DNA of 64,000 nt from the NCBI RefSeq assembly GCF_003334355.1, contig NZ_QOWP01000005.1; one strand, given 5' to 3'. The translations under genes and the position numbers were made by a program. Positions 1-64,000 of this stretch are shown piece after piece. The notes beneath the pieces were generated by a model, which did not search any database, was not told the origin of the DNA, and saw only the letters and a list, made by a program, of their open reading frames with translations. Source of the DNA: Escherichia coli (lineage in GTDB: Bacteria > Pseudomonadota > Gammaproteobacteria > Enterobacterales > Enterobacteriaceae). Within the stretch, counting starts at the first letter, position 1, and each line of letters starts with the position of its first letter.

Positions 1-1330
1 TGGTCAGGCGACCGTTTGCCATAATGCCCATGCTTTCCAGCCAGCGTTCAAACTCCGGTGACGGGCGCAGGTTGAGTAACTGACGCACAGTGGCGGTATC
101 GTGGAATGCGGTGGTCTGGTAGTTGAGCATGATGTCATCACCCAGCGGCATCCCCATGATGTAGTTGCAGCCTGCGGTGGCGAGCAGGATCATCAGGTTT
201 TCGTTGAGGTTCTGGTCAGCGTCAGCGTGGTTGGTATAACAGCAGTCACAGCCCATAGAGATGCCACTCAGCTTGCCCATAAAGTGATCTTCTAAGCCAG
301 CACGGATAATCTGGCGGTCGTTGTAGAGATACTCCGGCCCAATAAAGCCGACCACGGTGTTGACGATAAACGGATCGTAATGACGCGCCAGCCCGTAGTT
401 ACGTGCTTCCATCGTTACCTGGTCTGCGCCGAAGTTAGCGCCAGCGGATAGCGCAGAGCCTTGTCCGGTTTCGAAGTAGAGGCAGTTTTCCCCGGCGATA
501 CGGTTGAACTCCGCGCCCACTGCGCGCGCTTCGTCGAGCATCGCCAGCTCCACGCCAAACTCTTTCAGCCCTTTTTCGCTGCCACAGATACTCTGGAAAA
601 TCAGCCCGCCCGGTGCGCCACGACGGATCGCTTCGATCTGGGTGGTGACGTGCGCCAGTACACAGCCCTGAGTTGGGATGTTGAATTTGTCGATCACGCC
701 ATAGATGGTATCCAACACGCGGCTTAAGTTTTCCACGTCGTCAGTCACCGGGTTAACGCCGATCACCGCATCGCCCACCCCGAAGGAAAGCCCTTCGTAG
801 ATTTGCGCGGCGATACTTTGCACGTCGTCACGGGTGTCATTTGGCTGCAAACGGGCGCTAAAGGTGCCCGGAATACCGATGGTGGTATTGGCCTTTTTGA
901 TTACCGGCATTTTCTTCGCGCCGTAGATCAGGTCCGCGTTGGAGCAAATCTTCGCTACCGCCGCGACCACTTCCGAGGTCAGCCCTTTGCGGGTAAAGGC
1001 AATGTCGTCCACGCTGGTTTCATCGCTCAGCACATACTCACGCAGTTCGCTGATGCTCCAGTTTTTAATCTGGTTGTAGGCCGTTTCGTTAACATCGTCC
1101 TGAATCAGCCGCGTCACGCAGTCATCTTCATAGGCAATCACCGGATTATTGCGGATGTCCGCTACGGTCATTTCCGACAACACCTGCTTTGCCGCCACGC
1201 GCTCCTGTGAGCTTGCCGCTGCGACGCCCGCCAGCACATCCCCCGAACGCAGTTCGTTGGCTTTAGCCAGCACCTCTTTTACATCCTTAAACTGATATAC
1301 ATTGCCGAACAATGTGGTCTTTAGTTTCAT
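1..1330 (-). CDS. eutB: ethanolamine ammonia-lyase large subunit EutB (partial; C-terminal end lies beyond window start)
   Basis: Minus-strand frame beginning MKLKTTLFGNVYQFKDVKEVLAKANE at ~1330 and open to position 1; recognised EutB N-terminus; about 11 nt upstream gap to the eutA stop. Confidence 0.9.
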   Translation of the reverse strand, partial: MKLKTTLFGNVYQFKDVKEVLAKANELRSGDVLAGVAAASSQERVAAKQVLSEMTVADIRNNPVIAYEDDCVTRLIQDDVNETAYNQIKNWSISELREYVLSDETSVDDIAFTRKGLTSEVVAAVAKICSNADLIYGAKKMPVIKKANTTIGIPGTFSARLQPNDTRDDVQSIAAQIYEGLSFGVGDAVIGVNPVTDDVENLSRVLDTIYGVIDKFNIPTQGCVLAHVTTQIEAIRRGAPGGLIFQSICGSEKGLKEFGVELAMLDEARAVGAEFNRIAGENCLYFETGQGSALSAGANFGADQVTMEARNYGLARHYDPFIVNTVVGFIGPEYLYNDRQIIRAGLEDHFMGKLSGISMGCDCCYTNHADADQNLNENLMILLATAGCNYIMGMPLGDDIMLNYQTTAFHDTATVRQLLNLRPSPEFERWLESMGIMANGRLT

Positions 1331-1341
1331 AAGTCGTTCCC

Positions 1342-2745
1342 TCAGGAAGGAAATGCGAGTGATTTCACCGTCACCGGCACAACCGATCCGCCAAAAAGAG
1401 GCGTACCAATGTCGATATAGTCCCCCGCGCGGACAATCACTTCGTCAATGACTGCCAACGGGAGTTGTTGTAGCTGTGGGCGCAACAACATGCCCAGAGC
1501 TTTACCAAAGTCCTGCCCGGCCACCACCAGCAGGGGATGCGGATTCGGAAAACGCGCGACGAAATCGACCAACGCGTTGATGACCGTCAGTACCGCGGCG
1601 TAACGCACAGGCAGCGAGGCGGGAAGCGCCAGCACGTACGCGTCAGTTTTGGGATCAAGATCCAGCTGAATCAGCGCCTGTTGCCAGGCCCCCACCAGAT
1701 CCGTTTCATCAATCGGGATCGCCACCGGCAAATTGCGCAGCGGCAGTTGTACGCCCTCAAGCCAGATTGTGCTGCCAGAGAGCGAAAGGGTATGCGCGCC
1801 CGCGCCAATCACCGTGGCGCGCACGGTTTGCGCCGGAAACTGTACGTTCATCTCACGCAGGCGCGGATGGTCATGCAGCGCAGTTGCCAGCAGCGGGCCA
1901 ATATCGGCAAAACAGAACGGGTCGGCGGGCTGGTGGCGATAACATTCGCCCACGCCGCCAGAAAGCGTAATGATTTCGGGCGTAACACCTGCGGGCAGCA
2001 AACCGGTTTGCATCAATGCCTGCGCGAGCGGTGAGAGCGTTCCGTCAATCACTTCGACAATCAGTTCTGCCATCCGCCGGGTCACCTGCACCAGCTGCGC
2101 GCCGGTCAGCGAACGGGCGTCGGTGCCTGCACCGAAGCACTCATCCACAATCATCTGCCCCGGTTTATGAGCGTAAACCACGCGCCCGTGGCTGTCGGTT
2201 TCCAGCAGGCGACCACCGACGTTGAGGCAGGCAGTGCCGCTGATTTTTCCGGCATCGAACAGGGCGTAGTTCGCGGTGCCACCGCCGATGTCGATATTCA
2301 GTACCCGACACAGCCGTTGTTCAGAAAGGGTTTGTGCCCCGGCTCCGTGACCGGCGATCACGGATTCGAGGTGCGGCCCGGCGCTGGCAACGACAAAATC
2401 GCCCAGCGACTGAGAGAGCGCCATCACCGCCGGGCGAGCATTGCGGGTTTTCGCGCTTTCACCGGTGATGATGATGGCACCAGAATCAACGCTTTCCGGC
2501 TCAATACCCGCAGCATGATATTGCTCGAGTATTAAGGTTTTCAGTTCCGCTTCTTTTAAACCGCCCTGTTTATCGACAGGGGTAAAGAACACCGGACTTT
2601 GCCAGCTAATTTCGCGTTTAATGAATTCGTAGCGCGGCACCTGCGACACCGCCGCACGGTTAACCAGCTCCAGCCGGGAGAAAATCACCTGGGTGGTGGT
2701 GGTGCCGATATCGATACCGACGCTCAATAGCTGGCGAGTGTTCAC
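1342..2745 (-). CDS. eutA: ethanolamine ammonia-lyase reactivase EutA
   Basis: 467-aa ORF from track; apparent GTG start; sequence recognised as EutA. Confidence 0.93.
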   Translation of the reverse strand: MNTRQLLSVGIDIGTTTTQVIFSRLELVNRAAVSQVPRYEFIKREISWQSPVFFTPVDKQGGLKEAELKTLILEQYHAAGIEPESVDSGAIIITGESAKTRNARPAVMALSQSLGDFVVASAGPHLESVIAGHGAGAQTLSEQRLCRVLNIDIGGGTANYALFDAGKISGTACLNVGGRLLETDSHGRVVYAHKPGQMIVDECFGAGTDARSLTGAQLVQVTRRMAELIVEVIDGTLSPLAQALMQTGLLPAGVTPEIITLSGGVGECYRHQPADPFCFADIGPLLATALHDHPRLREMNVQFPAQTVRATVIGAGAHTLSLSGSTIWLEGVQLPLRNLPVAIPIDETDLVGAWQQALIQLDLDPKTDAYVLALPASLPVRYAAVLTVINALVDFVARFPNPHPLLVVAGQDFGKALGMLLRPQLQQLPLAVIDEVIVRAGDYIDIGTPLFGGSVVPVTVKSLAFPS

Positions 2746-3968
2746 GATTGTGCCTCCGCTTCGGTTTTAGTCGCGGTCGCGTCTTCTTTTGGCACCAGCA
2801 TCATCGCCACGCCAATCGCCGTTACGCCGCCGATCAACTTGCCGACAATCATCGGGAAGATCATGGCGTTCATGTTGGCAGCGGCGAAGCCTAAGTGGTC
2901 GCCCAGGGCGAAAGCAGCGGAAACGGCGAAGGCGCAGTTGATGACTTTGCCGCGGGTATCCATCTGCTTCATCATGCCGAACATCGGGATGTTGTTGGCA
3001 AGCGTTGCCACCATGCCGGCTGCCGCGATGTTGTTCATATTCAGTACTTTACCGACGCTCATCAGCGGTTTTTCAAACCAGCGAGTCAGCAGCAGCACCA
3101 TCGGATACGCCCCTAACAGAACGCAGGAGATAGAACCGATAACTTCAATGGCGCGCATCACCTCACCGGGTTTATCGCCAGGGGCCATAAAGATAGGATC
3201 CAGACCGGGGATCAGTTCCCAGCCAAGCAGGAATTTCACTACCGCAGCGGCAAGACCGAGGGTGATCAATGCAACGAGGAATTTGGCGAAGATCTGGAAG
3301 CCGTTGATCATTTTTTCCGGGATGAATTTCAGCCCCAGCGCCACCAGAATCGCAACAATGATCACCGGGATCATGTTCATCAGGATCAGGGCGAAAGTGA
3401 ATTCCACCGGCTGGCCGTTGATCTGCACACCGGAGTACATAGCAACCAGACCACCAGCGATACAACCAATCGGAATGGTCACAATGCCCGCCAGCACGCC
3501 GAGCGCCAGATAACGACGGTCAGAAGGTTCGATAATGCCGAGCGCCACCGGAATGGAAAACACAATCGTTGGCCCCATCATCGACCCGAGAATTAACCCA
3601 GAGTATAGCCACGCGGCTACGTCGCCGCCCGCCAGCTCTTTGGCGAGGAAGAAGCCGCCCATATCGCACGCCAGCAGTGTTCCGGCGAACATCGATGGGT
3701 TAGCGCCGAGCATTTCGTAAACCGGAATAATTACCGGCCCGAGAACGTGAGCCAGTACCGGTGCCAGCGCGGTCATACCGACCATCGCCAGGCCCAGTGC
3801 GCCCATTGCCATAAAGCCTTCTTCGAACTGACCGCCTGATCCTTCGATACTTTTACCGAACTTACCGAGGAAACGAGCAGAACCGCCGAACTGCGACAGG
3901 ATCCTGTCTACGGCAGCTATCAGCATAAAGAACATCATGATGTACATGATGATTTCGTTAATTCCCAT
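2742..3968 (-). CDS. eutH: ethanolamine permease/facilitator EutH
   Basis: 408-aa highly hydrophobic ORF; overlaps eutA start by 4 nt; recognised as EutH. Confidence 0.93.
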   Translation of the reverse strand: MGINEIIMYIMMFFMLIAAVDRILSQFGGSARFLGKFGKSIEGSGGQFEEGFMAMGALGLAMVGMTALAPVLAHVLGPVIIPVYEMLGANPSMFAGTLLACDMGGFFLAKELAGGDVAAWLYSGLILGSMMGPTIVFSIPVALGIIEPSDRRYLALGVLAGIVTIPIGCIAGGLVAMYSGVQINGQPVEFTFALILMNMIPVIIVAILVALGLKFIPEKMINGFQIFAKFLVALITLGLAAAVVKFLLGWELIPGLDPIFMAPGDKPGEVMRAIEVIGSISCVLLGAYPMVLLLTRWFEKPLMSVGKVLNMNNIAAAGMVATLANNIPMFGMMKQMDTRGKVINCAFAVSAAFALGDHLGFAAANMNAMIFPMIVGKLIGGVTAIGVAMMLVPKEDATATKTEAEAQS

Positions 3969-3983
3969 CGCCTTTACTCCCTG

Positions 3984-4184
<201 letters not shown>

Positions 4185-5372
4185 TTATTGCGCCGCTGCG
4201 TACAGGCCGACAATCTGCTCCAGGCTGGCGGTACGCGGGTTACTGCGCAGACAAATATCTTCCAGCGCGGCCTGCGCCCATGCGCCGTAATGCGCAGATG
4301 TCGCACCAACATCGCCCAGTCGTTTACCAATCCCAACTTCCGCAATCAGCTCACTTACCGCGTTAATAGCGTCACGATCGTCGGATTTTTTAGTTCGCAG
4401 TGCCCGACCAATCTGACTAAAGCGTTCACGACAAACCATCCGGTTAAATTCCATCACCGTTGGCAGCAACATGGCGTTCGCGAGACCGTGCGGAATATGC
4501 AGCGCCGCGCCCGGCTGATGCGCCATCGCGTGGCACAACCCAAGACCCGCACTGGAAAACGCCATTCCCGCCATACATGAAGCCAGTAACATGCTCTCGC
4601 GCGCGGCAAGGTCGTGACCGTAGCCCACCGCTTTCGGCAGCGATTTGCCAATCATCGCAATGGCACCAATCGCCAGGCTGTCGGTAAACGGTGTAGCGTT
4701 CAGGGCGCTGTATGCTTCAATGGCATGGGTTAACGCATCAATGCCGGTCATCGCCGTGACATGCGACGGCACACCTTCGGTCAATGCGGCGTCGAGGATC
4801 GCCACATCCGGCATCAGCGAGGCATGGGCTAACACCTGCTTGCGCCCGCTCACCGCGTCGATAATCACCGTTACATTGGTGGTTTCAGAGCCGGTTCCGG
4901 CGGTCGTTGGAATGGCAATCAGCGGCAAGCGCGGTTGCAGAACGCTGGTTTCTGACATCTCTGCCAGCGTGCTATCGGGGTTCGTCACCAGCAACGCCAC
5001 GGCTTTCGCCGCATCCAGCACCGAGCCGCCGCCAAATGCGATCACCCCATCACAGCCTGACTCACGCAACTGCGCCACGGCTGCACACACGTCGGTAATG
5101 CACGGTTCGCCCACCGGACATGGCCAGAGCGTCATGGCGATGCCTTTAACAGCCAGGCTGCGCGTCAGCCCGGCGGTCATCCCCGCCTGATGCAAAAAGC
5201 TGTCTGCCATCACGAACAGATGTTTCAGCCCACGCGTTTGCGCTTGCTGCCCGCAACTGCTCACCGCGCCCGGACCGCAAAGCGTCACCGGTGGAACGCT
5301 AAATGTTTTTACCCGTTGCAGATTCAGGGTATCGAACGCCTGAAAGAGCGCGGTCTGCAATTCATTTTGCAT
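4185..5372 (-). CDS. eutG: iron-containing alcohol dehydrogenase EutG
   Basis: ORF track 4185..5399; start trimmed to internal Met (MQNELQTALFQ) giving 395 aa; Fe-ADH family sequence. Confidence 0.9.
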   Translation of the reverse strand: MQNELQTALFQAFDTLNLQRVKTFSVPPVTLCGPGAVSSCGQQAQTRGLKHLFVMADSFLHQAGMTAGLTRSLAVKGIAMTLWPCPVGEPCITDVCAAVAQLRESGCDGVIAFGGGSVLDAAKAVALLVTNPDSTLAEMSETSVLQPRLPLIAIPTTAGTGSETTNVTVIIDAVSGRKQVLAHASLMPDVAILDAALTEGVPSHVTAMTGIDALTHAIEAYSALNATPFTDSLAIGAIAMIGKSLPKAVGYGHDLAARESMLLASCMAGMAFSSAGLGLCHAMAHQPGAALHIPHGLANAMLLPTVMEFNRMVCRERFSQIGRALRTKKSDDRDAINAVSELIAEVGIGKRLGDVGATSAHYGAWAQAALEDICLRSNPRTASLEQIVGLYAAAQ

Positions 5373-6198
5373 ATAGCCCCTCCGCTTTCTCTCGCCCACT
5401 ACTGGCGATCGCCAGCGGGGTCATAAACAAACTGTGCTGCGGTAAATGCACCTGTAACGCCGGGAATTGTTTGCGAAACAGTTCCGCCACGCCCGGTTGC
5501 AAACAAGAGCCGCCCGCCAGCCATAAATCAGTAATGCCCTGCCCTTCAATATGCCGGGCGACAATGTCCGCCATTTTTTCGTACACCGGTTTCACCGCAG
5601 GCCAAATCTCTTCACCGTGACCGCGCTTGTACTGCTCCGCCTCTTCCAGCGAAATACGGCGATTTCCGGCGAGAGTCAGAGAGATGTGATGTCCGCCGGT
5701 GGCTTCATCCGCCGAGTACGTCACCTTGCCCTTTTTCACGATGGCAATGCCGGTAGTGCCGCCGCCGATATCCACTACACCGGCGTTGTCCAGTTGCAGC
5801 AGATCCGCAACTGCGGTTGGCTCATCCAGCACATGGCTCACTTCCAGCCCGGCAGATTCCAGCACGTTGATGGAAATACGCGGGTCCGTACCTGGAGGAA
5901 ATGAAGTCGCCGCATGGCTAAAACGAAGACCGAATTGCTGCTCAAGAGTGTCGAGATGGCGACGAACAATGGTGACCGCACCGAAGAAATCCCAGACGAT
6001 GCCGTCGCGGACCACATCGGCCCAGTCGAGGCATACCGCCACCGGCTGACCGTCGCGGTCAACAACCATCGACACCACATCGCAGGTGCCCAGATCCACC
6101 CCCAGCCACAGCGGAGATTCCGTCGCGGCGGGCGTCTGGTTACACAGCGTTGCCGCCGTTTGCAGACGTGGGGTGAGCCATTGTTCGTCGTGCGCCAT
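5362..6198 (-). CDS. eutJ: ethanolamine utilisation chaperone-like protein EutJ (actin/Hsp70 fold)
   Basis: 278-aa ORF; overlaps eutG start; recognised as EutJ. Confidence 0.93.
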   Translation of the reverse strand: MAHDEQWLTPRLQTAATLCNQTPAATESPLWLGVDLGTCDVVSMVVDRDGQPVAVCLDWADVVRDGIVWDFFGAVTIVRRHLDTLEQQFGLRFSHAATSFPPGTDPRISINVLESAGLEVSHVLDEPTAVADLLQLDNAGVVDIGGGTTGIAIVKKGKVTYSADEATGGHHISLTLAGNRRISLEEAEQYKRGHGEEIWPAVKPVYEKMADIVARHIEGQGITDLWLAGGSCLQPGVAELFRKQFPALQVHLPQHSLFMTPLAIASSGREKAEGLYAK

Positions 6199-6208
6199 CT
6201 GTTACTCC

Positions 6209-7612
6209 TTAAACAATGCGAAACGCATCGACTAATACACAGCGACGCAGACGGACAAACGTACGCGCGCTGGTTACCCCTTCACCGGTTGGCGTGGTGA
6301 TGGTCATGGTGGTCCAGCCTTCCCCGCCCAGCCCCAGCCCGGCAATGCACGGTCCGTTCTTAACGAAAATGCTGGTATCAATAGCATTCGCCATCTGGTT
6401 CATGTTTTCGATGTTGCGCGAGTGCATTGCCGCCGTGTGGTGGCAACCGCCTTCCAGTTTCACCGCCAGCGCAATGGCATCCGCCACGTTGGCGACGCGC
6501 ACGACGGGCAGCACCGGCATCATCAGTTCGGTCACGGCAAACGGATGTTCTGCAGTGGTTTCCACAAACAGCAAACGCGTTTCTTGCGGCACGTTCAGGC
6601 CGATTGCCGCCGCGATTTTCGCCGCATCGCGACCAACCCAGTCACGGCTGACGGTGCCTTTTCCGCGCTCGTCGATATTTTTCAGCAACACCGGTTGCAG
6701 CTGCTGCGCCTGTTCTGCGGTCAGTTTCACCGCGTGCTGGCCTTCCATCAGACGCATCAGTTCATCGGCTACGCTATCAACAACAATCAGTACCTTTTCG
6801 TCGGCACAAATGATGTTGTTATCGAAAGAAGCGCCTTTGACGATGGACTGAGCGGCACGGGCGAGGTCGGCGGTTTCATCCACCACTACCGGCGGGTTGC
6901 CAGCGCCTGCGGCAATCAGACGTTTATTGGTGTGTTTACGCGCCGCTTCTACTACCGCTTCGCCGCCGGTCACCACCAGAAGGCCGATGCCCGGAAACTT
7001 GAACAAACGCTGCGCGGTTTCGATATCCGGATTTGCCACAGTAACCAGTAAGTTTTCCGGCCCGCCTGCGGCAACAATCGCCTGGTTGAGCAGCGTGATC
7101 GCCCGCTGGGAGACTTTTTTCGCCGCCGGATGCGGGGCAAAAATGACGCTGTTGCCCGCGGCAATCAGGCTGATGGCGTTATTAATTACGGTTGCCGCCG
7201 GGTTAGTGGACGGAGTTACCGAAGCCACCACGCCCCAGGGCGCGTTTTCAATTAAAGTCAGGCCGTTGTCGCCGGTCAGCACCTGCGGAGAGAGACACTC
7301 AACGCCTGGCGTGCCGCGCGCCTGAGCGACGTTTTTGGCAAATTTATCTTCAACGCGGCCCATGCCGGTTTCACTGACGGCAAGTTCCGCTAAATCTCTG
7401 GCGTGTTTTTCGCCTGCCTCACGAATGGCAGCAATGGCTAACTGGCGCATTGCCACGCTTTTTAACCCTTGCTGGGCGACTTTGGCTGCCGCAACGGCGT
7501 CATCCAGGGACGCGAAAACGCCCATCTCATGAACGGCGGCGGGCGGCATGTCACTGCTTTGCATTTTCAGCAGTACCGCTTTCACCACCTGTTCAATATC
7601 CTGTTGATTCAT
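6209..7612 (-). CDS. eutE: CoA-acylating acetaldehyde dehydrogenase EutE
   Basis: 467-aa ORF; aldehyde dehydrogenase family; recognised as EutE. Confidence 0.93.
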   Translation of the reverse strand: MNQQDIEQVVKAVLLKMQSSDMPPAAVHEMGVFASLDDAVAAAKVAQQGLKSVAMRQLAIAAIREAGEKHARDLAELAVSETGMGRVEDKFAKNVAQARGTPGVECLSPQVLTGDNGLTLIENAPWGVVASVTPSTNPAATVINNAISLIAAGNSVIFAPHPAAKKVSQRAITLLNQAIVAAGGPENLLVTVANPDIETAQRLFKFPGIGLLVVTGGEAVVEAARKHTNKRLIAAGAGNPPVVVDETADLARAAQSIVKGASFDNNIICADEKVLIVVDSVADELMRLMEGQHAVKLTAEQAQQLQPVLLKNIDERGKGTVSRDWVGRDAAKIAAAIGLNVPQETRLLFVETTAEHPFAVTELMMPVLPVVRVANVADAIALAVKLEGGCHHTAAMHSRNIENMNQMANAIDTSIFVKNGPCIAGLGLGGEGWTTMTITTPTGEGVTSARTFVRLRRCVLVDAFRIV

Positions 7613-7623
7613 GATGTTCTGCC

Positions 7624-7911
7624 TTATTTGTGGAAAATTACCTGACCGCCAGACACCACCTCATCGACAATGCCAATCACGCACAGATCGACCGGTGACG
7701 TTTCGCTTTTATGCGCCTGGCGGGCGGAACTGCCACTCACCAGTAACACCCACTCCCCGGTCCCCGCGCCAATATTGTCGATGGCGACGGCGCATTGCCC
7801 GTCAGGATTACCTTGTGAATCAATCATTTCCACCATCAGCAATTTGTCATGCGCCAGTCCGTGATGGCGTACGGTACAAACAATTTGTCCAGTGACGACT
7901 GCCAGTTTCAT
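7624..7911 (-). CDS. eutN: microcompartment vertex protein EutN (EutN/CcmL family)
   Basis: 95-aa ORF MKLAVVTGQIVCTVRHHG; recognised as EutN. Confidence 0.93.
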   Translation of the reverse strand: MKLAVVTGQIVCTVRHHGLAHDKLLMVEMIDSQGNPDGQCAVAIDNIGAGTGEWVLLVSGSSARQAHKSETSPVDLCVIGIVDEVVSGGQVIFHK

Positions 7912-8017
7912 ACCCGCCTCCGTGGCGTATTTCAGGTAAAAGCTCCCCCTACCCTCCGCAGAAGGTAAAATGAAAAAGGAGAGAGCGTGACGCCCGAATC
8001 GACGTCACACAGGGTGA

Positions 8018-8311
8018 TTACAGGTTGCTGCTATCGCCTTTCAGGCCGATCGGGAAGACTTCTTCCAGGTCGCCGTGCGGACGCGGGATAACGTGTACAG
8101 ATACCAGCTCGCCGATACGCTGTGCCGCTGCGGCACCTGCATCGATCGCGGCTTTACAGGCTGCAACATCACCACGAACCATGGCAGTACACAGGCCGCC
8201 GCCAATCTGCTTAACACCAACCAGCTTGACGCGCGCAGCTTTCACCATCGCGTCAGAAGCCTCAATCAGTGCAACCAGGCCCCGGGTTTCGATCATTCCT
8301 AATGCTTCCAT
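8018..8311 (-). CDS. eutM: microcompartment shell protein EutM (BMC-H domain)
   Basis: ORF track 8018..8353 trimmed to [18 protein letters not shown] (97 aa); canonical BMC shell protein. Confidence 0.93.
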
Positions 8312-8349
8312 TGTGCTTTCCTCTTTATCAGGGTCCAGAACGGGACCGT

Positions 8350-9366
8350 TCATTCAACCAGTGTTTGTAAACTGCTTTCGCGGTTCACTTCTGTCTGACG
8401 CGGCACAGCTGCCACCAGCGCCAGCTCGATAATTTCCTGCACGCTACAACCACGAGAGAGATCGTGCATCGGCGCGGCAAGTCCTTGTATCAGTGGCCCG
8501 ACGGCACGATATCCGCCGAGTCGTTGTGCGATTTTGTAACCAATATTTCCGGCTTCCAGCGACGGAAAAACCATCACATTGGCCTTGCCCTGTAGCGGGC
8601 TGGCAGGCGCTTTTTGCGCCGCCACTTCCGGCACGAAGGCGGCGTCAAACTGTAACTCGCCATCCACCACCAGCTTTGGTGCGCGCTCACGGACGATTTC
8701 TGTCGCCTGCTGGACGTTAGCAACACAGGGGTGACGGGCGCTACCATTGCTGGAAAACGACAGCATCGCCACGCGCGGCTCTTCTCCGGTGATGGCGCGC
8801 CAGGTTTCGGCACTGGCAAGCGCGATATCCGCCAGCTGCGCCGCCGTCGGCTGTGGCACCACGCTGCAATCGGCAAAGCCCAACGCCGGGCCGCTGTACT
8901 GTGGCAACATCAGGAAAATGGAAGAGAGCGTTTTACAGCCTGGCTGCAAGCCGATAATGCGTAATCCGGCACGCAGCACATTTGCCGTGGAAGAGAGGTT
9001 GCCCGCGATACAGACATCCGCTTTACCGGCGCTGACCATTGCTGCGGCGAACATCAGAGGGTCGGTAAGTTTTTCCAGCGCATCCGGCGGCGTTTTTTCG
9101 CCCGCGCGGGCCAGCCAGCGATGAGCAAATTCTTCCCGCATTGCGAGGTTGCCATGCGGATCAATCACCTGTAGCCCGTCCATCGCCACGCCGTGACTGA
9201 GCGCAAACTGACGAAGTTCAAACGGATTGGCGACCAGAATGGGCGTTGCCAGACCTTGTTGATGTAAATATTGCGCGGCTTTCAGCACACGTTGGTCTAA
9301 CGCATCCGGAAAAACCACTCTGGCGGGCGCTCGCAACGCCAGTTCACGACAACGTTCAATAATCAT
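8350..9366 (-). CDS. eutD: phosphotransacetylase EutD
   Basis: 338-aa ORF; Pta-like sequence; overlaps eutM region by 4 nt in the track. Confidence 0.93.
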
Positions 9367-10165
9367 TGCGTTCCCCCAGTCGTTGTTGGATCTGCTTCAC
9401 CGTTAGCGGCTGCTTCGTTACGCTCAGGATCATCATCACGTAGACCGTGCTGGAAAGGCGGTTCAGCGCCTGCAAAATGTCCGGGCGTAATACTTCAAAG
9501 CTGCGGGTGATAAAGACCTGCGCCGCTACGGTTTCGGTTTCCCGCACTTTGGTGCGTAGCAGATTGAGCAACGCAGCATCGCGCCCGTGGCTGGCTTCCG
9601 GCACCAGATGATCGTGGTCGAGATAGCGCAGCGGCTGATGAGAAAGCCGATGCAGATCTTCGTCAGAAAGCCCGACAATCGCCTGGCAGCCCAGCGGTTC
9701 CCCCAGCGCATCGGCGCGCATAATGTTGCCAAGACGCGAACGGATATCCGCCAGCCACGGCTGCCACGGTTCCGCCAGTTCAATTTGCAGCCACACTACC
9801 AGCGCAATGGTGCTGTCGAGAACCGCGCGAAAACCCAGACGCGGATCGCTTTTGGCGACCATTTTTTCCGCCGACAGGTGAGTCAGCGTATCCGGCTTTT
9901 TTGCCACCGGCTGGCGACACAGTTCGCAGCACGCCTGCGGATGTTCATCGCTACTGGTCAGCCCATGAACGGGCTGCGGCTGCTGCTGTTCATCGTCAAC
10001 AAACAGGCGGCCCTGCTCGTCAATAAACTTGATGCGCAGATGGCGGCTTTCCAGCAACTCCCGGGCAGAGGGCGTCAGGCGACTGTCCGCAGGGAGATGG
10101 ATCTCTGCGCCTTCGCTGAGCGTATGGTTCGCTCTTAGCCATGCTTCGGTGATGAAATCTTTCAT
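9356..10165 (-). CDS. eutT: EutT corrinoid adenosyltransferase
   Basis: [22 protein letters not shown] recognised as EutT; exact start not verified. Confidence 0.88.
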
Positions 10166-10863
10166 AGGGATTGCCAGTTAGCCGGCCAGGCGACATACAG
10201 GAATTTCACGCTGGATGTCGTACCAAATTCGATGCTGGAGCCTTTCGGGATAAACATCACGTCGCCTGCTTTGGCGATCATGGTTTGGCCTTCGTGGCGA
10301 ACATGCAGCTCCCCTTCCAGCACCATGTCGATTTCGTCGTAGTTCAGGGTCCACGGGAAGAATGCGTTCTCCCACTGCATAAAACCGGCGGCCATGCTGC
10401 TGCCGTCGTCTCCGGTCACAAGATCAGTCAAGCCCACGCAATGCGGCTCTGCGCCGTCGAAACGACCAAACTTGACGCTACTGCCATCAATCACTTTGAT
10501 GCCGCCTTTGCCGGTCACCGATTTGAAGCTCGGCTGCATTGCGCCCTGCTCCAGCGACTGTTTTTCCTTCATCACTTTTTCCATCAGCTGTGCGACCAGG
10601 CTTTCGGTAAACTGGCCTTCCGGCAGCTGGGCAATGATGGTTTCGCGGATGCGCTGGCTTTCGGTTTTGTCGGCTGGCACGCTGGCGGGCACGGACGCCG
10701 TTACCGGGATCGATTCATCACATTCGGTGATGGTAAAACCCAGTAGATCCGCCACTTCACGGGCTTCCGGGGTAATAATGCTGGCGCGCAGAACCACGGA
10801 CATTGCCTGTTCGCCGCGCGCGTGTGCTTCACGAATATCATTCGCTGTGATGAGTTTTTTCAC
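10162..10863 (-). CDS. eutQ: ethanolamine utilisation protein EutQ (cupin domain)
   Basis: 233-aa ORF; recognised as EutQ; 4-nt overlap with eutT. Confidence 0.92.
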   Translation of the reverse strand: MKKLITANDIREAHARGEQAMSVVLRASIITPEAREVADLLGFTITECDESIPVTASVPASVPADKTESQRIRETIIAQLPEGQFTESLVAQLMEKVMKEKQSLEQGAMQPSFKSVTGKGGIKVIDGSSVKFGRFDGAEPHCVGLTDLVTGDDGSSMAAGFMQWENAFFPWTLNYDEIDMVLEGELHVRHEGQTMIAKAGDVMFIPKGSSIEFGTTSSVKFLYVAWPANWQSL

Positions 10864-11317
10864 CTGCTTCCTCCTGTTTGGTGAGAGATGCCAGATAATC
10901 CACCAGTTGCTGCACGCTTTGCGGGTCGTGGCTGTTTAGCACGAAAATCGGCTCTTCGAAACCCGTCTCAAGCAATAACTTTCGCGTTGCGGCGACGTCA
11001 GCATCTGGCATGTCCGTTTTACTGATGACGGCGATTTGCCGTTTGCTGACGCCAATATCCAGCAACCCGGCAGGCAACCGACTTTCCGGGTCATTTGCGC
11101 CATGGACATAGATCAGCATGTCTACATCCTGTAGCGTGGTAATTAAGGCGTGATACCAGCGGGGATGGTTAAAATATTCACCCGGCGTATCAATATCGCC
11201 CTTATCATTAAATTCCACGGCCTGTGTTTTTCTGGCGAGGGTATAATTCCCCTGCAACGCATTAAATAACGTTGTTTTTCCTGCCCCGACGCTACCCACA
11301 AACGCAATTCGTTTCAT
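10838..11317 (-). CDS. eutP: ethanolamine utilisation GTPase/acetate-kinase-like protein EutP
   Basis: 159-aa ORF with Walker A GSVGAGKTT; 26-nt overlap with eutQ. Confidence 0.92.
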   Translation of the reverse strand: MKRIAFVGSVGAGKTTLFNALQGNYTLARKTQAVEFNDKGDIDTPGEYFNHPRWYHALITTLQDVDMLIYVHGANDPESRLPAGLLDIGVSKRQIAVISKTDMPDADVAATRKLLLETGFEEPIFVLNSHDPQSVQQLVDYLASLTKQEEAGEKTHHSE

Positions 11318-11329
11318 GAATGCCTCGTA

Positions 11330-11665
11330 TTAACTTTTGGTCATTTCACAAAGCGTATAATTTAATAAGCGACCTAAACCGCTGACGGTTTGTGATAACG
11401 CTTCTTCTACTGCGCCCACCGAGCCATAAATCACCAATGCACCGCTGAATCGGTCGAGAAAACCGATATGCACATCAGCGGCTTTCAGCGCTAAATCACC
11501 GGCGATCATCGCCGTTTCGCCGGGAGTTAGCGTCATAATGCCAATTGCGCCCGCATCCGGAACGCCGATTTTCTTCGCCAGTTCCTCACCGGGATGCGCG
11601 ATGAGATGCGCCAGTGTGACCTGTTTGCCGGGCACAAATTCCTGAATGATGCGTTCTTTATCCAT
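11330..11665 (-). CDS. eutS: microcompartment shell protein EutS (permuted BMC domain)
   Basis: ORF track 11330..11737 trimmed to [15 protein letters not shown] (111 aa); first gene of the eut operon. Confidence 0.9.
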
Positions 11666-11957
11666 GAGTCGCCGCCTGTGAAAAACTTTCGTGTATCGTG
11701 ACAATTTTTCGTCAGAGTAAATAACAAAATTCGGCAAGCGCGTTTAAAAGGTGAGGTAGATCACTAAGAATGGAGAGATATTCGCTGTGGTGCATAAACT
11801 TTCATATGCAACGCATGAATATAAATAAAATAATATCGAGATATTATATAGACTGCTTTTTTTTATTATTCGCAAACTCAGTAATAAGCTTTACTAATAT
11901 ATTGCAGCTAAACTGCTTACCCTGAATATTCAGGGTAAGCGTGAGAGTTAAAAAAAA
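11666..11957 (-). promoter_or_regulatory. eut operon upstream regulatory region (main eut promoter expected here), very AT-rich
   Basis: 292-bp non-coding AT-rich tract immediately upstream of eutS on the minus strand; promoter position inferred, not mapped. Confidence 0.5.
11916..11939. other. perfect 24-bp palindrome CTTACCCTGAATATTCAGGGTAAG just downstream of the maeB stop (possible terminator-like stem-loop)
   Basis: Read directly; sequence is its own reverse complement; T-run lies between stop codon and stem on the maeB strand, so not a classical intrinsic terminator. Confidence 0.5.
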
Positions 11958-14237
11958 TTACAGCGGTTGGGTTTGCGCTTCTACCACGGCCAGCGCCACC
12001 ATGTTGACGATACGACGCACCGATGCGATCGGCGTTAACACGTGAACCGGTTTCGCCACACCCATCAGCACCGGGCCGACAGTCACACCTTCCGAGCTGG
12101 AAACACGCAGTAAGTTGTAACTAATGCGGGCAGCTTCCATGTTCGGCATCACCAGAATATTGGCGGAACCTTTCAAAGAGCTGTCCGGCATACGGTCGTT
12201 GCGAATCGCTTCCACCAGCGCTGCATCGCCGTGCATTTCACCATCAATCATCAGTTCTGGTGCACGTTCCCTGACCAGTTCCAGCGCCTGACGCATTTTG
12301 CTCGACGACGGGCAGTCAGAAGAACCAAAGTTGGAGTGCGACAACAAAGCAACGCGCGGCTCAATACCAAAACGACGGACAGTTTCTGCCGCCATCAAGG
12401 TGATCTCCGCCAGCTCTTCTGCATCCGGTTCATCATTAACATATGTATCGGCAATAAAGGTGTTACCACTCGGCAGCAGCAGCGCGTTCATGGCACCTGC
12501 GGTGTGAACGCCATCGCGATAACCAAAGACATTTTTCACCACGCTAAAATGTTCATGATAATCACCCACCGTACCGCAAATCATTGCATCGGCTTCCCCA
12601 CGCTGAACCATGATCGCGCCGATCACTGTCGGGTTACTGATCAGCGCCCGCTGCGCCTGTTCCTGAGTGACGCCGCGACGCTTCATGATCTGGAAGTATT
12701 CGGTCCAGTACTCTTTAAAGCGCGGATCGGATTCGTTATTGACGATCTCAAAATCAACGCCCGCTTTGATCTGCAAGCCCAGTTTCTGAATGCGCATTTC
12801 GATCACGTTCGGACGACCGATAAGGATCGGTTTCGCCAGTCCCAGCGTTACCAGTTCCTGAGTGGCATGCAGAACGCGCGCCTCTTCCCCTTCCGGCAGA
12901 ACAACGCGCTTCGGCGCTTTGCGAGCCTGGGAGAAAATCGGCTTCATAAACAGGTTGGTTTTGTAAACGAACTCAGTCAGCTTGTCGATGTAGACGTCGA
13001 AATCAGCAATCGGACGAGTCGCCACGCCCGACTCCATCGCGGCTTTAGCGACCGCAGGAGCGATCTTAACGATCAAGCGCGGATCAAAAGGTTTTGGAAT
13101 GATGTATTCCGGACCAAAGCTCAGATCCTGATCGCCATACGCTGAAGCCACCACTTCGCTCTGTTCCGCATGGGCGAGTTCTGCAATCGCACGTACCGCC
13201 GCCAGTTTCATCTCTTCGTTGATGGCGGTTGCGCCAACGTCCAGCGCGCCACGGAAGATGAACGGGAAGCACAGGACGTTGTTCACCTGGTTCGGATAGT
13301 CAGAACGACCGGTGCAAATGATGGCATCCGGACGCACTTCTTTCGCCAGCGGCGGCAGAATTTCCGGTTCCGGGTTCGCCAGCGCCAGGATCATTGGCGC
13401 ACGAGCCATTTTCTTCACCATTTCCTGGGTCAGCACTTTCGGGCCGGAACAGCCCAGGAAAATATCCGCGCCTTCAATCACATCATCGAGGGTACGTTTG
13501 CCGTCATCCACCACCGCATATGCGGCTTTGGTTTCCGCCATGTTTGGCTCACGGCCCTGATAGATAACGCCTTTTGAATCGCAAACCACGATGTTATGTT
13601 TTTGCAGACCCAGCGCTACCAGCAGGTTCATACAGGCGATTGCTGCGGCACCCGCGCCGGAAACCACCATCCGCACGTCGGAGATGTTTTTCTCCACCAC
13701 GCGCAAGCCGTTGAGGATGGCGGCAGTGCTGATAATTGCCGTGCCGTGCTGATCGTCGTGGAATACCGGAATATTCATCCGCTCGCGCAGTTTCTGTTCA
13801 ATATAGAAACATTCTGGCGCTTTAATGTCTTCGAGGTTGATGCCGCCGAAGGTTGGTTCGAGCGCGGCGACAACTTCAATAAATTTGTCCGGGTCGAGTT
13901 CGTCAACTTCAATGTCAAATACATCAATCCCGGCGAATTTCTTAAACAGAACGCCCTTGCCTTCCATCACCGGTTTGCCTGCCAGCGCGCCAATGTTGCC
14001 TAACCCCAGCACCGCCGTACCGTTAGAGATCACCGCCACCAGGTTACCGCGGGCGGTATATTTGTAGGCTTTTAACGGGTCTTTTTCGATTTCAAGACAA
14101 GGTGCGGCAACGCCTGGTGAGTAGGCCAGCGCCAGATCGCGCTGTGTTGCCAGAGGCTTGGTTGGAGAAACCTGGATTTTCCCTGGAACTGGAAATTCAT
14201 GGAAATCAAGTGCACTTTGTTTTAACTGGTCATCCAT
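11958..14237 (-). CDS. maeB: NADP-dependent malic enzyme MaeB (malic enzyme + Pta-like C-terminal domain)
   Basis: 759-aa ORF; recognised sequence. Confidence 0.95.
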
Positions 14238-14525
14238 TTGGTTGTTCCTTTCACGTAACGTTCACAAATAAAGTGTGTGGGCAACAGCCCCTGCCCACAA
14301 CGTGGCGCACATTATTACCCTGCCGGAGTCTACAGACTTTGAGCAAGTCCAAACTCTCACCATTAATATAATGTTTTGGTAATAATCCTATAACACTGAT
14401 GTTACCTGCTTAATCCAGCAATACCATGCCTGTCTGCTATGCTTTTTTGATGCGTTTAGCGAAATTTCTCAGAAGTGTGAATTAACGCACTCATCTAACA
14501 CTTTACTTTTCAAGGAGTATTTCCT

Positions 14526-15476
14526 ATGAACGAGTTAGACGGCATCAAACAGTTCACCACTGTCGTGGCAGACAGCGGCGATATTGAGTCCATTCGCCAT
14601 TATCATCCCCAGGATGCCACCACCAATCCTTCGCTGTTACTCAAAGCTGCCGGATTATCACAATATGAGCATTTAATAGACGATGCTATCGCCTGGGGTA
14701 AAAAAAATGGCAAGACCCAGGAACAACAGGTGGTCGCAGCGTGTGACAAACTGGCGGTCAATTTCGGTGCTGAAATCCTCAAAATCGTACCCGGTCGCGT
14801 GTCAACAGAAGTTGATGCACGCCTCTCTTTTGATAAAGAAAAGAGTATTGAGAAGGCGCGCCATCTGGTGGACTTGTATCAGCAACAAGGCGTTGAGAAA
14901 TCACGCATTCTGATCAAGCTGGCTTCGACCTGGGAAGGAATTCGCGCGGCAGAAGAGCTGGAAAAAGAAGGTATTAACTGCAACCTGACGCTGCTGTTTT
15001 CTTTTGCACAGGCACGGGCCTGTGCGGAAGCAGGCGTTTTTCTGATTTCGCCGTTTGTCGGGCGTATTTATGACTGGTATCAGGCACGCAAGCCGATGGA
15101 CCCGTATGTGGTGGAAGAAGATCCGGGCGTTAAATCGGTGCGCAATATCTACGACTACTATAAGCAACACCACTATGAAACCATTGTGATGGGCGCGAGC
15201 TTCCGTCGCACCGAACAAATCCTCGCCTTAACCGGCTGCGATCGACTGACTATCGCACCGAATTTACTGAAGGAGCTGCAGGAAAAAGTTTCGCCAGTGG
15301 TACGTAAATTAATCCCACCTTCTCAGACGTTCCCACGCCCAGCTCCCATGAGCGAAGCGGAGTTCCGTTGGGAGCACAATCAGGATGCGATGGCGGTAGA
15401 AAAACTGTCTGAAGGCATTCGTCTGTTCGCCGTTGATCAACGCAAACTGGAAGATCTTCTTGCCGCCAAACTATAA
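14526..15476 (+). CDS. talA: transaldolase A
   Basis: 316-aa ORF; RBS AGGAG upstream; recognised transaldolase. Confidence 0.95.
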
Positions 15477-15495
15477 ACCAGCCACGGAGTGTTAT

Positions 15496-17499
15496 ATGTC
15501 CCGAAAAGACCTTGCCAATGCGATTCGCGCACTCAGTATGGATGCGGTACAAAAAGCCAACTCTGGTCATCCCGGCGCGCCGATGGGCATGGCTGATATT
15601 GCCGAAGTGCTGTGGAACGATTTTCTTAAACATAACCCTACCGACCCAACCTGGTATGATCGCGACCGCTTTATTCTTTCCAACGGTCACGCGTCGATGC
15701 TGCTCTACAGTTTGCTACATCTGACCGGTTACGACCTGCCGCTGGAAGAACTGAAGAACTTCCGTCAGTTGCATTCGAAAACCCCAGGCCACCCGGAGAT
15801 TGGCTATACGCCAGGCGTTGAAACCACCACCGGCCCGCTTGGACAAGGTTTGGCGAACGCCGTCGGGCTGGCGATAGCAGAGCGTACACTGGCGGCGCAG
15901 TTTAACCAGCCAGACCATGAGATCGTCGATCACTTCACCTATGTGTTTATGGGCGACGGCTGCCTGATGGAAGGTATTTCCCACGAAGTCTGTTCGCTGG
16001 CAGGCACGCTGGGACTGGGCAAGCTGATTGGTTTTTACGATCACAACGGTATTTCCATCGACGGTGAAACAGAAGGCTGGTTTACCGACGATACGGCAAA
16101 ACGTTTTGAAGCCTATCACTGGCATGTGATCCATGAAATCGACGGTCACGATCCGCAGGCGGTGAAGGAAGCGATCCTTGAAGCGCAAAGCGTGAAAGAT
16201 AAGCCGTCGCTGATTATCTGCCGTACGGTGATTGGCTTTGGTTCGCCGAATAAAGCAGGTAAGGAAGAGGCGCACGGCGCACCACTGGGGGAAGAAGAAG
16301 TGGCGCTGGCACGGCAAAAACTGGGCTGGCACCATCCGCCATTTGAGATCCCTAAAGAGATTTATCACGCCTGGGATGCCCGTGAAAAAGGCGAAAAAGC
16401 GCAGCAGAGCTGGAATGAGAAGTTTGCCGCCTATAAAAAGGCTCATCCGCAACTGGCAGAAGAGTTTACCCGACGGATGAGCGGTGGTTTACCGAAGGAC
16501 TGGGAGAAAACGACTCAGAAATATATCAATGAGTTACAGGCAAATCCGGCGAAAATCGCTACCCGTAAGGCTTCGCAAAATACGCTTAACGCTTACGGGC
16601 CGATGCTGCCTGAGTTGCTCGGCGGTTCGGCGGATCTGGCTCCCAGCAACCTGACCATCTGGAAAGGTTCTGTTTCGCTGAAGGAAGATCCAGCGGGCAA
16701 CTACATTCACTACGGGGTGCGTGAATTTGGCATGACCGCTATCGCCAACGGCATCGCGCACCACGGCGGCTTTGTGCCGTATACCGCGACGTTCCTGATG
16801 TTTGTTGAATACGCCCGTAACGCCGCGCGGATGGCGGCACTGATGAAAGCGCGGCAGATTATGGTTTATACCCACGACTCAATTGGCCTGGGCGAAGATG
16901 GTCCGACGCACCAGGCTGTTGAGCAACTGGCCAGCCTGCGCTTAACGCCAAATTTCAGCACCTGGCGACCGTGCGATCAGGTGGAAGCGGCGGTGGGCTG
17001 GAAGCTGGCGGTTGAGCGCCACAACGGACCGACGGCACTGATCCTCTCAAGGCAGAATCTGGCCCAGGTGGAACGTACGCCGGATCAGGTTAAAGAGATT
17101 GCTCGTGGCGGTTATGTGCTGAAAGACAGCGGCGGTAAGCCAGATATTATTCTGATTGCCACCGGTTCAGAGATGGAAATTACCCTGCAAGCGGCAGAAA
17201 AATTAGCAGGAGAAGGTCGCAATGTACGCGTAGTTTCCCTGCCCTCGACCGATATTTTCGACGCCCAGGATGAGGAATATCGGGAGTCGGTGTTGCCTTC
17301 TAACGTTGCGGCTCGCGTGGCGGTGGAAGCAGGTATTGCCGATTACTGGTACAAGTATGTTGGTCTGAAAGGGGCAATTGTCGGGATGACGGGTTACGGG
17401 GAATCTGCTCCGGCGGATAAGCTGTTCCCGTTCTTTGGCTTTACCGCCGAGAATATTGTGGCAAAAGCGCATAAGGTGCTGGGAGTGAAAGGTGCCTGA
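15496..17499 (+). CDS. tktB: transketolase 2
   Basis: ORF track 15433..17499 trimmed to [13 protein letters not shown] (667 aa); transketolase family. Confidence 0.93.
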
Positions 17500-17505
17500 T
17501 GGTGA

Positions 17506-17582
17506 TTGCCGGATGCTGATTGCCGGATGCGACGCTGACGCGTCTTATCCGGCCTACAGCGTCTTATCCGGCCTACATGTCC
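17506..17582. repeat. REP elements (GCCGGATGCGACGCTGACGCGTCTTATCCGGCCTACA type) between tktB and ypfG
   Basis: REP consensus read directly; internal direct repetition of CGTCTTATCCGGCCTACA. Confidence 0.85.
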
Positions 17583-17593
17583 CGCCATTTTGT

Positions 17594-18637
17594 TTAACGG
17601 GTGATCCACAACGTGGGCCAGGCGTCTGGCCCATGCCAGTTATCGCAGGTGGGTTCTGCGGCGTAACGCACCAGGCGAAAACGCTGACCGTCAAAGCGCC
17701 AGCGCGCCTGAATGCCACAATCGCTTAATCCGCGCCCTTTCGCTAAGGTCACCAGTTCACGCGATTTCTCATCAAATGTTGCGTTCATCAGTTCCAGTTC
17801 ATTCGTCTCCTGACCGTTGTTGAACGGCAAACGCAACCGAACCGGGCGCGAAGCTAGTGGCTTTTTACGCGACACAATCCATGCCAAATCAATGGTGTTA
17901 TAGGCCCCTGCCTCACAGCTAATCATCATCAGCGCTTTATCATCAGTCAGCGCAGTGACATTCACCTCACGACGCAATGGATCAAGCGAGCAGCGCAGAC
18001 CATTCATCCGCCAGTTTCCATAATCCAGCAAATCGTTGCGTTCTTCGAGTGAGAGTGGCGTCGGCGTTGGGTTAACCACCGCGCCCCCTTTCAGCGCAGG
18101 CGCGGGCGGTACGCTGAGCGGCGGTTCGTCCCCTTTCTTGATCCACGCGGTTTCACTGCCAACGCGCTTTTGCTGAGCATCAATAAACAACAACGCTGCT
18201 TTTAAGCCACTCAGAGAAATGGTCTGATCGCCATCGCGTAAGGTGATTGCCTTCCCTTCCTGAATCATCTGCAAAAACGCGGTGATGGTTGCCGTATCAT
18301 CGGTTACTAATAACCATGGTGAAATCCGCCACTTGTCACCACTTAACGCCAACGGCTCGCCATCTAACAGCAGCCGTGGCGCTATCTCCCCTTCTGACGC
18401 CTCCGGCGACTTCAATCCGCCGCGCTCAATACGTAAAACGGCATCGGTATGCGCCCCGGCGCTGCGGCTCAGGGTCATCACCAGTCCATTATGATCGCCC
18501 GTATTACGCGCCACGCAGAAATTTTGGTTATTACAGGTGACCTGCCAGTCGGAAAACGCCCGTTGCGCTGGTGCCGCCCACACCAAAGACGTCGGCAACA
18601 AAGCGAAAAAAAAGAGAAGGAAAATGCGATAGCGCAT
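17594..18637 (-). CDS. ypfG: DUF1176 family periplasmic protein YpfG (function unknown)
   Basis: 347-aa ORF with N-terminal signal-peptide-like segment MRYRIFLLFFFALLPTSLVWAAP. Confidence 0.85.
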   Translation of the reverse strand: MRYRIFLLFFFALLPTSLVWAAPAQRAFSDWQVTCNNQNFCVARNTGDHNGLVMTLSRSAGAHTDAVLRIERGGLKSPEASEGEIAPRLLLDGEPLALSGDKWRISPWLLVTDDTATITAFLQMIQEGKAITLRDGDQTISLSGLKAALLFIDAQQKRVGSETAWIKKGDEPPLSVPPAPALKGGAVVNPTPTPLSLEERNDLLDYGNWRMNGLRCSLDPLRREVNVTALTDDKALMMISCEAGAYNTIDLAWIVSRKKPLASRPVRLRLPFNNGQETNELELMNATFDEKSRELVTLAKGRGLSDCGIQARWRFDGQRFRLVRYAAEPTCDNWHGPDAWPTLWITR

Positions 18638-18762
18638 GGACGGTACGACCCCAGAAGTTCAAACAAACAGCACAAGTCGTATCTTCGTTGCGCAGGTAGC
18701 GCGGCTCAATCGGATTTGTCGGATTGAGCCAATAATAAACAACGAAATATTATTGTTATTTT

Positions 18763-19338
18763 TCAGTCCATTAAATGTGACGTTTGCAAATAGTTAAGCA
18801 ATAACACCGTCTTACCGTCACGTATCTCGCCGGTTTTGATCATCTCCAGCGCCTGGCTGAACGGCAGCTCGAGCACTTCAATATCTTCATCTTCGACACC
18901 GCCACCGGCGTTAGCGCGCTGATTGTCACTGTATTCGGCGATAAAAAAGTGGATTAGCTCAGTCACACCGCCTGGCGACATATACAGTTCAAATAATTTG
19001 CGCACTTCACCCACTTCATAGCCCGTCTCTTCAATCGCTTCTTTGCGAATACACACTTCCGGTTCGTCGTTATCCAGCAGCCCGGCGCAGCTTTCAATCA
19101 GCTGCCCGCTTTTATTGCCATTAACCCAGGTAGCGACACGGAACTGACGAATCAGAACCACGGTCTTTTTCTTCGTGTTGTACAGGAGGATCGTCGCACC
19201 ATTGCCGCGATCGTACACTTCACGTTTATGGCGGATAACTTCGCCGTCTTTGCGCGTGAGATCGTAAGTAATGTTGTGCAGGGTGAAATAGTTATCGGAG
19301 AGAATTTTGTCTTTAATGAGGGTGATTTGTTGCGTCAT
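18763..19338 (-). CDS. nudK: GDP-mannose pyrophosphatase NudK (Nudix hydrolase)
   Basis: ORF track trimmed to [13 protein letters not shown] (191 aa); Nudix box region present. Confidence 0.9.
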
Positions 19339-19405
19339 ACCGACTCCACAGCGCGAAATGAACAATTATCTTACGCTGTGAAGTCGGGTTTGTCTGCGCA
19401 GGCTA

Positions 19406-21385
19406 TCAGTGAGATTTGACTGATTTTACCCCCAGCCAGTCAATAATCCCCTGTGCCGCATGACGTCCTTCTGCCATTGCGGTAACCACCAGATCCGCAC
19501 CACGCACGGCGTCACCACCAGCGAAGATTTTCGGATTGGTGGTCTGGTAACGGTACTGGCTTTCCACATCCGCGATGATGCGGCCCCATTTGTCTACCGT
19601 TACACCGTGCGACTCCAGCCACGGCATCCCGTGCGGATTGAAGCCAAACGCCATAATCACCGCGTCGGCTGGCATGACAAATTCACTGCCTTCCACCGGC
19701 ACTGGACGCCGACGCCCCTGGGCATCCGGCTCGCCAAGACGCGTGCGCAGGAAACGAATCCCGCAGACGTGACCTTGTTCATTCAGCTCAAGCGCCACCG
19801 GCTGGACGTTAAATTCGAAGTTGGCCCCCTCTTCGCGGGCGTTCTTCACTTCTTTCTTCGAGCCTGGCATGTTAGCTTCATCACGACGATAAGCGCAGGT
19901 GACGTTACTCGCGCCGTGGCGCAGTGCGGTACGCACACAGTCCATCGCGGTGTCGCCGCCGCCCAGTACCACGACGTTAAGTCCGGCGGTATTGATAAAC
20001 GGCTCTTCCGGTAGCTCTTCGAGCCCCATCACCTGTTTAGTGTTGGCAATGAGGAACGGCAGCGCGTCATAAACGCCCGGCGCATCTTCATTGGGTAAAC
20101 CCGCTTTCATGGAACGGTAAGTGCCTACGCCAACGAAGACCGCGTCGTATTGTTCCAAAAGCGAATCCAAAGAGACATCTTTACCCACTTCACAATTGAG
20201 TTCGAAGTGAATCCCCATCGCGCTGAAGATTTCCCGACGGCGTGCCAGCAGGGATTTATCCAGTTTGAAAGAAGGAATGCCGAAAGTGAGCAAGCCACCG
20301 ATTTCTGGATGGCGATCGTACACCGTCACCCCCACGCCATTGCGGGTCAGAACATCCGCACAGGCCAGCCCTGCCGGACCTGCACCGATAATCGCCACCC
20401 GCTTGTCCACTTTGGTGACATGGCTTAAGTCAGGACGCCAACCTTTCGCCAACGCCTGATCTGAAATGTAGCGTTCAATGTTGCCGATAGTTACCGCGCC
20501 GTGCTCATCGCGAATAGTACAGGCACCTTCACACAAACGGTCTTGCGGACAAACGCGTCCGGTAATTTCCGGCAGGGTGTTGGTCTGGTGAGAAAGCTCG
20601 ACGGCGGCGTCGATGTTTCCGGCTTTCACCAGTTCAATCCACTGCGGTATATGGTTATGCAGCGGGCAGGTCCATTCACAAACGCTGTGCTCGCCGCACT
20701 TAAGGCAGCGCGAGGCTTCCCGTTGTGCCTGGTCGGCGCGAAATGGCAGATAAATTTCATCAAAACCGGTTTTGCGCGCTTCAATCGCCAGTTTATCCGG
20801 CTCGCCACGCGCGGGCGTTGCCTGCATTTGTTCGACTTTACTCATTACCGGCATTTCTTGCGCCGCGGTACTGGCATGCCACGGTTGATGTTCCTGACGC
20901 GCGGTGCGCAAGCGGCGGGATTTCGCTATGCCGGAGAGTGCGACGTCAGTGACCAGTTGCAGCGCGTCCGCCGGGCAATTCTCAACACAGGCAGGACCGT
21001 TTTCGCGCCCCGCACAAAGGTCGCATTTATGCGCCGTGGCTTTTACTTTTCCTGCCGCGACGGGTGTCAGGACGATTTGCATCGTACCAAAAGGACAGGC
21101 CACCACGCAGGATTTACAGCCAATACACTTTTGCTGATTGACCTGAATGCTGTCATCAACGTGGCTGATTGCGCCATTAGGGCAGCTACGGGCGCAGGGC
21201 GCATCTTCACAATGGTGACAGGTCACTGCACTACGTTGCTGTTGATGTTTGATAACCGTAATTCGGGGATGAAAATGGTGTTGGCTCAGGACATGTTGCT
21301 CATCATTGTGAGCCATGACACAGGCGATTTCACAAGCATGACAACCCAGACATTGCTGACTGTTGGCCATAATAAAACGATTCAT
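19406..21385 (-). CDS. aegA: AegA, Fe-S cluster-containing oxidoreductase (ferredoxin-like N-terminus fused to GltD-like NAD(P)H/FAD domain)
   Basis: 659-aa ORF; multiple CxxCxxCxxxCP motifs (CLGCHACEIAC, CIGCKSCVVACP) followed by GAGPAG dinucleotide-binding motif. Confidence 0.9.
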   Translation of the reverse strand: MNRFIMANSQQCLGCHACEIACVMAHNDEQHVLSQHHFHPRITVIKHQQQRSAVTCHHCEDAPCARSCPNGAISHVDDSIQVNQQKCIGCKSCVVACPFGTMQIVLTPVAAGKVKATAHKCDLCAGRENGPACVENCPADALQLVTDVALSGIAKSRRLRTARQEHQPWHASTAAQEMPVMSKVEQMQATPARGEPDKLAIEARKTGFDEIYLPFRADQAQREASRCLKCGEHSVCEWTCPLHNHIPQWIELVKAGNIDAAVELSHQTNTLPEITGRVCPQDRLCEGACTIRDEHGAVTIGNIERYISDQALAKGWRPDLSHVTKVDKRVAIIGAGPAGLACADVLTRNGVGVTVYDRHPEIGGLLTFGIPSFKLDKSLLARRREIFSAMGIHFELNCEVGKDVSLDSLLEQYDAVFVGVGTYRSMKAGLPNEDAPGVYDALPFLIANTKQVMGLEELPEEPFINTAGLNVVVLGGGDTAMDCVRTALRHGASNVTCAYRRDEANMPGSKKEVKNAREEGANFEFNVQPVALELNEQGHVCGIRFLRTRLGEPDAQGRRRPVPVEGSEFVMPADAVIMAFGFNPHGMPWLESHGVTVDKWGRIIADVESQYRYQTTNPKIFAGGDAVRGADLVVTAMAEGRHAAQGIIDWLGVKSVKSH

Positions 21386-21590
21386 AACGACCTTCTTTTT
21401 TGGTTGTAAAAACCTTATTCTTTATATGAGTGTTGTTATTACCCGACTTACAGGGGAATCGGCAATGTTCATGTGCCCAGAATAAGTAACTATTTCGCTA
21501 TAAACTGTGGCAGATCAAATAATCCCATCACTGACTAAATTGCGTTTCAGCGAACTGGAACATTAATGATTTTTTGTGGAGAAGACGCGT

Positions 21591-23291
21591 GTGATTGTTA
21601 AACGACCCGTCTCGGCCAGTCTGGCCCGGGCCTTTTTTTACATTGTGCTGCTGTCGATTCTTTCCACGGGTATCGCTCTGCTAACTCTGGCGAGCAGTTT
21701 GCGCGACGCTGAGGCTATCAATATTGCCGGATCGCTGCGTATGCAGAGTTACCGCCTGGGCTACGACTTGCAAAGTGGCAGTCCACAACTCAATGCACAT
21801 CGCCAGTTATTTCAGCAGGCACTGCATTCACCGGTATTAACCAACCTCAACGTCTGGTATGTGCCAGAAGCAGTAAAAACTCGCTATGCGCATCTGAATG
21901 CCAACTGGCTGGAGATGAATAATCGGCTCAGCAAGGGCGATTTGCCGTGGTATCAGGCCAATATTAATAATTATGTTAATCAGATAGACCTGTTCGTACT
22001 GGCTTTACAGCACTACGCTGAACGCAAAATGCTGCTGGTGGTGGCGATTTCCCTGGCTGGCGGCATCGGTATTTTCACGCTGGTCTTTTTTACTTTGCGC
22101 CGCATACGCCATCAGGTGGTTGCCCCGCTGAATCAGCTGGTTACCGCCAGTCAGCGTATTGAACACGGGCAGTTCGACTCGCCGCCGCTGGATACCAACC
22201 TGCCGAATGAGCTTGGTCTGCTTGCAAAAACCTTTAACCAGATGTCGAGCGAGCTGCATAAATTGTACCGTTCGCTGGAAGCGTCAGTAGAAGAAAAGAC
22301 CCGCGATCTCCACGAGGCCAAGCGTCGTCTGGAGGTGTTGTATCAGTGTTCGCAGGCGCTGAACACTAGCCAGATTGATGTGCATTGTTTCCGCCATATT
22401 TTGCAGATTGTTCGCGACAATGAAGCGGCTGAATATCTGGAGTTAAATGTCGGTGAAAACTGGCGGATTAGCGAAGGGCAACCAAACCCGGAATTGCCGA
22501 TGCAGATTTTACCGGTGACAATGCAAGAGACGGTTTACGGCGAACTGCACTGGCAAAATAGTCACGTTTCATCATCAGAACCGCTACTTAACAGCGTTTC
22601 GTCGATGCTGGGACGCGGTTTGTACTTTAATCAGGCGCAGAAGCATTTTCAGCAATTATTGTTGATGGAAGAACGTGCGACCATCGCCCGCGAATTGCAC
22701 GACTCGCTGGCTCAGGTACTTTCTTACTTACGTATCCAGTTGACGTTACTGAAGCGTTCGATACCGGAAGATAACGCCACCGCACAAAGTATCATGGCCG
22801 ATTTTTCCCAGGCGTTGAATGATGCTTATCGGCAGTTACGCGAGCTGTTGACTACTTTCCGCCTGACGCTGCAGCAGGCGGATCTCCCCTCCGCATTGAG
22901 GGAAATGCTGGATACGTTACAAAATCAAACCAGCGCCAAACTGACCCTCGACTGCCGTCTGCCAACCCTGGCACTGGATGCGCAAATGCAGGTGCATTTG
23001 TTGCAAATTATTCGCGAAGCGGTGCTGAATGCGATGAAGCACGCCAACGCCAGCGAAATCGCCGTCAGTTGCGTCACCGCGCCGGACGGCAATCACACGG
23101 TTTATATCCGTGATAACGGGATTGGTATCGGTGAACCGAAAGAACCCGAAGGTCATTATGGTCTGAATATCATGCGCGAACGCGCGGAACGGCTAGGTGG
23201 GACGCTGACTTTTTCACAACCTTCCGGCGGCGGCACGTTAGTGAGTATTAGCTTTCGCTCTGCGGAGGGTGAGGAAAGTCAGTTAATGTAA
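21591..23291 (+). CDS. narQ: nitrate/nitrite sensor histidine kinase NarQ
   Basis: ORF track 21576..23291; start placed at GTG giving MIVKRPVSASLARAFFYIV (566 aa); H-box HDSLAQ present. Confidence 0.92.
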   Translation: MIVKRPVSASLARAFFYIVLLSILSTGIALLTLASSLRDAEAINIAGSLRMQSYRLGYDLQSGSPQLNAHRQLFQQALHSPVLTNLNVWYVPEAVKTRYAHLNANWLEMNNRLSKGDLPWYQANINNYVNQIDLFVLALQHYAERKMLLVVAISLAGGIGIFTLVFFTLRRIRHQVVAPLNQLVTASQRIEHGQFDSPPLDTNLPNELGLLAKTFNQMSSELHKLYRSLEASVEEKTRDLHEAKRRLEVLYQCSQALNTSQIDVHCFRHILQIVRDNEAAEYLELNVGENWRISEGQPNPELPMQILPVTMQETVYGELHWQNSHVSSSEPLLNSVSSMLGRGLYFNQAQKHFQQLLLMEERATIARELHDSLAQVLSYLRIQLTLLKRSIPEDNATAQSIMADFSQALNDAYRQLRELLTTFRLTLQQADLPSALREMLDTLQNQTSAKLTLDCRLPTLALDAQMQVHLLQIIREAVLNAMKHANASEIAVSCVTAPDGNHTVYIRDNGIGIGEPKEPEGHYGLNIMRERAERLGGTLTFSQPSGGGTLVSISFRSAEGEESQLM

Positions 23292-23366
23292 TGCCTCCTA
23301 CTGACCAAAGAATACTTGCACTTAAGGTTCAGTATAAAAGGGCATGATAATTTACATTAACTCCTT

Positions 23367-23384
23367 TTTTTCTCCACGATTGGC
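23367..23384 (+). promoter_or_regulatory. BaeR-box-like site TTTTTCTCCACGATTGGC upstream of acrD
   Basis: Matches the BaeR binding consensus (TTTTTCTCCATDATTGGC) as I recall it, with one mismatch; ~70 nt upstream of the acrD start. Confidence 0.6.
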
Positions 23385-23454
23385 TCGTACCTTGCCGCTA
23401 CAGTGAAGCAAGTCAAGCCTACAACGATACGCAGAAACACGAGGTCCTCTTTTA

Positions 23455-26400
23455 ATGGCGAATTTCTTTATTGATCGCCCCATTTTTGCCTGGGTGCTGG
23501 CAATCCTGTTGTGTCTGACAGGTACCCTGGCGATTTTTTCATTGCCCGTTGAACAATACCCCGATCTCGCGCCACCGAATGTGCGAGTGACCGCTAACTA
23601 TCCCGGCGCATCGGCCCAGACGCTGGAAAACACCGTGACCCAGGTTATCGAGCAAAATATGACCGGCCTCGATAATCTCATGTATATGTCATCTCAGAGC
23701 AGTGGCACCGGTCAGGCATCTGTCACTTTAAGTTTTAAAGCAGGCACCGATCCGGACGAAGCCGTGCAGCAAGTACAAAACCAGCTGCAATCAGCCATGC
23801 GAAAGTTACCGCAGGCGGTGCAAAATCAGGGCGTGACGGTGCGTAAAACCGGCGATACCAACATTCTGACCATTGCCTTCGTCTCTACCGATGGTTCGAT
23901 GGATAAACAGGATATTGCTGATTATGTTGCCAGTAATATTCAGGACCCGTTAAGCCGCGTAAATGGCGTCGGGGATATTGATGCCTATGGTTCGCAATAT
24001 TCCATGCGTATCTGGCTGGACCCGGCGAAACTCAACAGTTTCCAGATGACAGCTAAAGATGTCACTGATGCCATTGAGTCACAGAACGCGCAGATTGCGG
24101 TTGGGCAACTTGGTGGTACACCTTCCGTCGATAAGCAGGCGCTCAACGCCACCATTAACGCCCAGTCACTGCTGCAAACACCAGAACAGTTCCGCGATAT
24201 CACCTTGAGGGTGAATCAAGACGGCTCAGAGGTAAGGCTGGGCGATGTCGCCACCGTCGAAATGGGGGCGGAGAAATACGATTATCTTAGCCGCTTCAAT
24301 GGTAAGCCAGCCTCCGGGCTGGGGATAAAACTGGCCTCCGGCGCAAACGAAATGGCGACAGCGGAGCTGGTGCTCAATCGTCTCGACGAGCTGGCGCAGT
24401 ACTTCCCGCACGGACTGGAATACAAGGTGGCGTATGAAACCACCTCGTTTGTTAAAGCCTCCATTGAAGACGTGGTGAAAACGCTGCTGGAAGCTATCGC
24501 TCTGGTTTTCCTCGTTATGTATCTGTTCCTGCAAAACTTCCGCGCCACGCTGATACCCACTATCGCCGTGCCGGTGGTGTTGATGGGAACCTTCTCCGTA
24601 CTTTACGCCTTCGGTTACAGCGTCAACACCTTAACCATGTTCGCGATGGTGCTGGCGATCGGTCTGCTGGTGGATGACGCCATCGTGGTGGTGGAAAACG
24701 TCGAACGTATTATGAGTGAGGAAGGACTCACTCCTCGCGAAGCCACACGTAAATCGATGGGGCAGATCCAGGGGGCACTGGTCGGGATTGCGATGGTTCT
24801 TTCAGCGGTATTTGTACCAATGGCCTTCTTCGGCGGCACCACCGGTGCCATCTATCGCCAGTTCTCTATTACCATTGTTGCGGCGATGGTGCTGTCAGTA
24901 CTGGTAGCGATGATCCTCACTCCGGCTCTGTGTGCCACACTACTTAAGCCACTGAAAAAAGGTGAGCATCATGGGCAAAAAGGCTTTTTTGCCTGGTTTA
25001 ACCAGATGTTTAACCGCAACGCCGAACGCTACGAAAAAGGGGTGGCGAAAATTCTCCACCGTAGCCTGCGCTGGATTGTGATTTATGTCCTGCTGCTTGG
25101 CGGCATGGTGTTCCTGTTCCTGCGTTTGCCGACGTCGTTCTTACCGCTGGAAGACCGTGGCATGTTTACTACCTCGGTACAGTTGCCCAGCGGTTCAACG
25201 CAACAACAGACCCTGAAAGTCGTTGAGCAAATCGAGAAATACTACTTCACCCATGAAAAAGACAACATCATGTCGGTGTTTGCCACCGTTGGTTCTGGCC
25301 CTGGGGGTAACGGGCAAAACGTGGCGCGAATGTTTATCCGCCTGAAAGACTGGAGCGAACGCGACAGTAAGACCGGCACCTCGTTTGCCATTATCGAGCG
25401 TGCAACGAAGGCGTTTAACCAAATTAAAGAAGCTCGCGTTATCGCCAGCAGCCCGCCAGCAATTAGCGGTCTTGGTAGTTCTGCAGGTTTTGATATGGAG
25501 TTGCAGGACCACGCTGGAGCGGGTCACGATGCGCTGATGGCAGCACGTAATCAGTTGCTGGCGCTGGCGGCGGAAAACCCGGAGCTAACCCGTGTGCGCC
25601 ATAACGGCCTCGACGACAGTCCGCAGTTGCAGATTGATATCGACCAGCGTAAAGCTCAGGCGCTGGGCGTTGCTATCGACGATATTAACGACACACTGCA
25701 AACCGCCTGGGGTTCGAGCTATGTGAATGACTTTATGGATCGCGGTCGCGTGAAGAAAGTCTATGTGCAGGCAGCTGCGCCGTATCGCATGCTGCCAGAT
25801 GACATCAATCTCTGGTATGTCCGAAATAAAAATGGCGGCATGGTGCCCTTCTCTGCTTTCGCGACCTCACGCTGGGAAACAGGCTCGCCGCGTCTGGAAC
25901 GCTATAACGGTTATTCTGCGGTTGAGATTGTTGGGGAAGCCGCACCGGGGGTCAGTACCGGTACGGCGATGGATATTATGGAATCGTTAGTGAAGCAGCT
26001 GCCAAACGGCTTTGGTCTGGAGTGGACGGCGATGTCGTATCAGGAGCGGCTTTCCGGCGCGCAGGCTCCGGCGCTGTACGCCATTTCCTTGCTGGTGGTA
26101 TTCCTGTGTCTGGCTGCGTTGTATGAAAGCTGGTCGGTGCCGTTCTCGGTAATGCTGGTCGTGCCGCTGGGGGTAATCGGCGCGCTGCTGGCAACCTGGA
26201 TACGCGGGCTGGAAAACGACGTTTACTTCCAGGTGGGCCTGTTAACGGTCATTGGTTTATCGGCGAAAAACGCCATCCTGATCGTCGAGTTTGCTAACGA
26301 GATGAACCAAAAAGGCCACGACCTGTTTGAAGCGACGCTCCACGCCTGCCGTCAGCGTTTACGCCCGATTCTGATGACCTCGCTGGCATTTATCTTCGGC

Positions 26401-26568
26401 GTATTGCCAATGGCAACCAGCACGGGTGCCGGTTCCGGTGGTCAGCATGCGGTGGGTACTGGCGTAATGGGCGGGATGATTTCGGCCACTATTCTGGCTA
26501 TTTACTTCGTGCCGCTGTTCTTTGTACTGGTGCGCCGCCGCTTCCCGCTGAAGCCGCGCCCGGAATAA
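23455..26568 (+). CDS. acrD: RND-family aminoglycoside/multidrug efflux pump AcrD
   Basis: 1037-aa ORF; RND transporter sequence recognised. Confidence 0.95.
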
Positions 26569-26576
26569 GCAATAAA

Positions 26577-26607
26577 AAAGGCGACATGCTAATGTGTCGC
26601 CTTTTTC
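26577..26607. terminator. bidirectional rho-independent terminator (A-run, GGCGACA stem, T-run) shared by acrD and ypfM
   Basis: AAAAAGGCGACATGCTAATGTGTCGCCTTTTT read directly. Confidence 0.8.
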
Positions 26608-26666
26608 AACTTTCCGATTAAGAACCTGCTCAGCGGGTTCTTGCTGTTTGTACTTTGTCTCAGGAA

Positions 26667-26726
26667 TTACTTACGAAGCATAACTTCAATAAAGTCTTTC
26701 CAGTTCCCCAGTTCACGTTCAATCAT
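26667..26726 (-). CDS. ypfM: small protein YpfM (19 aa: MIERELGNWKDFIEVMLRK)
   Basis: Short minus-strand ORF translated by hand; matches the known small protein; coordinates +/-1. Confidence 0.75.
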   Translation of the reverse strand: MIERELGNWKDFIEVMLRK

Positions 26727-27088
26727 AACAACCTCTCTTATAATTATGGGTATTCTACGGAAACAATATACCGTGGTGAAGCTAATTTACTCGATTGCTG
26801 CGATGACTACCTCCGGGGGACAAACCTTATGTAAATACTATGGTCCTGCGGTGATAATTTGTATGTGATACACAGCAACATTTCGAGATATTCATACGGC
26901 ATCTAATACTGATTTAATTCTGGTTAAAATACAGACAGATAACAAGATGAATATTCTTAATGTTTACGTTAAAAATGTTTAACATTATTTAATAGTTGTT
27001 AATTTGAATACTTCGATAATGTTATATTTCCTGATAATCATTTGCAGGCAAAATGTTTTCACCCTTAAATGAGTATTTATTCTCATAG

Positions 27089-27463
<375 letters not shown>

Positions 27464-27466
27464 TCT

Positions 27467-28594
27467 ATGTCGTGCCCGGTTATTGAGCTGACACAACAGC
27501 TTATTCGCCGCCCTTCCCTGAGTCCTGATGACGCAGGATGCCAGGCTTTGTTGATTGAACGTTTGCAGGCGATCGGTTTTACCGTTGAACGCATGGATTT
27601 TGCCGATACGCAGAATTTTTGGGCATGGCGTGGGCAAGGTGAAACGTTAGCCTTTGCCGGGCATACCGACGTGGTGCCGCCTGGCGACGCCGATCGTTGG
27701 ATCAATCCGCCGTTTGAACCGACCATTCGTGACGGCATGTTATTCGGGCGCGGCGCGGCAGATATGAAAGGCTCGCTGGCGGCGATGGTGGTAGCAGCAG
27801 AGCGTTTTGTCGCACAACATCCCAACCATACGGGGCGACTGGCATTTCTGATCACCTCTGATGAAGAAGCCAGTGCCCACAACGGTACGGTAAAAGTCGT
27901 CGAGGCGTTAATGGCACGTAATGAGCGTCTCGATTACTGCCTGGTCGGCGAACCGTCGAGTATCGAAGTGGTAGGTGATGTGGTGAAAAATGGTCGTCGC
28001 GGATCATTAACCTGCAACCTCACCATTCATGGCGTTCAGGGGCATGTTGCCTACCCGCATCTGGCTGACAATCCGGTACATCGCGCAGCACCTTTCCTTA
28101 ATGAATTAGTGGCTATTGAGTGGGATCAGGGCAATGAATTTTTCCCGGCGACCAGTATGCAGATTGCTAATATTCAGGCGGGAACGGGCAGTAACAACGT
28201 TATTCCGGGTGAACTGTTTGTGCAGTTTAACTTCCGCTTCAGCACCGAACTGACTGATGAGATGATCAAAGCACAGGTGCTTGCCCTGCTTGAAAAACAT
28301 CAACTGCGTTATACGGTGGACTGGTGGCTTTCCGGGCAGCCATTTTTGACCGCGCGCGGTAAACTGGTGGATGCGGTCGTTAACGCGGTTGAGCACTATA
28401 ATGAAATTAAACCGCAGCTACTGACCACAGGCGGAACGTCCGACGGGCGCTTTATTGCTCGCATGGGGGCGCAGGTGGTGGAACTCGGGCCGGTCAATGC
28501 CACTATTCATAAAATTAATGAATGTGTGAACGCTGCCGACCTGCAGCTACTTGCCCGTATGTATCAACGTATCATGGAACAGCTCGTCGCCTGA
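27467..28594 (+). CDS. dapE: succinyl-diaminopimelate desuccinylase DapE
   Basis: 375-aa ORF; M20 peptidase family sequence recognised. Confidence 0.95.
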
Positions 28595-28621
28595 TGAGTG
28601 GTTCTGCAAGAGGAAATAAGC

Positions 28622-28822
28622 ATGGACTGGCTGGCTAAATATTGGTGGATTCTGGTGATTGTCTTTTTGGTAGGCGTCCTGCTGAACGTGATTAAAGATC
28701 TCAAGCGCGTCGACCATAAGAAATTTCTCGCCAACAAGCCGGAGCTTCCCCCGCATCGTGATTTCAACGATAAGTGGGACGATGACGACGACTGGCCGAA
28801 AAAGGATCAACCGAAGAAGTAA
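28622..28822 (+). CDS. ypfN: small membrane protein YpfN (UPF0370)
   Basis: ORF track trimmed to [18 protein letters not shown] (66 aa); acidic C-terminal tail. Confidence 0.85.
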
Positions 28823-28837
28823 GCTGAGTGCTCAACC

Positions 28838-28918
28838 GTAGGCCGGATAAGGCGTTAACGCCGCATCCGGCAATGGTGAACGATGCCTGATGCGACGCTC
28901 ACGCGTCTTATCAGGCCA
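28838..28918. repeat. REP pair between ypfN and ypfH
   Basis: GCCGGATAAGGCGTTAACGCCGCATCCGGCA and GCCTGATGCGACGCTCACGCGTCTTATCAGGCC read directly. Confidence 0.85.
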
Positions 28919-28931
28919 GGTAATCTGTCTT

Positions 28932-29630
28932 TTACATCATTTCAATCACATCATCATCGCCAGGCTTACCGCCACTTAGCGCTTCGTCGAAATAATGTTT
29001 CGGAATGGTATAACGCAAGTGATCCAGGGCAAATTGCATACTGCGATTGTCGATCGCATGGCCTAAATCCTCCACGATATCCAGCGTCACGTCACCACCG
29101 GCACTGATTAACGCTTCCTGCGCCGCAACCGCATGCGCCAGATCGATAACCGGATCTTCACCACCATGAATCAAGTGAATTGTTGTGGCTGTAGACGCGG
29201 TTTCCGGCAGGCTCGCATAGCGTCCGTTAAAGGCAATGACGCGCGAAGCAAGGCCCGGTTCGGCTTTAATGCTCTCCAGCGCCATAATCGCGCCTTGTGA
29301 GAAACCAATTAGCGCCGTGGCATTAGCCCCTACTCCGCTCTGTTTCTGCCAGTAGCGTACCGTCTCAATAAACGTCGGCATGATGGCATCCACACGCGCC
29401 TGGCGATTATCTTCCGTAATACCCTGCACCGAAAACCACTGACGCCCCGCCGGATTACCGCTCGGCTCCGCGCCACCGACACTCACCACCAGCGCATCAG
29501 GAAACAGCGGTGCAAACCAGCTACCTATTTCCCCCATTGCCACCGGGTTATCCCCGACACCGTGGAAAAGCAGTAACAACTGTTGCGCAGGTTTATCCGG
29601 GCTTTGAACAACAAAATGGTCATGTTTCAT
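28932..29630 (-). CDS. ypfH: esterase YpfH (alpha/beta hydrolase)
   Basis: ORF track trimmed to MKHDHFVVQSP (232 aa); GFSQG nucleophile-elbow motif. Confidence 0.9.
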   Translation of the reverse strand: MKHDHFVVQSPDKPAQQLLLLFHGVGDNPVAMGEIGSWFAPLFPDALVVSVGGAEPSGNPAGRQWFSVQGITEDNRQARVDAIMPTFIETVRYWQKQSGVGANATALIGFSQGAIMALESIKAEPGLASRVIAFNGRYASLPETASTATTIHLIHGGEDPVIDLAHAVAAQEALISAGGDVTLDIVEDLGHAIDNRSMQFALDHLRYTIPKHYFDEALSGGKPGDDDVIEMM

Positions 29631-29703
29631 GGCGAACTCCTTAACTGATGTCATTAATTTTACGCCGCTGACTCACAATGACCATGGGAGAAAATTGAAG
29701 GAG

Positions 29704-31719
29704 TCAGTGAAAAAATTGCCATTGCGTTATGCGATCGCGCAGACGCTCAGTGCGAACCTCATTAAGTGCGAACAGCGCCTGCGCGGCCTCTTCCCGCTGG
29801 CGAACCAGTAACATCTTGCGGCCTGAAAGTTTAAGTGTGGTACATAACTGCGCGTCGCTGACGTTTTTCTGTAAACGCCCACGCAGCGCCGGTAATGCCA
29901 GTTCACTGGTTTGTAGCATACGCAATAAGCAACCTAACGATGTTAATAGCGGACGATGAGCGAAAGCAAAACCGGCCAGTTCAAGCCAGTCGTCGTCAGA
30001 AAGGACGGCATCGTTTAGTGGATCAACAGGAAGCGTTTCGCCATTCCACTTTGCGAGAGCTTGCGCATCGCGACGTAAACGGTAATGCTCACGTTCAGCC
30101 AGTTGTTTACCCGCATTACTCATCGGTAACAGCGCCATCGCCGTATAGCAACCGCTGCTGGCTTCACGATGATTACCCATCCGCACCAGCACAAAACCGC
30201 AGCGGTGCCAGAAACGCCATAACTCCCCGGTGTAACCAAAACTCACCGAAAGATAGTCGAGGTCACGCGTATATTGCAAAGCACCAGCAATAAGTTGCTG
30301 CCCTGTGCCTTCCCGCTGACGCGCCGGATGAACTGCTATCCGGCTGACCCGCCGTCCACGCAATGTCGCTGCCAGTGGATTGCTACCGTGCGCCGCCAGC
30401 GACTGGGCCACCAGATTACCCCGCGGGCGACGAAAACCTGCCCATACCGCCTGACTGAGTTGTTGAGATAATCCCCCCTCATCCACCAGCCACAGCGCTC
30501 CGGCAATCTCGTTTTCGCCAGCCGCCTGTAAAAAATATTGCCCTGGTGCATCCATCATCCGGCGTAAATCCAGCGGCGAAGTCCGGTAGTGCGCACCAGA
30601 CAATAACTGATAAACCTTTAACGGCGTTTCTGGCTCGCTTCGCCATAACGTTTGTTCAAATGCGGAAATGACGATATTGCCTTGTGGTGTATGGGTGAAG
30701 TTTTCATCGTCAAAAACCAGTGCCTCACTAACCATTTTTTCCAGCGGGCATCCCTGTGCCCAGCGGATCGGCTGTTGCAGTTCAAAACGGTGTAAATGCG
30801 GAAAGCGAGCGCAAAATTTCAGCAAAAAACCACGTCCGGTGCCTTCGTAGCCCTGCACCGTAGTGGTTAACAACGTTCGAGGAAAACGCGATACCAGTTG
30901 ATGCAACAACGGCGCAGGTATGGCTGCGGCTTCGTCGACCACCAGCCAGTCGGCTTGCTCATCGCTGGCTAACAAGGCATCCGGCGCAATAAAGCGAAAC
31001 TTCTCGCCCGCAAATTGTGCCAGTACATCCGTTGCCGCTTTTGCGGGCGCGGTGACAATCGCACTGCCCGCAATACGAGAAATGAGTTGCCCTGCCAGCG
31101 CCGACTTACCGCGCCCACGCGCAGCCGTTACCGCTGCCACGCCCGGCGGCATGGTCAGTAGCTGCTGTAAGAGTTGCTGTTGTTCTGGTTGTGGTGCGCC
31201 GGTCGCGGGGTGCCAGTCAGTACGGGGAGTAAAATGCGCCAACGAGAACGGCTGGTTTTGCCGCCAGAGGATAGCGTCGTTATCCGCCGTAAGTACGCGT
31301 TTGAGATGCTGGACAAAATGCGGCGTCGCAATAGGGTCAGGGCAATCACTCCAGCGCAGCGAGTCGGCATCAGGTTGGTTTTCCCACTCTTCCCATACAG
31401 GGAGTAACAAAACCAGCCAGCTTCCCGCTTTCAACGTTCCGCTAAGTGCTGCAAAGGCAGCGGCATCAAAGCCGTGGCGGGCGTCGAATACCGCATGCCG
31501 GAACTCGCGCCCAAGTAAAGTTTGTAGTGCCGAGGGAGAACAGTGGTTTTCAGCATCTGGCTGCGGCGAAATCCACAGCCAGTCGCCAGGTAAGGCATCA
31601 CGTAACTTAAGCGCATGATCAAAACACCAACCCTCTTCCCCGCTCAACACCAGCAAGCGGCGGATCCCTTCACGTTTCATTTGCGCTGTTAATGTGTGAA
31701 GCGCAGTCAGTTCAGCCAT
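29704..31719 (-). CDS. tmcA: tRNA(Met) cytidine acetyltransferase TmcA
   Basis: 671-aa ORF; Walker A GRGKSA plus GNAT-like C-terminal region. Confidence 0.92.
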   Translation of the reverse strand: MAELTALHTLTAQMKREGIRRLLVLSGEEGWCFDHALKLRDALPGDWLWISPQPDAENHCSPSALQTLLGREFRHAVFDARHGFDAAAFAALSGTLKAGSWLVLLLPVWEEWENQPDADSLRWSDCPDPIATPHFVQHLKRVLTADNDAILWRQNQPFSLAHFTPRTDWHPATGAPQPEQQQLLQQLLTMPPGVAAVTAARGRGKSALAGQLISRIAGSAIVTAPAKAATDVLAQFAGEKFRFIAPDALLASDEQADWLVVDEAAAIPAPLLHQLVSRFPRTLLTTTVQGYEGTGRGFLLKFCARFPHLHRFELQQPIRWAQGCPLEKMVSEALVFDDENFTHTPQGNIVISAFEQTLWRSEPETPLKVYQLLSGAHYRTSPLDLRRMMDAPGQYFLQAAGENEIAGALWLVDEGGLSQQLSQAVWAGFRRPRGNLVAQSLAAHGSNPLAATLRGRRVSRIAVHPARQREGTGQQLIAGALQYTRDLDYLSVSFGYTGELWRFWHRCGFVLVRMGNHREASSGCYTAMALLPMSNAGKQLAEREHYRLRRDAQALAKWNGETLPVDPLNDAVLSDDDWLELAGFAFAHRPLLTSLGCLLRMLQTSELALPALRGRLQKNVSDAQLCTTLKLSGRKMLLVRQREEAAQALFALNEVRTERLRDRITQWQFFH

Positions 31720-31733
31720 CCCTGCCCCGGAAG

Positions 31734-32597
31734 TTAAATGCTTTTACCAAAAGTATTGCATTGTGCCGGATCGCCGCTGTCGAAACCACGTTTAAACCAG
31801 CTGTAGCGTTGCTGAGAAGTGCCATGAGTGAAACTGTCTGGTACTACTCGCCCCTGACTTTGCTGTTGTAAACGGTCATCGCCGATGGCCTGCGCCGCGT
31901 TCAGCGCCTCTTCCAGATCGCCGGTTTCCAGAACGCCTTGCTGCTGCATACTATGCCCCCAGACACCGGCAAAACAGTCGGCCTGGAGTTCCATACGCAC
32001 AGATAAGCGGTTCACTTCCGCCTGCGTCGCGTTTTGTTGCAGTTGACGAACTTTCGGCTCGATGCCTAACAGTTTCTGCACATGATGACCGACTTCATGG
32101 GCGATAACGTACCCCTGGGCAAAATCGCCATCCGCGCCAAGTTTGTCTTTCATGTCATCATAGAAGGAGAGATCGATATAAACCGTGCCATCCGCCGGGC
32201 AATAGAATGGCCCCATTATGGACTGGCCCGCCCCGCAGCCGGTACGCGTCATTCCACGGTACATGACCAGCTTCGGTTGCTGATAGGTTTTACCCATCTT
32301 CTCGAACTGCTGTCCCCAGGTGTCTTCCGTAGTTGCCAGAATCACCGAGGTGAATTTTGCGGCTTCGTCTTCATTTGGGCTAATTGACCGCGTTGATTGC
32401 TGTTGGGAAACCGGCTGTCCGGTCATCAACCCGGTTAAATCAACGCCATAGTAGCCTGCAACCAGCACGACTATCAGTAAAATCAGCCCGCCTTTACCGC
32501 TCGGCAGGCGAAAACCGGGACCGCCCATAGACGGACCACCAGAGCTGTTGCGCCTGTCTTCAACATTGTCACTTTCACGTCGCCCTTGCCAACGCAT
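31734..32597 (-). CDS. ypfJ: putative zinc metalloprotease YpfJ
   Basis: 287-aa ORF with N-terminal TM segment and HEVGH zinc-binding motif. Confidence 0.88.
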
Positions 32598-32764
32598 AGA
32601 TACCTCAACAATATATTCATTATAGAAATGATCGTAGGTGGTTCACAGGAAGATTACCACAGGAAAGCGGGATGAAATGGCGGAGGAATGAGCGTTCAAT
32701 GCACATCTTCCGAGAGCGGTTGTCTTGCCGTGCCAGCTGCACGGCAAGATGATGAACAGAAAAA

Positions 32765-33478
32765 TCAGTCCAGCTGTACACCCAGGCGGCGGGCGACGGC
32801 TTCATAGGCCTCGATCAGGCCACCGAGGCTCTGGCGGAAACGGTCTTTGTCCATTTTCTCCAGCGTTTCTTTGTCCCACAGGCGGCTGCCGTCCGGAGAG
32901 AACTCATCGCCCAGTACGACTTCACCTTTGTACAGGCCAAACTCCAGCTTGAAGTCGACCAGAATCAGACCAGCATCATCGAACAGTTTTTTCAGCACGT
33001 CGTTCGCTTTGTAGGTCAGCTCTTTCATACGCGCCAGGTTCTCTTTGCTTACCCAGCCAAAGGTTTCGCAGTAAGATTCGTTGACCATCGGATCGTGCAT
33101 GGCGTCGTTTTTCAAGAACAGATCGAACAGCGGCGGGTTCAGCTCAATACCTTCTTCGATTCCAAGACGTTTCACCAGAGAGCCCGCAGCACGGTTACGC
33201 ACGACACACTCAACCGGTACCATATCCAGCTTTTTCACCAGACATTCGGTATCGGAGAGCAGACGCTCCATTTGAGTCGGGATACCCGCTTCAGCCAGTT
33301 TGCTCATAATGAAGTAGTTGAACTTGTTGTTCACCATACCTTTGCGATCAAACTGCTCAATGCGCGCGCCATCCCCTGCTGACGTATCATTGCGGAATTC
33401 GAGCACCAACAGGTCCGGGTTTTCCGTGCTGTATACGGTTTTCGCTTTACCACGATACAACTCAGCTTGCTTTTGCAT
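32765..33478 (-). CDS. purC: SAICAR synthetase PurC
   Basis: ORF track trimmed to [16 protein letters not shown] (237 aa). Confidence 0.95.
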
Positions 33479-33526
33479 CTTTATCACTCCTGGGTGTGAA
33501 TTAACGTTTTAAAATCTTTTGCTGTC

Positions 33527-33590
<64 letters not shown>

Positions 33591-33631
33591 AATTTCGTGC
33601 GAATTACCGCTAAAATCGCGTTTTCCTGCCG

Positions 33632-33647
33632 ACGCACACGTTTGCGT
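33632..33647. promoter_or_regulatory. PurR box (ACGCACACGTTTGCGT) upstream of purC
   Basis: 16-bp near-palindrome matching the PurR operator consensus ACGCAAACGTTTGCGT; coordinates +/-1. Confidence 0.75.
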
Positions 33648-33659
33648 ATCATATCAGAA

Positions 33660-33690
33660 AAAAGGGCCGGATGATTCCAGCCCTGTATTT
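33660..33690 (-). terminator. rho-independent terminator after bamC
   Basis: On the minus strand a GC-rich hairpin (AGGGCTGG...CCGGCCCT) followed by TTTTTTCTG, directly after the bamC stop. Confidence 0.7.
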
Positions 33691-34725
33691 TTACTTGCTA
33701 AACGCAGCCTGGAAGACAGCTACCAGCGCGTCGTTCTGACTCTGAGTCAGAGTATGACCTTTCGGATCGATGAACTGTAGGCTGCTGCGGTTATCTAAAT
33801 CGCCAACCTGCAGTTTATAGTCACCGGATGCCAGGCCTGGATCGCTCGCGCCCAGTTCCTGCCAGTCGCTGTCAGACAGCGGCTTATAAGTTACGGCCAT
33901 GTTGCCCTGCGAACGGGTGCTGTCGGTCACTTTCATGCCCACTTTTTCCAGCGCCGCTGGCAGACGTTGCCAAACCACATTGAACGGCCCGCGTACGACC
34001 AGCATTGGTAAACCGGTGTCATCAGCTGCACTTTGTACGTCCATAGTGGTGGAGGCACGATTTTGCGCAGCGTTCGCGGCGTCAGTGGCAGATTTATCCA
34101 GACCGGCGGAAATAACGTTCATCATCTCCGTGCTGTAACGCTGCATGGAAGCCGCGTCTGCAACCGGTTTGCCCGCCTGTTCCAGGTTCAGCAGTTTAAC
34201 CGTAACCGCCTGCTGATAACCCTGCGGCTTAACAGAGATTTGATAACGACCACGATACTGCTCGTCTTCGTCCAGACGGTTCCATTGTACCCAATCGGTG
34301 GTCAGTGTCTGACCAGCATCATCACGTTGGGTGATGGTGTAGTTTTTCGCCTGCAGCACGCTAACCACCTGCGGCCACAGAGTATTGCCACGACCATTTT
34401 CCACCAGCAATGAAGCGGTATCGCCCGTGAACTGGGTACGCGCGCCAGAAACCAGTGCCAGCGGCTGGGCTGGTGGACGAATGTCCAGCGCCTTACCGAC
34501 AGCACCACTACCGTTGGTCACCGGGATTGCATAATCACCGGAGGTCACCGGCAAAATCATTCCAGCCGGGGCATGAAGCTCCGCAAGCGGTGCCGCTTCC
34601 AGGTAGGCTTCATCACCACTGACCTGACGCTTATAGCGTGAGTCAGAACTACAGGCAGCGAGTAATAAAACAAGCGAAACACCCGCAACCTTTGCCAGGC
34701 GCGACTTTTGAACAGAGTAAGCCAT
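33691..34725 (-). CDS. bamC: outer membrane protein assembly factor BamC (NlpB) lipoprotein
   Basis: ORF trimmed to [27 protein letters not shown] (lipobox LAAC), 344 aa. Confidence 0.93.
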
Positions 34726-34741
34726 CAAATCTCCCTAAACT

Positions 34742-35620
34742 TTACAGCAAACCGGCATGCTTAAGCGCCGCTCTGACCGTCTCACGACCACTGTCGGTGA
34801 TTGGTGTCATTGGCAGGCGCAGCGTATCGGTCGCCACAAGACCCAGTTCCTTACATGCCCATTTCACCGGGATTGGATTGGGTTCGACAAATAGTTTGTT
34901 GTGTAATGGCATCAGACGCTGATTAATAACGCGTGCCTCGGCAAAATGCCCTTCTGCTGCCAGTTTGCACATCTGGGCCATATCACGCGCTGCGACGTTA
35001 GCCGTAACGGAAATAACCCCATGACCGCCTAATTGCATGAAGTCCAGCGCGCTCGCATCATCGCCGCTCAGCAGAACAAAATCATCTGAAACCAGCTCTT
35101 TGATCTGGTTTACACGCGTTAAGTTCCCTGTTGCCTCTTTGATTCCGATAATATTTTTTACTTTCGCCAGACGGCCCACCGTTTCCGGGAGCAGATCGCA
35201 GCCAGTACGGGACGGCACATTATACAGAATTTGCGGCAGGTCAGTATGCTCAGCGATGGCTTTGAAATGCTGATACAAACCTTCTTGCGACGGACGATTG
35301 TAGTAAGGGGTTACCGTCAGGCAGCCGACGATACCACTGTCATTGAAGCGCTGCGTCAGGCTAATGGCTTCCGCAGTAGCGTTAGCGCCGGTCCCGGCAA
35401 TTACCGGAATGCGCCCATCAGCCAGATCCAGCGTCATCATCACCACATCAGCATGTTCGTCATGATTTAAGGTAGCGGACTCGCCAGTGGTGCCAACAGA
35501 AACGATCGCCGAAGTACCGCTGGCGACATGATAATCAATCAGTTTTTTCAAGCTAGCCCGACAGACATTACCTTTTTCATCCATCGGAGTAACAATCGCG
35601 ACAATACTTCCCGTGAACAT
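34742..35620 (-). CDS. dapA: 4-hydroxy-tetrahydrodipicolinate synthase DapA
   Basis: ORF track trimmed to [17 protein letters not shown] (292 aa). Confidence 0.95.
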
Positions 35621-35765
35621 GGGCCATCCTCTGTGCAAACAAGTGTCTCAATGGTACGTTTGGTATGGCATTAAAAGCAAGCAGACAGAACCGTTCTGAT
35701 TGTTGTATGCATGTTTTTTTTATGCTTTCCTTAAGAACAACTCACCCCTTAAAGGAATAACCAGT

Positions 35766-36338
35766 TTGACACTGTCATCGCAACATTATCTGGTGATCAC
35801 TGCGTTGGGTGCCGATCGCCCTGGAATTGTGAACACCATCACCCGTCATGTCAGTAGTTGCGGCTGTAATATTGAAGACAGTCGCCTGGCGATGCTGGGA
35901 GAAGAGTTCACGTTTATCATGCTGCTTTCCGGTTCATGGAATGCCATTACTCTGATTGAATCAACGTTACCGTTGAAAGGTGCAGAACTGGATCTTTTAA
36001 TCGTGATGAAGCGCACGACGGCGCGTCCGCGTCCGCCAATGCCAGCATCTGTCTGGGTTCAGGTCGATGTGGCAGACTCCCCGCATTTAATTGAACGCTT
36101 CACAGCACTTTTCGACGCGCATCATATGAACATTGCGGAGCTGGTGTCGCGCACGCAACCTGCTGAAAATGAACGGGCTGCGCAGTTGCATATTCAGATA
36201 ACCGCCCACAGCCCCGCATCTGCGGACGCAGCAAATATTGAGCAAGCGTTCAAAGCCCTATGTACAGAACTCAATGCACAAGGCAGTATTAACGTCGTCA
36301 ATTATTCCCAACATGATGAACAGGATGGAGTTAAGTAA
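35766..36338 (+). CDS. gcvR: glycine cleavage system transcriptional repressor GcvR
   Basis: ORF track 35700..36338; start placed at in-frame TTG giving MTLSSQHYLVITALGADRPG (190 aa); ACT-domain protein. Confidence 0.85.
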   Translation: MTLSSQHYLVITALGADRPGIVNTITRHVSSCGCNIEDSRLAMLGEEFTFIMLLSGSWNAITLIESTLPLKGAELDLLIVMKRTTARPRPPMPASVWVQVDVADSPHLIERFTALFDAHHMNIAELVSRTQPAENERAAQLHIQITAHSPASADAANIEQAFKALCTELNAQGSINVVNYSQHDEQDGVK

Positions 36339-36808
36339 TGAATCCACTGAAAGCCGGTGATATCGCACCGAAATTTAGCTTGCCGGATCAAGACGGAGAA
36401 CAAGTTAATTTGACCGACTTCCAGGGACAGCGTGTTCTGGTTTATTTCTACCCGAAAGCCATGACCCCCGGCTGTACCGTACAGGCCTGCGGCTTACGCG
36501 ATAACATGGATGAGTTGAAAAAAGCGGGCGTTGATGTGCTGGGTATCAGCACCGATAAACCCGAAAAACTCTCCCGTTTTGCGGAAAAAGAGCTGCTTAA
36601 CTTTACGCTCCTGTCTGATGAGGACCACCAGGTGTGCGAACAATTCGGCGTCTGGGGTGAAAAGTCCTTCATGGGCAAAACCTACGATGGTATTCATCGC
36701 ATCAGCTTCCTGATTGACGCTGATGGCAAAATCGAACATGTCTTTGACGATTTCAAAACCAGCAATCACCACGACGTTGTGCTGAACTGGCTGAAAGAAC
36801 ACGCCTGA
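36338..36808 (+). CDS. bcp: thiol peroxidase / bacterioferritin comigratory protein Bcp (peroxiredoxin)
   Basis: 156-aa ORF; start overlaps gcvR stop (TAATG); peroxiredoxin active-site PGCT. Confidence 0.95.
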   Translation: MNPLKAGDIAPKFSLPDQDGEQVNLTDFQGQRVLVYFYPKAMTPGCTVQACGLRDNMDELKKAGVDVLGISTDKPEKLSRFAEKELLNFTLLSDEDHQVCEQFGVWGEKSFMGKTYDGIHRISFLIDADGKIEHVFDDFKTSNHHDVVLNWLKEHA

Positions 36809-37003
36809 TTACTCTGCTCCATTCCGTGCTGGCTGCGCTTGCGGCCAGCATACCTCACTTCTCGTGATCAAGATCACATTCTCGCTTTCCCCTGCGACAC
36901 GGGTGTCGAATCCATTTTTTGCTGAACGTTAATGACCATCATTTTTGTACCGTTCAGAATCCAGTCAATACATAACTTATTGAATATATTGAGTTAATCA
37001 GAA

Positions 37004-37019
37004 TGGCATCCTTTATGCA
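37004..37019 (+). promoter_or_regulatory. sigma-54 promoter element (TGGCATCCTTTATGCA; GG-N10-GC) upstream of hyfA
   Basis: -24 GG and -12 GC with 10-nt spacing read directly, ~45 nt upstream of hyfA ATG; consistent with hyfR encoding a sigma-54 activator. Confidence 0.65.
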
Positions 37020-37060
37020 ATATGAAATGCAATGTTTCATATCATTTTCAAGGAGCCGAC

Positions 37061-37678
37061 ATGAACCGCTTTGTGGTGGCCGAACCACTGTGGTGTACAG
37101 GATGTAATACCTGTCTCGCTGCCTGTTCGGACGTGCATAAAACGCAAGGTTTACAGCAACACCCGCGCCTGGCCCTGGCGAAGACGTCAACAATCACTGC
37201 CCCTGTCGTGTGTCATCACTGTGAGGAAGCCCCTTGCCTGCAGGTCTGCCCGGTCAATGCCATCTCTCAGAGGGATGATGCGATCCAACTCAACGAAAGC
37301 CTCTGTATTGGCTGCAAGCTTTGCGCCGTGGTCTGCCCATTTGGCGCAATCAGCGCTTCAGGAAGCCGTCCGGTGAATGCCCATGCGCAATATGTTTTTC
37401 AGGCTGAAGGCTCACTCAAAAACGGCGAAGAAAACGTGCTGCCCCAACATGCGTTGCTGCGCTGGGAACCGGGTGTCCAGACCGTCGCGGTGAAATGCGA
37501 CCTGTGTGATTTCTTGCCAGAAGGTCCGGCCTGCGTTCGCGCTTGCCCGAATCAGGCGTTACGGCTGATCACCGACGATAGCCTGCAACGTCAGATGAAA
37601 GAAAAACAGCGCCTTGCCGCAAGCTGGTTTGCCAATGGCGGGGAGGATCCCCTTTCCCTCACTCAGGAGCAACGCTAA
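37061..37678 (+). CDS. hyfA: hydrogenase-4 ferredoxin-type subunit HyfA
   Basis: ORF track trimmed to MNRFVVAEPLWCTGCNTC (205 aa); multiple 4Fe-4S Cys motifs. Confidence 0.92.
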   Translation: MNRFVVAEPLWCTGCNTCLAACSDVHKTQGLQQHPRLALAKTSTITAPVVCHHCEEAPCLQVCPVNAISQRDDAIQLNESLCIGCKLCAVVCPFGAISASGSRPVNAHAQYVFQAEGSLKNGEENVLPQHALLRWEPGVQTVAVKCDLCDFLPEGPACVRACPNQALRLITDDSLQRQMKEKQRLAASWFANGGEDPLSLTQEQR

Positions 37679-39696
37679 TGGATGCCCTGCAATTATTAAC
37701 CTGGTCGCTGATCCTCTATCTGTTTGCCAGTCTGGCTTCGCTGTTTTTACTCGGTCTGGACAGACTGGCTATTAAGCTTTCCGGCATCACATCGCTGGTG
37801 GGCGGCGTGATTGGCATCATCAGCGGAATTACGCAATTACATGCTGGTGTAACTTTAGTCGCCCATTTTGCCACCCCTTTTGACTTTGCCGATTTAACCC
37901 TGCGAATGGATAGCCTCTCGGCATTTATGGTGCTGGTTATCTCCTTGCTGGTGGTGGTTTGTTCGCTCTATTCATTGACTTATATGCGCGAATACGAGGG
38001 CAAAGGCGCGGCGGCGATGGGCTTCTTTATGAATCTTTTCATCGCATCGATGGTTGCCCTGCTGGTGATGGACAACGCTTTTTGGTTCATCGTGCTGTTT
38101 GAAATGATGTCGCTGTCTTCCTGGTTTCTGGTCATTGCCAGGCAGGATAAAACGTCGATCAACGCTGGCATGCTCTACTTTTTTATCGCCCACGCCGGAT
38201 CGGTGCTGATAATGATCGCCTTCTTGCTGATGGGGCGCGAAAGCGGCAGCCTCGATTTTGCCAGTTTCCGCACGCTTTCACTTTCTCCGGGGCTGGCGTC
38301 GGCGGTGTTCCTGCTGGCCTTTTTCGGTTTTGGCGCGAAAGCCGGGATGATGCCGTTGCACAGCTGGTTGCCGCGCGCTCACCCTGCCGCACCATCGCAC
38401 GCTTCAGCGTTGATGTCTGGCGTAATGGTCAAAATCGGTATTTTCGGCATCCTGAAAGTGGCGATGGATCTGCTGGCGCAAACGGGTTTGCCGCTGTGGT
38501 GGGGCATTCTGGTGATGGCGATCGGCGCAATCTCCGCGCTCCTGGGCGTGCTGTATGCGCTGGCGGAACAGGATATCAAACGGCTACTGGCCTGGAGTAC
38601 CGTCGAAAACGTCGGCATTATTTTGCTGGCGGTCGGTGTGGCGATGGTCGGTCTGTCACTGCACGACCCGCTGCTCACCGTGGTTGGACTGCTCGGCGCA
38701 CTGTTTCATCTGCTCAACCATGCGCTGTTCAAAGGGCTGCTATTTCTCGGCGCGGGCGCGATTATTTCGCGTTTGCATACCCACGACATGGAAAAAATGG
38801 GGGCACTGGCGAAACGGATGCCGTGGACAGCCGCAGCATGCCTGATTGGTTGCCTGGCGATATCAGCCCTTCCTCCGCTGAATGGTTTTATCAGCGAATG
38901 GTACACCTGGCAGTCGCTGTTCTCACTAAGTCGTGTGGAAGCCGTAGCGCTACAACTTGCGGGTCCTATTGCTATGGTAATGCTGGCAGTCACTGGTGGG
39001 CTGGCAGTAATGTGCTTCGTAAAAATGTACGGTATTACTTTCTGTGGTGCGCCGCGCAGTACACACGCTGAAGAGGCACAGGAAGTGCCAAATACGATGA
39101 TCGTCGCCATGCTACTGCTCGCGGCACTCTGCGTATTAATTGCGCTTAGTGCCAGTTGGCTGGCACCGAAGATAATGCATATTGCCCATGCGTTTACCGA
39201 TACCCCTCCCGTCACTGTCGCCAGCGGAATAGCACTTGTACCCGGCACGTTTCATACACGGGTCACTCCTTCATTACTGTTGCTGTTACTACTGGCGATG
39301 CCTTTGCTGCCTGGCCTTTACTGGCTGTGGTGTCGTTCGCGCCGCGCAGCGTTTCGTCGCACAGGAGATGCCTGGGCATGCGGCTACAGCTGGGAAAATG
39401 CGATGGCCCCGTCAGGCAATGGCGTGATGCAGCCGCTGCGTGTGGTCTTTTCTGCGCTATTTCGTCTACGACAACAGCTCGACCCTACGCTGAGGCTAAA
39501 TAAAGGTCTTGCGCACGTCACCGCCAGGGCTCAGAGCACAGAACCCTTCTGGGATGAGCGGGTGATCCGCCCCATCGTGAGCGCCACCCAACGGCTGGCC
39601 AAAGAAATACAGCATCTGCAAAGCGGCGACTTTCGTCTCTATTGCCTGTATGTGGTCGCCGCACTGGTTGTGCTGCTAATCGCTATTGCCGTCTAA
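37678..39696 (+). CDS. hyfB: hydrogenase-4 membrane subunit HyfB (NuoL/Mrp antiporter-like)
   Basis: 672-aa polytopic ORF. Confidence 0.93.
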   Translation: MDALQLLTWSLILYLFASLASLFLLGLDRLAIKLSGITSLVGGVIGIISGITQLHAGVTLVAHFATPFDFADLTLRMDSLSAFMVLVISLLVVVCSLYSLTYMREYEGKGAAAMGFFMNLFIASMVALLVMDNAFWFIVLFEMMSLSSWFLVIARQDKTSINAGMLYFFIAHAGSVLIMIAFLLMGRESGSLDFASFRTLSLSPGLASAVFLLAFFGFGAKAGMMPLHSWLPRAHPAAPSHASALMSGVMVKIGIFGILKVAMDLLAQTGLPLWWGILVMAIGAISALLGVLYALAEQDIKRLLAWSTVENVGIILLAVGVAMVGLSLHDPLLTVVGLLGALFHLLNHALFKGLLFLGAGAIISRLHTHDMEKMGALAKRMPWTAAACLIGCLAISALPPLNGFISEWYTWQSLFSLSRVEAVALQLAGPIAMVMLAVTGGLAVMCFVKMYGITFCGAPRSTHAEEAQEVPNTMIVAMLLLAALCVLIALSASWLAPKIMHIAHAFTDTPPVTVASGIALVPGTFHTRVTPSLLLLLLLAMPLLPGLYWLWCRSRRAAFRRTGDAWACGYSWENAMAPSGNGVMQPLRVVFSALFRLRQQLDPTLRLNKGLAHVTARAQSTEPFWDERVIRPIVSATQRLAKEIQHLQSGDFRLYCLYVVAALVVLLIAIAV

Positions 39697-39706
39697 GGAA
39701 ATCACC

Positions 39707-40653
39707 ATGAGACAAACTCTTTGCGACGGATATCTGGTCATTTTTGCGTTAGCACAGGCCGTGATTCTGCTGATGCTAACCCCACTTTTTACGGGTATTT
39801 CCCGGCAGATACGCGCGCGTATGCACTCCCGCCGCGGGCCGGAGATCTGGCAGGATTATCGCGATATCCACAAACTGTTTAAACGCCAGGAAGTTGCGCC
39901 TATATCTTCAGGTCTGATGTTCCGCCTGATGCCGTGGGTATTAATCAGCAGCATGCTGGTGCTGGCGATGGCCCTACCACTATTTATTACCGTTTCCCTT
40001 TTGCGGGCGGCGGCGATCTGATCACCCTTATCTATCTTCTTGCCCTGTTTCGTTTTTTCTTTGCTCTTTCAGGGCTGGATACCGGAAGCCCGTTTGCGGG
40101 AGTCGGTGCCAGTCGCGAGTTGACGCTCGGCATTCTGGTCGAACCCATGCTCATTCTCTCACTGCTGGTATTGGCGCTGATAGCGGATTCCACGCATATC
40201 GAGATGATCAGCAATACGCTGGCGATGGGCTGGAACTCGCCGCTAACCACCGTACTGGCGTTACTGGCCTGTGGTTTTGCCTGCTTCATAGAGATGGGAA
40301 AAATTCCCTTTGATGTTGCTGAAGCAGAACAGGAATTACAGGAAGGCCCGCTGACCGAATATTCCGGTGCCGGGCTGGCGTTGGCGAAATGGGGACTGGG
40401 GCTGAAACAGGTCGTGATGGCAGCACTGTTTGTGGCCCTGTTTCTGCCCTTTGGGCGCGCGCAAGAACTTTCTCTCACCTGCCTGCTGACTTCACTTGTC
40501 GTTACGCTGCTCAAGGTTTTGCTGATTTTTGTACTGGCTTCAATCGCAGAAAACACGCTGGCACGCGGGCGTTTTTTACTCATTCACCATGTGACCTGGC
40601 TTGGCTTCAGCCTTGCTGCGCTTGCATGGGTCTTCTGGTTAACCGGTCTGTAA
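39707..40653 (+). pseudogene. hyfC: hydrogenase-4 membrane subunit HyfC (NuoH/HycD-like), disrupted by a -1 frameshift at ~39996-40002
   Basis: Two consecutive ORFs in different frames (39686..40021 and 39934..40653) together cover a HyfC-like protein; span is 947 nt, one short of the 948 expected for 315 aa; shift lies in a CCCTTTT tract. Confidence 0.8.
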
Positions 40654-40669
40654 GGAGCACTGACGGAAT

Positions 40670-42108
40670 ATGGAAAATCTTGCTCTGACGACGTTAATGC
40701 TGCCTTTTATCGGCGCACTGGTCGTTTCGTTTTCGCCACAACGTCGGGCCGCCGAATGGGGGTTTTGTTCGCCGCACTGACCACGCTGTGCATGTTGTCG
40801 CTGATCTCCGCGTTTTATCAGGCCGATAAAGTTGCCGTCACGTTGACGTTGGTCAACGTGGGGGATGTGGCATTGTTTGGCCTGGTCATTGATCGCGTGA
40901 GTACGCTGATTCTGTTTGTGGTGGTGTTTCTCGGTTTGCTGGTCACGATCTACTCCACGGGTTATCTGACGGATAAAAATCGCGAACACCCGCATAACGG
41001 CACGAATCGTTATTACGCATTTTTGCTGGTGTTTATCGGCGCGATGGCGGGACTGGTACTCTCCTCGACGCTGCTCGGTCAGTTGTTGTTTTTTGAAATT
41101 ACGGGCGGCTGCTCCTGGGCGTTGATCAGTTATTACCAGAGCGATAAAGCGCAGCGTTCAGCACTAAAAGCGTTACTTATCACTCATATCGGCTCGTTGG
41201 GGTTGTATCTTGCCGCCGCCACGCTGTTTTTGCAGACCGGAACGTTTGCGCTTAGCGCGATGAGCGAGTTACACGGCGACGCACGTTATCTGGTTTATGG
41301 CGGCATCCTGTTTGCCGCGTGGGGGAAATCGGCCCAGCTACCGATGCAAGCGTGGCTACCGGACGCAATGGAAGCGCCAACACCGATCAGCGCCTATCTC
41401 CACGCCGCATCGATGGTGAAAGTGGGCGTTTACATTTTTGCCCGCGCCATTATCGACGGCGGCAATATCCCGCATGTGATTGGCGGCGTTGGCATGGTCA
41501 TGGCCCTGGTCACCATTCTTTATGGATTTCTGATGTATTTACCACAGCAGGATATGAAGCGGTTGCTGGCCTGGTCGACCATCACTCAACTTGGCTGGAT
41601 GTTCTTCGGCTTGTCGCTCTCCATCTTCGGCTCGCGGCTGGCGCTGGAGGGTAGCATCGCCTACATCGTCAACCACGCGTTCGCTAAAAGCCTGTTTTTC
41701 CTTGTAGCAGGTGCGCTGAGTTACAGCTGCGGCACGCGCTTGTTGCCGCGTCTGCGTGGCGTATTGCACACCCTGCCGTTGCCTGGCGTGGGTTTCTGCG
41801 TGGCAGCGCTGGCAATTACCGGCGTGCCGCCGTTCAACGGCTTCTTCAGTAAATTCCCGCTGTTTGCTGCCGGTTTTGCGTTGTCAGTGGAGTACTGGAT
41901 CCTGCTGCCCGCCATGATTCTGCTGATGATTGAATCGGTCGCCAGTTTCGCCTGGTTTATTCGCTGGTTTGGTCGCGTCGTGCCTGGCAAACCGAGCGAG
42001 GCCGTCGCCGATGCCGCACCGCTGCCAGGGTCAATGCGCCTGGTGTTGATTGTACTGATTGTGATGTCGCTGATTTCCAGCGTAATCGCCGCGACCTGGT
42101 TGCAGTAA
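40670..42108 (+). pseudogene. hyfD: hydrogenase-4 membrane subunit HyfD (NuoL/M-like), disrupted by a -1 frameshift at ~40758-40762
   Basis: ATG at 40670 with RBS reads MENLALTTLMLPFIGALVVSFSPQRRAAEW then hits a stop; the remainder continues in another frame (track ORF 40756..42108); span is 1439 nt, one short of 1440 for 479 aa; shift lies in a G5 run. Confidence 0.8.
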
Positions 42109-42119
42109 GGAGATGATGA

Positions 42120-42770
42120 ATGACCGGTTCTATGATCGTAAATAATCTGGCGGGACTGATGATGCTGACATCACTGTTTGTGATTAGCGTCAAAAGCTAT
42201 CGCCTGTCATGCGGATTTTACGCCTGCCAGTCACTGGTGCTGGTGTCTATTTTCGCCACCCTCTCGTGCCTGTTCGCCGCAGAGCAACTGCTGATCTGGT
42301 CCGCCAGCGCCTTTATCACCAAAGTGCTGCTGGTACCGTTAATCATGACTTACGCTGCACGAAATATTCCCCAGAACATCCCGGAAAAAGCGTTATTCGG
42401 TCCGGCAATGATGGCACTGCTCGCGGCGTTAATTGTCCTGCTTTGCGCATTTGTCGTTCAGCCCGTGAAGCTACCGATGGCTACCGGGCTGAAACCGGCG
42501 CTGGCGGTAGCGTTAGGTCATTTTCTGCTTGGCCTGCTGTGCATTGTCAGCCAGCGCAATATCCTGCGGCAAATTTTTGGTTACTGCCTGATGGAAAACG
42601 GCTCCCATCTGGTGCTGGCGCTTCTTGCCTGGCGAGCACCGGAACTGGTGGAAATAGGTATCGCTACCGACGCCATCTTCGCCGTCATTGTGATGGTGTT
42701 ACTGGCAAGAAAAATATGGCGTACCCACGGCACGCTGGACGTGAACAACTTGACCGCGCTGAAGGGATAA
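42120..42770 (+). CDS. hyfE: hydrogenase-4 membrane subunit HyfE
   Basis: 216-aa hydrophobic ORF. Confidence 0.92.
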
Positions 42771-42774
42771 TGAG

Positions 42775-44355
42775 ATGAGTTATTCTGTGATGTTCGCTTT
42801 ACTCCTGCTCACGCCGCTGCTTTTTTCGCTGCTCTGTTTTGCCTGCCGGAAACGGAGACTTTCTGCGACTCGCACGGTGACCGTATTACATAGCTTAGGG
42901 ATCACACTGCTGCTGATTCTGGCACTCTGGGTGGTCCAAACTGCCGCTGATGCAGGAGAAATATTCGCTGCGGGACTGTGGCTTCATATTGATGGTCTGG
43001 GCGGTTTGTTCCTCGCCATTCTTGGTGTGATTGGCTTTCTCACCGGTATTTACTCGATTGGCTACATGCGTCATGAAGTGGCACACGGCGAGCTTTCACC
43101 CGTTACGCTGTGCGATTACTACGGTTTCTTCCATCTGTTTTTGTTCACCATGCTGCTGGTTGTTACCAGCAATAACCTGATTGTGATGTGGGCGGCGATC
43201 GAAGCCACCACCTTAAGCTCGGCGTTTCTGGTAGGCATTTACGGTCAGCGTTCATCGCTGGAAGCTGCATGGAAGTACATCATTATTTGTACTGTTGGTG
43301 TCGCTTTTGGTCTGTTCGGTACCGTGCTGGTATACGCCAACGCCGCCAGCGTTATGCCGCAGGCAGAAATGGCGATATTCTGGAGCGAGGTTCTTAAGCA
43401 ATCGTCCTTGCTTGACCCAACATTAATGCTGTTGGCCTTTGTGTTTTTGCTAATTGGCTTTGGTACCAAAACCGGGCTATTTCCCATGCACGCCTGGCTG
43501 CCGGATGCTCACAGTGAAGCGCCGAGTCCGGTCAGCGCCCTGCTCTCCGCCGTATTGCTGAACTGCGCGCTGTTGGTGCTGATTCGCTATTACATCATTA
43601 TTTGCCAAGCCATCGGCAGCGATTTCCCCAACCGGTTGTTGCTCATCTTCGGCATGTTGTCGGTTGCCGTGGCGGCATTTTTCATTCTGGTACAGCGGGA
43701 CATTAAGCGTCTGCTGGCGTACTCCAGCGTGGAGAACATGGGGCTGGTCGCGGTGGCGCTAGGCATTGGCGGGCCGCTGGGAATTTTTGCCGCGCTGCTG
43801 CACATCTTAAACCACAGTCTGGCAAAAACGCTGCTGTTCTGCGGTTCCGGCAATGTACTGCTCAAGTACGGCACGCGCGATCTCAACGTCGTCTGTGGGA
43901 TGCTCAAAATCATGCCATTTACCGCCGTGCTGTTTGGCGGCGGTGCGCTGGCGCTGGCAGGGATGCCGCCCTTCAACATTTTTCTTAGCGAATTTATGAC
44001 CATTACCGCCGGACTGGCACGTAATCACCTGCTGATTATCGTCCTGCTGTTATTGCTGTTAACGCTGGTGCTGGCGGGCCTGGTACGGATGGCAGCGCGG
44101 GTGTTAATGGCGAAACCGCCGCAGGCCGTTAACCGGGGTGATCTCGGCTGGTTGACCACCTCGCCAATGGTGATTCTGCTGGTCATGATGCTGGCGATGG
44201 GAACGCATATTCCACAACCTGTCATCAGGATCCTGGCGGGCGCTTCCACTATAGTCCTCTCAGGGACGCACGACCTGCCTGCACAACGTAGCACCTGGCA
44301 TGATTTTTTGCCTTCAGGCACCGCATCTGTTTCGGAGAAACACAGTGAACGTTAA
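42775..44355 (+). CDS. hyfF: hydrogenase-4 membrane subunit HyfF (NuoN/M-like)
   Basis: 526-aa polytopic ORF. Confidence 0.92.
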
Positions 44356-46060
44356 TTCATCGTCAAATCGTGGCGAAGCGATTCTCGCCGCCCTGAAAAC
44401 GCAGTTCCCCGGCGCGGTGCTGGATGAAGAGCGACAAACGCCTGAACAGGTCACCATTACGGTGAAAATCAATCTGCTGCCTGACGTTGTACATTATCTT
44501 TATTATCAACATGATGGCTGGCTTCCGGTCCTGTTTGGCAACGACGAGCGGACACTTAACGGTCATTACGCGGTTTATTATGCCCTTTCTATGGAAGGGG
44601 CCGAAAAATGCTGGATCGTAGTGAAGGCACTGGTCGATGCCGACAGTCGGGAGTTTCCGTCAGTCACACCGCGCGTCCCTGCCGCGGTCTGGGGCGAGCG
44701 AGAAATTCGCGATATGTACGGGCTGATTCCGGTTGGCCTGCCGGATCAGCGTCGCCTGGTGTTGCCCGATGACTGGCCGGAAGATATGCATCCGCTGCGC
44801 AAAGATGCGATGGATTATCGACTGCGCCCTGAACCGACGACTGATTCCGAAACGTATCCGTTTATCAATGAGGGCAACAGCGATGCGCAGGTGATCCCTG
44901 TCGGCCCGCTGCATATCACCTCCGATGAACCGGGTCACTTCCGCTTGTTTGTGGATGGCGAGCAAATTGTCGATGCTGATTACCGCCTGTTTTATGTCCA
45001 TCGCGGCATGGAGAAACTGGCAGAAACGCGGATGGGCTACAACGAAGTGACCTTCTTATCAGACCGCGTGTGTGGGATTTGCGGTTTTGCCCACAGTGTG
45101 GCCTATACCAACTCGGTTGAAAATGCACTGGGGATTGAGGTGCCGCAACGAGCGCATACCATTCGCTCGATTCTGCTGGAAGTCGAACGGCTACACAGTC
45201 ATTTGCTCAACCTTGGCCTCTCCTGCCATTTTGTTGGTTTTGATACCGGCTTTATGCAATTTTTCCGCGTGCGGGAAAAGTCGATGACGATGGCGGAATT
45301 GCTGACCGGGTCGCGTAAAACCTACGGTCTGAATCTGATTGGTGGTGTTCGCCGCGATATTCTCAAAGAGCAACGTCTGCAAACGCTGAAACTGGTGCGC
45401 GAGATGCGCGCCGACGTGTCGGAGCTGGTAGAGATGCTGCTTGCTACGCCGAATATGGAACAACGCACTCAGGGCATTGGCATTCTCGACCGACAAATCG
45501 CCCGTGATTATAGCCCTGTAGGGCCGCTGATCCGCGGCAGTGGTTTTGCCCGTGATTTGCGCTTTGATCACCCCTACGCCGACTACGGCAATATTCCAAA
45601 AACACTGTTTACCTTCACCGGCGGCGATGTTTTCTCCCGCGTGATGGTCCGTGTCAAAGAGACGTTTGATTCGCTGGCAATGCTGGAATTTGCCCTCGAC
45701 AACATGCCGGATACCCCGCTGCTGACCGAAGGCTTTAGCTATAAACCTCACGCATTCGCGCTGGGCTTTGTTGAAGCGCCACGCGGTGAAGACGTGCACT
45801 GGAGCATGCTCGGTGATAACCAAAAATTGTTCCGCTGGCGCTGTCGTGCCGCCACCTACGCCAACTGGCCAGTGCTGCGTTACATGCTACGCGGCAATAC
45901 CGTTTCTGACGCACCGCTGATTATCGGTAGCCTTGATCCCTGCTACTCCTGTACCGACCGTGTGACGCTGGTAGATGTGCGCAAGCGCCAGTCAAAAACC
46001 GTGCCGTATAAAGAGATCGAACGCTACGGCATTGATCGTAACCGTTCGCCGCTGAAGTAA
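44345..46060 (+). CDS. hyfG: hydrogenase-4 large (catalytic [NiFe]) subunit HyfG
   Basis: Track ORF 44300..46060; start placed at GTG preceded by GGAG ([11 protein letters not shown]); exact start uncertain; C-terminal DPCYSCTDR NiFe-ligand motif. Confidence 0.85.
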
Positions 46061-46069
46061 GGACAGAAG

Positions 46070-46615
46070 ATGCTGAAGTTACTGAAAACTATTATGCGCG
46101 CCGGAACCGCGACGGTGAAATATCCCTTCGCGCCACTGGAGGTCAGCCCAGGCTTTCGCGGGAAACCGGACCTGATGCCCAGCCAATGTATTGCCTGCGG
46201 TGCCTGCGCCTGTGCTTGTCCGGCAAATGCGCTGACTATCCAGACCGACGACCAGCAAAATTCGCGCACCTGGCAGCTCTATCTGGGGCGTTGTATTTAC
46301 TGCGGACGTTGTGAAGAAGTGTGCCCGACCAGAGCCATCCAGCTTACCAATAACTTTGAACTGACCGTCACCAATAAAGCCGATCTCTATACCCGCGCGA
46401 CGTTCCATCTACAACGTTGCAGCCGTTGCGAACGCCCGTTTGCCCCGCAAAAAACCGTCGCACTGGCTGCTGAATTGTTGGCACAGCAACAAAATGCGCC
46501 ACAAAACCGCGAAATGTTGCGGGCGCAAGCGAGCGTCTGCCCGGAGTGCAAACAACGCGCGACGCTGATCAACGACGATACAGATGTACCGCTGGTGGCT
46601 AAGGAGCAGCTATGA
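46070..46615 (+). CDS. hyfH: hydrogenase-4 Fe-S subunit HyfH
   Basis: 181-aa ORF with two CxxCxxCxxxCP motifs. Confidence 0.92.
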
Positions 46616-47370
46616 GTCCAGTGCTTACACAACATGTCAGCCAGCCCATCACGCTGGATGAGCAAACGCAAAAGATGAAGCGGCATTTGCTACAGGATAT
46701 CCGTCGCTCGGCTTACGTTTATCGCGTCGATTGCGGCGGCTGCAACGCCTGTGAAATCGAAATTTTTGCCGCCATCACACCCGTATTCGACGCAGAACGT
46801 TTTGGCATTAAGGTTGTTTCATCACCGCGTCACGCCGATATTTTGTTATTTACTGGCGCAGTCACCCGGGCGATGCGTATGCCTGCACTTCGGGCGTATG
46901 AGTCTGCCCCCGATCATAAAATTTGTGTTTCCTACGGCGCGTGCGGTGTCGGCGGCGGTATTTTCCACGATCTCTACAGCGTCTGGGGCGGTAGCGACAC
47001 CATTGTCCCCATTGATGTTTGGATCCCCGGCAGCCCGCCAACACCGGCCGCCACCATTCACGGTTTCGCCGTGGCGCTCGGTTTGCTGCAACGGAAGATT
47101 CACGCGGTGGATTATCGCGATCCCACCGGGGTGACTATGCAACCGTTGTGGCCGCAGATCCCGCCATCACAGCGTATCGCCATTGAGCGAGAAGCGCGGC
47201 GGCTGGCGGGCTATCGTCAGGGGCGAGAAATTTGCGATCGGCTCCTGCGCCATTTAAGCGACGATCCTACAGGAAATCGGGTTAACACCTGGTTGCGCGA
47301 TGCCGACGATCCACGTCTCAATAGTATCGTTCAGCAACTCTTTCGCGTACTCCGGGGGTTACATGACTGA
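46612..47370 (+). CDS. hyfI: hydrogenase-4 small subunit HyfI (NuoB-like)
   Basis: 252-aa ORF; CGGCNAC motif. Confidence 0.92.
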
Positions 47371-47776
47371 AGAGTGCGGGGAAATTGTTTTCTGGACGCT
47401 GCGAAAAAAGTTTGTCGCCAGTAGCGACGAGATGCCGGAACACAGCTCTCAGGTAATGTATTACTCGCTGGCTATCGGTCATCACGTTGGCGTGATTGAT
47501 TGTCTGAATGTCGCCTTCCCCTGCCCACTGACGGAATACGAAGATTGGCTTGCACTGGTCGAAGAGGAGCAAGCCCGACGTAAGATGCTGGGGGTGATGA
47601 CTTTTGGTGAGATTGTTATTGACGCCAGCCACACCGCCTTGTTGACCCGGGCATTCGCGCCACTGGCGGATGACGCGACGTCTGTGTGGCAGGCGCGTAG
47701 CATTCAATTCATTCATCTGTTGGATGAAATTGTGCAGGAACCGGCCATCTATCTGATGGCCAGAAAAATTACGTGA
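47363..47776 (+). CDS. hyfJ: hydrogenase-4 component HyfJ (HycH-like maturation/processing protein)
   Basis: ORF track trimmed to [11 protein letters not shown] (137 aa); overlaps hyfI stop. Confidence 0.88.
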
Positions 47777-47805
47777 GAAGGATTTCTCATTAATAAGGAC
47801 TGTTG

Positions 47806-49818
47806 ATGGCTATGTCAGACGAGGCGATGTTTGCCCCGCCGCAAGGAATAACAATTGAAGCGGTAAACGGAATGCTCGCGGAGCGGTTAGCGCAGAAACA
47901 CGGTAAGGCGTCTTTATTACGCGCCTTCATCCCGCTGCCGCCGCCGTTCAGCCCGGTACAACTTATTGAACTGCATGTTCTCAAAAGCAACTTCTATTAC
48001 CGCTACCATGATGATGGCAGCGATGTGACGGCAACAACAGAGTATCAGGGCGAGATGGTCGATTATTCGCGTCACGCCGTCCTTCTCGGCAGTAGTGGAA
48101 TGGCGGAGCTACGCTTTATTCGCACCCACGGCAGTCGTTTTACTCCCCAGGATTGCACACTGTTTAACTGGCTGGCGCGGATAATCACCCCGGTTCTGCA
48201 ATCATGGCTCAATGATGAAGAACAGCAGGTGGCGCTGCGTTTGCTGGAGAAAGATCGCGATCATCATCGGGTACTGGTTGATATTACTAATGCAGTGCTG
48301 TCACATCTTGATCTCGACGATCTGATCGCTGACGTCGCTCGTGAGATCCATCATTTTTTCGGTCTGGCTTCAGTCAGTATGGTACTGGGCGATCATCGAA
48401 AGAACGAGAAGTTTAGCCTGTGGTGCAGCGATCTTTCTGCCTCACATTGTGCGTGTCTGCCACGCAATATGCCTGGCGACAGTGTATTGCTGACACAAAC
48501 GCTACAAACCCGACAACCGACCTTGACGCACCGTGCAGACGATCTGTTTCTCTGGCAACGCGACCCGTTATTACTCTTACTTGCATCTAACGGCTGCGAA
48601 TCTGCGCTCCTTATACCGCTTACCTTTGGCAACCATACACCGGGTGCATTGTTGCTGGCGCATACCTCTTCCACTCTCTTTAGTGAGGAAAACTGCCAGC
48701 TACTACAACACATAGCCGATCGCATCGCTATTGCCGTTGGCAATGCCGATGCCTGGCGTAGCATGACCGATTTGCAGGAAAGTTTGCAGCAAGAAAACCA
48801 CCAGCTTAGCGAGCAGCTCCTTTCGAATCTGGGCGTCGGTGACATTATCTATCAAAGCCAGGCAATGGAAGACCTGCTCCAGCAGGTAGATATTGTGGCG
48901 AAGAGCGACAGTACAGTGTTGATTTGTGGTGAAACCGGAACCGGCAAAGAGGTGATCGCCAGAGCGATCCATCAACTTAGCCCGCGACACGACAAGCCGC
49001 TGGTCAAAATCAACTGCGCTGCCATCCCCGCCAGTCTTCTGGAAAGTGAGTTATTCGGTCATGACAAAGGGGCGTTTACTGGTGCGATTAATACCCATCG
49101 TGGTCGTTTTGAAATTGCCGATGGCGGCACGTTGTTTCTCGATGAAATTGGCGATCTGCCGTTAGAACTTCAGCCTAAACTGCTGCGCGTATTGCAGGAA
49201 CGGGAGATTGAGCGTCTCGGCGGGAGTAGAACGATCCCGGTGAATGTCAGAGTCATTGCCGCCACCAACCGTGATTTGTGGCAAATGGTTGAAGATCGCC
49301 AGTTTCGCAGCGATCTCTTTTATCGCCTGAATGTCTTCCCACTGGAATTGCCGCCGCTACGCGACCGTCCGGAAGATATCCCTCTTTTAGCAAAGCATTT
49401 CACGCAAAAAATGGCGCGCCATATGAATCGTTCAATTGACGCCATCCCGACCGAGGCGCTACGCCAGTTGATGTCGTGGGACTGGCCGGGCAACGTGCGC
49501 GAGCTGGAAAACGTGATTGAGCGAGCGGTACTGCTGACTCGCGGTAACAGTCTGAATTTACATCTTAATGTCCGACAAAGCCGTTTACTGCCGACGCTAA
49601 ATGAAGATTCAGCGCTTCGCAGTTCAATGGCGCAGTTGCTGCACCCGACGACGCCAGAGAATGACGAAGAAGAACGTCAGCGCATTGTTCAGGTATTGCG
49701 AGAAACCAATGGCATTGTTGCCGGGCCCCGTGGCGCGGCGACACGATTAGGGATGAAGCGCACCACGCTGCTGTCACGAATGCAGCGTCTGGGGATCTCG
49801 GTTCGCGAGGTGTTGTAA
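47806..49818 (+). CDS. hyfR: sigma-54-dependent transcriptional activator HyfR (FhlA-like)
   Basis: ORF with GAF-like N-terminus, AAA+ domain ([14 protein letters not shown]) and C-terminal HTH. Confidence 0.92.
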
Positions 49819-49839
49819 TCTGCTTTTGCAGGAGTATGC

Positions 49840-50688
49840 ATGAGCAACAAACTCTCTTTCGACTTGCAGTTGAGCGCCAGAAAAGCGGCAATCGCTGAAC
49901 GGATTGCCGCCCATAAAATTGCCCGCAGTAAAGTGTCGGTCTTTTTAATGGCGATGTCCGCTGGCGTGTTTATGGCGATCGGATTTACTTTTTACCTTTC
50001 CGTTATCGCCGATGCCCCGTCTTCACAGGCATTAACCCATCTGGTGGGCGGCCTTTGCTTTACACTCGGCTTTATTTTGCTGGCGGTTTGCGGCACCAGC
50101 CTGTTCACCTCGTCGGTAATGACGGTGATGGCAAAAAGTCGGGGCGTTATTAGTTGGCGAACTTGGCTGATTAACGCACTTCTGGTGGCCTGCGGTAATC
50201 TGGCAGGTATTGCCTGTTTCAGTTTGTTAATCTGGTTTTCCGGGCTGGTGATGAGTGAAAACGCGATGTGGGGAGTCGCGGTTTTACACTGCGCCGAGGG
50301 CAAAATGCATCATACATTTACTGAATCTGTCAGCCTCGGCATTATGTGCAATCTGATGGTTTGCCTGGCGCTTTGGATGAGTTATTGCGGGCGTTCGTTA
50401 TGCGACAAAATCGTCGCCATGATTTTGCCCATCACCCTGTTTGTCGCCAGTGGCTTTGAGCACTGTATCGCCAATTTGTTTGTGATTCCGTTCGCCATTG
50501 CCATTCGCCATTTCGCCCCTCCCCCCTTCTGGCAACTGGCGCACAGTAGCGCAGACAATTTTCCGGCACTGACGGTAAGCCATTTTATTACCGCCAATCT
50601 GCTCCCGGTGATGCTGGGTAATATTATCGGCGGTGCAGTGCTGGTGAGTATGTGTTATCGGGCTATTTATTTACGTCAGGAATCCTGA
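49840..50688 (+). CDS. focB: formate channel FocB (FNT family)
   Basis: 282-aa polytopic ORF. Confidence 0.92.
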   Translation: MSNKLSFDLQLSARKAAIAERIAAHKIARSKVSVFLMAMSAGVFMAIGFTFYLSVIADAPSSQALTHLVGGLCFTLGFILLAVCGTSLFTSSVMTVMAKSRGVISWRTWLINALLVACGNLAGIACFSLLIWFSGLVMSENAMWGVAVLHCAEGKMHHTFTESVSLGIMCNLMVCLALWMSYCGRSLCDKIVAMILPITLFVASGFEHCIANLFVIPFAIAIRHFAPPPFWQLAHSSADNFPALTVSHFITANLLPVMLGNIIGGAVLVSMCYRAIYLRQES

Positions 50689-50694
50689 AAAATC

Positions 50695-50720
50695 AGCCCG
50701 GCGAAACAGTTCGTCGGGCT
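50695..50720. terminator. bidirectional terminator hairpin between convergent focB and perM
   Basis: AGCCCGGCGAAACAGTTCGTCGGGCT stem-loop read directly between the two stop codons. Confidence 0.7.
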
Positions 50721-50725
50721 GAAGA

Positions 50726-51787
50726 TTATTCTTGCGCTATTTGCCCATCGGGCCAGGCGTGGATCACGGCTTTGATCAGGGTCGCCAATGGAATGGCGAA
50801 GAATACGCCCCAGAATCCCCACAAACCACCGAAGATCACCACCGATAAAATAATCACCAGCGGATGCAGGTTAACCGCTTCGGAGAACAACACCGGTACT
50901 AACAGGTTGCCGTCCAGCGCCTGAATAATCAGATACACTGCGAAGCAGCTCCAGAATTCCGTGCCTGCACCAAACTGGAATAGCGCCACGCCAACCACCG
51001 GAATGGTCACCACAAATGCGCCAATGTACGGAATAAGTACCGAGAAGCCGACCAGCACCGCCAGCAGCAGCGAATAGTTCAGCCCAAAGAGCAAGAACCC
51101 CAGCCAGGTGGCGATCCCCACCACGATCATCTCCAGCACTTTGCCGCGGATATAGTTGGTGATTTGTTGATTCATCTCCTTCCACACCTGTCCTGCCAGT
51201 CCACGGTTGCGCGGCAGCACCCGACGAACGGCGTTCAGCATCTGCTCTTTGTCTTTCAGCAGGAAGAAGACCATCAATGGCACCAGCACCAGATAGACGG
51301 CTATGGTCAGCAAACCGACCAGCGAGGCGAGGGAAATTTTCACCACCGAATCGCCCATGGTCAGCATCCGACTGCGCATATTTTCGGCCATTGCATCAAT
51401 AATGCCCGCATCCATTAACGCCGGATAGCGGCGCGGCAACGTGGCGGCAAAGTCAGAAAGCTTATTGAGCATCCCCGGCATATCGCGGATTAAGTAGATG
51501 CCCTGTTGCCAGGCGATAGGCAGTACCACGAACGCCATCAGTAGCAATATACCGACGAAAACCACCAATACAATCGACGTCGCCCAGCGGCGGGAGCAGC
51601 CAATAGATTGCAGGCGCACGGTTGGCCATTCCAGCAAATAGGCCAGCACAATAGCCACCAGCAACGGAGCAAGCAGGCCACTAAAGAAAAAGATAATGCC
51701 AAATCCGGCAACTAAAATAACCAGCAAGGCAATCGCTTCCGGGTCGCTAAAACGGCGGCGATACCATTGCATCAACATTTCGAGCAT
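50726..51787 (-). CDS. perM: AI-2E family membrane transporter PerM (YfgO)
   Basis: 353-aa polytopic ORF. Confidence 0.9.
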   Translation of the reverse strand: MLEMLMQWYRRRFSDPEAIALLVILVAGFGIIFFFSGLLAPLLVAIVLAYLLEWPTVRLQSIGCSRRWATSIVLVVFVGILLLMAFVVLPIAWQQGIYLIRDMPGMLNKLSDFAATLPRRYPALMDAGIIDAMAENMRSRMLTMGDSVVKISLASLVGLLTIAVYLVLVPLMVFFLLKDKEQMLNAVRRVLPRNRGLAGQVWKEMNQQITNYIRGKVLEMIVVGIATWLGFLLFGLNYSLLLAVLVGFSVLIPYIGAFVVTIPVVGVALFQFGAGTEFWSCFAVYLIIQALDGNLLVPVLFSEAVNLHPLVIILSVVIFGGLWGFWGVFFAIPLATLIKAVIHAWPDGQIAQE

Positions 51788-51999
51788 AAAGACCTTCCCT
51801 GAACCTCAAGAGCGGGATTGCGATCAGCAATTGTATCGAAATGTCACAAAAAAGACTTCGCTTTTTATGACGGATTCAGGAAACTGAAAAGTCATTTGAG
51901 TGGGCTAATCTTCGCCGTTACACTCAAAGGCGGCGCGGTGGGAACGATATTTCACAGTATCGGTCAAATGACTATCTTCAGAAATACAGGATAGAGGTT

Positions 52000-53463
52000 A
52001 TGTTCAGGCAGTTGAAAAAAAACCTGGTTGCAACCCTCATTGCTGCTATGACCATTGGTCAGGTAGCCCCGGCGTTTGCCGACAGCGCAGACACCTTGCC
52101 GGATATGGGAACCTCCGCAGGAAGCACGCTTTCCATTGGTCAGGAAATGCAGATGGGCGACTATTATGTCCGCCAGCTACGCGGCAGCGCGCCGTTAATT
52201 AATGACCCGCTGTTAACGCAATATATTAATTCGCTGGGGATGCGTCTGGTTTCGCATGCCAATTCGGTTAAGACACCGTTTCATTTTTTTCTGATCAACA
52301 ACGACGAAATTAACGCCTTTGCTTTCTTTGGCGGCAACGTGGTGCTGCACTCTGCCCTGTTCCGTTATTCCGATAACGAAAGTCAACTGGCTTCAGTTAT
52401 GGCGCACGAAATCTCCCACGTCACCCAACGTCACCTGGCGCGAGCGATGGAAGATCAGCAGCGCAGCGCGCCGCTGACCTGGGTCGGCGCGTTAGGTTCT
52501 ATTTTACTGGCGATGGCCAGTCCGCAGGCGGGGATGGCGGCACTGACCGGTACACTGGCGGGAACGCGCCAGGGAATGATCAGCTTCACCCAGCAAAATG
52601 AACAGGAAGCGGACCGCATTGGTATTCAGGTGCTGCAACGCTCGGGATTCGATCCGCAGGCGATGCCAACCTTCCTCGAAAAATTACTCGATCAGGCGCG
52701 TTACTCCTCGCGCCCGCCGGAAATTTTATTGACTCACCCGTTGCCGGAAAGTCGTCTGGCAGATGCCCGCAACCGTGCTAATCAGATGCGCCCGATGGTG
52801 GTGCAGTCGTCGGAAGATTTCTATCTGGCGAAAGCGCGCACACTGGGGATGTATAATTCCGGACGTAACCAGCTCACCAGTGATTTGCTGGATGAATGGG
52901 CGAAAGGAAACGTTCGTCAGCAACGAGCAGCACAATATGGTCGTGCTTTACAGGCGATGGAAGCCAATAAATACGACGAGGCGCGTAAAACGCTGCAACC
53001 GTTACTGGCGGCAGAACCTGGCAACGCATGGTATCTCGATCTGGCTACTGATATCGATCTTGGGCAAAACAAAGCCAATGAGGCGATCAATCGTCTGAAA
53101 AATGCCCGCGATTTACGCACCAATCCGGTGTTGCAGCTCAACCTGGCGAACGCTTATCTGCAAGGCGGTCAACCACAAGAAGCGGCCAATATTCTGAATC
53201 GCTACACCTTTAATAATAAAGATGACAGCAACGGCTGGGATTTGCTGGCACAGGCGGAAGCCGCGCTAAATAACCGCGATCAGGAACTGGCTGCGCGAGC
53301 AGAAGGTTATGCGCTCGCCGGGCGACTCGATCAGGCCATTTCGCTGTTGAGTAGCGCCAGTTCGCAGGTGAAATTAGGCAGCCTGCAACAAGCGCGTTAC
53401 GATGCGCGCATCGACCAGTTGCGCCAGCTGCAGGAACGCTTTAAGCCTTATACCAAGATGTAA
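52000..53463 (+). CDS. bepA: periplasmic beta-barrel assembly-enhancing protease BepA (YfgC), M48 metallopeptidase with TPR region
   Basis: 487-aa ORF with signal peptide and HEISH zinc motif. Confidence 0.93.
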
Positions 53464-53483
53464 TTCGCATTAAAGGAAGAACA

Positions 53484-53843
53484 ATGACCAAACAGGTAAA
53501 AATCTACCATAACCCACGCTGTTCAAAGAGCCGGGAAACGCTGAACCTGCTGAAAGAAAACGGCGTGGAGCCAGAAGTGGTGCTCTACCTTGAGACACCC
53601 GCCGATGCGGCAACGCTGCGCGATTTGCTGAAAATGCTGGGGATGAATAGCGCCCGTGAATTGATGCGCCAGAAAGAGGATCTTTATAAAGAACTGAACC
53701 TGGCTGACAGTTCGCTTAGCGAAGAGGCGCTGATTCAGGCAATGGTGGATAATCCGAAGCTAATGGAGCGCCCGATTGTGGTCGCGAATGGCAAAGCGCG
53801 GATTGGTCGTCCACCGGAGCAGGTACTGGAAATCGTGGGTTAA
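53484..53843 (+). CDS. yfgD: ArsC-family arsenate-reductase-like protein YfgD
   Basis: 119-aa ORF MTKQVKIYHNPRCSKSRETL. Confidence 0.9.
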   Translation: MTKQVKIYHNPRCSKSRETLNLLKENGVEPEVVLYLETPADAATLRDLLKMLGMNSARELMRQKEDLYKELNLADSSLSEEALIQAMVDNPKLMERPIVVANGKARIGRPPEQVLEIVG

Positions 53844-53865
53844 GATGTGCTCCATCGCTAGTTGA

Positions 53866-53972
53866 AGCACATTGCCGGATGCGACGCTTGCCACGTCTTA
53901 TCCGGCCTACGAATACTATGGATTAACTTCGCGTAGTTCGGATAAGGCGTTCGCGCCGCATCCGACAATAAA
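53866..53972. repeat. REP pair (BIME) between yfgD and hda
   Basis: GCCGGATGCGACGCTTGCCACGTCTTATCCGGCCTAC and an inverted copy GTTCGGATAAGGCGTTCGCGCCGCATCCGAC. Confidence 0.85.
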
Positions 53973-53980
53973 CACCTTAT

Positions 53981-54682
53981 CTACAACTTCAGAATTTCTT
54001 TCACAAACGGAATGGTCAGCTTACGTTGCGCGGTAATCGACGCACGATCCAACTGATCCAACGTCATAAATAGCGTGCGCATTTCTCTGTCGAGCCGCTT
54101 CAGCAAGAAACGCCCCACATCTTCCGGCAGTTCAAAACCACGCAAACGCGCGCGTAACTGTAGCGCCTGCAACTTATCTTCATCAGAAAGTGGCTGCAAT
54201 TTGTAGATCTGCCCCCAGTCGAGTCGCGAAGCGAGATCCGGTAATCCCAGATTCAACTGCCGCGGTGGACGATCGCCGGTGATCAACAATCGTGTTTTGC
54301 CCGATTCCAGAATTCGATTGTAGAGATCGAAAATCGCCATCTCCCACAACTCATCGCCTGCAATACACTCAATATTGTCGATACAGACCAGCGACAAATG
54401 CTCCATACCGTCGAGCACTTCCGGAACAAACCAGGTGCGTTTATCCAGCGGGACATAGCCCACCGCATCGCCACGCTGCGACAATTCCGCGCAAGCCGCG
54501 TGCAGCAGATGGCTGCGCCCCGCGCCTTCGCGTGCCCAGAGATAGATGTAACCGCTATGTTCCTGACGCAGCACGTTTTGCAGCGCAGCCAGTAAAGAGG
54601 AGTTATCCCCCGGCCAGAAACTTGCAAAGGTTTCGTCGTCAGGAAGATAAAGTGGCAAAGAGAGCTGTGCCGGTGTGTTCAG
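53981..54682 (-). CDS. hda: DnaA-inactivating AAA+ protein Hda
   Basis: Track ORF 53981..54727 (248 aa); functional start taken as the CTG that gives [16 protein letters not shown] (233 aa), from my recollection of the published start revision. Confidence 0.85.
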
Positions 54683-54776
54683 AGATACCTCAACCAGGAT
54701 TTCACAAAATCGCGAGAAGTTTACCACAGAATCCCATGATGTTTGAACCGGGCAGCAACACTGCCCGGTCGGTACA

Positions 54777-56066
54777 TTATTTGTCTGTTATATCCGCGTC
54801 TTCTGCGTCCAGCACCACTTCTTCAGGGCGCAGCACACTAATCAGTTTGAAGATCAAACTTAAGCCGATACCGACGATGGTCGCCAGCGCCATACCTTTT
54901 AACTCCGCCGCGCCGATGTTTACCTTCGCGCCACTGACGCCGATGATCAAAATCACGGAAGTCAGGATCAGGTTCTGTGCTTTGTTGTAATCCACTTTCG
55001 ATTCGATCAAAACACGAATACCGGAAGCACCGATGACACCATAAAGCAGCAGCGAAACGCCGCCCATCACCGGCAATGGGATCATCTGGATAGCGGCAGC
55101 CAGTTTACCGACGCAGGAAAGCAGGATAGCGAAAATCGCCGCCCCGCCGATAACCCAGGTACTGTAAACACGGGTGATCGCCATCACGCCAATGTTTTCT
55201 CCGTAAGTGGTATTTGGCGTAGAGCCAAAGAAGCCGGAAATCACGGTCGACAAGCCATTAGCAAACATCGAACGGTGCAGACCTGGATCGCGCAGCAGAT
55301 CTTTTTTGACGATATTAGCCGTTACTACCAGGTGCCCTACGTGTTCGGCAATAACCACTAACGCCGCTGGCAGAATAGTCAGAATGGCAAACCACTCGAA
55401 GCGCGGCGTATAGAGGGTTGGCAGCGCAAACCAGTGAGCATTAATAATCGGCGTGGTATCGACAATTCCCATTGCGAAAGAGAGCGCGTAGCCCACCAGC
55501 ACGCCAATTAAAATCGGGATAATTGCCAGGAAACCACGAAACAGCACGGAACCTAAAACCGTGACCGCCAGGGTGGTAATAGAGATGATGATGGTTTTGG
55601 AGTCTGGCGTTTGCCCTTCAGCCGGGAGTAAACCCGCCATACCGGCAGCTACGCCCGCCAGCTCCAGACCGATGACGGCAACGATTGCGCCCATTGCCGC
55701 AGGTGGAAACAGCACGTCCAGCCAGCCGGTCCCCGCTTTCTTCACGATAAAAGAAACCAGGCAGAACAGCACGCCGCACATAATAAAGCCGCCCAGCGCG
55801 ACTTCATACCCTAACGGCAACAGTAACAATACCGGTGAAATAAAGGCAAAGCTGGAACCAAGATAAGCCGGAATTTTCCCTTTACAGATGAAGAGATACA
55901 GCAGCGTTCCAATACCGTTAAATAACAGTACAGTCGCCGGGTTAATATGAAATAAGACGGGCACCAGGACGGTTGCACCAAACATGGCGAACAAATGTTG
56001 CAAACTAAGCGGGATTGTCTGTAAAAGTGGCGGTCTTTCACTCACCCCGATAGCACGGCGCGTCAT
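54777..56066 (-). CDS. uraA: uracil:H+ symporter UraA
   Basis: ORF track trimmed to [16 protein letters not shown] (429 aa). Confidence 0.93.
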
Positions 56067-56109
56067 AGTATTATCCTCTGTATTATGTGTTATAGGCGCT
56101 TTACTCAAA

Positions 56110-56145
56110 AAAAAGCCGACTCTTAAAGTCGGCTTTAATTATTTT
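56110..56145 (-). terminator. upp-uraA intergenic hairpin with T-run (terminator/attenuator after upp)
   Basis: Minus strand AAGCCGACTTTAAGAGTCGGCTTTTTTTT read directly. Confidence 0.7.
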
Positions 56146-56151
56146 TATTCT

Positions 56152-56778
56152 TTATTTCGTACCAAAGATTTTGTCACCGGCATCGCCGAGGCCCGGAATA
56201 ATGTATCCGTGCTCGTTCAGTCCCTGATCAATCGATGCGGTATACAGTTCGACGTCCGGGTGCGCTTTTTCCAGCGCAGCGATACCTTCTGGCGCAGCGA
56301 CCAGCACCAGAACTTTGATGCTGCTGCAGCCCGCTTTTTTCAGCAGGTCGATGGTCGCGATAACGGAACCACCGGTTGCCAGCATTGGGTCAACGATCAG
56401 CGCCATACGCTCATCGATGTTAGAAACCAGTTTCTGGAAGTACGGTACCGGCTCCAGCGTTTCTTCATTACGGTACATACCGACAACGCTGATGCGCGCG
56501 CTCGGAACGTTTTCCAGCACACCGTCCATCATACCAAGACCCGCACGCAGAATTGGCACAACGGTAATTTTCTTACCTTTGATCTGGTCGATTTCTACCG
56601 GGCCGTTCCAGCCTTCGATAGTTACTTTTTCCGTTTCGAGGTCGGCGGTCGCTTCGTAAGTCAGCAGGCTACCCACTTCGGAAGCGAGTTCGCGAAAGCG
56701 CTTGGTGCTGATATCTTGCTCACGCATCAGTCCCAGCTTGTGTTTGACGAGTGGGTGTTTGACTTCCACGATCTTCAT
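56152..56778 (-). CDS. upp: uracil phosphoribosyltransferase Upp
   Basis: ORF track trimmed to [15 protein letters not shown] (208 aa). Confidence 0.95.
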
Positions 56779-56799
56779 ACTCTTTCTCCTTTGAGGGGC

Positions 56800-56826
56800 A
56801 GCCACAAAAAAAATCGACGGATTATA
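56800..56826 (-). promoter_or_regulatory. upp promoter -10 (TATAAT) and initially transcribed GATTTTTTTTG tract (UTP-sensitive start-site selection/reiterative transcription)
   Basis: Minus strand reads TATAATCCGTCGATTTTTTTTGTGGCTGCCCC, matching the described upp leader. Confidence 0.75.
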
Positions 56827-57023
56827 CCTCCTTTCTTCAAGGCGGCAATATTCTTTTCGTTGACTTTAGTCAAAATGATAACGGTTTGAGATAAAGTTAT
56901 TTTATATTCAAATGGTTACGAAAGAAGATTATTCCATCCGAAAACTAACCTTTACCCTGGTACAAGTCTTCTTTCGCCGCGCGCCTGGGCAAAAGACGTG
57001 CAAAAAGGTTGTGTAAAGCAGTC

Positions 57024-57039
57024 TCGCAAACGTTTGCTT
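57024..57039. promoter_or_regulatory. PurR box (TCGCAAACGTTTGCTT) upstream of purMN
   Basis: 16-bp match to PurR operator consensus ~65 nt upstream of purM start. Confidence 0.75.
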
Positions 57040-57084
57040 TCCCTGTTAGAATTGCGCCGAATTTTATTTTTCTACCGCAAGTAA

Positions 57085-58139
<1,055 letters not shown>

Positions 58140-58140
<1 letters not shown>

Positions 58141-58778
58141 TGAATATTGTGGTGCTTATTTCCGGCAACGGAAGTAATTTACAGGCAATTATTGACGCCT
58201 GTAAAACTAACAAAATTAAAGGCACCGTACGGGCAGTTTTCAGCAATAAGGCCGACGCGTTCGGCCTTGAACGCGCCCGCCAGGCGGGTATTGCAACGCA
58301 TACGCTCATCGCCAGCGCGTTTGACAGTCGTGAAGCCTATGACCGGGAGTTGATTCATGAAATCGACATGTACGCACCCGATGTGGTCGTGCTGGCTGGT
58401 TTTATGCGCATTCTCAGCCCGGCGTTTGTCTCCCACTATGCCGGGCGTTTGCTGAACATTCACCCTTCTCTGCTGCCGAAATATCCCGGATTACACACCC
58501 ATCGTCAGGCGCTGGAAAATGGTGATGAAGAGCACGGTACATCGGTGCATTTCGTCACCGATGAACTGGACGGTGGCCCGGTTATTTTACAGGCGAAAGT
58601 CCCGGTATTTGCTGGTGATACGGAAGATGACATCACCGCCCGCGTGCAAACCCAGGAATACGCTATTTATCCACTGGTGATTAGCTGGTTTGCCGATGGT
58701 CGTCTGAAAATGCACGAAAACGCCGCGTGGCTGGATGGTCAACGTCTGCCGCCGCAGGGCTACGCTGCCGACGAGTAA
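58140..58778 (+). CDS. purN: GAR transformylase PurN
   Basis: 212-aa ORF; start overlaps purM stop. Confidence 0.95.
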
Positions 58779-58793
58779 TGCCCCGTAGTTAAA

Positions 58794-58819
58794 GCGCCAG
58801 CTCTGCCGCTGGCGTTTTT
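58794..58819 (+). terminator. rho-independent terminator after purN
   Basis: GCGCCAGCTCTGCCGCTGGCG hairpin followed by TTTTT. Confidence 0.8.
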
Positions 58820-58948
58820 CAATTCACCTGTAAATCGCAAGCTCCAGCAGTTTTTTTCCCCCTTTTCTGGCATAGTTGGACATCTGCCAATATTGCTCGC
58901 CATAATATCCAGGCAGTGTCCCGTGAATAAAACGGAGTAAAAGTGGTA

Positions 58949-62561
<3,613 letters not shown>

Positions 62562-62567
62562 TGCTTT

Positions 62568-62594
62568 GCGGGCCGACGAGAAATGTCGGCCCGC
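62568..62594. terminator. bidirectional terminator hairpin between convergent ppx and pdeF
   Basis: GCGGGCCGAC-GAGAAAT-GTCGGCCCGC perfect 10-bp stem read directly. Confidence 0.8.
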
Positions 62595-62599
62595 ATTAT

Positions 62600-64000
62600 T
62601 CAGGCACTTTCGCGAATGGGTTCGATTTCATTCAACGTATCAATTAACGGCTGCGGCTTACCAATAAGATAACCCTGCATATAATCGATCCCCAAAGAGA
62701 GCACCGCCTCGCGGATCTCTTCGTTTTCAACGTACTCTGCCACTACCCGCATTTTCTTCATTCGCGCCAGGTGGCAAATCGATGCCACTATCTGATAATC
62801 CAGACTATTTGACACAATATTGCGGATAAAACTGCCGTCAATTTTAAGCAGATCGGCATTCACATTTTTAAGCCGCGCATAGCTGGCGTAGCCGGTGCCG
62901 AAATCATCAATCGCAATCTGGCAGCCTAATTCCTGAAGATGCTGCAAGGTGATTTGCGCCTGCTTAACATTGGTCAGAGCATTACTTTCGGTGACTTCAA
63001 AAATAAGTTGCCACGCTTCAATCTGATATTTAGCCAGCAACTGACTGACTTCAACAGGAAAACGAGCCTGACATACCGAGGTTGGAGACAGATTAATAGC
63101 AAAACGGTGAGCGGGCATCTTCGCTCTGTTTTCAGCCATAAATTGCAGCGTATGCTCAATGACCCACATGTCGATACTCGACGATAAACCAAATTCGTGC
63201 GCGACCGGCAAGAAGCTATCGGGGCTGATCAGTTCATCATTCTCACCTTTCATGCGCAGAAGAATTTCATGGTAAACATCACCACGCATACCGGTAATCG
63301 GCTGGGCCATCAGGAAAAAATGGTTGTGTTCCAGCGCCTGCTGTAGTCGATTCATCATCGCGACTTTATCTTTCAATTCGCGTTGCAAATACATTGCCCC
63401 GCGACGCTGCATATTTTCCGGGGCGTTGGTCACGATGGAAAGTTCGGCGACCGTATTTAGCTCTCCCAGCAGCAGGTAGATATGATTCACTGGCGAGCGC
63501 ACATAGCAGTAACTGACGCCAATCTGCGGTTGCATCGGCATGCCATCCCAAAAGAAACGAAATTGCTTGAGATGGCTATCCAGTGCGGTAATGCGCTCCT
63601 GGTGCGATTCTGTATTCAGTCGCAGCGCGAGATCGTTACCCGAAAGCTGATAAACATCTTCACCCGGTTCCAGCAAGGGTGACAGCCAGTGAGAAAGTTT
63701 TTGCTTGTATTGAATCCGCAGCATGATGCCATAGTTCTTAACCAGCATTTCCATGCCAGGGATGCGTAAATAACAAAGCGCAGACCAGGGGGCATCACGC
63801 AACGCGCGATTCAGGGCGCGAACATTTGGCAGATGAACCACCGGGTCCACATACGCAAGCCGCTGAATGCGTCTGACTACCGCTCTCTGACGGGTTGCCA
63901 GTACAGCCATATAATTGACAATAAAAGAGAATACCAGATAACTGGAGGAGGTTATGGCCAGCTGCGTGGTATAGCCAGGATAAATGGGAATGTAATTTTG
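62600..64000 (-). CDS. pdeF: c-di-GMP phosphodiesterase PdeF (YfgF), C-terminal part; the N-terminal membrane domain lies beyond the window end
   Basis: Minus-strand frame stays open from 63910 to the window edge (hand translation ...QNYIPIYPGYTTQLAITSSSYLVFSFIVNYMAVLATRQ); EAL-domain motifs EVTES and DDFGTGYAS. Confidence 0.88.
   Translation of the reverse strand, partial: QNYIPIYPGYTTQLAITSSSYLVFSFIVNYMAVLATRQRAVVRRIQRLAYVDPVVHLPNVRALNRALRDAPWSALCYLRIPGMEMLVKNYGIMLRIQYKQKLSHWLSPLLEPGEDVYQLSGNDLALRLNTESHQERITALDSHLKQFRFFWDGMPMQPQIGVSYCYVRSPVNHIYLLLGELNTVAELSIVTNAPENMQRRGAMYLQRELKDKVAMMNRLQQALEHNHFFLMAQPITGMRGDVYHEILLRMKGENDELISPDSFLPVAHEFGLSSSIDMWVIEHTLQFMAENRAKMPAHRFAINLSPTSVCQARFPVEVSQLLAKYQIEAWQLIFEVTESNALTNVKQAQITLQHLQELGCQIAIDDFGTGYASYARLKNVNADLLKIDGSFIRNIVSNSLDYQIVASICHLARMKKMRVVAEYVENEEIREAVLSLGIDYMQGYLIGKPQPLIDTLNEIEPIRESA

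Follow-up and report, generated by a model that had tools for sequence, protein, structure and literature searches.

Our analysis identifies ypfJ as a core gene of Escherichia coli, encoding a membrane-tethered zinc protease of a known, little-studied family. As the gene is already known and annotated, its re-description adds little; the only feature of ypfJ that is out of the ordinary, judged from alignments of its relatives, is a conserved N-terminal tail that co-evolves with the exported catalytic domain. As an overall account, we consider it probable that YpfJ is a PF04228-family zinc endopeptidase, periplasmic and anchored to the membrane, whose gene would be transcribed from its own promoter and by read-through and would be linked to tmcA by gene order.

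The gene was studied in a window of 64,000 nucleotides (the whole stretch of DNA analyzed), in which the original prediction had proposed ypfJ at 31734-32597. These coordinates hold, and the strand, which had been left unstated, is the minus strand (Table 1). The frame of 287 residues opens with ATG and closes with a TAA stop at 31734-31736, and the ORF listing contains no in-frame start further upstream. The zinc-metallopeptidase HMM search suggested along with the prediction gave a full-length match of Pfam PF04228 (Zn_peptidase) to YpfJ residues 1-283 (model positions 1-290 of 290, E = 9e-150), and NCBIfam NF050010 'Zn_HExGHH_YpfJ' (KPN_02809 family, equivalog type) scored 380.2 bits, above its curated cutoff of 250 bits. 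Both families, together with the RefSeq annotation, bear out the name ypfJ. Since ypfJ is in addition present in 5426 of 5426 complete E. coli genomes, it is not a chance ORF. The family extends over Proteobacteria, Cyanobacteria, Nitrospirota, Bacteroidota, Planctomycetota and Actinobacteria. In the full-text literature that mentions ypfJ we found no mechanistic work on the E. coli protein (substrate, phenotype or topology): the gene appears in lists only, from an overexpression screen for HOCl resistance and from an azoR co-expression cluster, neither of which gives a mechanism, and in Yersinia an insertion in ypfJ made no difference in the single assay reported.

Table 1. Features at the ypfJ locus, in coordinates of the window.
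Feature	Codons	Position	Strand	Remarks and basis
tmcA (tRNA cytosine34 acetyltransferase)		29704..31719	-	671-aa ORF; RefSeq annotation of identical region; downstream neighbor
ypfJ-tmcA junction		31720..31733	-	14 nt, CTTCCGGGGCAGGG; read from sequence
ypfJ CDS	287 codons + TAA stop	31734..32597	-	ORF listing, PF04228, NF050010, RefSeq annotation ypfJ
Catalytic zincin (gluzincin) domain	74-287	31737..32378	-	
ELQAD, ExxxD signature	203-207	31977..31991	-	on helix 192-219; E203 inferred third zinc ligand
HEVGHH zinc-binding and catalytic motif	167-172	32082..32099	-	conservation; mutants of KPN_02809
Hydrophobic segment, presumed signal-anchor	37-52	32442..32489	-	sole hydrophobic window; flank charges; M. 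tuberculosis fusions
Gly-rich, Arg/Lys-containing variable linker	18-36	32490..32546	-	low conservation; pLDDT 47-57
Conserved N-terminal motif	1-17	32547..32597	-	family consensus M[RK]W..R.S.N[VI]EDRRG; also given as MRW..RR.S.NVEDRRG
Candidate ypfJ expression signals		32603..32638	-	SD GAGG 32603-32606; -10-like TATAAT 32619-32624; CCTACGATCAT 32628-32638
Hairpin CTTGCCGTGCAGCTGGCACGGCAAG		32724..32748	-	just past purC stop; 11-bp stem by RNA folding; no U-tract

The HEVGH motif, rightly recognized from the beginning as zinc-binding, occupies residues 167-171 (window 32085-32099). In the AlphaFold model of YpfJ (pLDDT 87.8, pTM 0.87) it lies in helix 158-176, and E203-L-Q-A-D207 lies in the later helix 192-219, which is the gluzincin arrangement. 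The domain that carries the motif resembles solved zinc peptidases in three dimensions, so that the concern raised with the original prediction, an HExxH located outside a peptidase fold, is removed: the motif sits in a genuine zincin peptidase fold. The closest structural matches are endopeptidases. None of the solved structures is close, as Foldseek against the PDB returned nothing below E = 0.29, and a PDB sequence search with YpfJ found no relative (best E = 0.34, a mitoribosomal protein). Conservation among 99 relatives is nearly complete at H167 (98), E168 (97), G170 (97), H171 (99) and H172 (94), such that the HExGHH of PF04228 and NF050010, here with valine at its variable position, is kept residue by residue in 94-99 of the 99; E203 is retained in 97 and D207 in 98. 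By analogy with E166/D170 of thermolysin and E646/D650 of neprilysin, E203 would be the third zinc ligand. We thus envisage residues about 74-287 as the thermolysin-like (gluzincin) domain of a zinc endopeptidase, in which one zinc ion would be held by the two histidines of HEVGH, His167 and His171, and by Glu203 in the ELQAD helix, Glu168 would activate the hydrolytic water, and Asp207 and His258 would probably act as second-shell or transition-state residues. Peptidase family M48 (PF01435), the template family of the 2012 KPN_02809 paper, was also considered; membership was rejected because the Pfam scan gives no M48 match.

The N-terminal hydrophobic segment that had been predicted is found at residues 37-52. 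This apolar stretch (about residues 36-52, 16-17 aa) is the only one in YpfJ with a Kyte-Doolittle(19) value above 1.6 (maximum 2.05), and a plain sum of insertion free energies, made with no correction for position or length and to be read with caution, gives +2.5. In 289 relatives the N-terminal flank carries a mean of 2.78 K+R, versus 0.47 on the C-terminal flank, and the positive-inside rule is followed in 254 of them. A single apolar segment of transmembrane length with positive-inside flanks is the pattern of a bitopic type II (N-in/C-out) protein. Several further observations point to export of the domain that follows. Its cysteines vary in pairs among the 99 relatives: Cys121 and Cys133 are both present in 98 and both serine in 1, and Cys208 and Cys280 are both present in 75 and both absent in 24. 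Some relatives carry a cleavable signal peptide or a lipobox with the same Cys pairs, and one has a C-terminal fusion to DUF3465; of 114 free-standing forms of this domain, 113 start with a signal or anchor sequence. In the M. tuberculosis homolog, beta-lactamase fusions at residues 46-287, starting just past the equivalent of the apolar segment, were exported in infected mice (PMC5405230 Table S1). Taken together, these findings make a periplasmic catalytic domain the most likely arrangement. Residues 37-52 would then be an N-in/C-out signal-anchor that tethers this domain to the inner membrane, Cys121-Cys133 and Cys208-Cys280 disulfides would probably stabilize it in the periplasm, and YpfJ would most likely trim or degrade envelope proteins or peptides.

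Two side results concern the same region. The F/G variants that lack C208 and C280 belong to Bacteroidota, Planctomycetota and Calditrichia, and an attempt to link the loss to disulfide machinery across these lineages established no such link. A Tat signal was rejected for E. coli YpfJ, in which the conserved RR at residues 15-16 precedes NSSGG and is separated from the apolar segment by 20 residues; in relatives with short linkers the residues after RR (RRGMS, RRGQI) misfit by inspection.

Although the description of YpfJ as membrane-anchored is its likeliest reading, strong co-evolution that puts the N-terminal tail on the catalytic domain leaves it unsettled. Among 99 relatives that are 40-58% identical, about 95 retain the N-terminal motif, which is also conserved across phyla. 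AlphaFold assigns a pLDDT of 98 to residues 1-10 and of 90 to residues 11-20, with a beta strand at 12-15, and of less than 50 to residues 34-42; the linker varies from 3 to more than 35 residues in relatives. By mean-field DCA on 305 sequences (Meff 164), R7-D92, E8-K81, R7-A88, E8-V85, W3-V85 and N11-E91 are among the top 16 of all pairs, E13-V111 ranks 20th and R15-V111 26th, and couplings of the motif to residues 78-92, 111 and 138 fall in the top 30. The coupled residues 78, 81, 85, 88 and 92 lie on the same face of a helix. The charges at positions 8 and 81 are opposite in 66.7 weighted sequences and alike in 4.0, and positions 7 and 92 pair as R-D or E-K. The coupling replicates in both random halves of the sequence set, and its maximum is 3.49, against 1.08-1.35 after permutation of the N-terminal block among sequences. 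In these alignments the tail co-evolves, charge swaps included, with helix 74-100 and with strand 109-113, an observation that a single crossing of the membrane does not explain. The single-crossing model is in conflict with these data because the 17 residues that it leaves on the cytoplasmic side couple strongly to the domain on the C-terminal side of the segment, the side that is exported in the M. tuberculosis homolog.

In this regard, we hold as a tentative possibility, which we do not favor, that YpfJ-family proteases are not simple type-II membrane proteins, the motif being either physically part of the exported domain or in contact with it in an obligatory folded state before export. 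Two variants may be distinguished: the N-tail may leave the cytoplasm, in which case the apolar segment would be re-entrant or would be released after export, or the contact may be made in the folded pre-export state. The more specific reading, in which motif and catalytic domain share the periplasmic side and the hydrophobic segment does not persist as a single-pass transmembrane helix in the mature protein, we regard as rather unlikely. In such an arrangement residues 1-17 would contribute an extra edge strand to the domain and a stretch that packs against helix 74-100. Residues 18-73 would be looped out, their apolar part being re-entrant, interfacial or released from the membrane once export is complete. 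The couplings with their charge swaps, their replication in halves and the permutation control speak for it, as does the high model confidence of residues 1-20 next to the low confidence of residues 34-42. In some relatives the motif and the apolar segment are no more than 3-8 residues apart; across the family this segment is short, with a median length of 19 residues, and fairly rich in Gly (G+A+S+T 42%). In line with this notion, the full-length Klebsiella protein is largely soluble (PMC3269727), and the M. tuberculosis homolog has also been seen in culture-filtrate and soluble fractions (PMC5405230). Against it, the flank charges are distributed as in a classic N-in/C-out protein, and the E. 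coli segment, with its high hydrophobicity (LILLIVVLV) and a G+A+S+T of 29%, does not resemble released SAR anchors. Moreover, we know of no pathway by which a 36-residue N-tail with 7 K/R and 4 D/E could cross the membrane unless a signal precedes it, and E. coli YpfJ has no Tat-type RRxFL beside its hydrophobic region. Finally, relatives of the signal-peptide type are entirely without the motif, and therefore the fold can do without it. The type II signal-anchor stays our preferred topology.

As for the activity of the protein, the term 'uncharacterized' in the original prediction holds for the natural substrate but not for the family, since the ortholog KPN_02809 is a published zinc-dependent caseinolytic protease. 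The purified KPN_02809 of K. pneumoniae MGH 78578 hydrolyzes casein with modest activity (about 20% of trypsin), binds 1.2 Zn per molecule, is inhibited by EDTA, 1,10-phenanthroline and DTT, and is inactivated by H171S and E172D, the His mutant having lost zinc (PMC3269727). Inhibition by DTT is no proof of disulfides, because DTT can inhibit zinc enzymes by chelation. One might also suppose that casein cleavage is secondary and that the reaction of YpfJ in vivo is on another amide bond, such as peptidoglycan stem peptides, lipoprotein linkages or a small peptide signal. We find this improbable: the full HExxH...ExxxD gluzincin signature is kept, the top structural matches are endopeptidases, and it was on a protein substrate that H171S and E172D abolished the activity of KPN_02809 (PMC3269727).

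Very unlikely is a cytoplasm-facing, membrane-associated quality-control protease of the HtpX kind, with both motif and domain in the cytoplasm and a monotopic anchor. It would reconcile the co-evolution of tail and domain with the absent N-terminal signal peptide and the positive N-flank, and the Yersinia study did treat ypfJ as a candidate membrane 'site-2' protease. This reading is disfavored by the exported beta-lactamase fusions of the M. tuberculosis homolog (PMC5405230), by the relatives with signal peptides or lipoboxes, by a DUF3465 fusion partner that is an exported domain, by two Cys pairs that disappear only pairwise, and by the scarcity of K/R on the C-flank of the segment.

Regarding expression, the candidate signals ahead of ypfJ show up as conserved blocks when the spacers between purC and ypfJ are aligned for 10 Enterobacteriaceae, all with a hexamer of the TAnnnT type in the same place. 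A generic promoter and terminator scan, whose counts are at chance level, did not list the -10-like site; its sole promoter-like hit near ypfJ falls inside the coding start (32592-32565) and was disregarded. Imperfect sigma-32-like (ATTGAA-N12-CGCCATTT), sigma-E-like and CpxR-like matches upstream of ypfJ, identified by eye, are not conserved in the spacer alignment and were set aside. Within the same alignment, the hairpin CTTGCCGTGCAGCTGGCACGGCAAG occurs only in E. coli and E. albertii, and it was not called by the terminator scan. An Rfam scan of 28.5-36.5 kb gave no RNA element at the ypfJ locus and REP-type matches elsewhere only. In a published long-read study, a read-through transcript is given the name 'dapA-ypfJ operon' (bioRxiv 10.1101/262964). 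We propose that ypfJ probably has its own promoter and additionally receives read-through from dapA-bamC-purC.

Downstream, the ATG of tmcA follows on the same strand, as originally predicted, at a distance of exactly 14 nt from the ypfJ stop instead of the roughly 15 nt given before, and the same generic scan found no terminator-like site in this junction. The gap measures 2-27 nt in most Enterobacteriaceae and Erwiniaceae and about 50 nt in Pantoea; the genes overlap as TGATG in Enterobacter cloacae and Erwinia; and the two lie farther apart in Yersinia, Rahnella and Acerihabitans, by about 500-600 nt, and in Providencia, by about 1.4 kb. Co-transcription of ypfJ with tmcA is therefore plausible on sequence grounds, given the short junction free of terminator-like sites and the tight or overlapping junctions in other Enterobacteriaceae. 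Across 82 loci, ypfJ adjoins tmcA in 15, all in Enterobacterales, and in none from Aeromonas, Pasteurellaceae or other phyla that bear ypfJ; outside Enterobacterales no neighbor is conserved, the largest non-enterobacterial neighbor cluster having 5 loci. As the adjacency is confined to Enterobacterales, it reflects gene order and no shared function: the two genes would probably be co-transcribed, the linkage being an Enterobacterales gene-order feature that would entail no functional coupling. We give next to no credence to a functional coupling in which YpfJ would, for instance, process or regulate the tRNA acetyltransferase: the same-strand junction, conserved or overlapping in Enterobacteriaceae, would favor it, but the restricted range of the adjacency, on which we rejected the link, the wide gaps in Yersinia, Rahnella, Acerihabitans and Providencia, and the action of TmcA on cytoplasmic tRNA when the YpfJ domain is exported all speak against it.

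YpfJ counts among the conserved E. coli envelope proteases without a known substrate. With the catalytic domain most likely outside the cytoplasm and the tmcA linkage a matter of gene order, searches for that substrate belong in the envelope and not in tRNA metabolism. The co-evolution of tail and domain, along with their confident docking by AlphaFold, contradicts the predicted topology in a concrete and testable manner. Should the contact exist in the mature enzyme, a family found in many phyla would have an unrecognized way of arranging or activating a membrane-tethered protease; should the protein not be of type II, a non-canonical biogenesis or an anchor-dependent switch, absent from current annotation, would be implied.

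With respect to known systems, the nearest is KPN_02809, the founding member of NF050010 and PF04228, which is 82% identical to E. coli YpfJ over its full length and shares with it the HExGHH motif, the four cysteines, the N-terminal motif and the hydrophobic segment. It belongs to another genus; the zinc-protease activity assayed on KPN_02809 would carry over to E. coli YpfJ by orthology. Its published homology model, based on 3C37 at 11% identity and predating AlphaFold, covers neither topology nor the N-terminal motif (PMC3269727). Compared to the gluzincins thermolysin (M4) and neprilysin/PepO (M13), YpfJ shows only about 10% identity, and Pfam and PDB sequence searches give no connection; it is much smaller than the M13 enzymes, its surrounding helices differ, and a His directly follows the motif (HExxHH). 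Compared to M48 peptidases (BepA/YfgC, HtpX, LoiP, Geobacter 3C37 and Ste24) and minigluzincins, YpfJ lacks both a TPR domain and a multi-pass membrane domain; the N-terminal motif and the Cys pairs are features peculiar to its own family.

The M. tuberculosis 'conserved membrane glycine-rich protein', which we take to be Rv2575 from its product name, its length and a 99% sequence match, is a PF04228/KPN_02809 family member of 293 aa, 36% identical over residues 53-286. It has the layout of YpfJ (N-tail, Gly-rich linker, apolar segment, catalytic domain), an N-terminal motif, MTFNEGVQIDTS, that does not align with the proteobacterial one, and an additional Cys pair in the first helix. Because RR directly precedes its apolar segment, a Tat signal was predicted by the EXIT authors (PMC5405230).

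A likeness of another sort, in logic only and with no claim of membership, can be drawn to phage proteins. The SAR endolysins of phages P1 and 21, in which the anchor exports the domain, leaves the membrane and refolds onto the domain, are to our knowledge the only precedent for a released anchor of the kind that the coupling of tail and domain in YpfJ would call for. SAR anchors are rich in Gly/Ala (0.53-0.63 G+A+S+T in two sequences) and are preceded by N-tails of few residues, whereas the E. coli segment has 0.29 (family median 42%) and follows a charged tail of 36 residues (family mean 33) with about 7 K/R, differences on which we rejected a SAR domain in YpfJ.

Our analysis makes it quite probable that YpfJ, the 287-residue product of ypfJ, would be a periplasm-facing gluzincin endopeptidase tethered to the inner membrane and acting on an envelope substrate, with its gene probably co-transcribed with tmcA through a lineage-specific gene order. 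In this regard, the original prediction of a membrane-anchored HExxH metalloprotease is correct, for a gene that was already known; its coordinates stand, with the strand corrected to minus. The N-terminal hydrophobic stretch that it described corresponds to residues 37-52 (no other window of the protein exceeds 1.6 in Kyte-Doolittle(19)), its HEVGH motif occupies residues 167-171 with one more histidine directly after, and the short gap to the tmcA start holds, at 14 rather than about 15 nt. By BLAST, every one of the 5426 complete E. coli genomes contains region 31500-32800, with 95-99.9% identity, and RefSeq names its three genes purC, ypfJ ('KPN_02809 family neutral zinc metallopeptidase') and tmcA. 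The window belongs to the E. coli chromosome, and along its minus strand the local genes follow one another as dapA-bamC-purC-ypfJ-tmcA-ypfH.

Features at and around the ypfJ locus
Feature	Position	Strand	Details
ypfJ ORF	31734..32597	minus	ATG start; no in-frame start further upstream (ORF listing)
HEVGH codons of ypfJ	32085-32099
tmcA	29704..31719	minus	671-aa ORF, ATG start; RefSeq name tmcA
ypfJ-tmcA junction		minus	CTTCCGGGGCAGGG between TAA stop and ATG; sequence read directly
GAGG Shine-Dalgarno of ypfJ	32603-32606	minus	conserved in spacer alignment
TAnnnT hexamer	32619-32624	minus	TATAAT in E. coli; conserved in spacer alignment
Block CCTACGATCAT upstream of ypfJ	32628-32638	minus	near-invariant in spacer alignment
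Hairpin CTTGCCGTGCAGCTGGCACGGCAAG	32724-32748	minus	11-bp perfect stem, no U-tract; just past purC stop
Terminator-like hairpin, bamC-purC spacer	33684-33663	minus	9-bp stem then TTTTTT; sole strong one nearby
REP/naRNA4-like match, bamC-purC spacer	33531-33575		weak, sub-threshold, 30.9 bits, E = 0.017 (Rfam)
naRNA4 / REP-type element, Rfam RF02564	28841-28917		full-length match, 92.7 bits vs gathering score 59.5
Upstream GTG/TTG start stretch, purC	33479-33487		ORF list vs RefSeq
Upstream GTG/TTG start stretch, bamC	34726-34728		ORF list vs RefSeq
Upstream GTG/TTG start stretch, dapA	35621-35638		ORF list vs RefSeq

Several observations concern the neighbours of ypfJ. In the mechanical ORF list purC, bamC and dapA begin at GTG/TTG 3, 1 and 6 codons before the RefSeq ATG, which is an artefact of choosing the first start codon and not biology. 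Searched against NCBIfam, E. coli TmcA hits a single model, that of haloarchaeal TmcA, far below its cutoff (241 bits vs 700), and the curated library seems to hold no bacterial TmcA equivalog model, though RefSeq uses the name. The RF02564 element directly follows ypfH, where the co-directional run dapA...ypfH ends, and also scores 61.5 bits on the opposite strand.

The label 'uncharacterised' holds for the E. coli protein and its physiological substrate but not for the chemistry of the family, since the Klebsiella pneumoniae orthologue KPN_02809 (82% identical to YpfJ, HExxH at residue 171) has been expressed, purified and characterised. This enzyme hydrolyses succinylated casein, contains 1.2 Zn per molecule and is inhibited by EDTA, 1,10-phenanthroline and DTT, PMSF being without effect; an H171S substitution nearly abolishes activity and E172D significantly reduces it (PMC3269727). 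Other published work is sparse: a ypfJ insertion in Yersinia pestis did not affect PsaE-dependent psaA expression, and ypfJ is listed in an HOCl-resistance overexpression set and in a co-expression cluster.

Co-transcription of ypfJ and tmcA is likely, judging from the sequence. The terminator scan finds no terminator-like site between purC and tmcA, and the junction measures 2-27 nt in Escherichia, Citrobacter, Enterobacter, Superficieibacter and Erwinia and about 50 nt in Pantoea, the ypfJ stop and tmcA start overlapping as TGATG in Enterobacter cloacae and Erwinia. Upstream, a long-read transcript study described a 'dapA-ypfJ operon' arising from condition-dependent read-through of the dapA-bamC terminator, which is the hairpin region of the bamC-purC spacer. 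A putative promoter or operator of ypfJ's own is also suggested, because GAGG, TAnnnT and CCTACGATCAT are conserved across the purC-ypfJ spacers of ten Enterobacteriaceae. GTGGTAATC, about 20 nt further upstream than CCTACGATCAT, is likewise near-invariant in these otherwise diverged spacers; both blocks overlap the putative promoter and may form a candidate regulator binding site. The hairpin CTTGCCGTGCAGCTGGCACGGCAAG belongs to a block of ~30-40 nt that, in the spacer alignment, E. coli and E. albertii alone possess; it might stabilise the mRNA end or partly terminate transcription.

The linkage with tmcA, however, carries no functional meaning, because just 15 of 82 loci, every one from Enterobacterales, have a tmcA homologue downstream of ypfJ. 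Even there, the two genes are 500-600 nt apart in Yersinia, Rahnella and Acerihabitans, and Providencia has a gap of about 1.4 kb. Among the 82 loci, tmcA was not found beside ypfJ in Aeromonas, Pasteurellaceae or other non-Enterobacterales lineages, nor was any other conserved neighbour found outside Enterobacterales.

Five independent lines say that the catalytic domain lies outside the cytoplasm. Across 289 relatives, the 15 residues N-terminal of the apolar segment (residues 37-52, the presumed signal-anchor) average 2.78 K+R and 0.84 D+E, and the 15 C-terminal ones 0.47 and 1.54; in 254 of them the N-flank carries more positive charge, a sequence pattern that reads as the classic N-in/C-out signature. 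The four cysteines appear to act as two pairs: among 99 relatives, 98 have Cys at both 121 and 133 and one has Ser at both; positions 208 and 280 are Cys together in 75 and substituted together in the other 24, mostly by Tyr or Phe with Gly or Ala. C208-C280 is also the fourth-strongest coupling of the family in direct coupling analysis (DCA). DTT sensitivity of KPN_02809 was read by its authors as a sign of structural disulfides (PMC3269727), a weak support because DTT can also chelate zinc. Some relatives lack the N-terminal region: in its place P0217 and P0243 have a cleavable signal peptide, P0241 and P0254 have a lipobox, and P0247 combines a signal peptide with a caspase-like domain; all five retain both Cys pairs. 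In P0153, a YpfJ-type N-terminus is combined with a C-terminal DUF3465 domain (PF11948, E = 1e-45) bearing a His-rich HWTHHDP motif; free-standing DUF3465 proteins, of about 144 aa, begin with MKK and a hydrophobic signal/anchor in 113/114 cases.

The Mycobacterium tuberculosis homologue has 293 aa, shares 36% identity over residues 53-286 and bears the annotation 'conserved glycine rich membrane protein / KPN_02809 family neutral zinc metallopeptidase'; it is presumably Rv2575, given its product name, its length and a 99% match to the Rv2575 sequence. That protein is among the 593 of the EXIT in vivo export screen, in which beta-lactamase fusions at residues 46, 63, 72, 100, 116, 154 and 287 were enriched in beta-lactam-treated mice (PMC5405230 Table S1), as can happen only if the reporter is exported. 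The first of these sites, residue 46, corresponds in the alignment to E. coli D53, immediately past the apolar segment.

Two side observations concern these relatives. C208/C280 are Phe/Gly in all sampled Bacteroidota homologues and also in Planctomycetota and Calditrichia (loci L058, L061, L062, L063, L066, L079, L081 and L082), and Cys/Cys in every other lineage, which would be a clade-specific exchange of a predicted disulfide for a packing pair. P0247, of 597 aa, has its caspase-like region (VALVIGNGAY..., judged by eye) after the signal peptide and the YpfJ domain at the C-terminus, and would thus place two protease domains within one exported protein.

Standard topology puts the N-tail, the residues before the apolar segment, in the cytoplasm. 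Residues 1-17 bear the motif M[RK]W..R.S.N[VI]EDRRG, kept in nearly all relatives of 40-58% identity and also across phyla. After it come a variable linker rich in Gly and then the apolar segment; in some relatives just 3-8 residues lie between motif and apolar segment. AlphaFold models residues 12-15 as a beta strand and assigns pLDDT 98 to residues 1-10, 90 to residues 11-20 and <50 to the presumed TM segment. Mean-field DCA was run on 305 sequences of the family (Meff 164). Of all pairs separated by 5 or more positions, it ranks R7-D92, E8-K81 and R7-A88 6th-8th and E8-V85 and W3-V85 11th-12th, the top 32 also containing N11-E91, E13-V111, R15-V111 and E13-T138. The N-tail partners 78, 81, 85, 88 and 91/92 form one face of helix 74-100, and residues 13 and 15 couple to strand 109-113. 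Such coupling conflicts with a single membrane crossing, because a chain that crosses once cannot have both ends on one side.

This conflict has four alternative ways out. The contact could belong to a state other than mature inserted YpfJ, or the N-tail could finish on the outer side, the apolar stretch then being re-entrant or released. Neither of two known mechanisms for these readings fits E. coli YpfJ: for Tat export, for which the EXIT authors list a predicted signal in the mycobacterial homologue (PMC5405230), there is no Tat-type motif beside the h-region, and a SAR-like anchor is at odds with a G+A+S+T content of 29% (family median 42%) and a charged tail of 36 residues. Alternatively, the coupling could be spurious. 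The pairs, however, look physical: position 8 is E where 81 is K/R, or R/K where 81 is D/E (opposite charges in 66.7 weighted sequences, like charges in 4.0), positions 7 and 92 are R-D or E-K, and W3 pairs with V/T/A at 85 and L3 with K/R/Q. The signal is reproduced in both random alignment halves, and its maximum is 3.49 vs 1.08-1.35 after shuffling the N-terminal block between sequences, a control that keeps shared ancestry; helical periodicity and charge complementarity make a phylogenetic artefact unlikely. A cytoplasmic catalytic domain, which would also place both ends on one side, is disfavoured by the five lines for a location outside. We regard a genuinely non-canonical arrangement as rather unlikely. 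The interest of ypfJ is modest and comes mainly from this conflict, which leaves the basic identification unchanged.

That identification begins with the family. PF04228 (Zn_peptidase) is the only Pfam match, full length (E = 9e-150), and NCBIfam NF050010 'Zn_HExGHH_YpfJ', of equivalog type, scores 380 bits against a cutoff of 250. An exhaustive cluster-representative search gives 10385 clusters at E <= 1e-3, of which 1415 reach E <= 1e-30; a species-level genome scan recovers members from Proteobacteria, Cyanobacteria, Nitrospirota, Bacteroidota, Planctomycetota and Calditrichia, and a separate search mycobacterial ones. Since Foldseek with YpfJ yields no significant match, the family is a distant, separate branch of its clan. 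The HExxH was not found to lie outside a peptidase fold, and the metalloprotease reading survives. Among the 99 relatives, Y163, H171 and R264 are conserved in all, H167, D207 and H258 in 98, E168, G170 and E203 in 97, and H172 in 94; in the AlphaFold model E203-L-Q-A-D207 sits on helix 192-219, 32 residues past H171. An HExxH combined with ExxxD on a subsequent helix marks gluzincins, as in thermolysin (E166/D170) and neprilysin (E646/D650), and for this reason we infer H167, H171 and E203 as the probable zinc ligands and E168 as the probable general base. By the same analogy, H258 would play a part like that of His231 in thermolysin.

Follow-up and report, generated by a model that had tools for sequence, protein, structure and literature searches.

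The analysed stretch of DNA, 64,000 nucleotides long and referred to below as the window, carries the E. coli hyf operon for hydrogenase 4, preceded by bcp and closed by hyfR and focB (Table 1). The 255-bp stretch that follows the bcp stop codon (36809-37063) is 100% identical to that of E. coli ATCC 8739 and is matched in 5,423 of 5,426 complete E. coli genomes; in 4,298 of those, the full stretch adjoins an annotated hyfA gene. In about 1,125 of the 5,426 genomes, the match ends approximately 50 bp after bcp and the hyf promoter is missing, which indicates that roughly one in five sequenced strains lacks the operon. An in-frame ATG at 37022 is an artefact of ORF calling. The FhlA-like activator HyfR, noted at the operon end in the first reading of the sequence, is indeed encoded there. 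Its top NCBIfam match is the FhlA model, with 642 bits against an equivalog cut-off of 830, a shortfall to be expected of a paralogue; NifA/NorR/NtrC-type models are matched as well.

Table 1. Features of the bcp-hyf region (positions in the window; distances relative to the transcription start)
Feature	Position	Strand	Remarks
bcp (thiol peroxidase)	36338-36808		upstream neighbour of hyfA
CRP/FNR-type hybrid site CGTGATCAAGATCACA	36863-36878	.	centre at about -160; from the alignment
Candidate HyfR/FhlA enhancer (UAS), CGACACGGGTGTCG dyad	36895-36908	.	centre at about -130; putative assignment
Conserved block GAACGTTAATGACCATCATTTTTGT	36924-36948	.	-107 to -83, 25 bp; putative function
IHF-like site TAACTTATTGAAT (complement of WATCAANNNNTTR)	36973-36985	-	centre at about -52; putative
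Sigma-54 (-24/-12) promoter of hyfA, TGGCATCCTTTATGCA	37004-37019	+	sequence, published ChIP-seq motif, gSELEX, conservation
Start-site palindrome ATATGAAA-TGCAATG-TTTCATAT	37020-37042	.	-11 to +12; 22% G+C
Transcription start (+1) of the hyf operon	37030-37031	+	published prediction and reported primer extension
hyfA ribosome-binding site AAGGAG	37050-37055	+	seen in the sequence; kept in orthologues
hyfA (hydrogenase 4 Fe-S subunit)	37061-37678	+	ATG at 37061
hyfR (FhlA-like sigma-54 enhancer-binding protein)	47803-49818	+	operon end
focB	49840-50688		after hyfR

The sigma-54 promoter and its upstream region

The element in front of hyfA is PhyfA, the sigma-54-dependent promoter of hyfABCDEFGHIJR-focB, and is thus real and already known rather than new: its -24/-12 sequence, its distance to hyfA, the upstream position of bcp, and the hyfR-focB pair at the operon end are all identical to those of the described E. 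coli promoter. The GG (37005-37006) and GC (37017-37018) dinucleotides lie 10 nt apart in the arrangement TGGCAT-CCTTT-ATGCA, so the first-pass annotation was correct in assigning an RpoN promoter with GG-N10-GC geometry. The pattern TGGCAYN6TGCW has a single match in the window as compared with 1.06 expected from shuffled sequences, i.e., it occurs at chance level, and certainty about the promoter therefore derives from its position and from published data, not from the match. The 17-mer ATGGCATCCTTTATGCA is the intergenic sigma-54 ChIP-seq site OS23 (hyfA), with a PSSM score of 10.5 and flagged in EcoCyc as experimentally confirmed (PMC4591121). The bcp>hyfA spacer is also among the strongest RpoN-holoenzyme gSELEX peaks, at 92-100% of the maximum, and becomes the strongest once NtrC is added (PMC8743547). 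Occupancy by sigma-54 is thus given by sequence identity to the sites bound in ChIP-seq (OS23) and gSELEX, and a cognate AAA+ enhancer-binding protein, HyfR, is encoded by the same operon. Expression of hyf is reported to depend on sigma-54, HyfR, and FhlA (Skibinski et al. 2002, J Bacteriol 184:6642). In a paper predicting AtoC targets, hyfA is given just as a sigma-54 promoter. A natural variant is found in strain YPE12, where the -24 element bears a GG>GA substitution at 37006, a change that, judged by the sequence, should inactivate the promoter.

Upstream of the core element, the E. coli region has been aligned with the E. fergusonii and Citrobacter promoters that share the bcp-hyfA arrangement, six promoters in all, and conserved islands are found within otherwise diverged DNA. 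The most distal one is the CRP/FNR-type site, whose GTGAT-N4-ATCAC core is kept across genera in six out of six promoters; according to FNR ChIP-seq data, hyfA belongs to the predicted FNR sites that are unoccupied in vivo (PMC3688515). Next comes the CGACAC-N2-GTGTCG dyad, kept in E. fergusonii and Citrobacter, and then the block from -107 to -83, which is nearly invariant in the six divergent promoters and is possibly a second part of the enhancer. Since the hycA-hypA enhancer of MG1655 is filled with the same TGTCG/CGACA motifs, the activator sites appear to lie at the expected upstream place and not at the palindrome. The expectation that enhancer-type sites would sit about 100 bp upstream is borne out to the extent that the dyad and the conserved block resemble the hyc/hyp FhlA enhancer. 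The IHF-like site matches eight of the nine specified consensus positions (by eye), and at the same position Citrobacter sp. NCU1 has a perfect match to that consensus. PhyfA shares with the hycA and hypA promoters the sigma-54 class, the TGTCG/CGACA motifs of its candidate enhancer, and the FhlA/HyfR activator family, but hycA and hypA have no dyad over the start site, and the sequences downstream of their -12 elements are unrelated to that of PhyfA.

A palindrome centred on the transcription start

In sigma-54-dependent promoters, transcription starts about 12-13 nt past the GC dinucleotide. A primer-extension start 30 bp upstream of hyfA was reportedly found by Skibinski et al. in 2002; in the window, it would presumably fall at 37031. 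The published prediction, 19 bp downstream of the motif centre and 31 bp before hyfA, corresponds to 37030 (PMC4591121). The centre of the palindrome, at 37031, coincides with this start; the first-pass annotation rightly placed the palindrome after the -12 element and ahead of the hyfA ribosome-binding site.

This sequence had been described as a near-perfect palindrome. An inverted-repeat search gives two arms, ATATGAAA (37020-37027) and TTTCATAT (37035-37042), complementary at eight of eight positions and separated by the 7-nt spacer TGCAATG; the 21-mer TATGAAATGCAATGTTTCATA (37021-37041) noted initially is thereby extended by one base on each side. The arms are perfect, but the spacer is asymmetric, so that 16 of 23 positions are symmetric and the term is too strong for the whole. 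An 8-bp inverted repeat with a spacer of at most 12 nt arises somewhere in the 252-bp intergenic region in 5.1% of dinucleotide shuffles, and one spanning the start-site position in 0.4%. Over the whole window, there are 24 such repeats as compared with 12.5 expected, while the motif TGAAA-N7-TTTCA occurs once against an expectation of 0.09. A DNA cruciform or hairpin was considered and set aside as energetically unremarkable (-4.6 kcal/mol for single-stranded DNA, z = -0.9). No description of a palindrome at this start site has been found in the literature searched, which did not include Skibinski et al. 2002. The heptamer ATGCAAT is present twice, 12 bp apart, at 37016-37022, overlapping the -12 element, and at 37028-37034, overlapping +1.

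Among the 4,298 E. coli genomes that bear hyf, 3,735 have the same sequence over the 60 bp that run from the -24 element up to the ATG. For the 60 bp directly upstream, this number drops to 1,178, and about 1,300 genomes are too diverged there for megablast. The frequent polymorphisms of the promoter-leader segment are confined to the outer left arm, namely A37020T, the outermost position (294 genomes, O157:H7 included), and T37021A (119 genomes), whereas at least 96% of the 4,298 genomes preserve the core ATGAAA/TTTCAT; the core is thus kept, but constraint on the complete 8-bp symmetry is not strong. When metagenomes were scanned with the promoter and the ribosome-binding site as anchors, 74 contigs were recovered, of which 69 carry the reference allele, two T37021A, one the E. 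fergusonii type, and two low-coverage indel variants. Neither the 4,298 genomes nor the 74 contigs contain alleles that are intermediate with respect to the palindrome. Strain GF4-3 has a 5-bp AATGC duplication at 37027/28, so that its palindrome has a spacer of 12 instead of 7 nt; the duplication also lengthens the ATGCAAT repeat.

The nearest orthologous promoters, those of E. fergusonii, Citrobacter spp., two enterobacterial loci, Kosakonia, and Phytobacter, retain the sigma-54 element, at an unchanged distance from the ATG. TGAAA-N7-TTTCA is absent from all of them, and none has a Watson-Crick repeat of 5 bp or more at the start site; loci of the Atlantibacter group bear an unrelated GC-rich 6-bp repeat within a much longer leader. 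As far as the sequences go, the perfect palindrome is specific to E. coli, and what the relatives carry in that register is a degenerate quasi-palindrome. The best imperfect dyad of E. fergusonii, C. amalonaticus, and the loci L057 and L058, for example AACAAGAC-N5-GTTTTGTT, lies exactly in the E. coli register, centred on +1, and register 24 ranks first in E. coli and in L056, L001, L057, and L058. As compared with these relatives, E. coli has changed both arms at three reciprocal pairs (2/22, 4/20, and 5/19). In an alignment of 13 promoters, 75% of the cells are paired under the E. coli scheme versus 46-62% in slid registers. The covariation of this scheme was matched by 10 of 500 shuffles, within the range given by the tool for unconstrained trees; it is suggestive and, by the tool's own calibration, not significant. 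When independent substitutions were simulated from the sequences of the relatives, the fraction of trials with a perfect 8-bp dyad was about 2 × 10^-4 for that register and about 2.5 × 10^-3 for any register, a rarity that is notable but, given the many intergenic regions surveyed, not compelling.

Operator, hairpin, or product of a template switch

The palindrome may be explained in several ways, and to the one we prefer we would give an even chance: the sequence would be an AT-rich segment that melts upon activation, its symmetry perfected by a template-switch mutation, with no regulator of its own. RNA polymerase-sigma54 would sit as a closed complex on the GG and GC of PhyfA; HyfR or FhlA would bind about 85-135 bp upstream and reach the polymerase through a bend made by IHF at about -52; the activator would then spend ATP to open the DNA from approximately -10 to +2, and transcription would begin at 37030/37031, giving an unstructured 30-nt leader with a strong ribosome-binding site. 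The palindrome would be a DNA-level feature centred on +1, and an older quasi-palindrome, visible in the relatives, would have been made perfect by a replication template switch and not by selection.

The low frequency of the perfect dyad under independent substitution favours a concerted event, and the imperfect repeat of the relatives, in the same register and with reciprocal differences in the arms, is what a template switch would start from. Template switching is documented for quasi-palindromes of E. coli, and the correction of imperfect inverted repeats by this route has been put forward both as a general process in that species and as the cause of the over-abundance of perfect short inverted repeats in its genome (PMC5941160). 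The corrected quasi-palindromes described so far (PMC5941160, PMC7202029, PMC8794818) are similar to that of hyfA in having short arms, a short spacer, and imperfect counterparts in relatives. What distinguishes the hyfA locus from them is that intermediate alleles are not seen in the genomes and contigs covered, and the template switch is a putative event. The reciprocal pattern itself is produced by two processes, i.e., by selection for symmetry or by a single template switch that copies one arm from the other, and selection for the dyad would leave the same compensatory changes. Two further observations speak against a purely mutational origin: the dyad axis falls on +1, which is improbable by chance in view of the shuffles, and the promoter-leader segment is conserved far above the adjacent upstream DNA. 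To these may be added that hyf is notoriously silent in E. coli, a silence that an operator at +1 could help to explain; Self et al. are said to have described it in 2004.

These objections lead to the proposal that a dimeric repressor, perhaps one specific to E. coli, has its operator in the palindrome. Bound over -11 to +12, such a repressor would block open-complex formation or promoter escape and so contribute to the silence of hyf. We regard this as possible, if unlikely. The position is classic for an operator, with a perfect 8-bp dyad exactly on +1; its motif is unique in the window, its core is preserved in nearly all E. coli genomes that bear hyf, and its symmetry has been retained through reciprocal changes. 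However, the half-sites are not conserved in the E. fergusonii, Citrobacter, and Kosakonia promoters, whose architecture is otherwise common to them and E. coli, which makes a conserved operator for a conserved regulator unlikely; polymorphism in the segment peaks at the outer positions of the arms, and the motif, with its single occurrence in the window, is lacking at hycA and hypA. By eye, against consensus sequences, the palindrome misfits NikR (GTATGA-N16-TCATAC) and KdgR (TGAAA-N5-TTTCA) in spacing or half-sites, and likewise Cra, TyrR, CRP, and FNR; the NsrR half-site, the TorR box, the CytR octamer, and the PhoP/ArcA repeats give no convincing fit either. In the literature searched, the motif string is not mentioned and no regulator is described at the hyfA start site; nothing on the start-site region was found there in connection with ChIP-exo at hyfA or with several anaerobic and metal regulators, and the only transcription factors mentioned in a gSELEX overview bind within the hyf operon. 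Sigma-70 operators located at start sites, such as lac O1 and the LexA boxes, share with hyfA a dyad overlapping +1, but the hyfA half-sites are not conserved in orthologues, the promoter is sigma-54-dependent, and no cognate protein is known. To our knowledge, repressors acting at the start site have rarely been described for sigma-54-dependent promoters. In a more elaborate version, which we consider improbable, the E. coli repressor would clamp the tightly bound sigma-54 closed complex and would be one reason why hydrogenase 4 is silent; the symmetry would have been selected and kept through reciprocal substitutions, and related hyf operons that lack the palindrome, e.g., that of Pectobacterium, would be active.

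The alternative to a DNA-level feature is an RNA hairpin. The first-pass annotation had suggested one in the 5' leader of the mRNA made from PhyfA, and this suggestion fails. A 25-nt RNA with both arms transcribed would fold at -6.0 kcal/mol (z = -3.6), but the start at 37030/37031 falls in the loop, so that the hyf mRNA has the right arm only, and the leader (37031-37075) folds worse than shuffled sequence (z = +1.65), as expected for efficiently translated leaders. No Rfam family matches the palindrome region, and a sigma-70 scan has revealed no promoter on the plus strand that would transcribe the whole palindrome. We consider a hairpin of this kind hardly credible.

A different case is that of transcripts reading through from bcp, since these would contain both arms. 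In such RNA only, the dyad could act as a hairpin, serving as a weak terminator or insulator or blocking hyfA translation; in the latter case, GGCAUCCUU from the -24 region would additionally pair with the AAGGAGCC Shine-Dalgarno sequence, and transcripts started at the sigma-54 promoter, devoid of the left arm and of the anti-Shine-Dalgarno sequence, would escape. Some read-through is plausible because the GC-rich hairpin right after the bcp stop (36826-36851; -26 kcal/mol for its 70-nt context, z = -4.2) is strong and has no U-tract, and may thus be an inefficient terminator. Apart from one bulge, GGCATCCTT (37005-37013) of the -24 region is complementary to AAGGAGCC (37050-37057), and this pairing would, by sequence, occlude the ribosome-binding site in read-through RNA. 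The palindrome hairpin nests in the helix so formed, with folding energies of -16.9 kcal/mol for 37004-37075 and -20.7 kcal/mol for 36990-37075 (z about -1.7 to -1.8). The dyad of the relatives, moreover, needs G.U pairs, valid only in plus-strand RNA, and is followed by U-rich sequence. Against this, the stem is weak and AU-rich (-6 kcal/mol), the tail CAUUUUC is poor, a terminator scan did not call it, and no Rfam family matches; the z-scores are marginal, and the energies improve little on those of shuffled sequences. A purine-rich left arm and a T-rich right arm yield G.U pairing without selection. Both segments of the anti-Shine-Dalgarno pairing are invariant in the group of E. coli, E. 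fergusonii, and Citrobacter, and hence provide no covariation in its favour. Among the relatives, hairpin potential shows no association with a co-directional bcp upstream: Kosakonia and Phytobacter have bcp and no hairpin, and the locus L061 has the hairpin without bcp. A conserved hairpin has been rejected as firm evidence: the per-sequence folding p-values are 0.03-0.1 for the nearest clade and 0.2-0.8 for the other promoters, and once G.U pairs are barred, E. coli and the locus L064 are the only ones to stand out. A role of the palindrome in read-through RNA is thus quite improbable.

We infer, then, that the AT-rich segment has no dedicated binding factor and that its perfect symmetry probably goes back to a template switch. 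The promoter adds nothing new, and what is of interest at PhyfA is a possible function of the palindrome over +1. Were the palindrome an operator, it would represent a rare case of a repressor acting directly at the start site of a sigma-54 promoter and provide a handle on the long-standing puzzle of the intact but silent hydrogenase-4 operon of E. coli. If it is a template-switch product, it would be a tidy natural example of how perfect promoter palindromes arise without selection, and a caution against taking every start-site dyad for an operator. The YPE12 and GF4-3 strains each provide a ready-made test allele.

Divergence and possible decay of the operon

Divergence is much greater in the hyf operon than in the neighbouring bcp gene. 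HyfA of E. coli is only about 70% identical to its counterparts in E. fergusonii and Citrobacter amalonaticus (loci L001, L056, and others), whereas Bcp, encoded at the same chromosomal site in the same genomes, is 95-98% identical; this difference suggests an allele replacement or very fast evolution. HyfA proteins of intermediate identity (between about 96% and 70%) were not found in the genome collections searched. Apparent protein-cluster matches at 84-87% were considered as bridging orthologues and rejected, as they proved to be frameshifted E. coli alleles behind the same promoter; the cluster members displayed were from E. coli only. Frameshifted hyfA alleles, with a 143-aa product, are present behind an unchanged promoter and palindrome in some E. 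coli Logan assemblies (L053, L054, and L055), as would fit with an operon that decays from time to time.

Follow-up and report, generated by a model that had tools for sequence, protein, structure and literature searches.

A frameshifted hyfC allele inherited in an Escherichia coli lineage and its place in the decay of the hydrogenase-4 operon

The hyfC gene in the stretch of Escherichia coli DNA analysed here (64,000 nt, hereafter the window) has lost a single base, and the loss is best explained as a vertically inherited loss-of-function frameshift, the second hit in a dispensable hyf operon that was already decaying, a reading to which we give a probability of about 0.93. When intact, hyfC encodes a membrane subunit of hydrogenase-4 (FHL-2) that is homologous to HycD and NuoH. 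Judged from its sequence, the copy in the window (39707..40653, plus strand) is a pseudogene of the HyfC/HycD/NuoH family and would not be a functional member of it; the family requires an uninterrupted ORF of ~315 codons, and here the frame breaks after codon 96. The hyfC frameshift is already known, in that the gene is annotated as a pseudogene in RefSeq. This annotation is the sole record of the hyfC and hyfD frameshifts that was found, and full-text literature searches returned no paper on either of them or on the 48-bp difference in hyfG described below.

The gene begins with an ATG at 39707 and ends with a TAA at 40651-40653, a length of 947 nt, compared with 948 nt (315 aa) for hyfC of K-12 MG1655 (b2483). 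The upstream frame reads ...LPLFITVSLLRAAAI and ends at a TGA (40019-40021), and the downstream frame, which is -1 relative to the upstream one, reads ...FPFAGGGDLITLIYLL... and stays open to the native stop. The alignment holds a single gap, GTTTCCCCTTTTGCG in K-12 versus GTTTCCCTTTTGCG in the window, and the missing base is a C. Upon counting of the tract in alignments with K-12, BL21(DE3) and ATCC 8739, the C4 of K-12 is found as C3 in the window (39996..39998, plus strand), followed by T4 at 39999-40002. The premature TGA of the shifted frame comes after 96 native and 8 aberrant codons and gives a 104-aa product. Re-insertion of the C restores a 315-aa ORF with 0 internal stops and 5 amino acid differences from K-12; the frame is thus disrupted amid high identity, the nucleotide sequence being 98% identical to that of K-12 with the one 1-bp gap. 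Since the frameshift is read from direct sequence comparison and involves no statistical signal, chance is not at issue. The original prediction had described a split of hyfC by a one-base deletion in a C3T4 context, with a 947-nt span from start to stop and a length of 315 aa given for K-12 HyfC, and all of these details hold against the K-12 alignment and the MG1655 annotation. On the minus strand inside hyfC there is also an antisense ORF (40032-40583, 183 aa). Serine, alanine and arginine abound in its translation, and K-12 has it open to the same extent; it is probably no more than a shadow ORF, arising from the G+C richness of the membrane gene on the other strand.

The surroundings of the gene are those of the E. 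coli chromosome, with the order eutB-eutA ... dapA-gcvR-bcp-hyfABCDEFGHIJR-focB-yfgO-bepA ... ppk-ppx, and window positions 1342-64000 are collinear with K-12 MG1655 2,565,481-2,628,095 at 99.2% identity. Gene by gene, hyfC occupies the same position between hyfB and hyfD in hyfABCDEFGHIJR-focB as in K-12. Upstream, hyfA and hyfB (37061..39696, plus strand) are intact, with 0 indels and 0 internal stops in the gene-by-gene alignment to K-12, and downstream of hyfD the genes hyfE, F, G, H, I, J, R and focB (42120..50688, plus strand) are all open, hyfG being present in a 571-aa form. Three of the seven indels that separate the window from K-12 fall in hyf genes (hyfC, hyfD and hyfG), and the frame is broken in hyfC and hyfD only. 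Elsewhere in the window, a partial eutB on the minus strand (1-1341; NCBIfam EutB, E 8e-198) directly adjoins eutA (1342-2745), which indicates that this strain lacks CPZ-55, the cryptic prophage found beside eutA in K-12. In eutT (9356-10165, minus strand) a 1-bp difference from K-12 at 9371, nine bases from the 3' end, gives an open ORF of 269 aa versus 267 aa in K-12 and a longer overlap with eutD. A +1/-1 indel pair relative to K-12 at 6620-6624 in eutE, four bases apart, is compensated locally and keeps the frame, and at 58781, between purN and ppk, a run of C right behind the purN stop codon is one base shorter than in K-12.

The next gene, hyfD, which encodes a NuoL/M/N-like antiporter-type subunit (40670..42108, plus strand), is a pseudogene as well, with 1439 nt versus 1440. 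Its frameshift lies 760 bp downstream of the hyfC lesion and was absent from the original prediction. Where K-12 has GAATGGGGGGTTTT the window has GAATGGGGGTTTT, and alignment with K-12 places the 1-bp deletion in a tract of five Gs (40758..40762, plus strand; G6 in K-12) that is followed by TTTT. Frame 0 of hyfD stops at 40778-40780, after 36 codons; 450 codons of the new frame follow without a stop from an ATG at 40756, and no obvious ribosome-binding site was found upstream of this internal ATG. In RefSeq hyfD is 'frameshifted' in BL21(DE3), ATCC 8739 and PSS-12, and an exact 78-mer for the G5 allele was found in 989 of 4284 genomes, ~3x the count of the C3 allele of hyfC.

What the hyfC deletion removes can be seen from the repaired protein. 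In profile searches repaired HyfC matched Pfam PF00146 NADHdh (E 6.2e-56, residues 18-312) and HycD of formate hydrogenlyase-1 (PDB 7Z0S chain D; E 3.8e-92, residues 11-312), and it aligned more weakly with MbhM and with NuoH/ND1 chains; the NCBIfam NuoH models matched below their cut-offs, as is expected for a paralogue. Members of the HycD/NuoH/ND1 family are core membrane subunits at the junction with the peripheral arm. The break lies immediately before the stretch that is most conserved between HyfC and HycD (GDLITL.YL.A..RFFFA.SGLDTGSPF), and the 104-aa product, which keeps only the first 96 native residues, misses ~two thirds of a HycD/NuoH-type subunit, including also the EAEQEL.EGP stretch.

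The position of the break bears on whether the two halves could still work as a functional split gene, with the 104-aa N-terminal fragment joining a C-terminal fragment that starts translation on its own to form a working subunit. In favour of this, 239 codons of the downstream frame follow without a stop from a GTG at 39934, and the frame still matches NuoH-type profiles. However, no Shine-Dalgarno-like sequence precedes this GTG, the ATGs at 40147, 40204 and 40225 or the other candidate starts, whereas the native starts of hyfC and hyfD have one; moreover, the gene would be cut directly before its most conserved stretch, and the following gene, hyfD, is also broken. We consider a functional split gene very unlikely.

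Full-length HyfC could in principle also be made by recoding, i.e. by a programmed -1 ribosomal frameshift or by transcriptional slippage at C3T4. The -1 relation of the downstream frame, the 88-nt overlap of the two frames and the otherwise undamaged ORF after repair would suit such a mechanism, and low-level, non-programmed suppression of frameshifts is known in E. coli. The signals of a programmed event are absent: a scan found no in-frame slippery heptamer of the form X_XXY_YYZ in the overlap zones of hyfC (39934-40021) or hyfD, and the 100 nt after the site (MFE -24.7 kcal/mol) form no more stable a fold than shuffled sequences do, with z = -1.35 in a test that is blind to pseudoknots. 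For slippage of RNA polymerase, much longer runs than C3 and T4 would be needed. Moreover, the two-frame layout is not conserved, as the protein is encoded in a single frame in at least 3291 of 4297 genomes and is annotated as intact in K-12 and O157:H7. A recoded gene is therefore, in our estimation, extremely improbable, and loss of function by an inherited frameshift stays the preferred reading.

The inheritance of the deletion is documented by its distribution. Megablast of hyfC against 5426 complete E. coli genomes found the gene in 4297 and no copy in 1129, and the best matches also span 947 bases in the subject genome. Exact matches to a 78-mer centred on the site place the C3 allele in 305 of the 4297 hyfC-bearing genomes, and exact matches to a 79-mer place the intact K-12 allele in 3291; such exact-match allele counts are lower bounds, and they are inflated by the many laboratory derivatives of BL21/REL606. 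Carriers of C3 include BL21(DE3), REL606, BL21-Gold, C41/C43, ATCC 8739 and strain C, and come from humans, pigs, chickens, mice, dogs, cattle, birds (egret) and water. In all eight C3 genomes whose RefSeq annotation was examined (BL21(DE3), ATCC 8739, YDMW_2, PSS-12, CP53, 19SZHZ713Rt, EC23HZZ201 and 23CRST017), hyfC is a 'frameshifted' pseudogene.

The carriers share not only the deletion but a haplotype. Nine C3 genomes were aligned, namely the window, BL21, ATCC 8739, PSS-12, YDMW_2, CP53, 19SZHZ713Rt, EC23HZZ201 and 23CRST017, and they differ at 6 sites over the 2.4 kb of hyfC-hyfD, so that the same lesion sits on nearly identical sequence in independent genomes, with 305 exact matches overall. 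All nine carry G5 in hyfD. The only widespread difference among C3 genomes is a synonymous A/G at 39982, on account of which a 95-nt probe reaching upstream over this site has 200 rather than 305 exact matches: A is present in 200 genomes, and ~105 have another state there or nearby, which is G in both that were sampled. The C4 version of the local haplotype (C at 39974, G at 39982) has no exact match among the 4297 genomes, and the immediate ancestor is thus unobserved. The closest complete genome, PSS-12, differs at 8 sites over 24 kb, and two of these are hyfC sites; among the sampled strains the SNP at 41541 in hyfD is common to the window and PSS-12 only, and neither this SNP nor the one at 40395 changes an amino acid once the frames of hyfD and hyfC are repaired.

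The order of the two lesions can be read from the reverse comparison. Three genomes were sampled for G5, and in two of them, 120899 and EC361, hyfC is intact at 948 nt. Since G5 is commoner than C3 and occurs together with an intact hyfC, the hyfC deletion is best read as the later hit, an order derived from allele counts and from 12 sampled genomes, and not from a tree of whole genomes. The most economical account is that C3 arose once, in a population that was already G5, and was then passed on clonally. The operon bears further lesions in strains 120899 and EC361: both carry a 208-bp deletion in hyfD, and EC361 carries an additional 1-bp hyfD deletion and a frameshifted hyfB (further lesions at 1451-2681 of the 120899 locus sequence, and at 1-476 and 1451-2680 of the EC361 locus sequence).

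The same haplotype data speak to a phase-variable contingency switch, in which the tract would toggle between C3 and C4 and turn hydrogenase-4 off and on. The hyfC mutation is indeed a change of homopolymer length, and hyfD shows a similar one, G6 to G5 before TTTT. However, C3 occurs on a single haplotype that shows one synonymous variant, and a C4 revertant of the local haplotype is absent from the 4297 genomes, so that haplotype analysis rules out recurrent or phase-variable mutation. Runs of 3-6 bases are in any case too short for high-rate slippage, and the probability left to a switch is negligible. Finally, although short homopolymers such as the C3T4 at the break are places where long-read and pyrosequencing platforms err, a miscount of a true CCCC in sequencing or assembly has practically no chance of being the cause, as the identical allele is present in 305 complete assemblies from many laboratories, including BL21(DE3), REL606 and ATCC 8739, is linked to a specific haplotype, and stands in a window with no general excess of homopolymer indels, just 7 relative to K-12 in 62.6 kb, and both the allele counts and this low indel density rule out an artefact. 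The original prediction had left the choice between genuine inactivation and a homopolymer error; the former stands, with the additions that the lesion is a lineage marker rather than private to this strain and that it adjoins a probably older hyfD frameshift, and the latter is dropped.

The inherited loss of function that we favour has the following course. A C was lost from CCCC in hyfC, most simply by replication slippage, in an ancestor of the E. coli lineage to which B (BL21, REL606), C and ATCC 8739 belong. The reading frame shifts after Ser96, runs through 8 wrong codons and stops, leaving a presumably non-functional fragment of 104 aa. The other 630 nt of hyfC probably go untranslated; hyfD would then lose its translational coupling, and polarity on the genes downstream may result. 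The persistence of the lesion would reflect weak selection on hyf in E. coli, and such weak selection is suggested by the 1129 of 5426 genomes without hyfC, by the several different lesions in circulation and by the literature (PMC7384014). According to that work, the E. coli hyf cluster has poor native expression and misses an accessory gene, and in Pectobacterium atrosepticum deletion of hyfDEF leaves H2 production unaffected, while deletion of hyfBCDEF reduces it to ~5% (PMC7384014). By analogy with Pectobacterium, a core enzyme resembling FHL-1 might have survived the hyfD frameshift on its own, and the hyfC frameshift, which would remove a core subunit, may be the more damaging of the two. 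Almost no further decay of hyfC and hyfD followed the frameshift, and the substitutions are too few to show relaxed selection.

A further difference in the operon concerns hyfG. The window hyfG (44345-46060) encodes 571 aa, and the K-12 gene, which encodes 555 aa, is without 48 bp (window 45500-45547) that lie between two copies of the 10-bp direct repeat GCCCGTGATT. The 16 HyfG residues absent from K-12 align gap-free to HycE (7Z0S_E: FSNVGPMVRASGHARD), and the core of the segment, GPxxRxSG..D.R, is conserved in HycE, in MbhL and in complex-I 49-kDa/ND7 chains; this conservation marks the K-12 form as derived. With an exact 40-nt probe for the junction the K-12 form was found in 2113 genomes, and with a segment probe the 48-bp segment was found in 2007, so that about half of the hyf-bearing genomes share the K-12 form. 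In O157:H7 PV15-279 every hyf gene is intact and HyfG has 571 aa. Finney et al. 2020 reported that neither promoter replacement nor HycE-tail fusions ever gave Hyd-4 H2 production in K-12, and concluded that there were 'additional, unknown, biosynthetic problems' (PMC7654741). We propose, as a hypothesis from the sequence comparison, that the HyfG deletion is a candidate cause of this failed activation.

Taken across complete genomes, the operon is absent from ~21%, hyfD is frameshifted in at least 989, hyfC in addition in 305 of the latter, and the hyfG deletion is present in at least 2113 including K-12. It is possible, though we hold it only tentatively and think it rather doubtful, that these are independent lineage-specific lesions, the hyfC frameshift being one of them, by which most E. 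coli cannot make hydrogenase-4. If that were true, hyfC and not hyfD would be the decisive hit in the lineage of the window, given that hyfDEF is dispensable for H2 production in Pectobacterium; and if, moreover, the HyfG deletion is inactivating, only lineages like O157:H7, with every hyf gene intact and a 571-aa HyfG, would be the E. coli in which Hyd-4 activity should be sought. The reference K-12 operon is itself not the intact form, its hyfG being without 16 conserved residues, which offers a testable reason why Hyd-4 activity has long gone undetected in K-12, and this hyfG observation is the only part of the analysis that might repay experiment. As for the hyfC frameshift, this strain, like BL21(DE3), REL606, C and ATCC 8739, would be unable to assemble hydrogenase-4, and hyf phenotypes reported in the backgrounds of BL21(DE3), REL606, C or ATCC 8739 would need another explanation. 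The C3 allele can serve as a clean lineage marker, and it illustrates how an operon decays in steps, hyfD having been hit first and hyfC second.

Compared with known genes, the window hyfC is closest to the hyfC pseudogenes of BL21(DE3) (ECD_RS25295), ATCC 8739 (ECOLC_RS06410) and PSS-12 (AABK13_RS20710), which have the same 947-nt C3 allele one or two bases off that of the window, the same hyfD G5 and the same operon context. It differs from them by the SNP at 40395, synonymous in the repaired frame, with which 0 of the 4297 genomes match it exactly, and BL21(DE3) has in addition a CAG to TAG change at the penultimate codon of hyfD (window-equivalent 42103). The intact HyfC of K-12 MG1655 (b2483) and of O157:H7 (WP_001301932.1) is orthologous and has the same position in the operon, but is encoded with CCCC in a single 948-nt ORF, in contrast to the CCC and premature stop of the window. 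HycD (7Z0S_D), with which repaired HyfC aligns over residues 11-312, and NuoH/ND1 are further relatives, but the hyfC of the window can yield only the first 96 native residues and would work like none of these proteins.

Follow-up and report, generated by a model that had tools for sequence, protein, structure and literature searches.

Hydrogenase-4 in Escherichia coli and its relatives

In E. coli, the hyf genes of hydrogenase-4 (Hyd-4) are poorly expressed in the laboratory (PMC7384014, PMC7654741), and 15 K-12 strains with engineered promoters and maturation showed no Hyd-4/FHL-2 activity (PMC7654741). Moreover, the whole hyf operon has been lost in the E. coli groups B2, F and G (Touchon et al. 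2009, PMC2617782; PMC6896753). Work done with the FHL-2 of Pectobacterium atrosepticum revealed that formate-dependent H2 production is kept upon deletion of hyfDEF (Finney et al. 2019, PMC7384014); in the ΔhyfBCDEF mutant, where the whole membrane arm including HyfC is gone, H2 production was abolished (PMC7384014).

Here we describe a hyf operon contained in a window of 64,000 nucleotides of E. coli DNA (assembly GCF_003334355.1, contig NZ_QOWP01000005.1), whose hyfD has lost one base of a run of six guanines. It is highly probable that this frameshift is a genuine, inherited loss-of-function allele, in which the G was lost once and decay of the operon followed.

The hyfD locus and its one-base lesion

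The operon keeps the gene order of K-12 and of PSS-12, the nearest relative of the window, with hyfD placed between hyfC and hyfE. Its main features are the following (positions are those of the whole stretch):

37061..50688, plus strand: hyfABCDEFGHIJR-focB operon, with the genes besides hyfC and hyfD at full length in the window
39707..40653, plus strand: hyfC pseudogene (HycD/NuoH-like membrane subunit), 947 nt, with a C4 to C3 deletion at 39996-39998
40670..42108, plus strand: hyfD pseudogene (hydrogenase-4 membrane subunit D, NuoL/MrpA-like antiporter subunit), 1439 nt and not 1440
40670..40780, plus strand: truncated ORF1, 36 codons, made of 30 native residues, GFCSPH and a TGA (40778-40780)
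40756..42108, plus strand: ORF2, 450 codons, HyfD residues 31-479, with an ATG put in frame by the deletion
40758..40762, plus strand: G5 run, site of the single-base deletion (G6 when intact), codons 30/31, as placed by alignment

An earlier note, made from the letters of the window, had described an ATG at 40670 preceded by a ribosome binding site, a short frame ending in TGA and the rest of the protein in another frame, over a span one base short of 1440 nt; all of this is confirmed. ORF1 reads MENLALTTLMLPFIGALVVSFSPQRRAAEW followed by GFCSPH and the stop, and its native part corresponds to the first transmembrane helix (mean Kyte-Doolittle hydropathy of 1.7 for residues 3-22). The remainder (GVLFAALTTLCMLSL...) lies in the -1 frame and stops at 42106-42108. 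Alignment with the 1440-nt hyfD of K-12 MG1655 opens a single gap, located inside the G-run (GAATGGGGGTTTTG in the window versus GAATGGGGGGTTTTG in K-12), which bears out the claim that an intact gene needs six G. The same note had set the shift 36 codons into the gene, a figure that holds as the length of the truncated ORF, the break itself lying at codons 30/31. The ATG at 40756 (gaATGGGGGTT, read as M-G-V-L-F) is where the downstream frame of the 5-G allele begins, resulting in an ATG-initiated ORF of 450 aa.

A profile of the HyfD family (the NCBIfam equivalog NF005097, with 480 positions and a curated cut-off of 430 bits) is split by the lesion, with ORF1 matching positions 1-32 and ORF2 positions 31-480. 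Once repaired, the 479-aa HyfD matches the full length of the profile (810 bits, positions 1-480), and ORF2 by itself reaches 774.5 bits. Family, position and gene order are thus those of HyfD, but no single uninterrupted reading frame spans the locus. Because the frame breaks at codon 30/31 and ORF2 continues in the -1 frame, the locus is a hyfD pseudogene and not a hyfD gene. The automatic PGAP annotation labels hyfD as 'frameshifted' in PSS-12, ATCC 8739 and BL21, and the 5-G hyfD is an ordinary pseudogene allele already annotated in RefSeq.

The companion frameshift that the earlier note had seen in hyfC is likewise real, with 947 nt instead of 948. The other ten hyf genes of the window keep their full length, and decay is confined to these two 1-nt lesions. 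Within the matching 64 kb of PSS-12, hyfC and hyfD are also the sole genes annotated as 'frameshifted'.

Frequency and single origin of the 5-G allele

Probes for the 5-G and 6-G alleles were matched to 5,426 complete E. coli genomes. The 5-G allele was found in 998 (~18%) and the 6-G allele in 2,846, with no hyfD in 1,131 others, so that 5-G makes up 23% of the 4,295 genomes with hyf. Its carriers include the ATCC 8739 reference, a separate resequencing of ATCC 8739 and BL21. The C3 allele of hyfC occurs in 306 complete genomes and C4 in 3,297; within our sample of carriers, C3 was seen solely together with 5-G. The hyfD lesion is older and wider (998 genomes) than the hyfC lesion (306).

A four-gamete test of the run length against a SNP at 40776 gave ~997 + 2,840 concordant genomes versus 6 discordant ones, five of them 6-G with A and one 5-G with G. 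Moreover, the deletion sits within a conserved haplotype block:

40540..41174, plus strand: haplotype block with the deletion, 635 nt, SNP-free, common to operons otherwise ~1-1.6% diverged

This block was found on both phylogroup-A-type and B1-type backgrounds, with 0 SNPs observed versus 6.2-10.4 expected (P = 0.002 to 3e-5), and K-12 differs from it at 6 sites. For a closer view we used 11 main-lineage 5-G genomes plus the window, a set picked for diversity and thus non-random. All of them have a common hyfD 5' haplotype (0-1 SNP in 450 nt), and the same genomes are 15-22 SNPs apart in hyfB and hyfC. The 6-G run is present on all diverged haplotypes, and 5-G is restricted to one block. The lesion is thus common by descent and non-recurrent, as in a pseudogene shared by a lineage. 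The near-perfect SNP linkage and the SNP-free block in diverged operons show that the 5-G allele has one ancient origin and was spread by recombination, not by phase variation.

Decay of the operon in the 5-G lineage

One or more further hyf lesions were found in all 11 sampled main-lineage carriers. These second hits, which differ between 5-G sublineages, comprise hyfC del1@290, hyfB del1@591, hyfD del1@434, hyfD del208, hyfG +1 and hyfH -1, together with nonsense codons in hyfC, hyfD and hyfR. Some of them are frequent, as indicated by the number of genomes with hyfB del1@591 (1,263), hyfD del208 (472), hyfD del1@434 (353) and hyfC del1@290 (306). As a stand-in for the 208-nt deletion, the name 'hydrogenase 4 subunit D' given by PGAP without a gene symbol was also considered, and rejected since it is found on 6-G genomes too.

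Rare private variants in the 5-G lineage were 49 nonsynonymous (N) and 6 stops versus 43 synonymous (S), and in other lineages 54 N and 0 stops versus 144 S. The resulting ratio of N plus stop to S is 55:43 against 54:144 (OR 3.4, p = 1.9e-6), in a comparison whose second group holds deeper lineages, with private variants purged for longer, and to which the heavily decayed OkiPb01679 supplies many of the variants. The ratio remains raised in the 5-G lineage when hyfC and hyfD are left out (OR 3.0, p = 5e-4), and hyfD alone gives 13:9 versus 4:22 (p = 0.002). Secondary lesions and relaxed purifying selection, the marks of a lineage-shared pseudogene, were therefore both found in this small, non-random sample, which supports a hyf operon slowly decaying toward a pseudogene cluster in the 5-G lineage.

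Judged from its sequence, the window strain is predicted to make no functional HyfD and to have a non-functional Hyd-4/FHL-2. Since H2 production persists in the Pectobacterium hyfDEF mutant (PMC7384014), the hyfD lesion alone need not abolish FHL-2 catalysis and, by analogy with the same system, that of hyfC would be the more damaging of the two here.

Alternative explanations

The earlier note had left the choice between a systematic homopolymer error and real decay of the operon in this strain. A miscounted G6, perhaps systematic, would fit a lesion in a homopolymer with a second one in the adjacent gene, the classic signature of long-read indel errors. However, 998 complete genomes, sequenced independently in many laboratories and years and on many platforms, have the same allele, and only 6 genomes break its linkage to a SNP 14 nt away. 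Moreover, PSS-12 is identical to the window (100%) over 40600-42200 and shows 0 indels against it over 62.6 kb with ~234 homopolymer runs of at least 5 bases, and no further gene of its matching 64 kb is annotated as frameshifted. With such reproducibility and no excess of indels elsewhere, a sequencing error at hyfD was rejected and we give it practically no chance. Real decay is the part of the claim that stood, although it reaches beyond this strain, and what looked like two independent frameshifts in adjacent genes is not a coincidence within one strain but inherited, sequential events. As the allele recurs in independent genomes and error is refuted, the two frameshifts need no resequencing. 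A phase-variable switch, with slipped-strand mispairing toggling hyfD through the length of the G-run, is just as implausible. Both run lengths are certainly frequent in E. coli, three genomes (O178:H19, SZQ1 and FCI56) have 6-G on the haplotype linked to 5-G, and E686 has 5-G on an unrelated one. Known switching tracts are usually 7-8 or more bases long, a length that the run of 5-6 G does not reach; the run length tracks the flanking haplotype, with at most ~4 length changes in ~3,850 genomes; and two of the three 6-G exceptions remain frameshifted through other lesions, so no function is being switched. Phase variation was thus rejected on the linkage test, tract length not being independent of haplotype.

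A different matter is whether the 5-G allele could still yield HyfD. Programmed -1 ribosomal frameshifting on G_GGG would give the full-length protein; alternatively, termination-reinitiation at ATG 40756 would supply a 450-aa polypeptide to go with the 36-aa TM1 peptide, so that HyfD would be made in two pieces. The segment concerned is:

candidate -1 frameshift segment at the hyfD G-run: GCCGAATGGGGGTTTTGTTCG

A P-site -1 slip of tRNA-Gly (TGG_GGG) would restore the exact wild-type residues W-G-V-L-F, and low-level full-length HyfD may arise in this way. Besides, the deletion brings an ATG into the frame of the remaining gene, the two ORFs share 25 nt, with the ORF1 stop 22 nt downstream of that ATG, and the allele is kept in ~1,000 genomes, with the hyf genes of the window other than hyfC and hyfD intact. 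Against this, no X_XXY_YYZ heptamer is present (the zero-frame codons are GAA TGG GGG TTT TGT), and solely the P-site Gly-tRNA can re-pair, as the A-site change from TTT to GTT cannot. There is no upstream Shine-Dalgarno-like stimulator at the G-run (anti-SD pairing of -2.5 kcal/mol) and no stable RNA structure downstream (MFE of -17.4 for 40763-40850 versus a shuffled mean of -21.3, z = +1.29). With the downstream frame unconserved across carriers as well, a programmed -1 frameshift was rejected. ATG 40756 has no Shine-Dalgarno either, its anti-SD pairing of -2.5 kcal/mol being the median of 1,060 plus-strand ATGs, compared with -5.1 to -9.3 kcal/mol at real hyf starts; independent initiation there was rejected for this background-level pairing, termination-reinitiation has no positive support, and ORF2 is probably not translated. 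Descendants carry more disabling lesions inside ORF2 (del208, del1@434 and W477*), and these, together with the relaxed N:S of hyfD, make it unexpected that ORF2 still does useful work, for which we regard continued production of HyfD, in either form, as very improbable. Adaptive loss, in turn, accepts the inactivation and proposes that the frameshift was positively selected, e.g., for getting rid of a HyfDEF ion-translocating module that is energetically costly or harmful, and that selection is why the block recombined into several backgrounds. In its favour are an SNP-free block in diverged operons, an allele at 23% of hyf-bearing genomes, the slightly higher H2 output and HyfG levels of Pectobacterium without hyfDEF (PMC7384014), and the frequency of several independent inactivating hyf alleles along with deletion of the operon in B2/F/G (PMC2617782). 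Nevertheless, recombination blocks of such size are routine in E. coli without selection, the operon-wide relaxed N:S and the scattered, differing second hits resemble neutral decay, and an operon barely expressed in the laboratory should impose a small cost (PMC7384014, PMC7654741). Both parts of this proposal, the selected frameshift and the selected spread of the block, are in our opinion unlikely.

Proposed course of events

Under inherited loss followed by decay, an ancestor would have lost one G from the G6 run, once, which put everything after codon 30 out of frame. Translation from the authentic ATG would stop after 36 codons and yield just the first transmembrane helix, and the remaining 449 codons, which lack their own Shine-Dalgarno sequence, would most likely stay untranslated. 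Homologous recombination would later have carried a segment of ~0.6 kb with the deletion to different hyf backgrounds. With HyfD gone and hyf poorly expressed anyway, purifying selection on the operon would have relaxed, and different sublineages would then have gained different second hits. In the sublineage of the window, with E. coli C (ATCC 8739) and B (BL21), this second hit would be the C4 to C3 change of hyfC, which would remove the NuoH/HycD-like subunit from the membrane arm.

In practical terms, both neighbouring frameshifts can be trusted as sequence rather than put down to assembly noise, and models or engineering of hydrogen metabolism should take the source strain, as BL21 and ATCC 8739, to be genetically Hyd-4-negative. 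E. coli thus loses hyf through point erosion besides deletion, with several frequent inactivating alleles (hyfB, hyfC and three in hyfD) shuffled via recombination. We found no description of this erosion in the searchable literature, where searches on these hyf alleles returned only the absence of the whole operon in B2/F/G, subscription-only comparisons of B strains and K-12 lying outside their reach.

A segment of hyfG missing from laboratory strains

A separate observation concerns hyfG. The K-12-type gene lacks 16 conserved codons that are present in the window:

45500..45547, plus strand: 48-nt segment of hyfG (16 codons), present in the window and lacking in K-12, BL21 and ATCC 8739

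The segment is flanked by a 10-nt direct repeat, GCCCGTGATT, and its 16 residues are kept in half of natural E. coli, including the window and O157:H7. Its deletion takes out a family-invariant motif, GPxxR(G/A)SG, whose conservation extends from HycE to mitochondrial complex I. No standard laboratory E. coli in our sample has its hyf operon intact: B (BL21) and C (ATCC 8739) combine the hyfC and hyfD frameshifts with the hyfG deletion, and K-12 has the hyfG deletion with intact hyfC and hyfD.

The loss of these 16 codons may bear on the fact that the Hyd-4 of E. coli was never seen active. That a mosaic, species-wide erosion of hyf makes the decades of undetected Hyd-4/FHL-2 activity in E. 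coli largely genetic is a tentative idea, and we lean against it. If true, FHL-2 activity would be seen in strains with an intact operon (e.g., O157:H7 PV15-279 and TUM13936) or after repair of the 48-nt gap in K-12. Given the hyfG gap, the silent Hyd-4 of E. coli becomes a simple repair experiment, and this by-product may outweigh the main finding for the hydrogenase field.

Comparison with known systems

The G-run of hyfD recalls the A_AAA_AAG site of dnaX and that of IS1 insAB', where a homopolymer also lies at the overlap of two frames and a -1 shift leads to a full-length product. Unlike these sites, hyfD has no tandem-slippery heptamer, SD stimulator, downstream structure or conserved downstream frame. 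The P. atrosepticum mutants offer, by analogy, the phenotypes to be expected for loss of HyfD or of the membrane arm, with the difference that they are clean deletions in an active, well-expressed FHL-2, whereas E. coli has possibly polar frameshifts known from sequence.

The groups B2, F and G lack Hyd-4, as is predicted for the window, and show the same theme of a dispensable hyf that E. coli has lost repeatedly, but their genes are absent, whereas here the operon is present and eroded through point lesions. The hyfD of K-12 MG1655 (b2484, hydrogenase-4 component D, 479 aa) has 98.75% nucleotide identity with the window (17 SNPs) and coincides with it in locus, operon order, start codon, ribosome binding site and stop; it differs in the G-run, six G against five, and in its unbroken ORF of 1440 nt, which in the window is split into 36 + 450 codons. 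The closest counterparts are the 'hyfD, frameshifted' loci of ATCC 8739 (ECOLC_RS06405), BL21 (SR36_RS12145) and PSS-12 (AABK13_RS20705), with a lesion identical to that of the window. Their span is also 1439 nt in ATCC 8739 and PSS-12, and 1436 nt as annotated in BL21 because of an extra terminal stop (Q479*). ATCC 8739 and BL21 have, in addition, lost the 48 nt of hyfG and 6 nt of hyfH, two deletions absent from the window, and all three strains likewise have the accompanying hyfC frameshift of 947 nt.

Structure of the hyfD Lesion

The features needed here, all on the plus strand, are the following:
37061-50688 (+): hyfABCDEFGHIJR-focB operon, encoding hydrogenase-4 (Hyd-4)
39707-40653 (+): hyfC, with a run of three C at 39996-39998 (C3 allele)
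40670-40780 (+): ORF1, truncated 5' frame of hyfD
40756-42108 (+): ORF2, 450 codons, rest of HyfD
40758-40762 (+): hyfD G-run, five G (5-G allele)
44345-46060 (+): hyfG, 571 aa, holding a 48-nt segment at 45500-45547
46070-46615 (+): hyfH, 546 nt

The sequence confirmed the RBS-preceded ATG, short frame, and continuation in another frame described in the earlier note. With GTAAGGAGC upstream (sequence within 40600-42200), the ATG at 40670 opens a frame of 30 native HyfD residues plus GFCSPH before a TGA at 40778-40780, and the remainder of the protein follows in the -1 frame to 42108, the whole span being 1439 nt. Alignment with the 1440-nt hyfD of K-12 MG1655 gave 17 SNPs and exactly one gap, located in the G-run (six G in K-12, five in the window), so that the claim of a gene one G short of six was also correct. 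The 36 codons given as the position of the shift, however, measure the truncated ORF; the break itself lies at codon 30/31, since the match to the HyfD equivalog NF005097 (NCBIfam, 480 positions) divides between ORF1 (positions 1-32) and ORF2 (31-480). The repaired protein covers positions 1-480 with 810 bits, which makes six G canonical for the HyfD family. ORF1 keeps the first transmembrane helix alone (mean hydropathy of 1.7 for residues 3-22). As previously noted, the adjacent hyfC is also frameshifted by a single base (C4 to C3, 947 vs 948 nt).

An Inherited Allele

Systematic homopolymer error had been proposed as one of two possible causes of these lesions. Allele probes of 31-33 nt, in which every 28-mer megablast seed crossed the G-run, were matched to 5,426 complete E. 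coli genomes, 4,295 of them with hyfD; 998 have the 5-G allele and 2,846 have 6-G. The hyfD region (40600-42200) is 100% identical to that of E. coli PSS-12 (NZ_AP027697.1), where PGAP labels hyfC and hyfD as 'frameshifted'; no other gene in the matching 64 kb is annotated in this way. A collinear stretch of 62.6 kb between window and PSS-12 contains ~234 homopolymer runs of at least 5 bases, yet it shows 20 SNPs and not a single indel. Altogether, the 998 carriers, the lack of indels and the lack of any other frameshifted gene in that stretch exclude the artefact. In the ATCC 8739 reference genome hyfC and hyfD are likewise annotated as frameshifted, at identical lengths, and both lesions recur in BL21.

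The window is distinct from the PSS-12 record: its first 1.3 kb (1-1341) is not collinear with PSS-12, where eutA is followed by IS1 and then murI, and at eutH (~3169-3241) it has ~81 nt absent from the 1146-nt gene of PSS-12. The window appears to hold the normal arrangement of the eut region.

There is no sign that HyfD is rescued by initiation at ATG 40756 or by a -1 slip. The deletion does set this ATG in frame with the rest of hyfD, and the wild-type sequence would return if tRNA-Gly slipped by -1 on G_GGG in the P site. Yet the anti-SD pairing energy ahead of ATG 40756 (-2.5 kcal/mol) equals the median of the 1,060 plus-strand ATGs of the window, whereas the twelve authentic operon starts range from -5.1 to -9.3 kcal/mol. 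An X_XXY_YYZ heptamer is absent from the hyfD G-run, the 88 nt downstream of the run fold more weakly than shuffled controls (z = +1.29), and ORF2 has been freely destroyed in 5-G descendants. No heptamer, pairing or RNA-fold signal points to a programmed frameshift mechanism at the 5-G site, where, judging from sequence, trace read-through may occur.

Origin and Spread of the 5-G Allele

Fourteen nt from the G-run, the SNP at 40776 is A on 5-G sequences and G in K-12. The probe search detected discordant combinations in only a few genomes, five with 6-G/A and one with 5-G/G. 2017.17.01CC and TUM13936 (6-G/A) have K-12-like haplotypes merely sharing A40776; O178:H19 is identical to strain 120899 (5-G with a 208-nt hyfD deletion, del208) except for one added G, its hyfD being still frameshifted; and SZQ1 has the 5-G haplotype with six G, yet its hyfD is broken by a one-base deletion at nt 434 (del1@434). 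FCI56 (L011, NZ_CM172715.1) keeps six G and an intact hyfD at 7921-9360 between flanks of the 5-G-linked haplotype (A40697, A40776, G40800 and A40872); its haplotype either predates the deletion or has truly reverted from G5 to G6. The 5-G run of E686 is an independent event on an unrelated haplotype. A phase-variable contingency switch is ruled out because changes in run length are so few, at most ~4 among ~3,850 genomes.

The first 450 nt of hyfD are nearly uniform among all 11 sampled main-lineage carriers and the window (0-1 SNP), whereas 15-22 SNPs separate these genomes in hyfB and likewise in hyfC. The window and strain M6 share a SNP-free block of 635 nt (40540-41174), where 6.2-10.4 SNPs were expected (P(0) = 0.002 to 3e-5) and from which K-12 differs at six sites. 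This SNP linkage, together with a shared hyfD 5' haplotype on diverged operons, indicates that the main-lineage deletion arose once and that homologous recombination has brought it into various operon backgrounds.

Decay of the hyf Operon

Every sampled main-lineage carrier has at least one further hyf lesion.

Further hyf lesions by genome (del1@n, one-base deletion at nt n; hyfC del1@290 is the C3 allele)
Window, PSS-12, ATCC 8739, BL21, F11, MSB1_9D: hyfC del1@290
MSB1_9D: hyfC del1@290, hyfG +1
BL21, F11: hyfC del1@290, hyfD Q479*
120899: 208-nt deletion inside hyfD; hyfC intact, 5-G
O121:H19: hyfD del208, hyfD del1@434, hyfB del1@591, 3-nt hyfC deletion
M6, TW10590: hyfB del1@591, hyfD del1@434
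PSS-15: hyfB del1@591, hyfD del1@434, hyfC Q61*
OkiPb01679: hyfB frameshift, hyfC W298*, hyfD W477*, hyfH frameshift, hyfR internal stop

Of the complete genomes, 306 have the hyfC C3 allele and 3,297 have C4; in our sample C3 occurs only together with 5-G. Because C3 is the rarer, sampled C3 is confined to 5-G genomes, and 120899 combines 5-G with an intact hyfC, the alleles place the hyfD hit first, with C3 a younger, nested one. Three other lesions, which like C3 are common alleles, are absent from the window. Within hyfD, del208 (window equivalent 41426-41633; 472 genomes) and del1@434 (K-12 nt 434, window ~41102; ATTACAGG/ATTACGGG to ATTAGGG, not a homopolymer; 353 genomes) were observed in the sampled loci L004, L006, L007 and L013-L015, joined to 5-G in varied ways, indicating recombination among pseudogene alleles. 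The third, hyfB del1@591 (K-12 nt 591, window ~38268; CAGTTTCCGC to CAGTTTCGC), is more frequent than 5-G, with 1,263 of the 5,426 complete genomes; it was seen in loci L006, L008, L009, L013-L015 and L017, with or without hyfD lesions, 2017.17.01CC combining it with an intact hyfD.

The hyfH of K-12 is as long as that of the window; the gene is 540 nt in ATCC 8739, BL21 and the B1-type strains, which lack 6 nt in frame at nt 131, and 543 nt in FCI56, which lacks 3 nt there. The position looks like a small indel hotspot.

Rare variants (at most 3 carriers) confined to the 5-G lineage comprised 49 nonsynonymous and 6 nonsense vs 43 synonymous changes, and those of other lineages 54 and 0 vs 144. 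In a small sample picked for diversity, with deeper comparison lineages and one heavily eroded genome supplying many variants, this contrast gave a Fisher OR of 3.4 (p = 1.9e-6); it was 13:9 vs 4:22 for hyfD alone (p = 0.002), and the ratio remained elevated with hyfC and hyfD left out (OR 3.0, p = 5e-4). The direction of these ratios agrees with operon-wide relaxation of constraint and, with the further lesions of all sampled carriers, upholds the other cause raised in the earlier note, a real decay of hydrogenase-4.

Functional Consequences

In Pectobacterium, H2 production is intact in a delta-hyfDEF mutant and abolished in delta-hyfBCDEF (PMC7384014), so that, by itself, the hyfD lesion is expected to cost Hyd-4 its putative ion-translocating extension but to leave catalysis in place. 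The frameshift in hyfC (HycD/NuoH-like) should disable the core membrane anchor too, and the long untranslated stretches left by both lesions may be polar on hyfE-focB. The E. coli operon is poorly expressed and has no maturation protease gene (PMC7384014, PMC7654741), and B2/F/G strains lack it entirely (PMC2617782, PMC6896753). Together with the Pectobacterium phenotypes, this fits weak selection for hyf maintenance.

The hyfD frameshift is thus a real, inherited, single-origin loss-of-function allele in an operon undergoing decay. As a feature it is ordinary and not new, since RefSeq already annotates it as a 'frameshifted' pseudogene in hundreds of genomes, although, outside subscription literature, no paper was found on the 5-G and companion hyf alleles, on their origin in one event or on the mosaic decay. 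This population picture and a lead in hyfG add slightly to the value of the finding.

A Deletion in hyfG of K-12

The 48 nt (16 codons) held by the window hyfG are missing from K-12 MG1655, ATCC 8739 and BL21. A 10-nt direct repeat, GCCCGTGATT, borders them on both sides, as is characteristic of repeat-mediated deletion. The deleted allele was counted in 2,113 complete genomes, among them DH1, BW25113 and XL1-Blue (derivatives of K-12), and the full-length one in 2,072, among them O157:H7, where hyfA-J are all intact. Finney et al. detected no Hyd-4 activity in 15 engineered K-12 strains and invoked 'additional, unknown, biosynthetic problems' (PMC7654741). No mention of the deletion was found in the searchable literature. 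K-12 HyfG may be defective through the loss of these codons, a possible candidate cause of the long inability to detect Hyd-4 activity. The 571-aa HyfG aligns without gaps to HycE of the FHL-1 structure (7z0s_E; HycE segment IARDFSNVGPMVRASGH), and the 16 codons deleted in K-12 carry a GPxxR(G/A)SG motif whose conservation extends to Pyrococcus MbhL and to NuoD/49-kDa/NDUFS2 of complex I.

Follow-up and report, generated by a model that had tools for sequence, protein, structure and literature searches.

Translation of Escherichia coli hda from a CUG codon and the retention of this codon among Enterobacterales

The infC gene of Escherichia coli starts at an AUU codon, which acts as the sensor of the IF3 autoregulatory loop. 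A CTG start has been recorded for the E. coli gene yfjD (EcoGene 3.0, PMC3531124), and a statement from the same source supports a CUG start for hda, although it is given second-hand from Su'etsugu 2008 (J Biol Chem 283:36118). Codons of this type are weak sites of initiation. The strength of a CUG start has been placed at ~1-2% of that of AUG in one assay and at 0.1-3% in others (bioRxiv 10.1101/063800).

The closest described counterpart of the locus considered here is hda of E. coli K-12 (b2496; NP_416991.2 / WP_001307333.1, 233 aa). The RefSeq coding sequence is 702 nt long (233 aa) both in MG1655 (NP_416991.2) and in two other strains (WP_001307333.1), and the locus is found in all 5426 complete E. 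coli genomes. In the crystal structure of the complex between Hda and the clamp (PDB 5X06), a 20-residue tag is followed directly by MNTPAQ... of the 233-aa protein. The structure paper (PMC5397184) numbers the clamp-binding motif as 6-QLSLPL-11, the P-loop residues as G55/R56/S57, and the arginine finger as R153. When residues are counted on the sequence (G55, R56, S57, S152, R153, and D155), this numbering fits only the 233-aa form. [quoted passage not shown] Its supplementary table puts the 2006 start of hda 45 nt ahead of that of 2014; the gene was called 'no change' automatically, and the signal at the CTG site was placed by manual inspection only. The start of hda was corrected years ago in EcoGene, GenBank U00096.3, RefSeq, and UniProt, and in this respect there is nothing new for E. 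coli.

The window analyzed here is a 64,000-nt stretch of DNA from an E. coli strain other than K-12, with 29 substitutions in 6 kb relative to MG1655. It carries the same hda gene as K-12 among the same neighbors (bepA, yfgD/arsC, hda, uraA, upp), with uraA and upp upstream on the same strand and with yfgD/arsC and bepA on the other strand. The 820-nt stretch between 54800 and 53981, which takes in the end of uraA and all of hda, carries 4 substitutions relative to MG1655. The first of these falls at position 214 of that stretch, and therefore MG1655 is matched exactly over the end of uraA, the region between the genes, and the initial 95 nt of hda. The same CTG, Shine-Dalgarno (SD) sequence, and GTG are present in both strains, and the start-codon region holds no relevant difference. 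The features that define the reading frame are as follows.

53981..54727, minus strand: longest hda ORF, 248 codons (248 aa), from the ORF listing of the window
53981..54682, minus strand: hda coding sequence as used here, with a CTG start and 233 codons plus stop; it matches the RefSeq extent of 702 nt and family model NF005982
54680..54682 (54682..54680 in the reading direction), minus strand: CUG initiation codon, codon 16 of the longest ORF, kept in 86/86 loci
54725..54727, minus strand: GTG at the head of the 248-codon ORF, annotated in the past as the start; 'cac' on the plus strand
54683..54727, minus strand: 45-nt 'extension' of the longest ORF, taken as non-coding (untranslated leader and promoter DNA); its frame is not conserved
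54687..54691, minus strand: SD sequence GAGGU, separated from the CUG by 4 nt; found at -9..-5 without variation in 81/81 loci
54650..54667, minus strand: QLSLPL beta-clamp-binding motif, codons 6-11, from the translation

An earlier note on this DNA covered 54640..54727, which corresponds to the first 88 nt of the 248-aa ORF. Its description of a 248-aa product was accurate in coordinates and in the protein quoted, but the codon that opens this ORF is the GTG listed above and not the AUG that had been named. The proposals that functional Hda has 233 aa and that it initiates at CUG are both borne out. The length agrees with the 702-nt RefSeq coding sequence, with the protein present in PDB 5X06, and with the residue numbering of the structure paper, whereas the CUG is supported by the literature, by the TetRP signal at the CTG site, and by the invariance of the codon in the comparison described below. 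Initiation-site mapping by ribosome profiling, which had been suggested as a check, exists in published form, in that data from tetracycline-arrested ribosomes put the hda signal at the CTG site upon manual inspection. Overall, the CUG start of hda is an established and already correctly annotated fact; the note is right in substance, and what it reports is not new.

The presence of a longer ORF carries little information. The nearest in-frame stop, a TAA at 54790..54788, is located 35 codons upstream of the CTG, and the chance of encountering a canonical start somewhere within such a stretch is ~0.8 (1-(58/61)^35). Because a canonical start is expected by chance, an extension of 15 codons is unremarkable in itself. 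E. coli hda, which encodes the DnaA inactivator, is almost certainly translated from the CUG at 54682..54680 to give a protein of 233 aa, and the GUG located 15 codons upstream occurs there by chance in intergenic sequence and does not function as a start.

The protein scores above the curated cut-offs of two equivalog models, with 476.6 bits against NCBIfam NF005982 (cut-off 268) and 281.4 bits against TIGR03420 (cut-off 194.8), and Hda homologues carry Pfam domains PF00308 and PF22688. The alignment to NF005982 begins at residue 14 of the 248-aa form and that to TIGR03420 at residue 21, which leaves the extension almost wholly outside the models. Both the AAA+ P-loop (G55 R56 S57) and the Box VII arginine finger (R153) are present in the 233-aa protein, and the identical E. 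coli Hda has been found to stimulate hydrolysis of DnaA-bound ATP together with the DNA-loaded clamp (literature including PMC5397184). The pattern QL[SP]LPL occurs as QLSLPL at residues 6-11 of the CUG-initiated product, which become residues 21-26 in the 248-aa reading. In most of 150 representatives of the family, the Q of this motif is found 1-8 residues from the called N terminus, and the 248-aa reading of the E. coli gene is an outlier in this regard.

Comparative data were obtained from 81 species of Enterobacteriaceae (E. coli and 80 others), with each locus anchored on the codon that aligns with the E. coli CTG. A wider set of 86 Enterobacterales loci was formed by adding Yersinia, Proteus, Erwinia, Xenorhabdus, and Dickeya. 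CTG occupies the start position in all 81 Enterobacteriaceae and in all five of the other Enterobacterales (86/86), and GAGGT is found at -9..-5 from the CTG in 81/81 Enterobacteriaceae. The median pairwise nucleotide identity of the hda coding sequence among the 81 species is 82%, and therefore the invariance of the CTG does not result from too little divergence. Only 10 of the 233 codon columns are invariant across these species, and 7 of the 10 encode Trp or Met, for which a single codon exists. Among the 31 columns that hold Leu in every species, 30 vary, with between 2 and 6 synonymous codons each, and codon 1 alone is invariant. As the only invariant column of this kind, the CTG is therefore under constraint for its three nucleotides and not for a leucine, as expected of a start codon. 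From these alignments we infer that selection maintains the CUG in its role as a start and not as a leucine codon. Apart from the CTG, just two degenerate codons of hda show no nucleotide change in 81/81 species, namely codon 4 (CCG, 54671-54673) and codon 21 (AGT, 54620-54622), both on the minus strand.

The sequence upstream of the SD behaves quite differently from the gene. No reading frame is conserved there, and an in-frame stop occurs 4-6 codons before the CTG in 28 of the 81 loci. Canonical in-frame starts upstream of the CTG depend on the lineage and are found at -5, -8, -15, -16, or -24 codons, and in 46/81 Enterobacteriaceae no ATG, GTG, or TTG occurs in frame after the upstream stop and before the CTG. 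The E. coli GTG, at -15 codons, is not conserved, and only a handful of the 81 loci have a canonical start at that position. The hda locus thus presents what is expected of a near-cognate start, namely an SD at a working distance, constraint on nucleotides beyond that on the amino acid, and no conserved canonical in-frame start that would give the Hda N terminus (none at all in the 46 loci).

The reach of this start codon appears to coincide with the order. In Yersinia, Proteus, Erwinia, Xenorhabdus, and Dickeya, the start region reads GAG GTG (C/A)TT CTG AAY, and the CTG is kept in all five. The SD in these organisms is GAGGTG, whose GTG is in frame and two codons before the CTG. Gene callers take this GTG as the start, which yields the common 235-aa entries that begin 'MLLNTP...'. 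The CUG is probably the start in the GAGGTG species as well, and judging from sequence a start at their GTG is also possible. The CUG is preferred because the GTG overlaps the core of the SD and is left without usable spacing. None of the 81 Enterobacteriaceae has a G directly after GAGGT; the base there is A, C, or T. Two more distant Hda relatives that were inspected (63% and 52% identity) lack CTG at the aligned position, with TTA in one and a different N terminus in the other, and therefore the CUG start is taken to be a trait of Enterobacterales.

Such a start codon has consequences for annotation. The expectation that gene finders will systematically mis-call hda is accurate for ab initio callers, which give proteins of 235, 238, 241, or 248 aa, but it does not extend to the evidence-guided NCBI pipeline, which places the start correctly. 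In a public collection, the 233-aa and 248-aa forms are each found on at least 1000 contigs, the 248-aa form serves as the cluster representative, and the 90% cluster also contains versions of 241, 238, and 200 aa. The 119 homologues listed include 12 entries of 233 aa. Each of these 12 traces to an NCBI-derived source, and none exclusively to Logan, ENA, JGI, or MGnify. Entries found in these last four sources only are 235, 238, 241, 243, or 248 aa in length, among others, or are truncated. Ab initio callers ignore CTG as a start and therefore create a false Hda extension of 2-39 residues, or a truncation. In protein sets built on such calls the clamp-binding motif is buried or lost, and anyone designing constructs from them would be misled. 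The two genes upstream of hda also have longest ORFs that exceed their annotated lengths. For uraA (54777-56108, minus strand) the longest ORF gives 443 aa from a TTG, compared to 1290 nt or 429 aa in RefSeq, and for upp (56152-56805, minus strand) it gives 217 aa from a GTG, compared to 627 nt or 208 aa. In both cases the excess is the ordinary overshoot of a longest ORF beyond the real ATG.

The region between uraA and hda contains additional conserved features.

54777..54779, minus strand: stop codon of uraA, the upstream gene on the same strand as hda
54747..54769, minus strand: conserved hairpin just past the uraA stop, ACCGGGCAG-TGTTG-CTGCCCGGT, with 9 pairs and not followed by a U-run
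54718..54726, minus strand: putative extended -10 element, TGgTAAACT; TGnTAnnnT is present in 86/86 loci

All 86 of the 86 Enterobacterales loci carry the motif TGnTAnnnT downstream of the uraA hairpin, where it ends in a T at -34..-40 from the CTG, and elsewhere in the same loci it occurs in a background of 3.3% of 55-nt windows. The TG, the first two hexamer positions (TA), and the terminal T of the motif are invariant, whereas the n and hexamer positions 3-5 vary between genera. In the window, the TG of the motif is formed by the last two bases of the spurious GTG (54727..54725). This profile is that of an extended -10 promoter and suggests that hda has a promoter of its own and a 5' UTR of ~29 nt. 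Transcription would then begin near 54710/54711, which corresponds to about 2618804/5 on the minus strand of MG1655 NC_000913.3, and a transcript with this predicted start could not encode the 248-aa form. A scan of the region for consensus sigma-70 promoters gave no match, but the scan requires a -35 element and is blind to extended -10 promoters. The Cappable-seq supplement has no entry near the predicted hda 5' ends, and the sole transcription start site listed for hda by Kim 2012 lies 620 nt upstream, inside uraA, with 2 reads.

The hairpin is GC-rich and conserved across genera, with compensatory A-U/G-C swaps in 2 of its 9 pairs, and a strict pattern recovers it in 60 of the 81 loci. It may be a 3' end of uraA, a stabilizer, or a partial terminator. 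On the other side of hda, between arsC/yfgD and the hda stop (53871-53969), there are nested imperfect inverted repeats, for example GCCGGATGCGACG / CGTCTTATCCGGC, which look like extragenic palindromes of the REP/BIME type.

Initiation on hda can be pictured as follows. The GAGGU located 4 nt upstream would set the 30S subunit with CUG in the P site, and the CUG would be read by the initiator tRNA as fMet despite imperfect pairing with the initiator anticodon. A start this weak (roughly 0.1-3% of AUG in reporters) probably keeps the synthesis of Hda low. The gene probably also has an extended -10 promoter of its own, and a transcript from it, with a 5' end near 54710/54711, would exclude the spurious GTG. 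A single change of the first base would suffice to convert the CTG to AUG, GUG, or UUG, but such an upgrade is seen in none of the 86 loci. This strict retention suggests that a low rate of Hda synthesis has been selected. A more ambitious proposal is that the CUG is an actively maintained dosage device, in which weak initiation is selected and is possibly tunable by IF3 like the AUU of infC, so that Hda stays low and matched to the clamp and DnaA, and that the gene's own extended -10 promoter yields a main mRNA without the long start. This combined proposal is offered tentatively and is considered rather unlikely. The invariance of the CUG throughout the order and the promoter-like motif constitute minor new material, and together they make hda a testable case of Hda dosage being set at the start codon.

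Other accounts of the start region must be weighed against translation from the CUG alone. Both forms might be made, with the CUG giving the 233-aa protein and the GUG at 54727..54725 giving, on transcripts that read through from uraA, small amounts of a 248-aa isoform that has a separate function. Although this GUG is canonical, in frame, and preceded by a weak SD-like GGGA 4 nt upstream, the extension that it opens is not conserved, in that a start at -15 is present in few lineages and 46/81 loci are without any upstream canonical start. The lack of a U-run after the uraA hairpin makes read-through plausible, yet the GTG would be promoter DNA if the conserved extended -10 element is real, and the TetRP signal falls at the CTG site. 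Constructs that begin at the originally annotated start have been used in the field and are described as comparable in activity, which favors the longer protein, whereas the family models leave its first 13 residues uncovered. On this evidence a second isoform is very improbable. It is scarcely credible that the real start is instead located downstream of the CUG, for example at a TTG for residue 9 or a GTG for residue 37, such that the conserved sequence in front would be leader RNA. In none of the 81 species does a canonical in-frame start occur downstream before residue 9, and initiation at such a start would remove or cut QLSLPL, the motif that the crystal structure shows attached to the clamp. 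Some database entries do begin at these positions (MPLYLP..., MLRQEHSG...), and the codons concerned are present in 42/81 (TTG at residue 9) and 21/81 (GTG at residue 37) species, but they are not conserved as starts, residue 9 alternates between TTG and CTG, and neither has an SD in front. Furthermore, codons 2-8 exhibit the third-position variation typical of coding sequence in the 81 species.

Translation from the CUG might in principle be coupled to an upstream ORF, since every locus has, in the +1 frame, a TGA that overlaps the CTG (cTGA). Coupling was rejected as a general mechanism: the upstream ORF is not itself conserved, in 13/81 loci its frame lacks any canonical start, and the commonest candidate, a TTG only 4 codons upstream, abuts the SD and has no SD of its own. 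The overlap is conserved because an invariant Asn codon, AAY, follows the CTG. RNA folding around the hda start gave no significant structure (MFE z-score -0.57 relative to shuffles), and pairing that encloses the SD and CUG is not conserved in the 81 loci.

With translation from the CUG as the preferred reading, hda resembles infC and yfjD. All three genes have a near-cognate start behind a normal SD, initiate weakly, and are missed by ab initio gene finders. Regulation of the infC type is not known for hda. Hda/HdaA orthologues from outside Enterobacterales (TIGR03420; PDB 3BOS, 3SC3) belong to the same AAA+ fold family and share the N-terminal QxxLxL clamp motif. Their called starts, however, are canonical, in contrast to the CUG from which hda is translated in E. 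coli.

Follow-up and report, generated by a model that had tools for sequence, protein, structure and literature searches.

The upp-uraA promoter in an Escherichia coli chromosomal segment: anatomy, conservation and length variation of its T8 tract

Our analysis concerns the promoter and leader of the upp-uraA operon in a stretch of Escherichia coli DNA of 64,000 nucleotides (contig NZ_QOWP01000005.1), which is referred to as the window. The interval under study, 56779-56830 on the minus strand, begins 4 nt ahead of the -10 hexamer and ends with the last base before the ATG of upp. It is followed by the genes for uracil phosphoribosyltransferase and uracil permease, and in the matching RefSeq loci the annotated neighbourhood reads ppk-purN-purM <> upp-uraA-hda. 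The features of the locus are collected in Table 1.

Table 1. Features of the upp-uraA promoter, leader and operon in the window.
Feature	Position	Strand	Basis
-35 hexamer TTGCCG of the upp-uraA promoter	56843..56848	-	consensus scan, 10/12 together with the -10 hexamer
-10 hexamer TATAAT, perfect consensus	56821..56826	-	sequence and consensus scan
Discriminator/start region CCGTCG; last base G (56815) is "G6"	56815..56820	-	sequence
Start-position A, "A7"	56814	-	sequence
T8 tract on the non-template strand (A8 on the template/plus strand), slippage-prone homopolymer	56806..56813	-	sequence, published initially transcribed region
G closing the tract, first non-U position	56805	-	sequence
upp leader counted from G6, 37 nt	56779..56815	-	sequence
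Shine-Dalgarno sequence AGGAG in the upp leader	56790-56786	-	sequence
upp, uracil phosphoribosyltransferase, 208 aa	56152..56778	-	translation identical to MG1655 b2498; RefSeq annotation
upp-uraA intercistronic hairpin, 11-pair stem with 5 GC pairs, then TTTTT	56112..56136, tail to 56107	-	terminator scan
uraA, uracil permease, 429 aa, second gene of the operon	54777..56066	-	translation identical to MG1655 b2497; RefSeq annotation

Around the upp promoter the minus strand reads ...TTGAAGAAAGGAGGTATAATCCGTCGATTTTTTTTGTGGCTGCCCCTCAAAGGAGAAAGAGTATGAAG..., and the 26-mer TATAATCCGTCGATTTTTTTTGTGGC occurs as a single copy in the 64-kb window, at positions 56826-56801. The tract consists of exactly eight T's. 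It starts 8 nt past the -10 hexamer, with CCGTCGA in between, and lies 28-35 nt upstream of the upp ATG (56778). A consensus scan paired the -10 hexamer with the -35 hexamer at a spacing of 16 nt, and in the sigma-70 promoter test a G and an A were found at positions 6 and 7 after the -10 hexamer. The combination is singular within the window: the pattern TATAAT-N6-A-T8 has one match even when one mismatch is allowed, with a chance expectation of 0.00 on average and no match in any of 100 dinucleotide-preserving shuffles. Moreover, the upp promoter holds the only TATAAT on either strand that is followed by a run of at least six T's within 4-9 nt. We take G6 to be the productive start that is used at low UTP, and A7 is presumably the start used at high UTP, from which AUUUU... 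transcripts slip and get released.

Comparison with strain K-12 allowed us to identify the element. From upstream of the -35 hexamer into upp, the promoter and leader are identical to those of MG1655 at 141 of 141 bp. The initially transcribed region of upp-uraA has been quoted as 5'-GATTTTTTTTG, and the minus strand at 56815-56805 reads this same GATTTTTTTTG, that is, G-A-T8-G (PMC7039003). Furthermore, a primer published for the knockout of upp in K-12 BW25113 carries a 50-nt homology arm that ends before the ATG, and this arm matches exactly at 56828-56779, while the arm of the reverse primer has no exact match in the window (PMC11200800). A query of 401 bp around the promoter found a match in 5425 of 5426 complete E. 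coli genomes, each time at or beside the annotation "upp: uracil phosphoribosyltransferase", and over these 401 bp the window is 100% identical to strain PSS-12. By these matches the element is the characterised E. coli upp-uraA promoter itself rather than one merely similar to it, and as such it is already known. The surrounding 6 kb (53906-59906) differ from MG1655 by scattered single-nucleotide polymorphisms (SNPs) and at least one indel; because of these SNPs the strain is not K-12. The window is ordinary E. coli chromosome.

These results bear out the preliminary description, which had placed a upp leader with a T8 tract after the -10 hexamer on the minus strand and had called the arrangement intact: aligned with the published promoter, the tract counts eight T's at the same position, with no difference in tract length or promoter position. 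Its further suggestion, that this is the arrangement mediating UTP-sensitive start-site switching and reiterative transcription, finds support in the identity to K-12, in the published initially transcribed region, in the identity of Upp and UraA and in the literature.

Several other elements lie near the promoter or resemble its surroundings. The intercistronic hairpin between upp and uraA is terminator-like on both strands according to the terminator scan. It also attracted seven sub-threshold Rfam hits, for example to Trp_leader and STnc240, all of them on this hairpin and typical of terminator hairpins; it may serve as a partial terminator or as an mRNA stabiliser within the operon. Between upp and purM, at 57024-57039 on the plus strand, the sequence TCGCAAACGTTTGCTT matches the PurR operator consensus ACGCAAACGTTTGCGT at 14 of 16 positions. 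This site falls within the divergent promoter region of purMN, some 65 nt before the GTG with which purM starts (57103), and presumably represents the PurR box already known for purMN. A further sequence like a PurR box, ACGCACACGTTTGCGT, with 15 of 16 consensus matches, was seen at 33632-33647 on the plus strand.

The comparative part of our analysis was based on a degenerate DNA pattern for the N-terminus of Upp, which retrieved 120 loci from species-representative genomes; their upstream regions were extracted and classified. In nearly all sampled Enterobacterales the upp leader carries TATAAT, exactly 6 nt ending in G, an A and a run of seven to nine T's, with diverging flanks. The 6-nt spacer occurs as CCGTCG, CCGGCG, CCCGCG or CTCGCG. 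Genera with this module include Escherichia, Citrobacter, Klebsiella, Enterobacter, Kluyvera, Serratia and Yersinia as well as Dickeya, Erwinia, Pantoea, Rahnella, Edwardsiella, Providencia and Xenorhabdus, among others. A T8 tract is found in Escherichia, Citrobacter, Klebsiella and Kluyvera, a T7 tract in Serratia, Yersinia, Dickeya, Providencia, Edwardsiella and several Enterobacter, and a T9 tract in Rahnella, Mixta and some Pantoea.

Information content was calculated with one representative per genus for 32 Enterobacterales genera. The -10 hexamer is invariant at 2.0 bits per position, the T run likewise reaches 2.0 bits per position, and A7 reaches 1.8 bits; an A occupies position 7 in 75 of the 84 motif-bearing loci. 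The 6-nt spacer has a mean of 1.41 bits per position, and the G that closes the tract is a G in most genera (1.3 bits). Outside the module the values drop to 0.44 bit per position over the 20 nt after the tract and, beyond the 7 nt directly upstream of the -10 hexamer (1.44 bits per position), to 0.54 bit per position further upstream, and the distance from the tract to the ATG ranges from 21 to 40 nt across genera. On this profile, exactly the module of -10 hexamer, 6-nt spacer, A and T run is under strong purifying selection. Selection acts on the -10 hexamer, on a spacing of exactly 6 nt, on the G and A of the start pair and on a run of seven or more T's. T8 itself is evidently not strictly required; many genera have T7 as their standard state, and T7 is found in about 8% of E. 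coli genomes.

The -35 region is weakly conserved across genera: the T-G-C positions stand out and the rest stays at about 0.5 bit. A block directly before TATAAT (56827-56838 on the minus strand, and its equivalents) is conserved with the consensus AAAAAGCGG. Together with the weak -35 region, this conserved block suggests either that upstream contacts are extended or otherwise unusual or that promoter strength is under selection.

The comparison also revealed departures from the common design. In Escherichia albertii the G of position 6 is replaced by T (CCGTCT-A-T8), two Photorhabdus loci and one Zobellella locus read G-T7, with G in place of the A of position 7, and Plesiomonas has an interrupted tract, ATTTTATTT. 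The two-start arrangement is thus not universal, since E. albertii lacks G6 and Photorhabdus and Zobellella lack A7; such natural variants of the start pair would inform the model of start-site switching. In two Pectobacterium loci and one Brenneria locus, a GC-rich, hairpin-forming insert of about 70 nt was found 30-110 nt upstream of the upp ATG, directly after the T tract and before the leader sequence that Dickeya also has. The insert ends in the terminator-like AAAACGCG...CGCGTTTTTT and in Brenneria is apparently present as two tandem copies. It could be an added attenuator or a plain repeat-element insertion.

Outside the Enterobacterales, Aeromonas carries TATCAT-TCCGCG-A-T7, and the corresponding start regions read G-T7 in Zobellella and G-T5 in Oceanisphaera. 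Vibrio (four loci and others) has TATAAT followed by 5 or 6 nt and GGTTTG or AGTTTA, with a T3 tract. In most sampled Pasteurellaceae (four loci and others) a hexamer of the TAGAAT or TAAAAT type is followed by 5 nt and [A/G]ATTTG, in many of them with more T's thereafter, sometimes T6-T7. This [A/G]ATTTG is a match or near-match to the initially transcribed sequence of pyrBI, AATTTG. The upp leaders of Vibrio and Pasteurellaceae, which retain a -10 hexamer, a purine start and a T run of three, resemble the pyrBI/carAB type more closely than the E. coli upp type. The E. coli-type design spans Enterobacterales and some Aeromonadales, while pyrBI-like T3 designs are found in Vibrio and Pasteurellaceae.

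The tract also varies in length within E. coli. We searched the 75-bp segment from the -35 hexamer to the ATG as T7, T8 and T9 versions for exact matches in 5424 complete E. coli genomes. The T8 version was present in 4738 of them (87%), the T7 version in 439 (about 8%) and the T9 version in 19 (0.35%). In an alignment of example genomes the length difference falls inside the tract, and the type strain ATCC 11775 is among the T7 genomes. Haplotype queries that extended through to the ATG made use of a linked SNP that lies 12 nt before the -35 hexamer. With T at the linked site, 198 T7 genomes stand against 2149 T8 genomes, and with G the numbers, obtained by subtraction, are 241 and 2589, giving a T7 share of about 8.4-8.5% on each background. 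As a control we used an 8-mer homopolymer 700 bp away (56107-56114), which was an 8-mer in 5339 genomes and a 7-mer in 13 (0.24%). T7 at upp is thus about 35-fold commoner than the 7-mer variant of the control (odds ratio 38, Fisher p about 6e-119).

Two other accounts of T7 were rejected, namely that it is the allele of a single clade, in view of its equal frequency on both linked-SNP backgrounds, and that it is an assembly artefact, in view of the 0.24% 7-mer rate at the control. By these frequencies T7 at upp is a real allele, either recurrent or recombined. T9, which occurs at a control-like low rate, may be no more than assembly error. Present on at least two haplotype backgrounds, T7 could be a recurrently arising natural regulatory allele that alters upp-uraA expression in its UTP set-point or its dynamic range, and hence also uracil salvage and 5-fluorouracil sensitivity, an idea to which we give somewhat less than even odds. 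If true, the homopolymer would be both a sensor and a mutational tuning knob. A modest effect of T7 would be predicted from work of Cheng et al. in 2001, in which regulation reportedly fell off gradually as the tract was shortened. The T7/T8 polymorphism could offer a natural experiment on the effect of tract length.

The promoters of pyrBI, codBA and upp are all subject to reiterative transcription initiation, and at upp excess UTP stimulates start-site switching that leads to nonproductive reiterative initiation with release of the products (PMC12709180; PMC6245113; PMC4448216). We hold it to be highly probable, at roughly 0.93, that the element in the window is the sigma-70 promoter and initially transcribed region of upp-uraA and that it is regulated by UTP through start-site switching and reiterative transcription. 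For this strain we infer start-site use, UTP dependence and slippage from a promoter sequence that is the same as in the allele studied experimentally. For the K-12 promoter, Tu and Turnbough are said to have found in 1997 that the start site moves from G6 to A7 with rising UTP. According to that work and to the 2001 study of Cheng and colleagues, high UTP reportedly favours A7, and the AUUU... transcripts slip in the T·A tract, gain untemplated U's and are released; low UTP reportedly favours G6, and the GAUUUUUUUUG transcripts are mostly free of slippage and are elongated to upp-uraA mRNA.

In the strain studied here, RNA polymerase at TTGCCG-16 nt-TATAAT would be able to begin at either G6 or A7. 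At high UTP the A7 start would be favoured, and the nascent AUUU... transcript, held by weak U:A pairs with the A8 run of the template, would slip back repeatedly. Slippage would add U's without an advance of the polymerase, and the AUUUUn products would be released, leaving no upp-uraA mRNA. At low UTP the G6 start would be favoured instead; its GAUUUUUUUUG transcript, anchored by the G:C pair at the 5' end, would mostly copy the tract faithfully, and reaching the closing G would mark escape into normal elongation. The resulting upp-uraA mRNA would allow more uracil uptake and salvage. UTP would in this way be sensed by RNA polymerase itself, and a repressor would not be needed.

The T run can be read in other ways. 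It might be incidental, the promoter being a plain constitutive one in which the AT-rich start region plays no part in regulation, and runs of this kind are not rare on their own, as the window holds eight 8-nt A/T homopolymers in total. Yet the combination with a -10 hexamer at the fixed offset of 7 nt is unique and not expected by chance, the module is near-invariant in at least 32 genera, with the information on either side falling to about 0.5 bit, and published experiments give the tract a role. Because this conservation footprint fits a functional module, we regard an incidental T run as excluded for practical purposes, leaving it a very slight chance. The probability is almost nil for the tract being the tail of an intrinsic terminator or a transcription attenuator in the upp leader. 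T runs do commonly trail terminator hairpins, and other pyrimidine genes, pyrBI for example, use attenuators, but no G+C-rich hairpin precedes this run and the terminator scan gave no site there. Indeed, since the tract starts 8 nt after the -10 hexamer, no hairpin could be transcribed before it. The predicted fold of the upp leader RNA (minimum free energy -14 kcal/mol) is no better than that of shuffled sequences (z = -0.08) and thus shows no significant structure, and a search of 56000-57300 against Rfam with a permissive threshold returned no match, of a leader or attenuator or otherwise, at the tract or over the leader.

The same fold bears on the proposal that the U8 run acts on translation, instead of or besides transcription, by pairing within the mRNA with the purine-rich Shine-Dalgarno region. 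In the minimum free energy structure the U run is indeed paired with CAAAGGAGAAAG, which contains the Shine-Dalgarno sequence, but 81 of 200 shuffled sequences have an equally good or better fold and the pairing is made of weak U:A and U:G pairs. The poor conservation of the 20 nt past the tract and the variable distance between tract and ATG also speak against such pairing, and we assign it a slight chance. A similarly slight chance remains for the tract being mainly a mutational switch, a contingency-type repeat whose length toggles upp-uraA expression between lineages. The true variation of tract length in E. coli, with 439 T7 and 19 T9 genomes, the similar share of T7 on two haplotype backgrounds and its excess over the 7-mer variant of the control homopolymer all fit this proposal. 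Against it, 87% of E. coli genomes keep T8, and a change by one T would not act as an on/off switch because the tract lies outside the -35/-10 spacer and outside reading frames. Furthermore, T7, T8 and T9 all appear compatible with function, since each is the standard state of whole genera. UTP-dependent start-site switching with reiterative transcription remains our preferred reading of the tract.

Overall, the upp promoter is a textbook example of "repression without a repressor", in which the UTP pool would be read through start-site choice and transcript slippage. The intact element adds no new mechanism. Our comparative results are modestly useful, and the conservation map and the frequency of the T7 allele are the mildly new items among them.

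Set beside known systems, the closest relative is the upp-uraA promoter of E. coli K-12, which has the same -35 and -10 hexamers, CCGTCG, A, T8, G, leader and start of upp; the element is without difference, and only the strain differs. For three further systems, the original descriptions are said to be those of Qi and Turnbough in 1995 for codBA, of Liu, Heath and Turnbough in 1994 for pyrBI and of Meng, Turnbough and Switzer in 2004 for pyrG. The codBA promoter of E. coli has a T6 tract in place of the T8 at upp, and its set of alternative start sites differs from that of upp. It lies at a different locus, which is not in the window, and likewise controls a pyrimidine salvage operon. With its initially transcribed region ATTTTTTG, codBA follows the same logic: start-site switching depends on UTP, and the reiterative transcription that takes place in a T run is non-productive (PMC12709180; PMC7039003). 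E. coli pyrBI (AATTTG) and carAB P1 (GTTTGC) share with upp the UTP-dependent reiterative transcription in a T run with release of the transcripts (PMC7039003; PMC6245113). In contrast to upp, these two promoters have a T3 tract and no start-site switching, and UTP acts directly on the choice between slippage and extension (PMC12709180). The pyrG gene of Bacillus subtilis, with the initially transcribed region GGGCTC, resembles upp in that a nucleotide is sensed by reiterative transcription at the transcript start (PMC7039003). However, it senses CTP instead of UTP, and its slippage, which takes place at low nucleotide concentration, is productive: the extra G's are kept and form an antiterminator, which is the opposite logic to that of upp (PMC12709180; PMC7039003).
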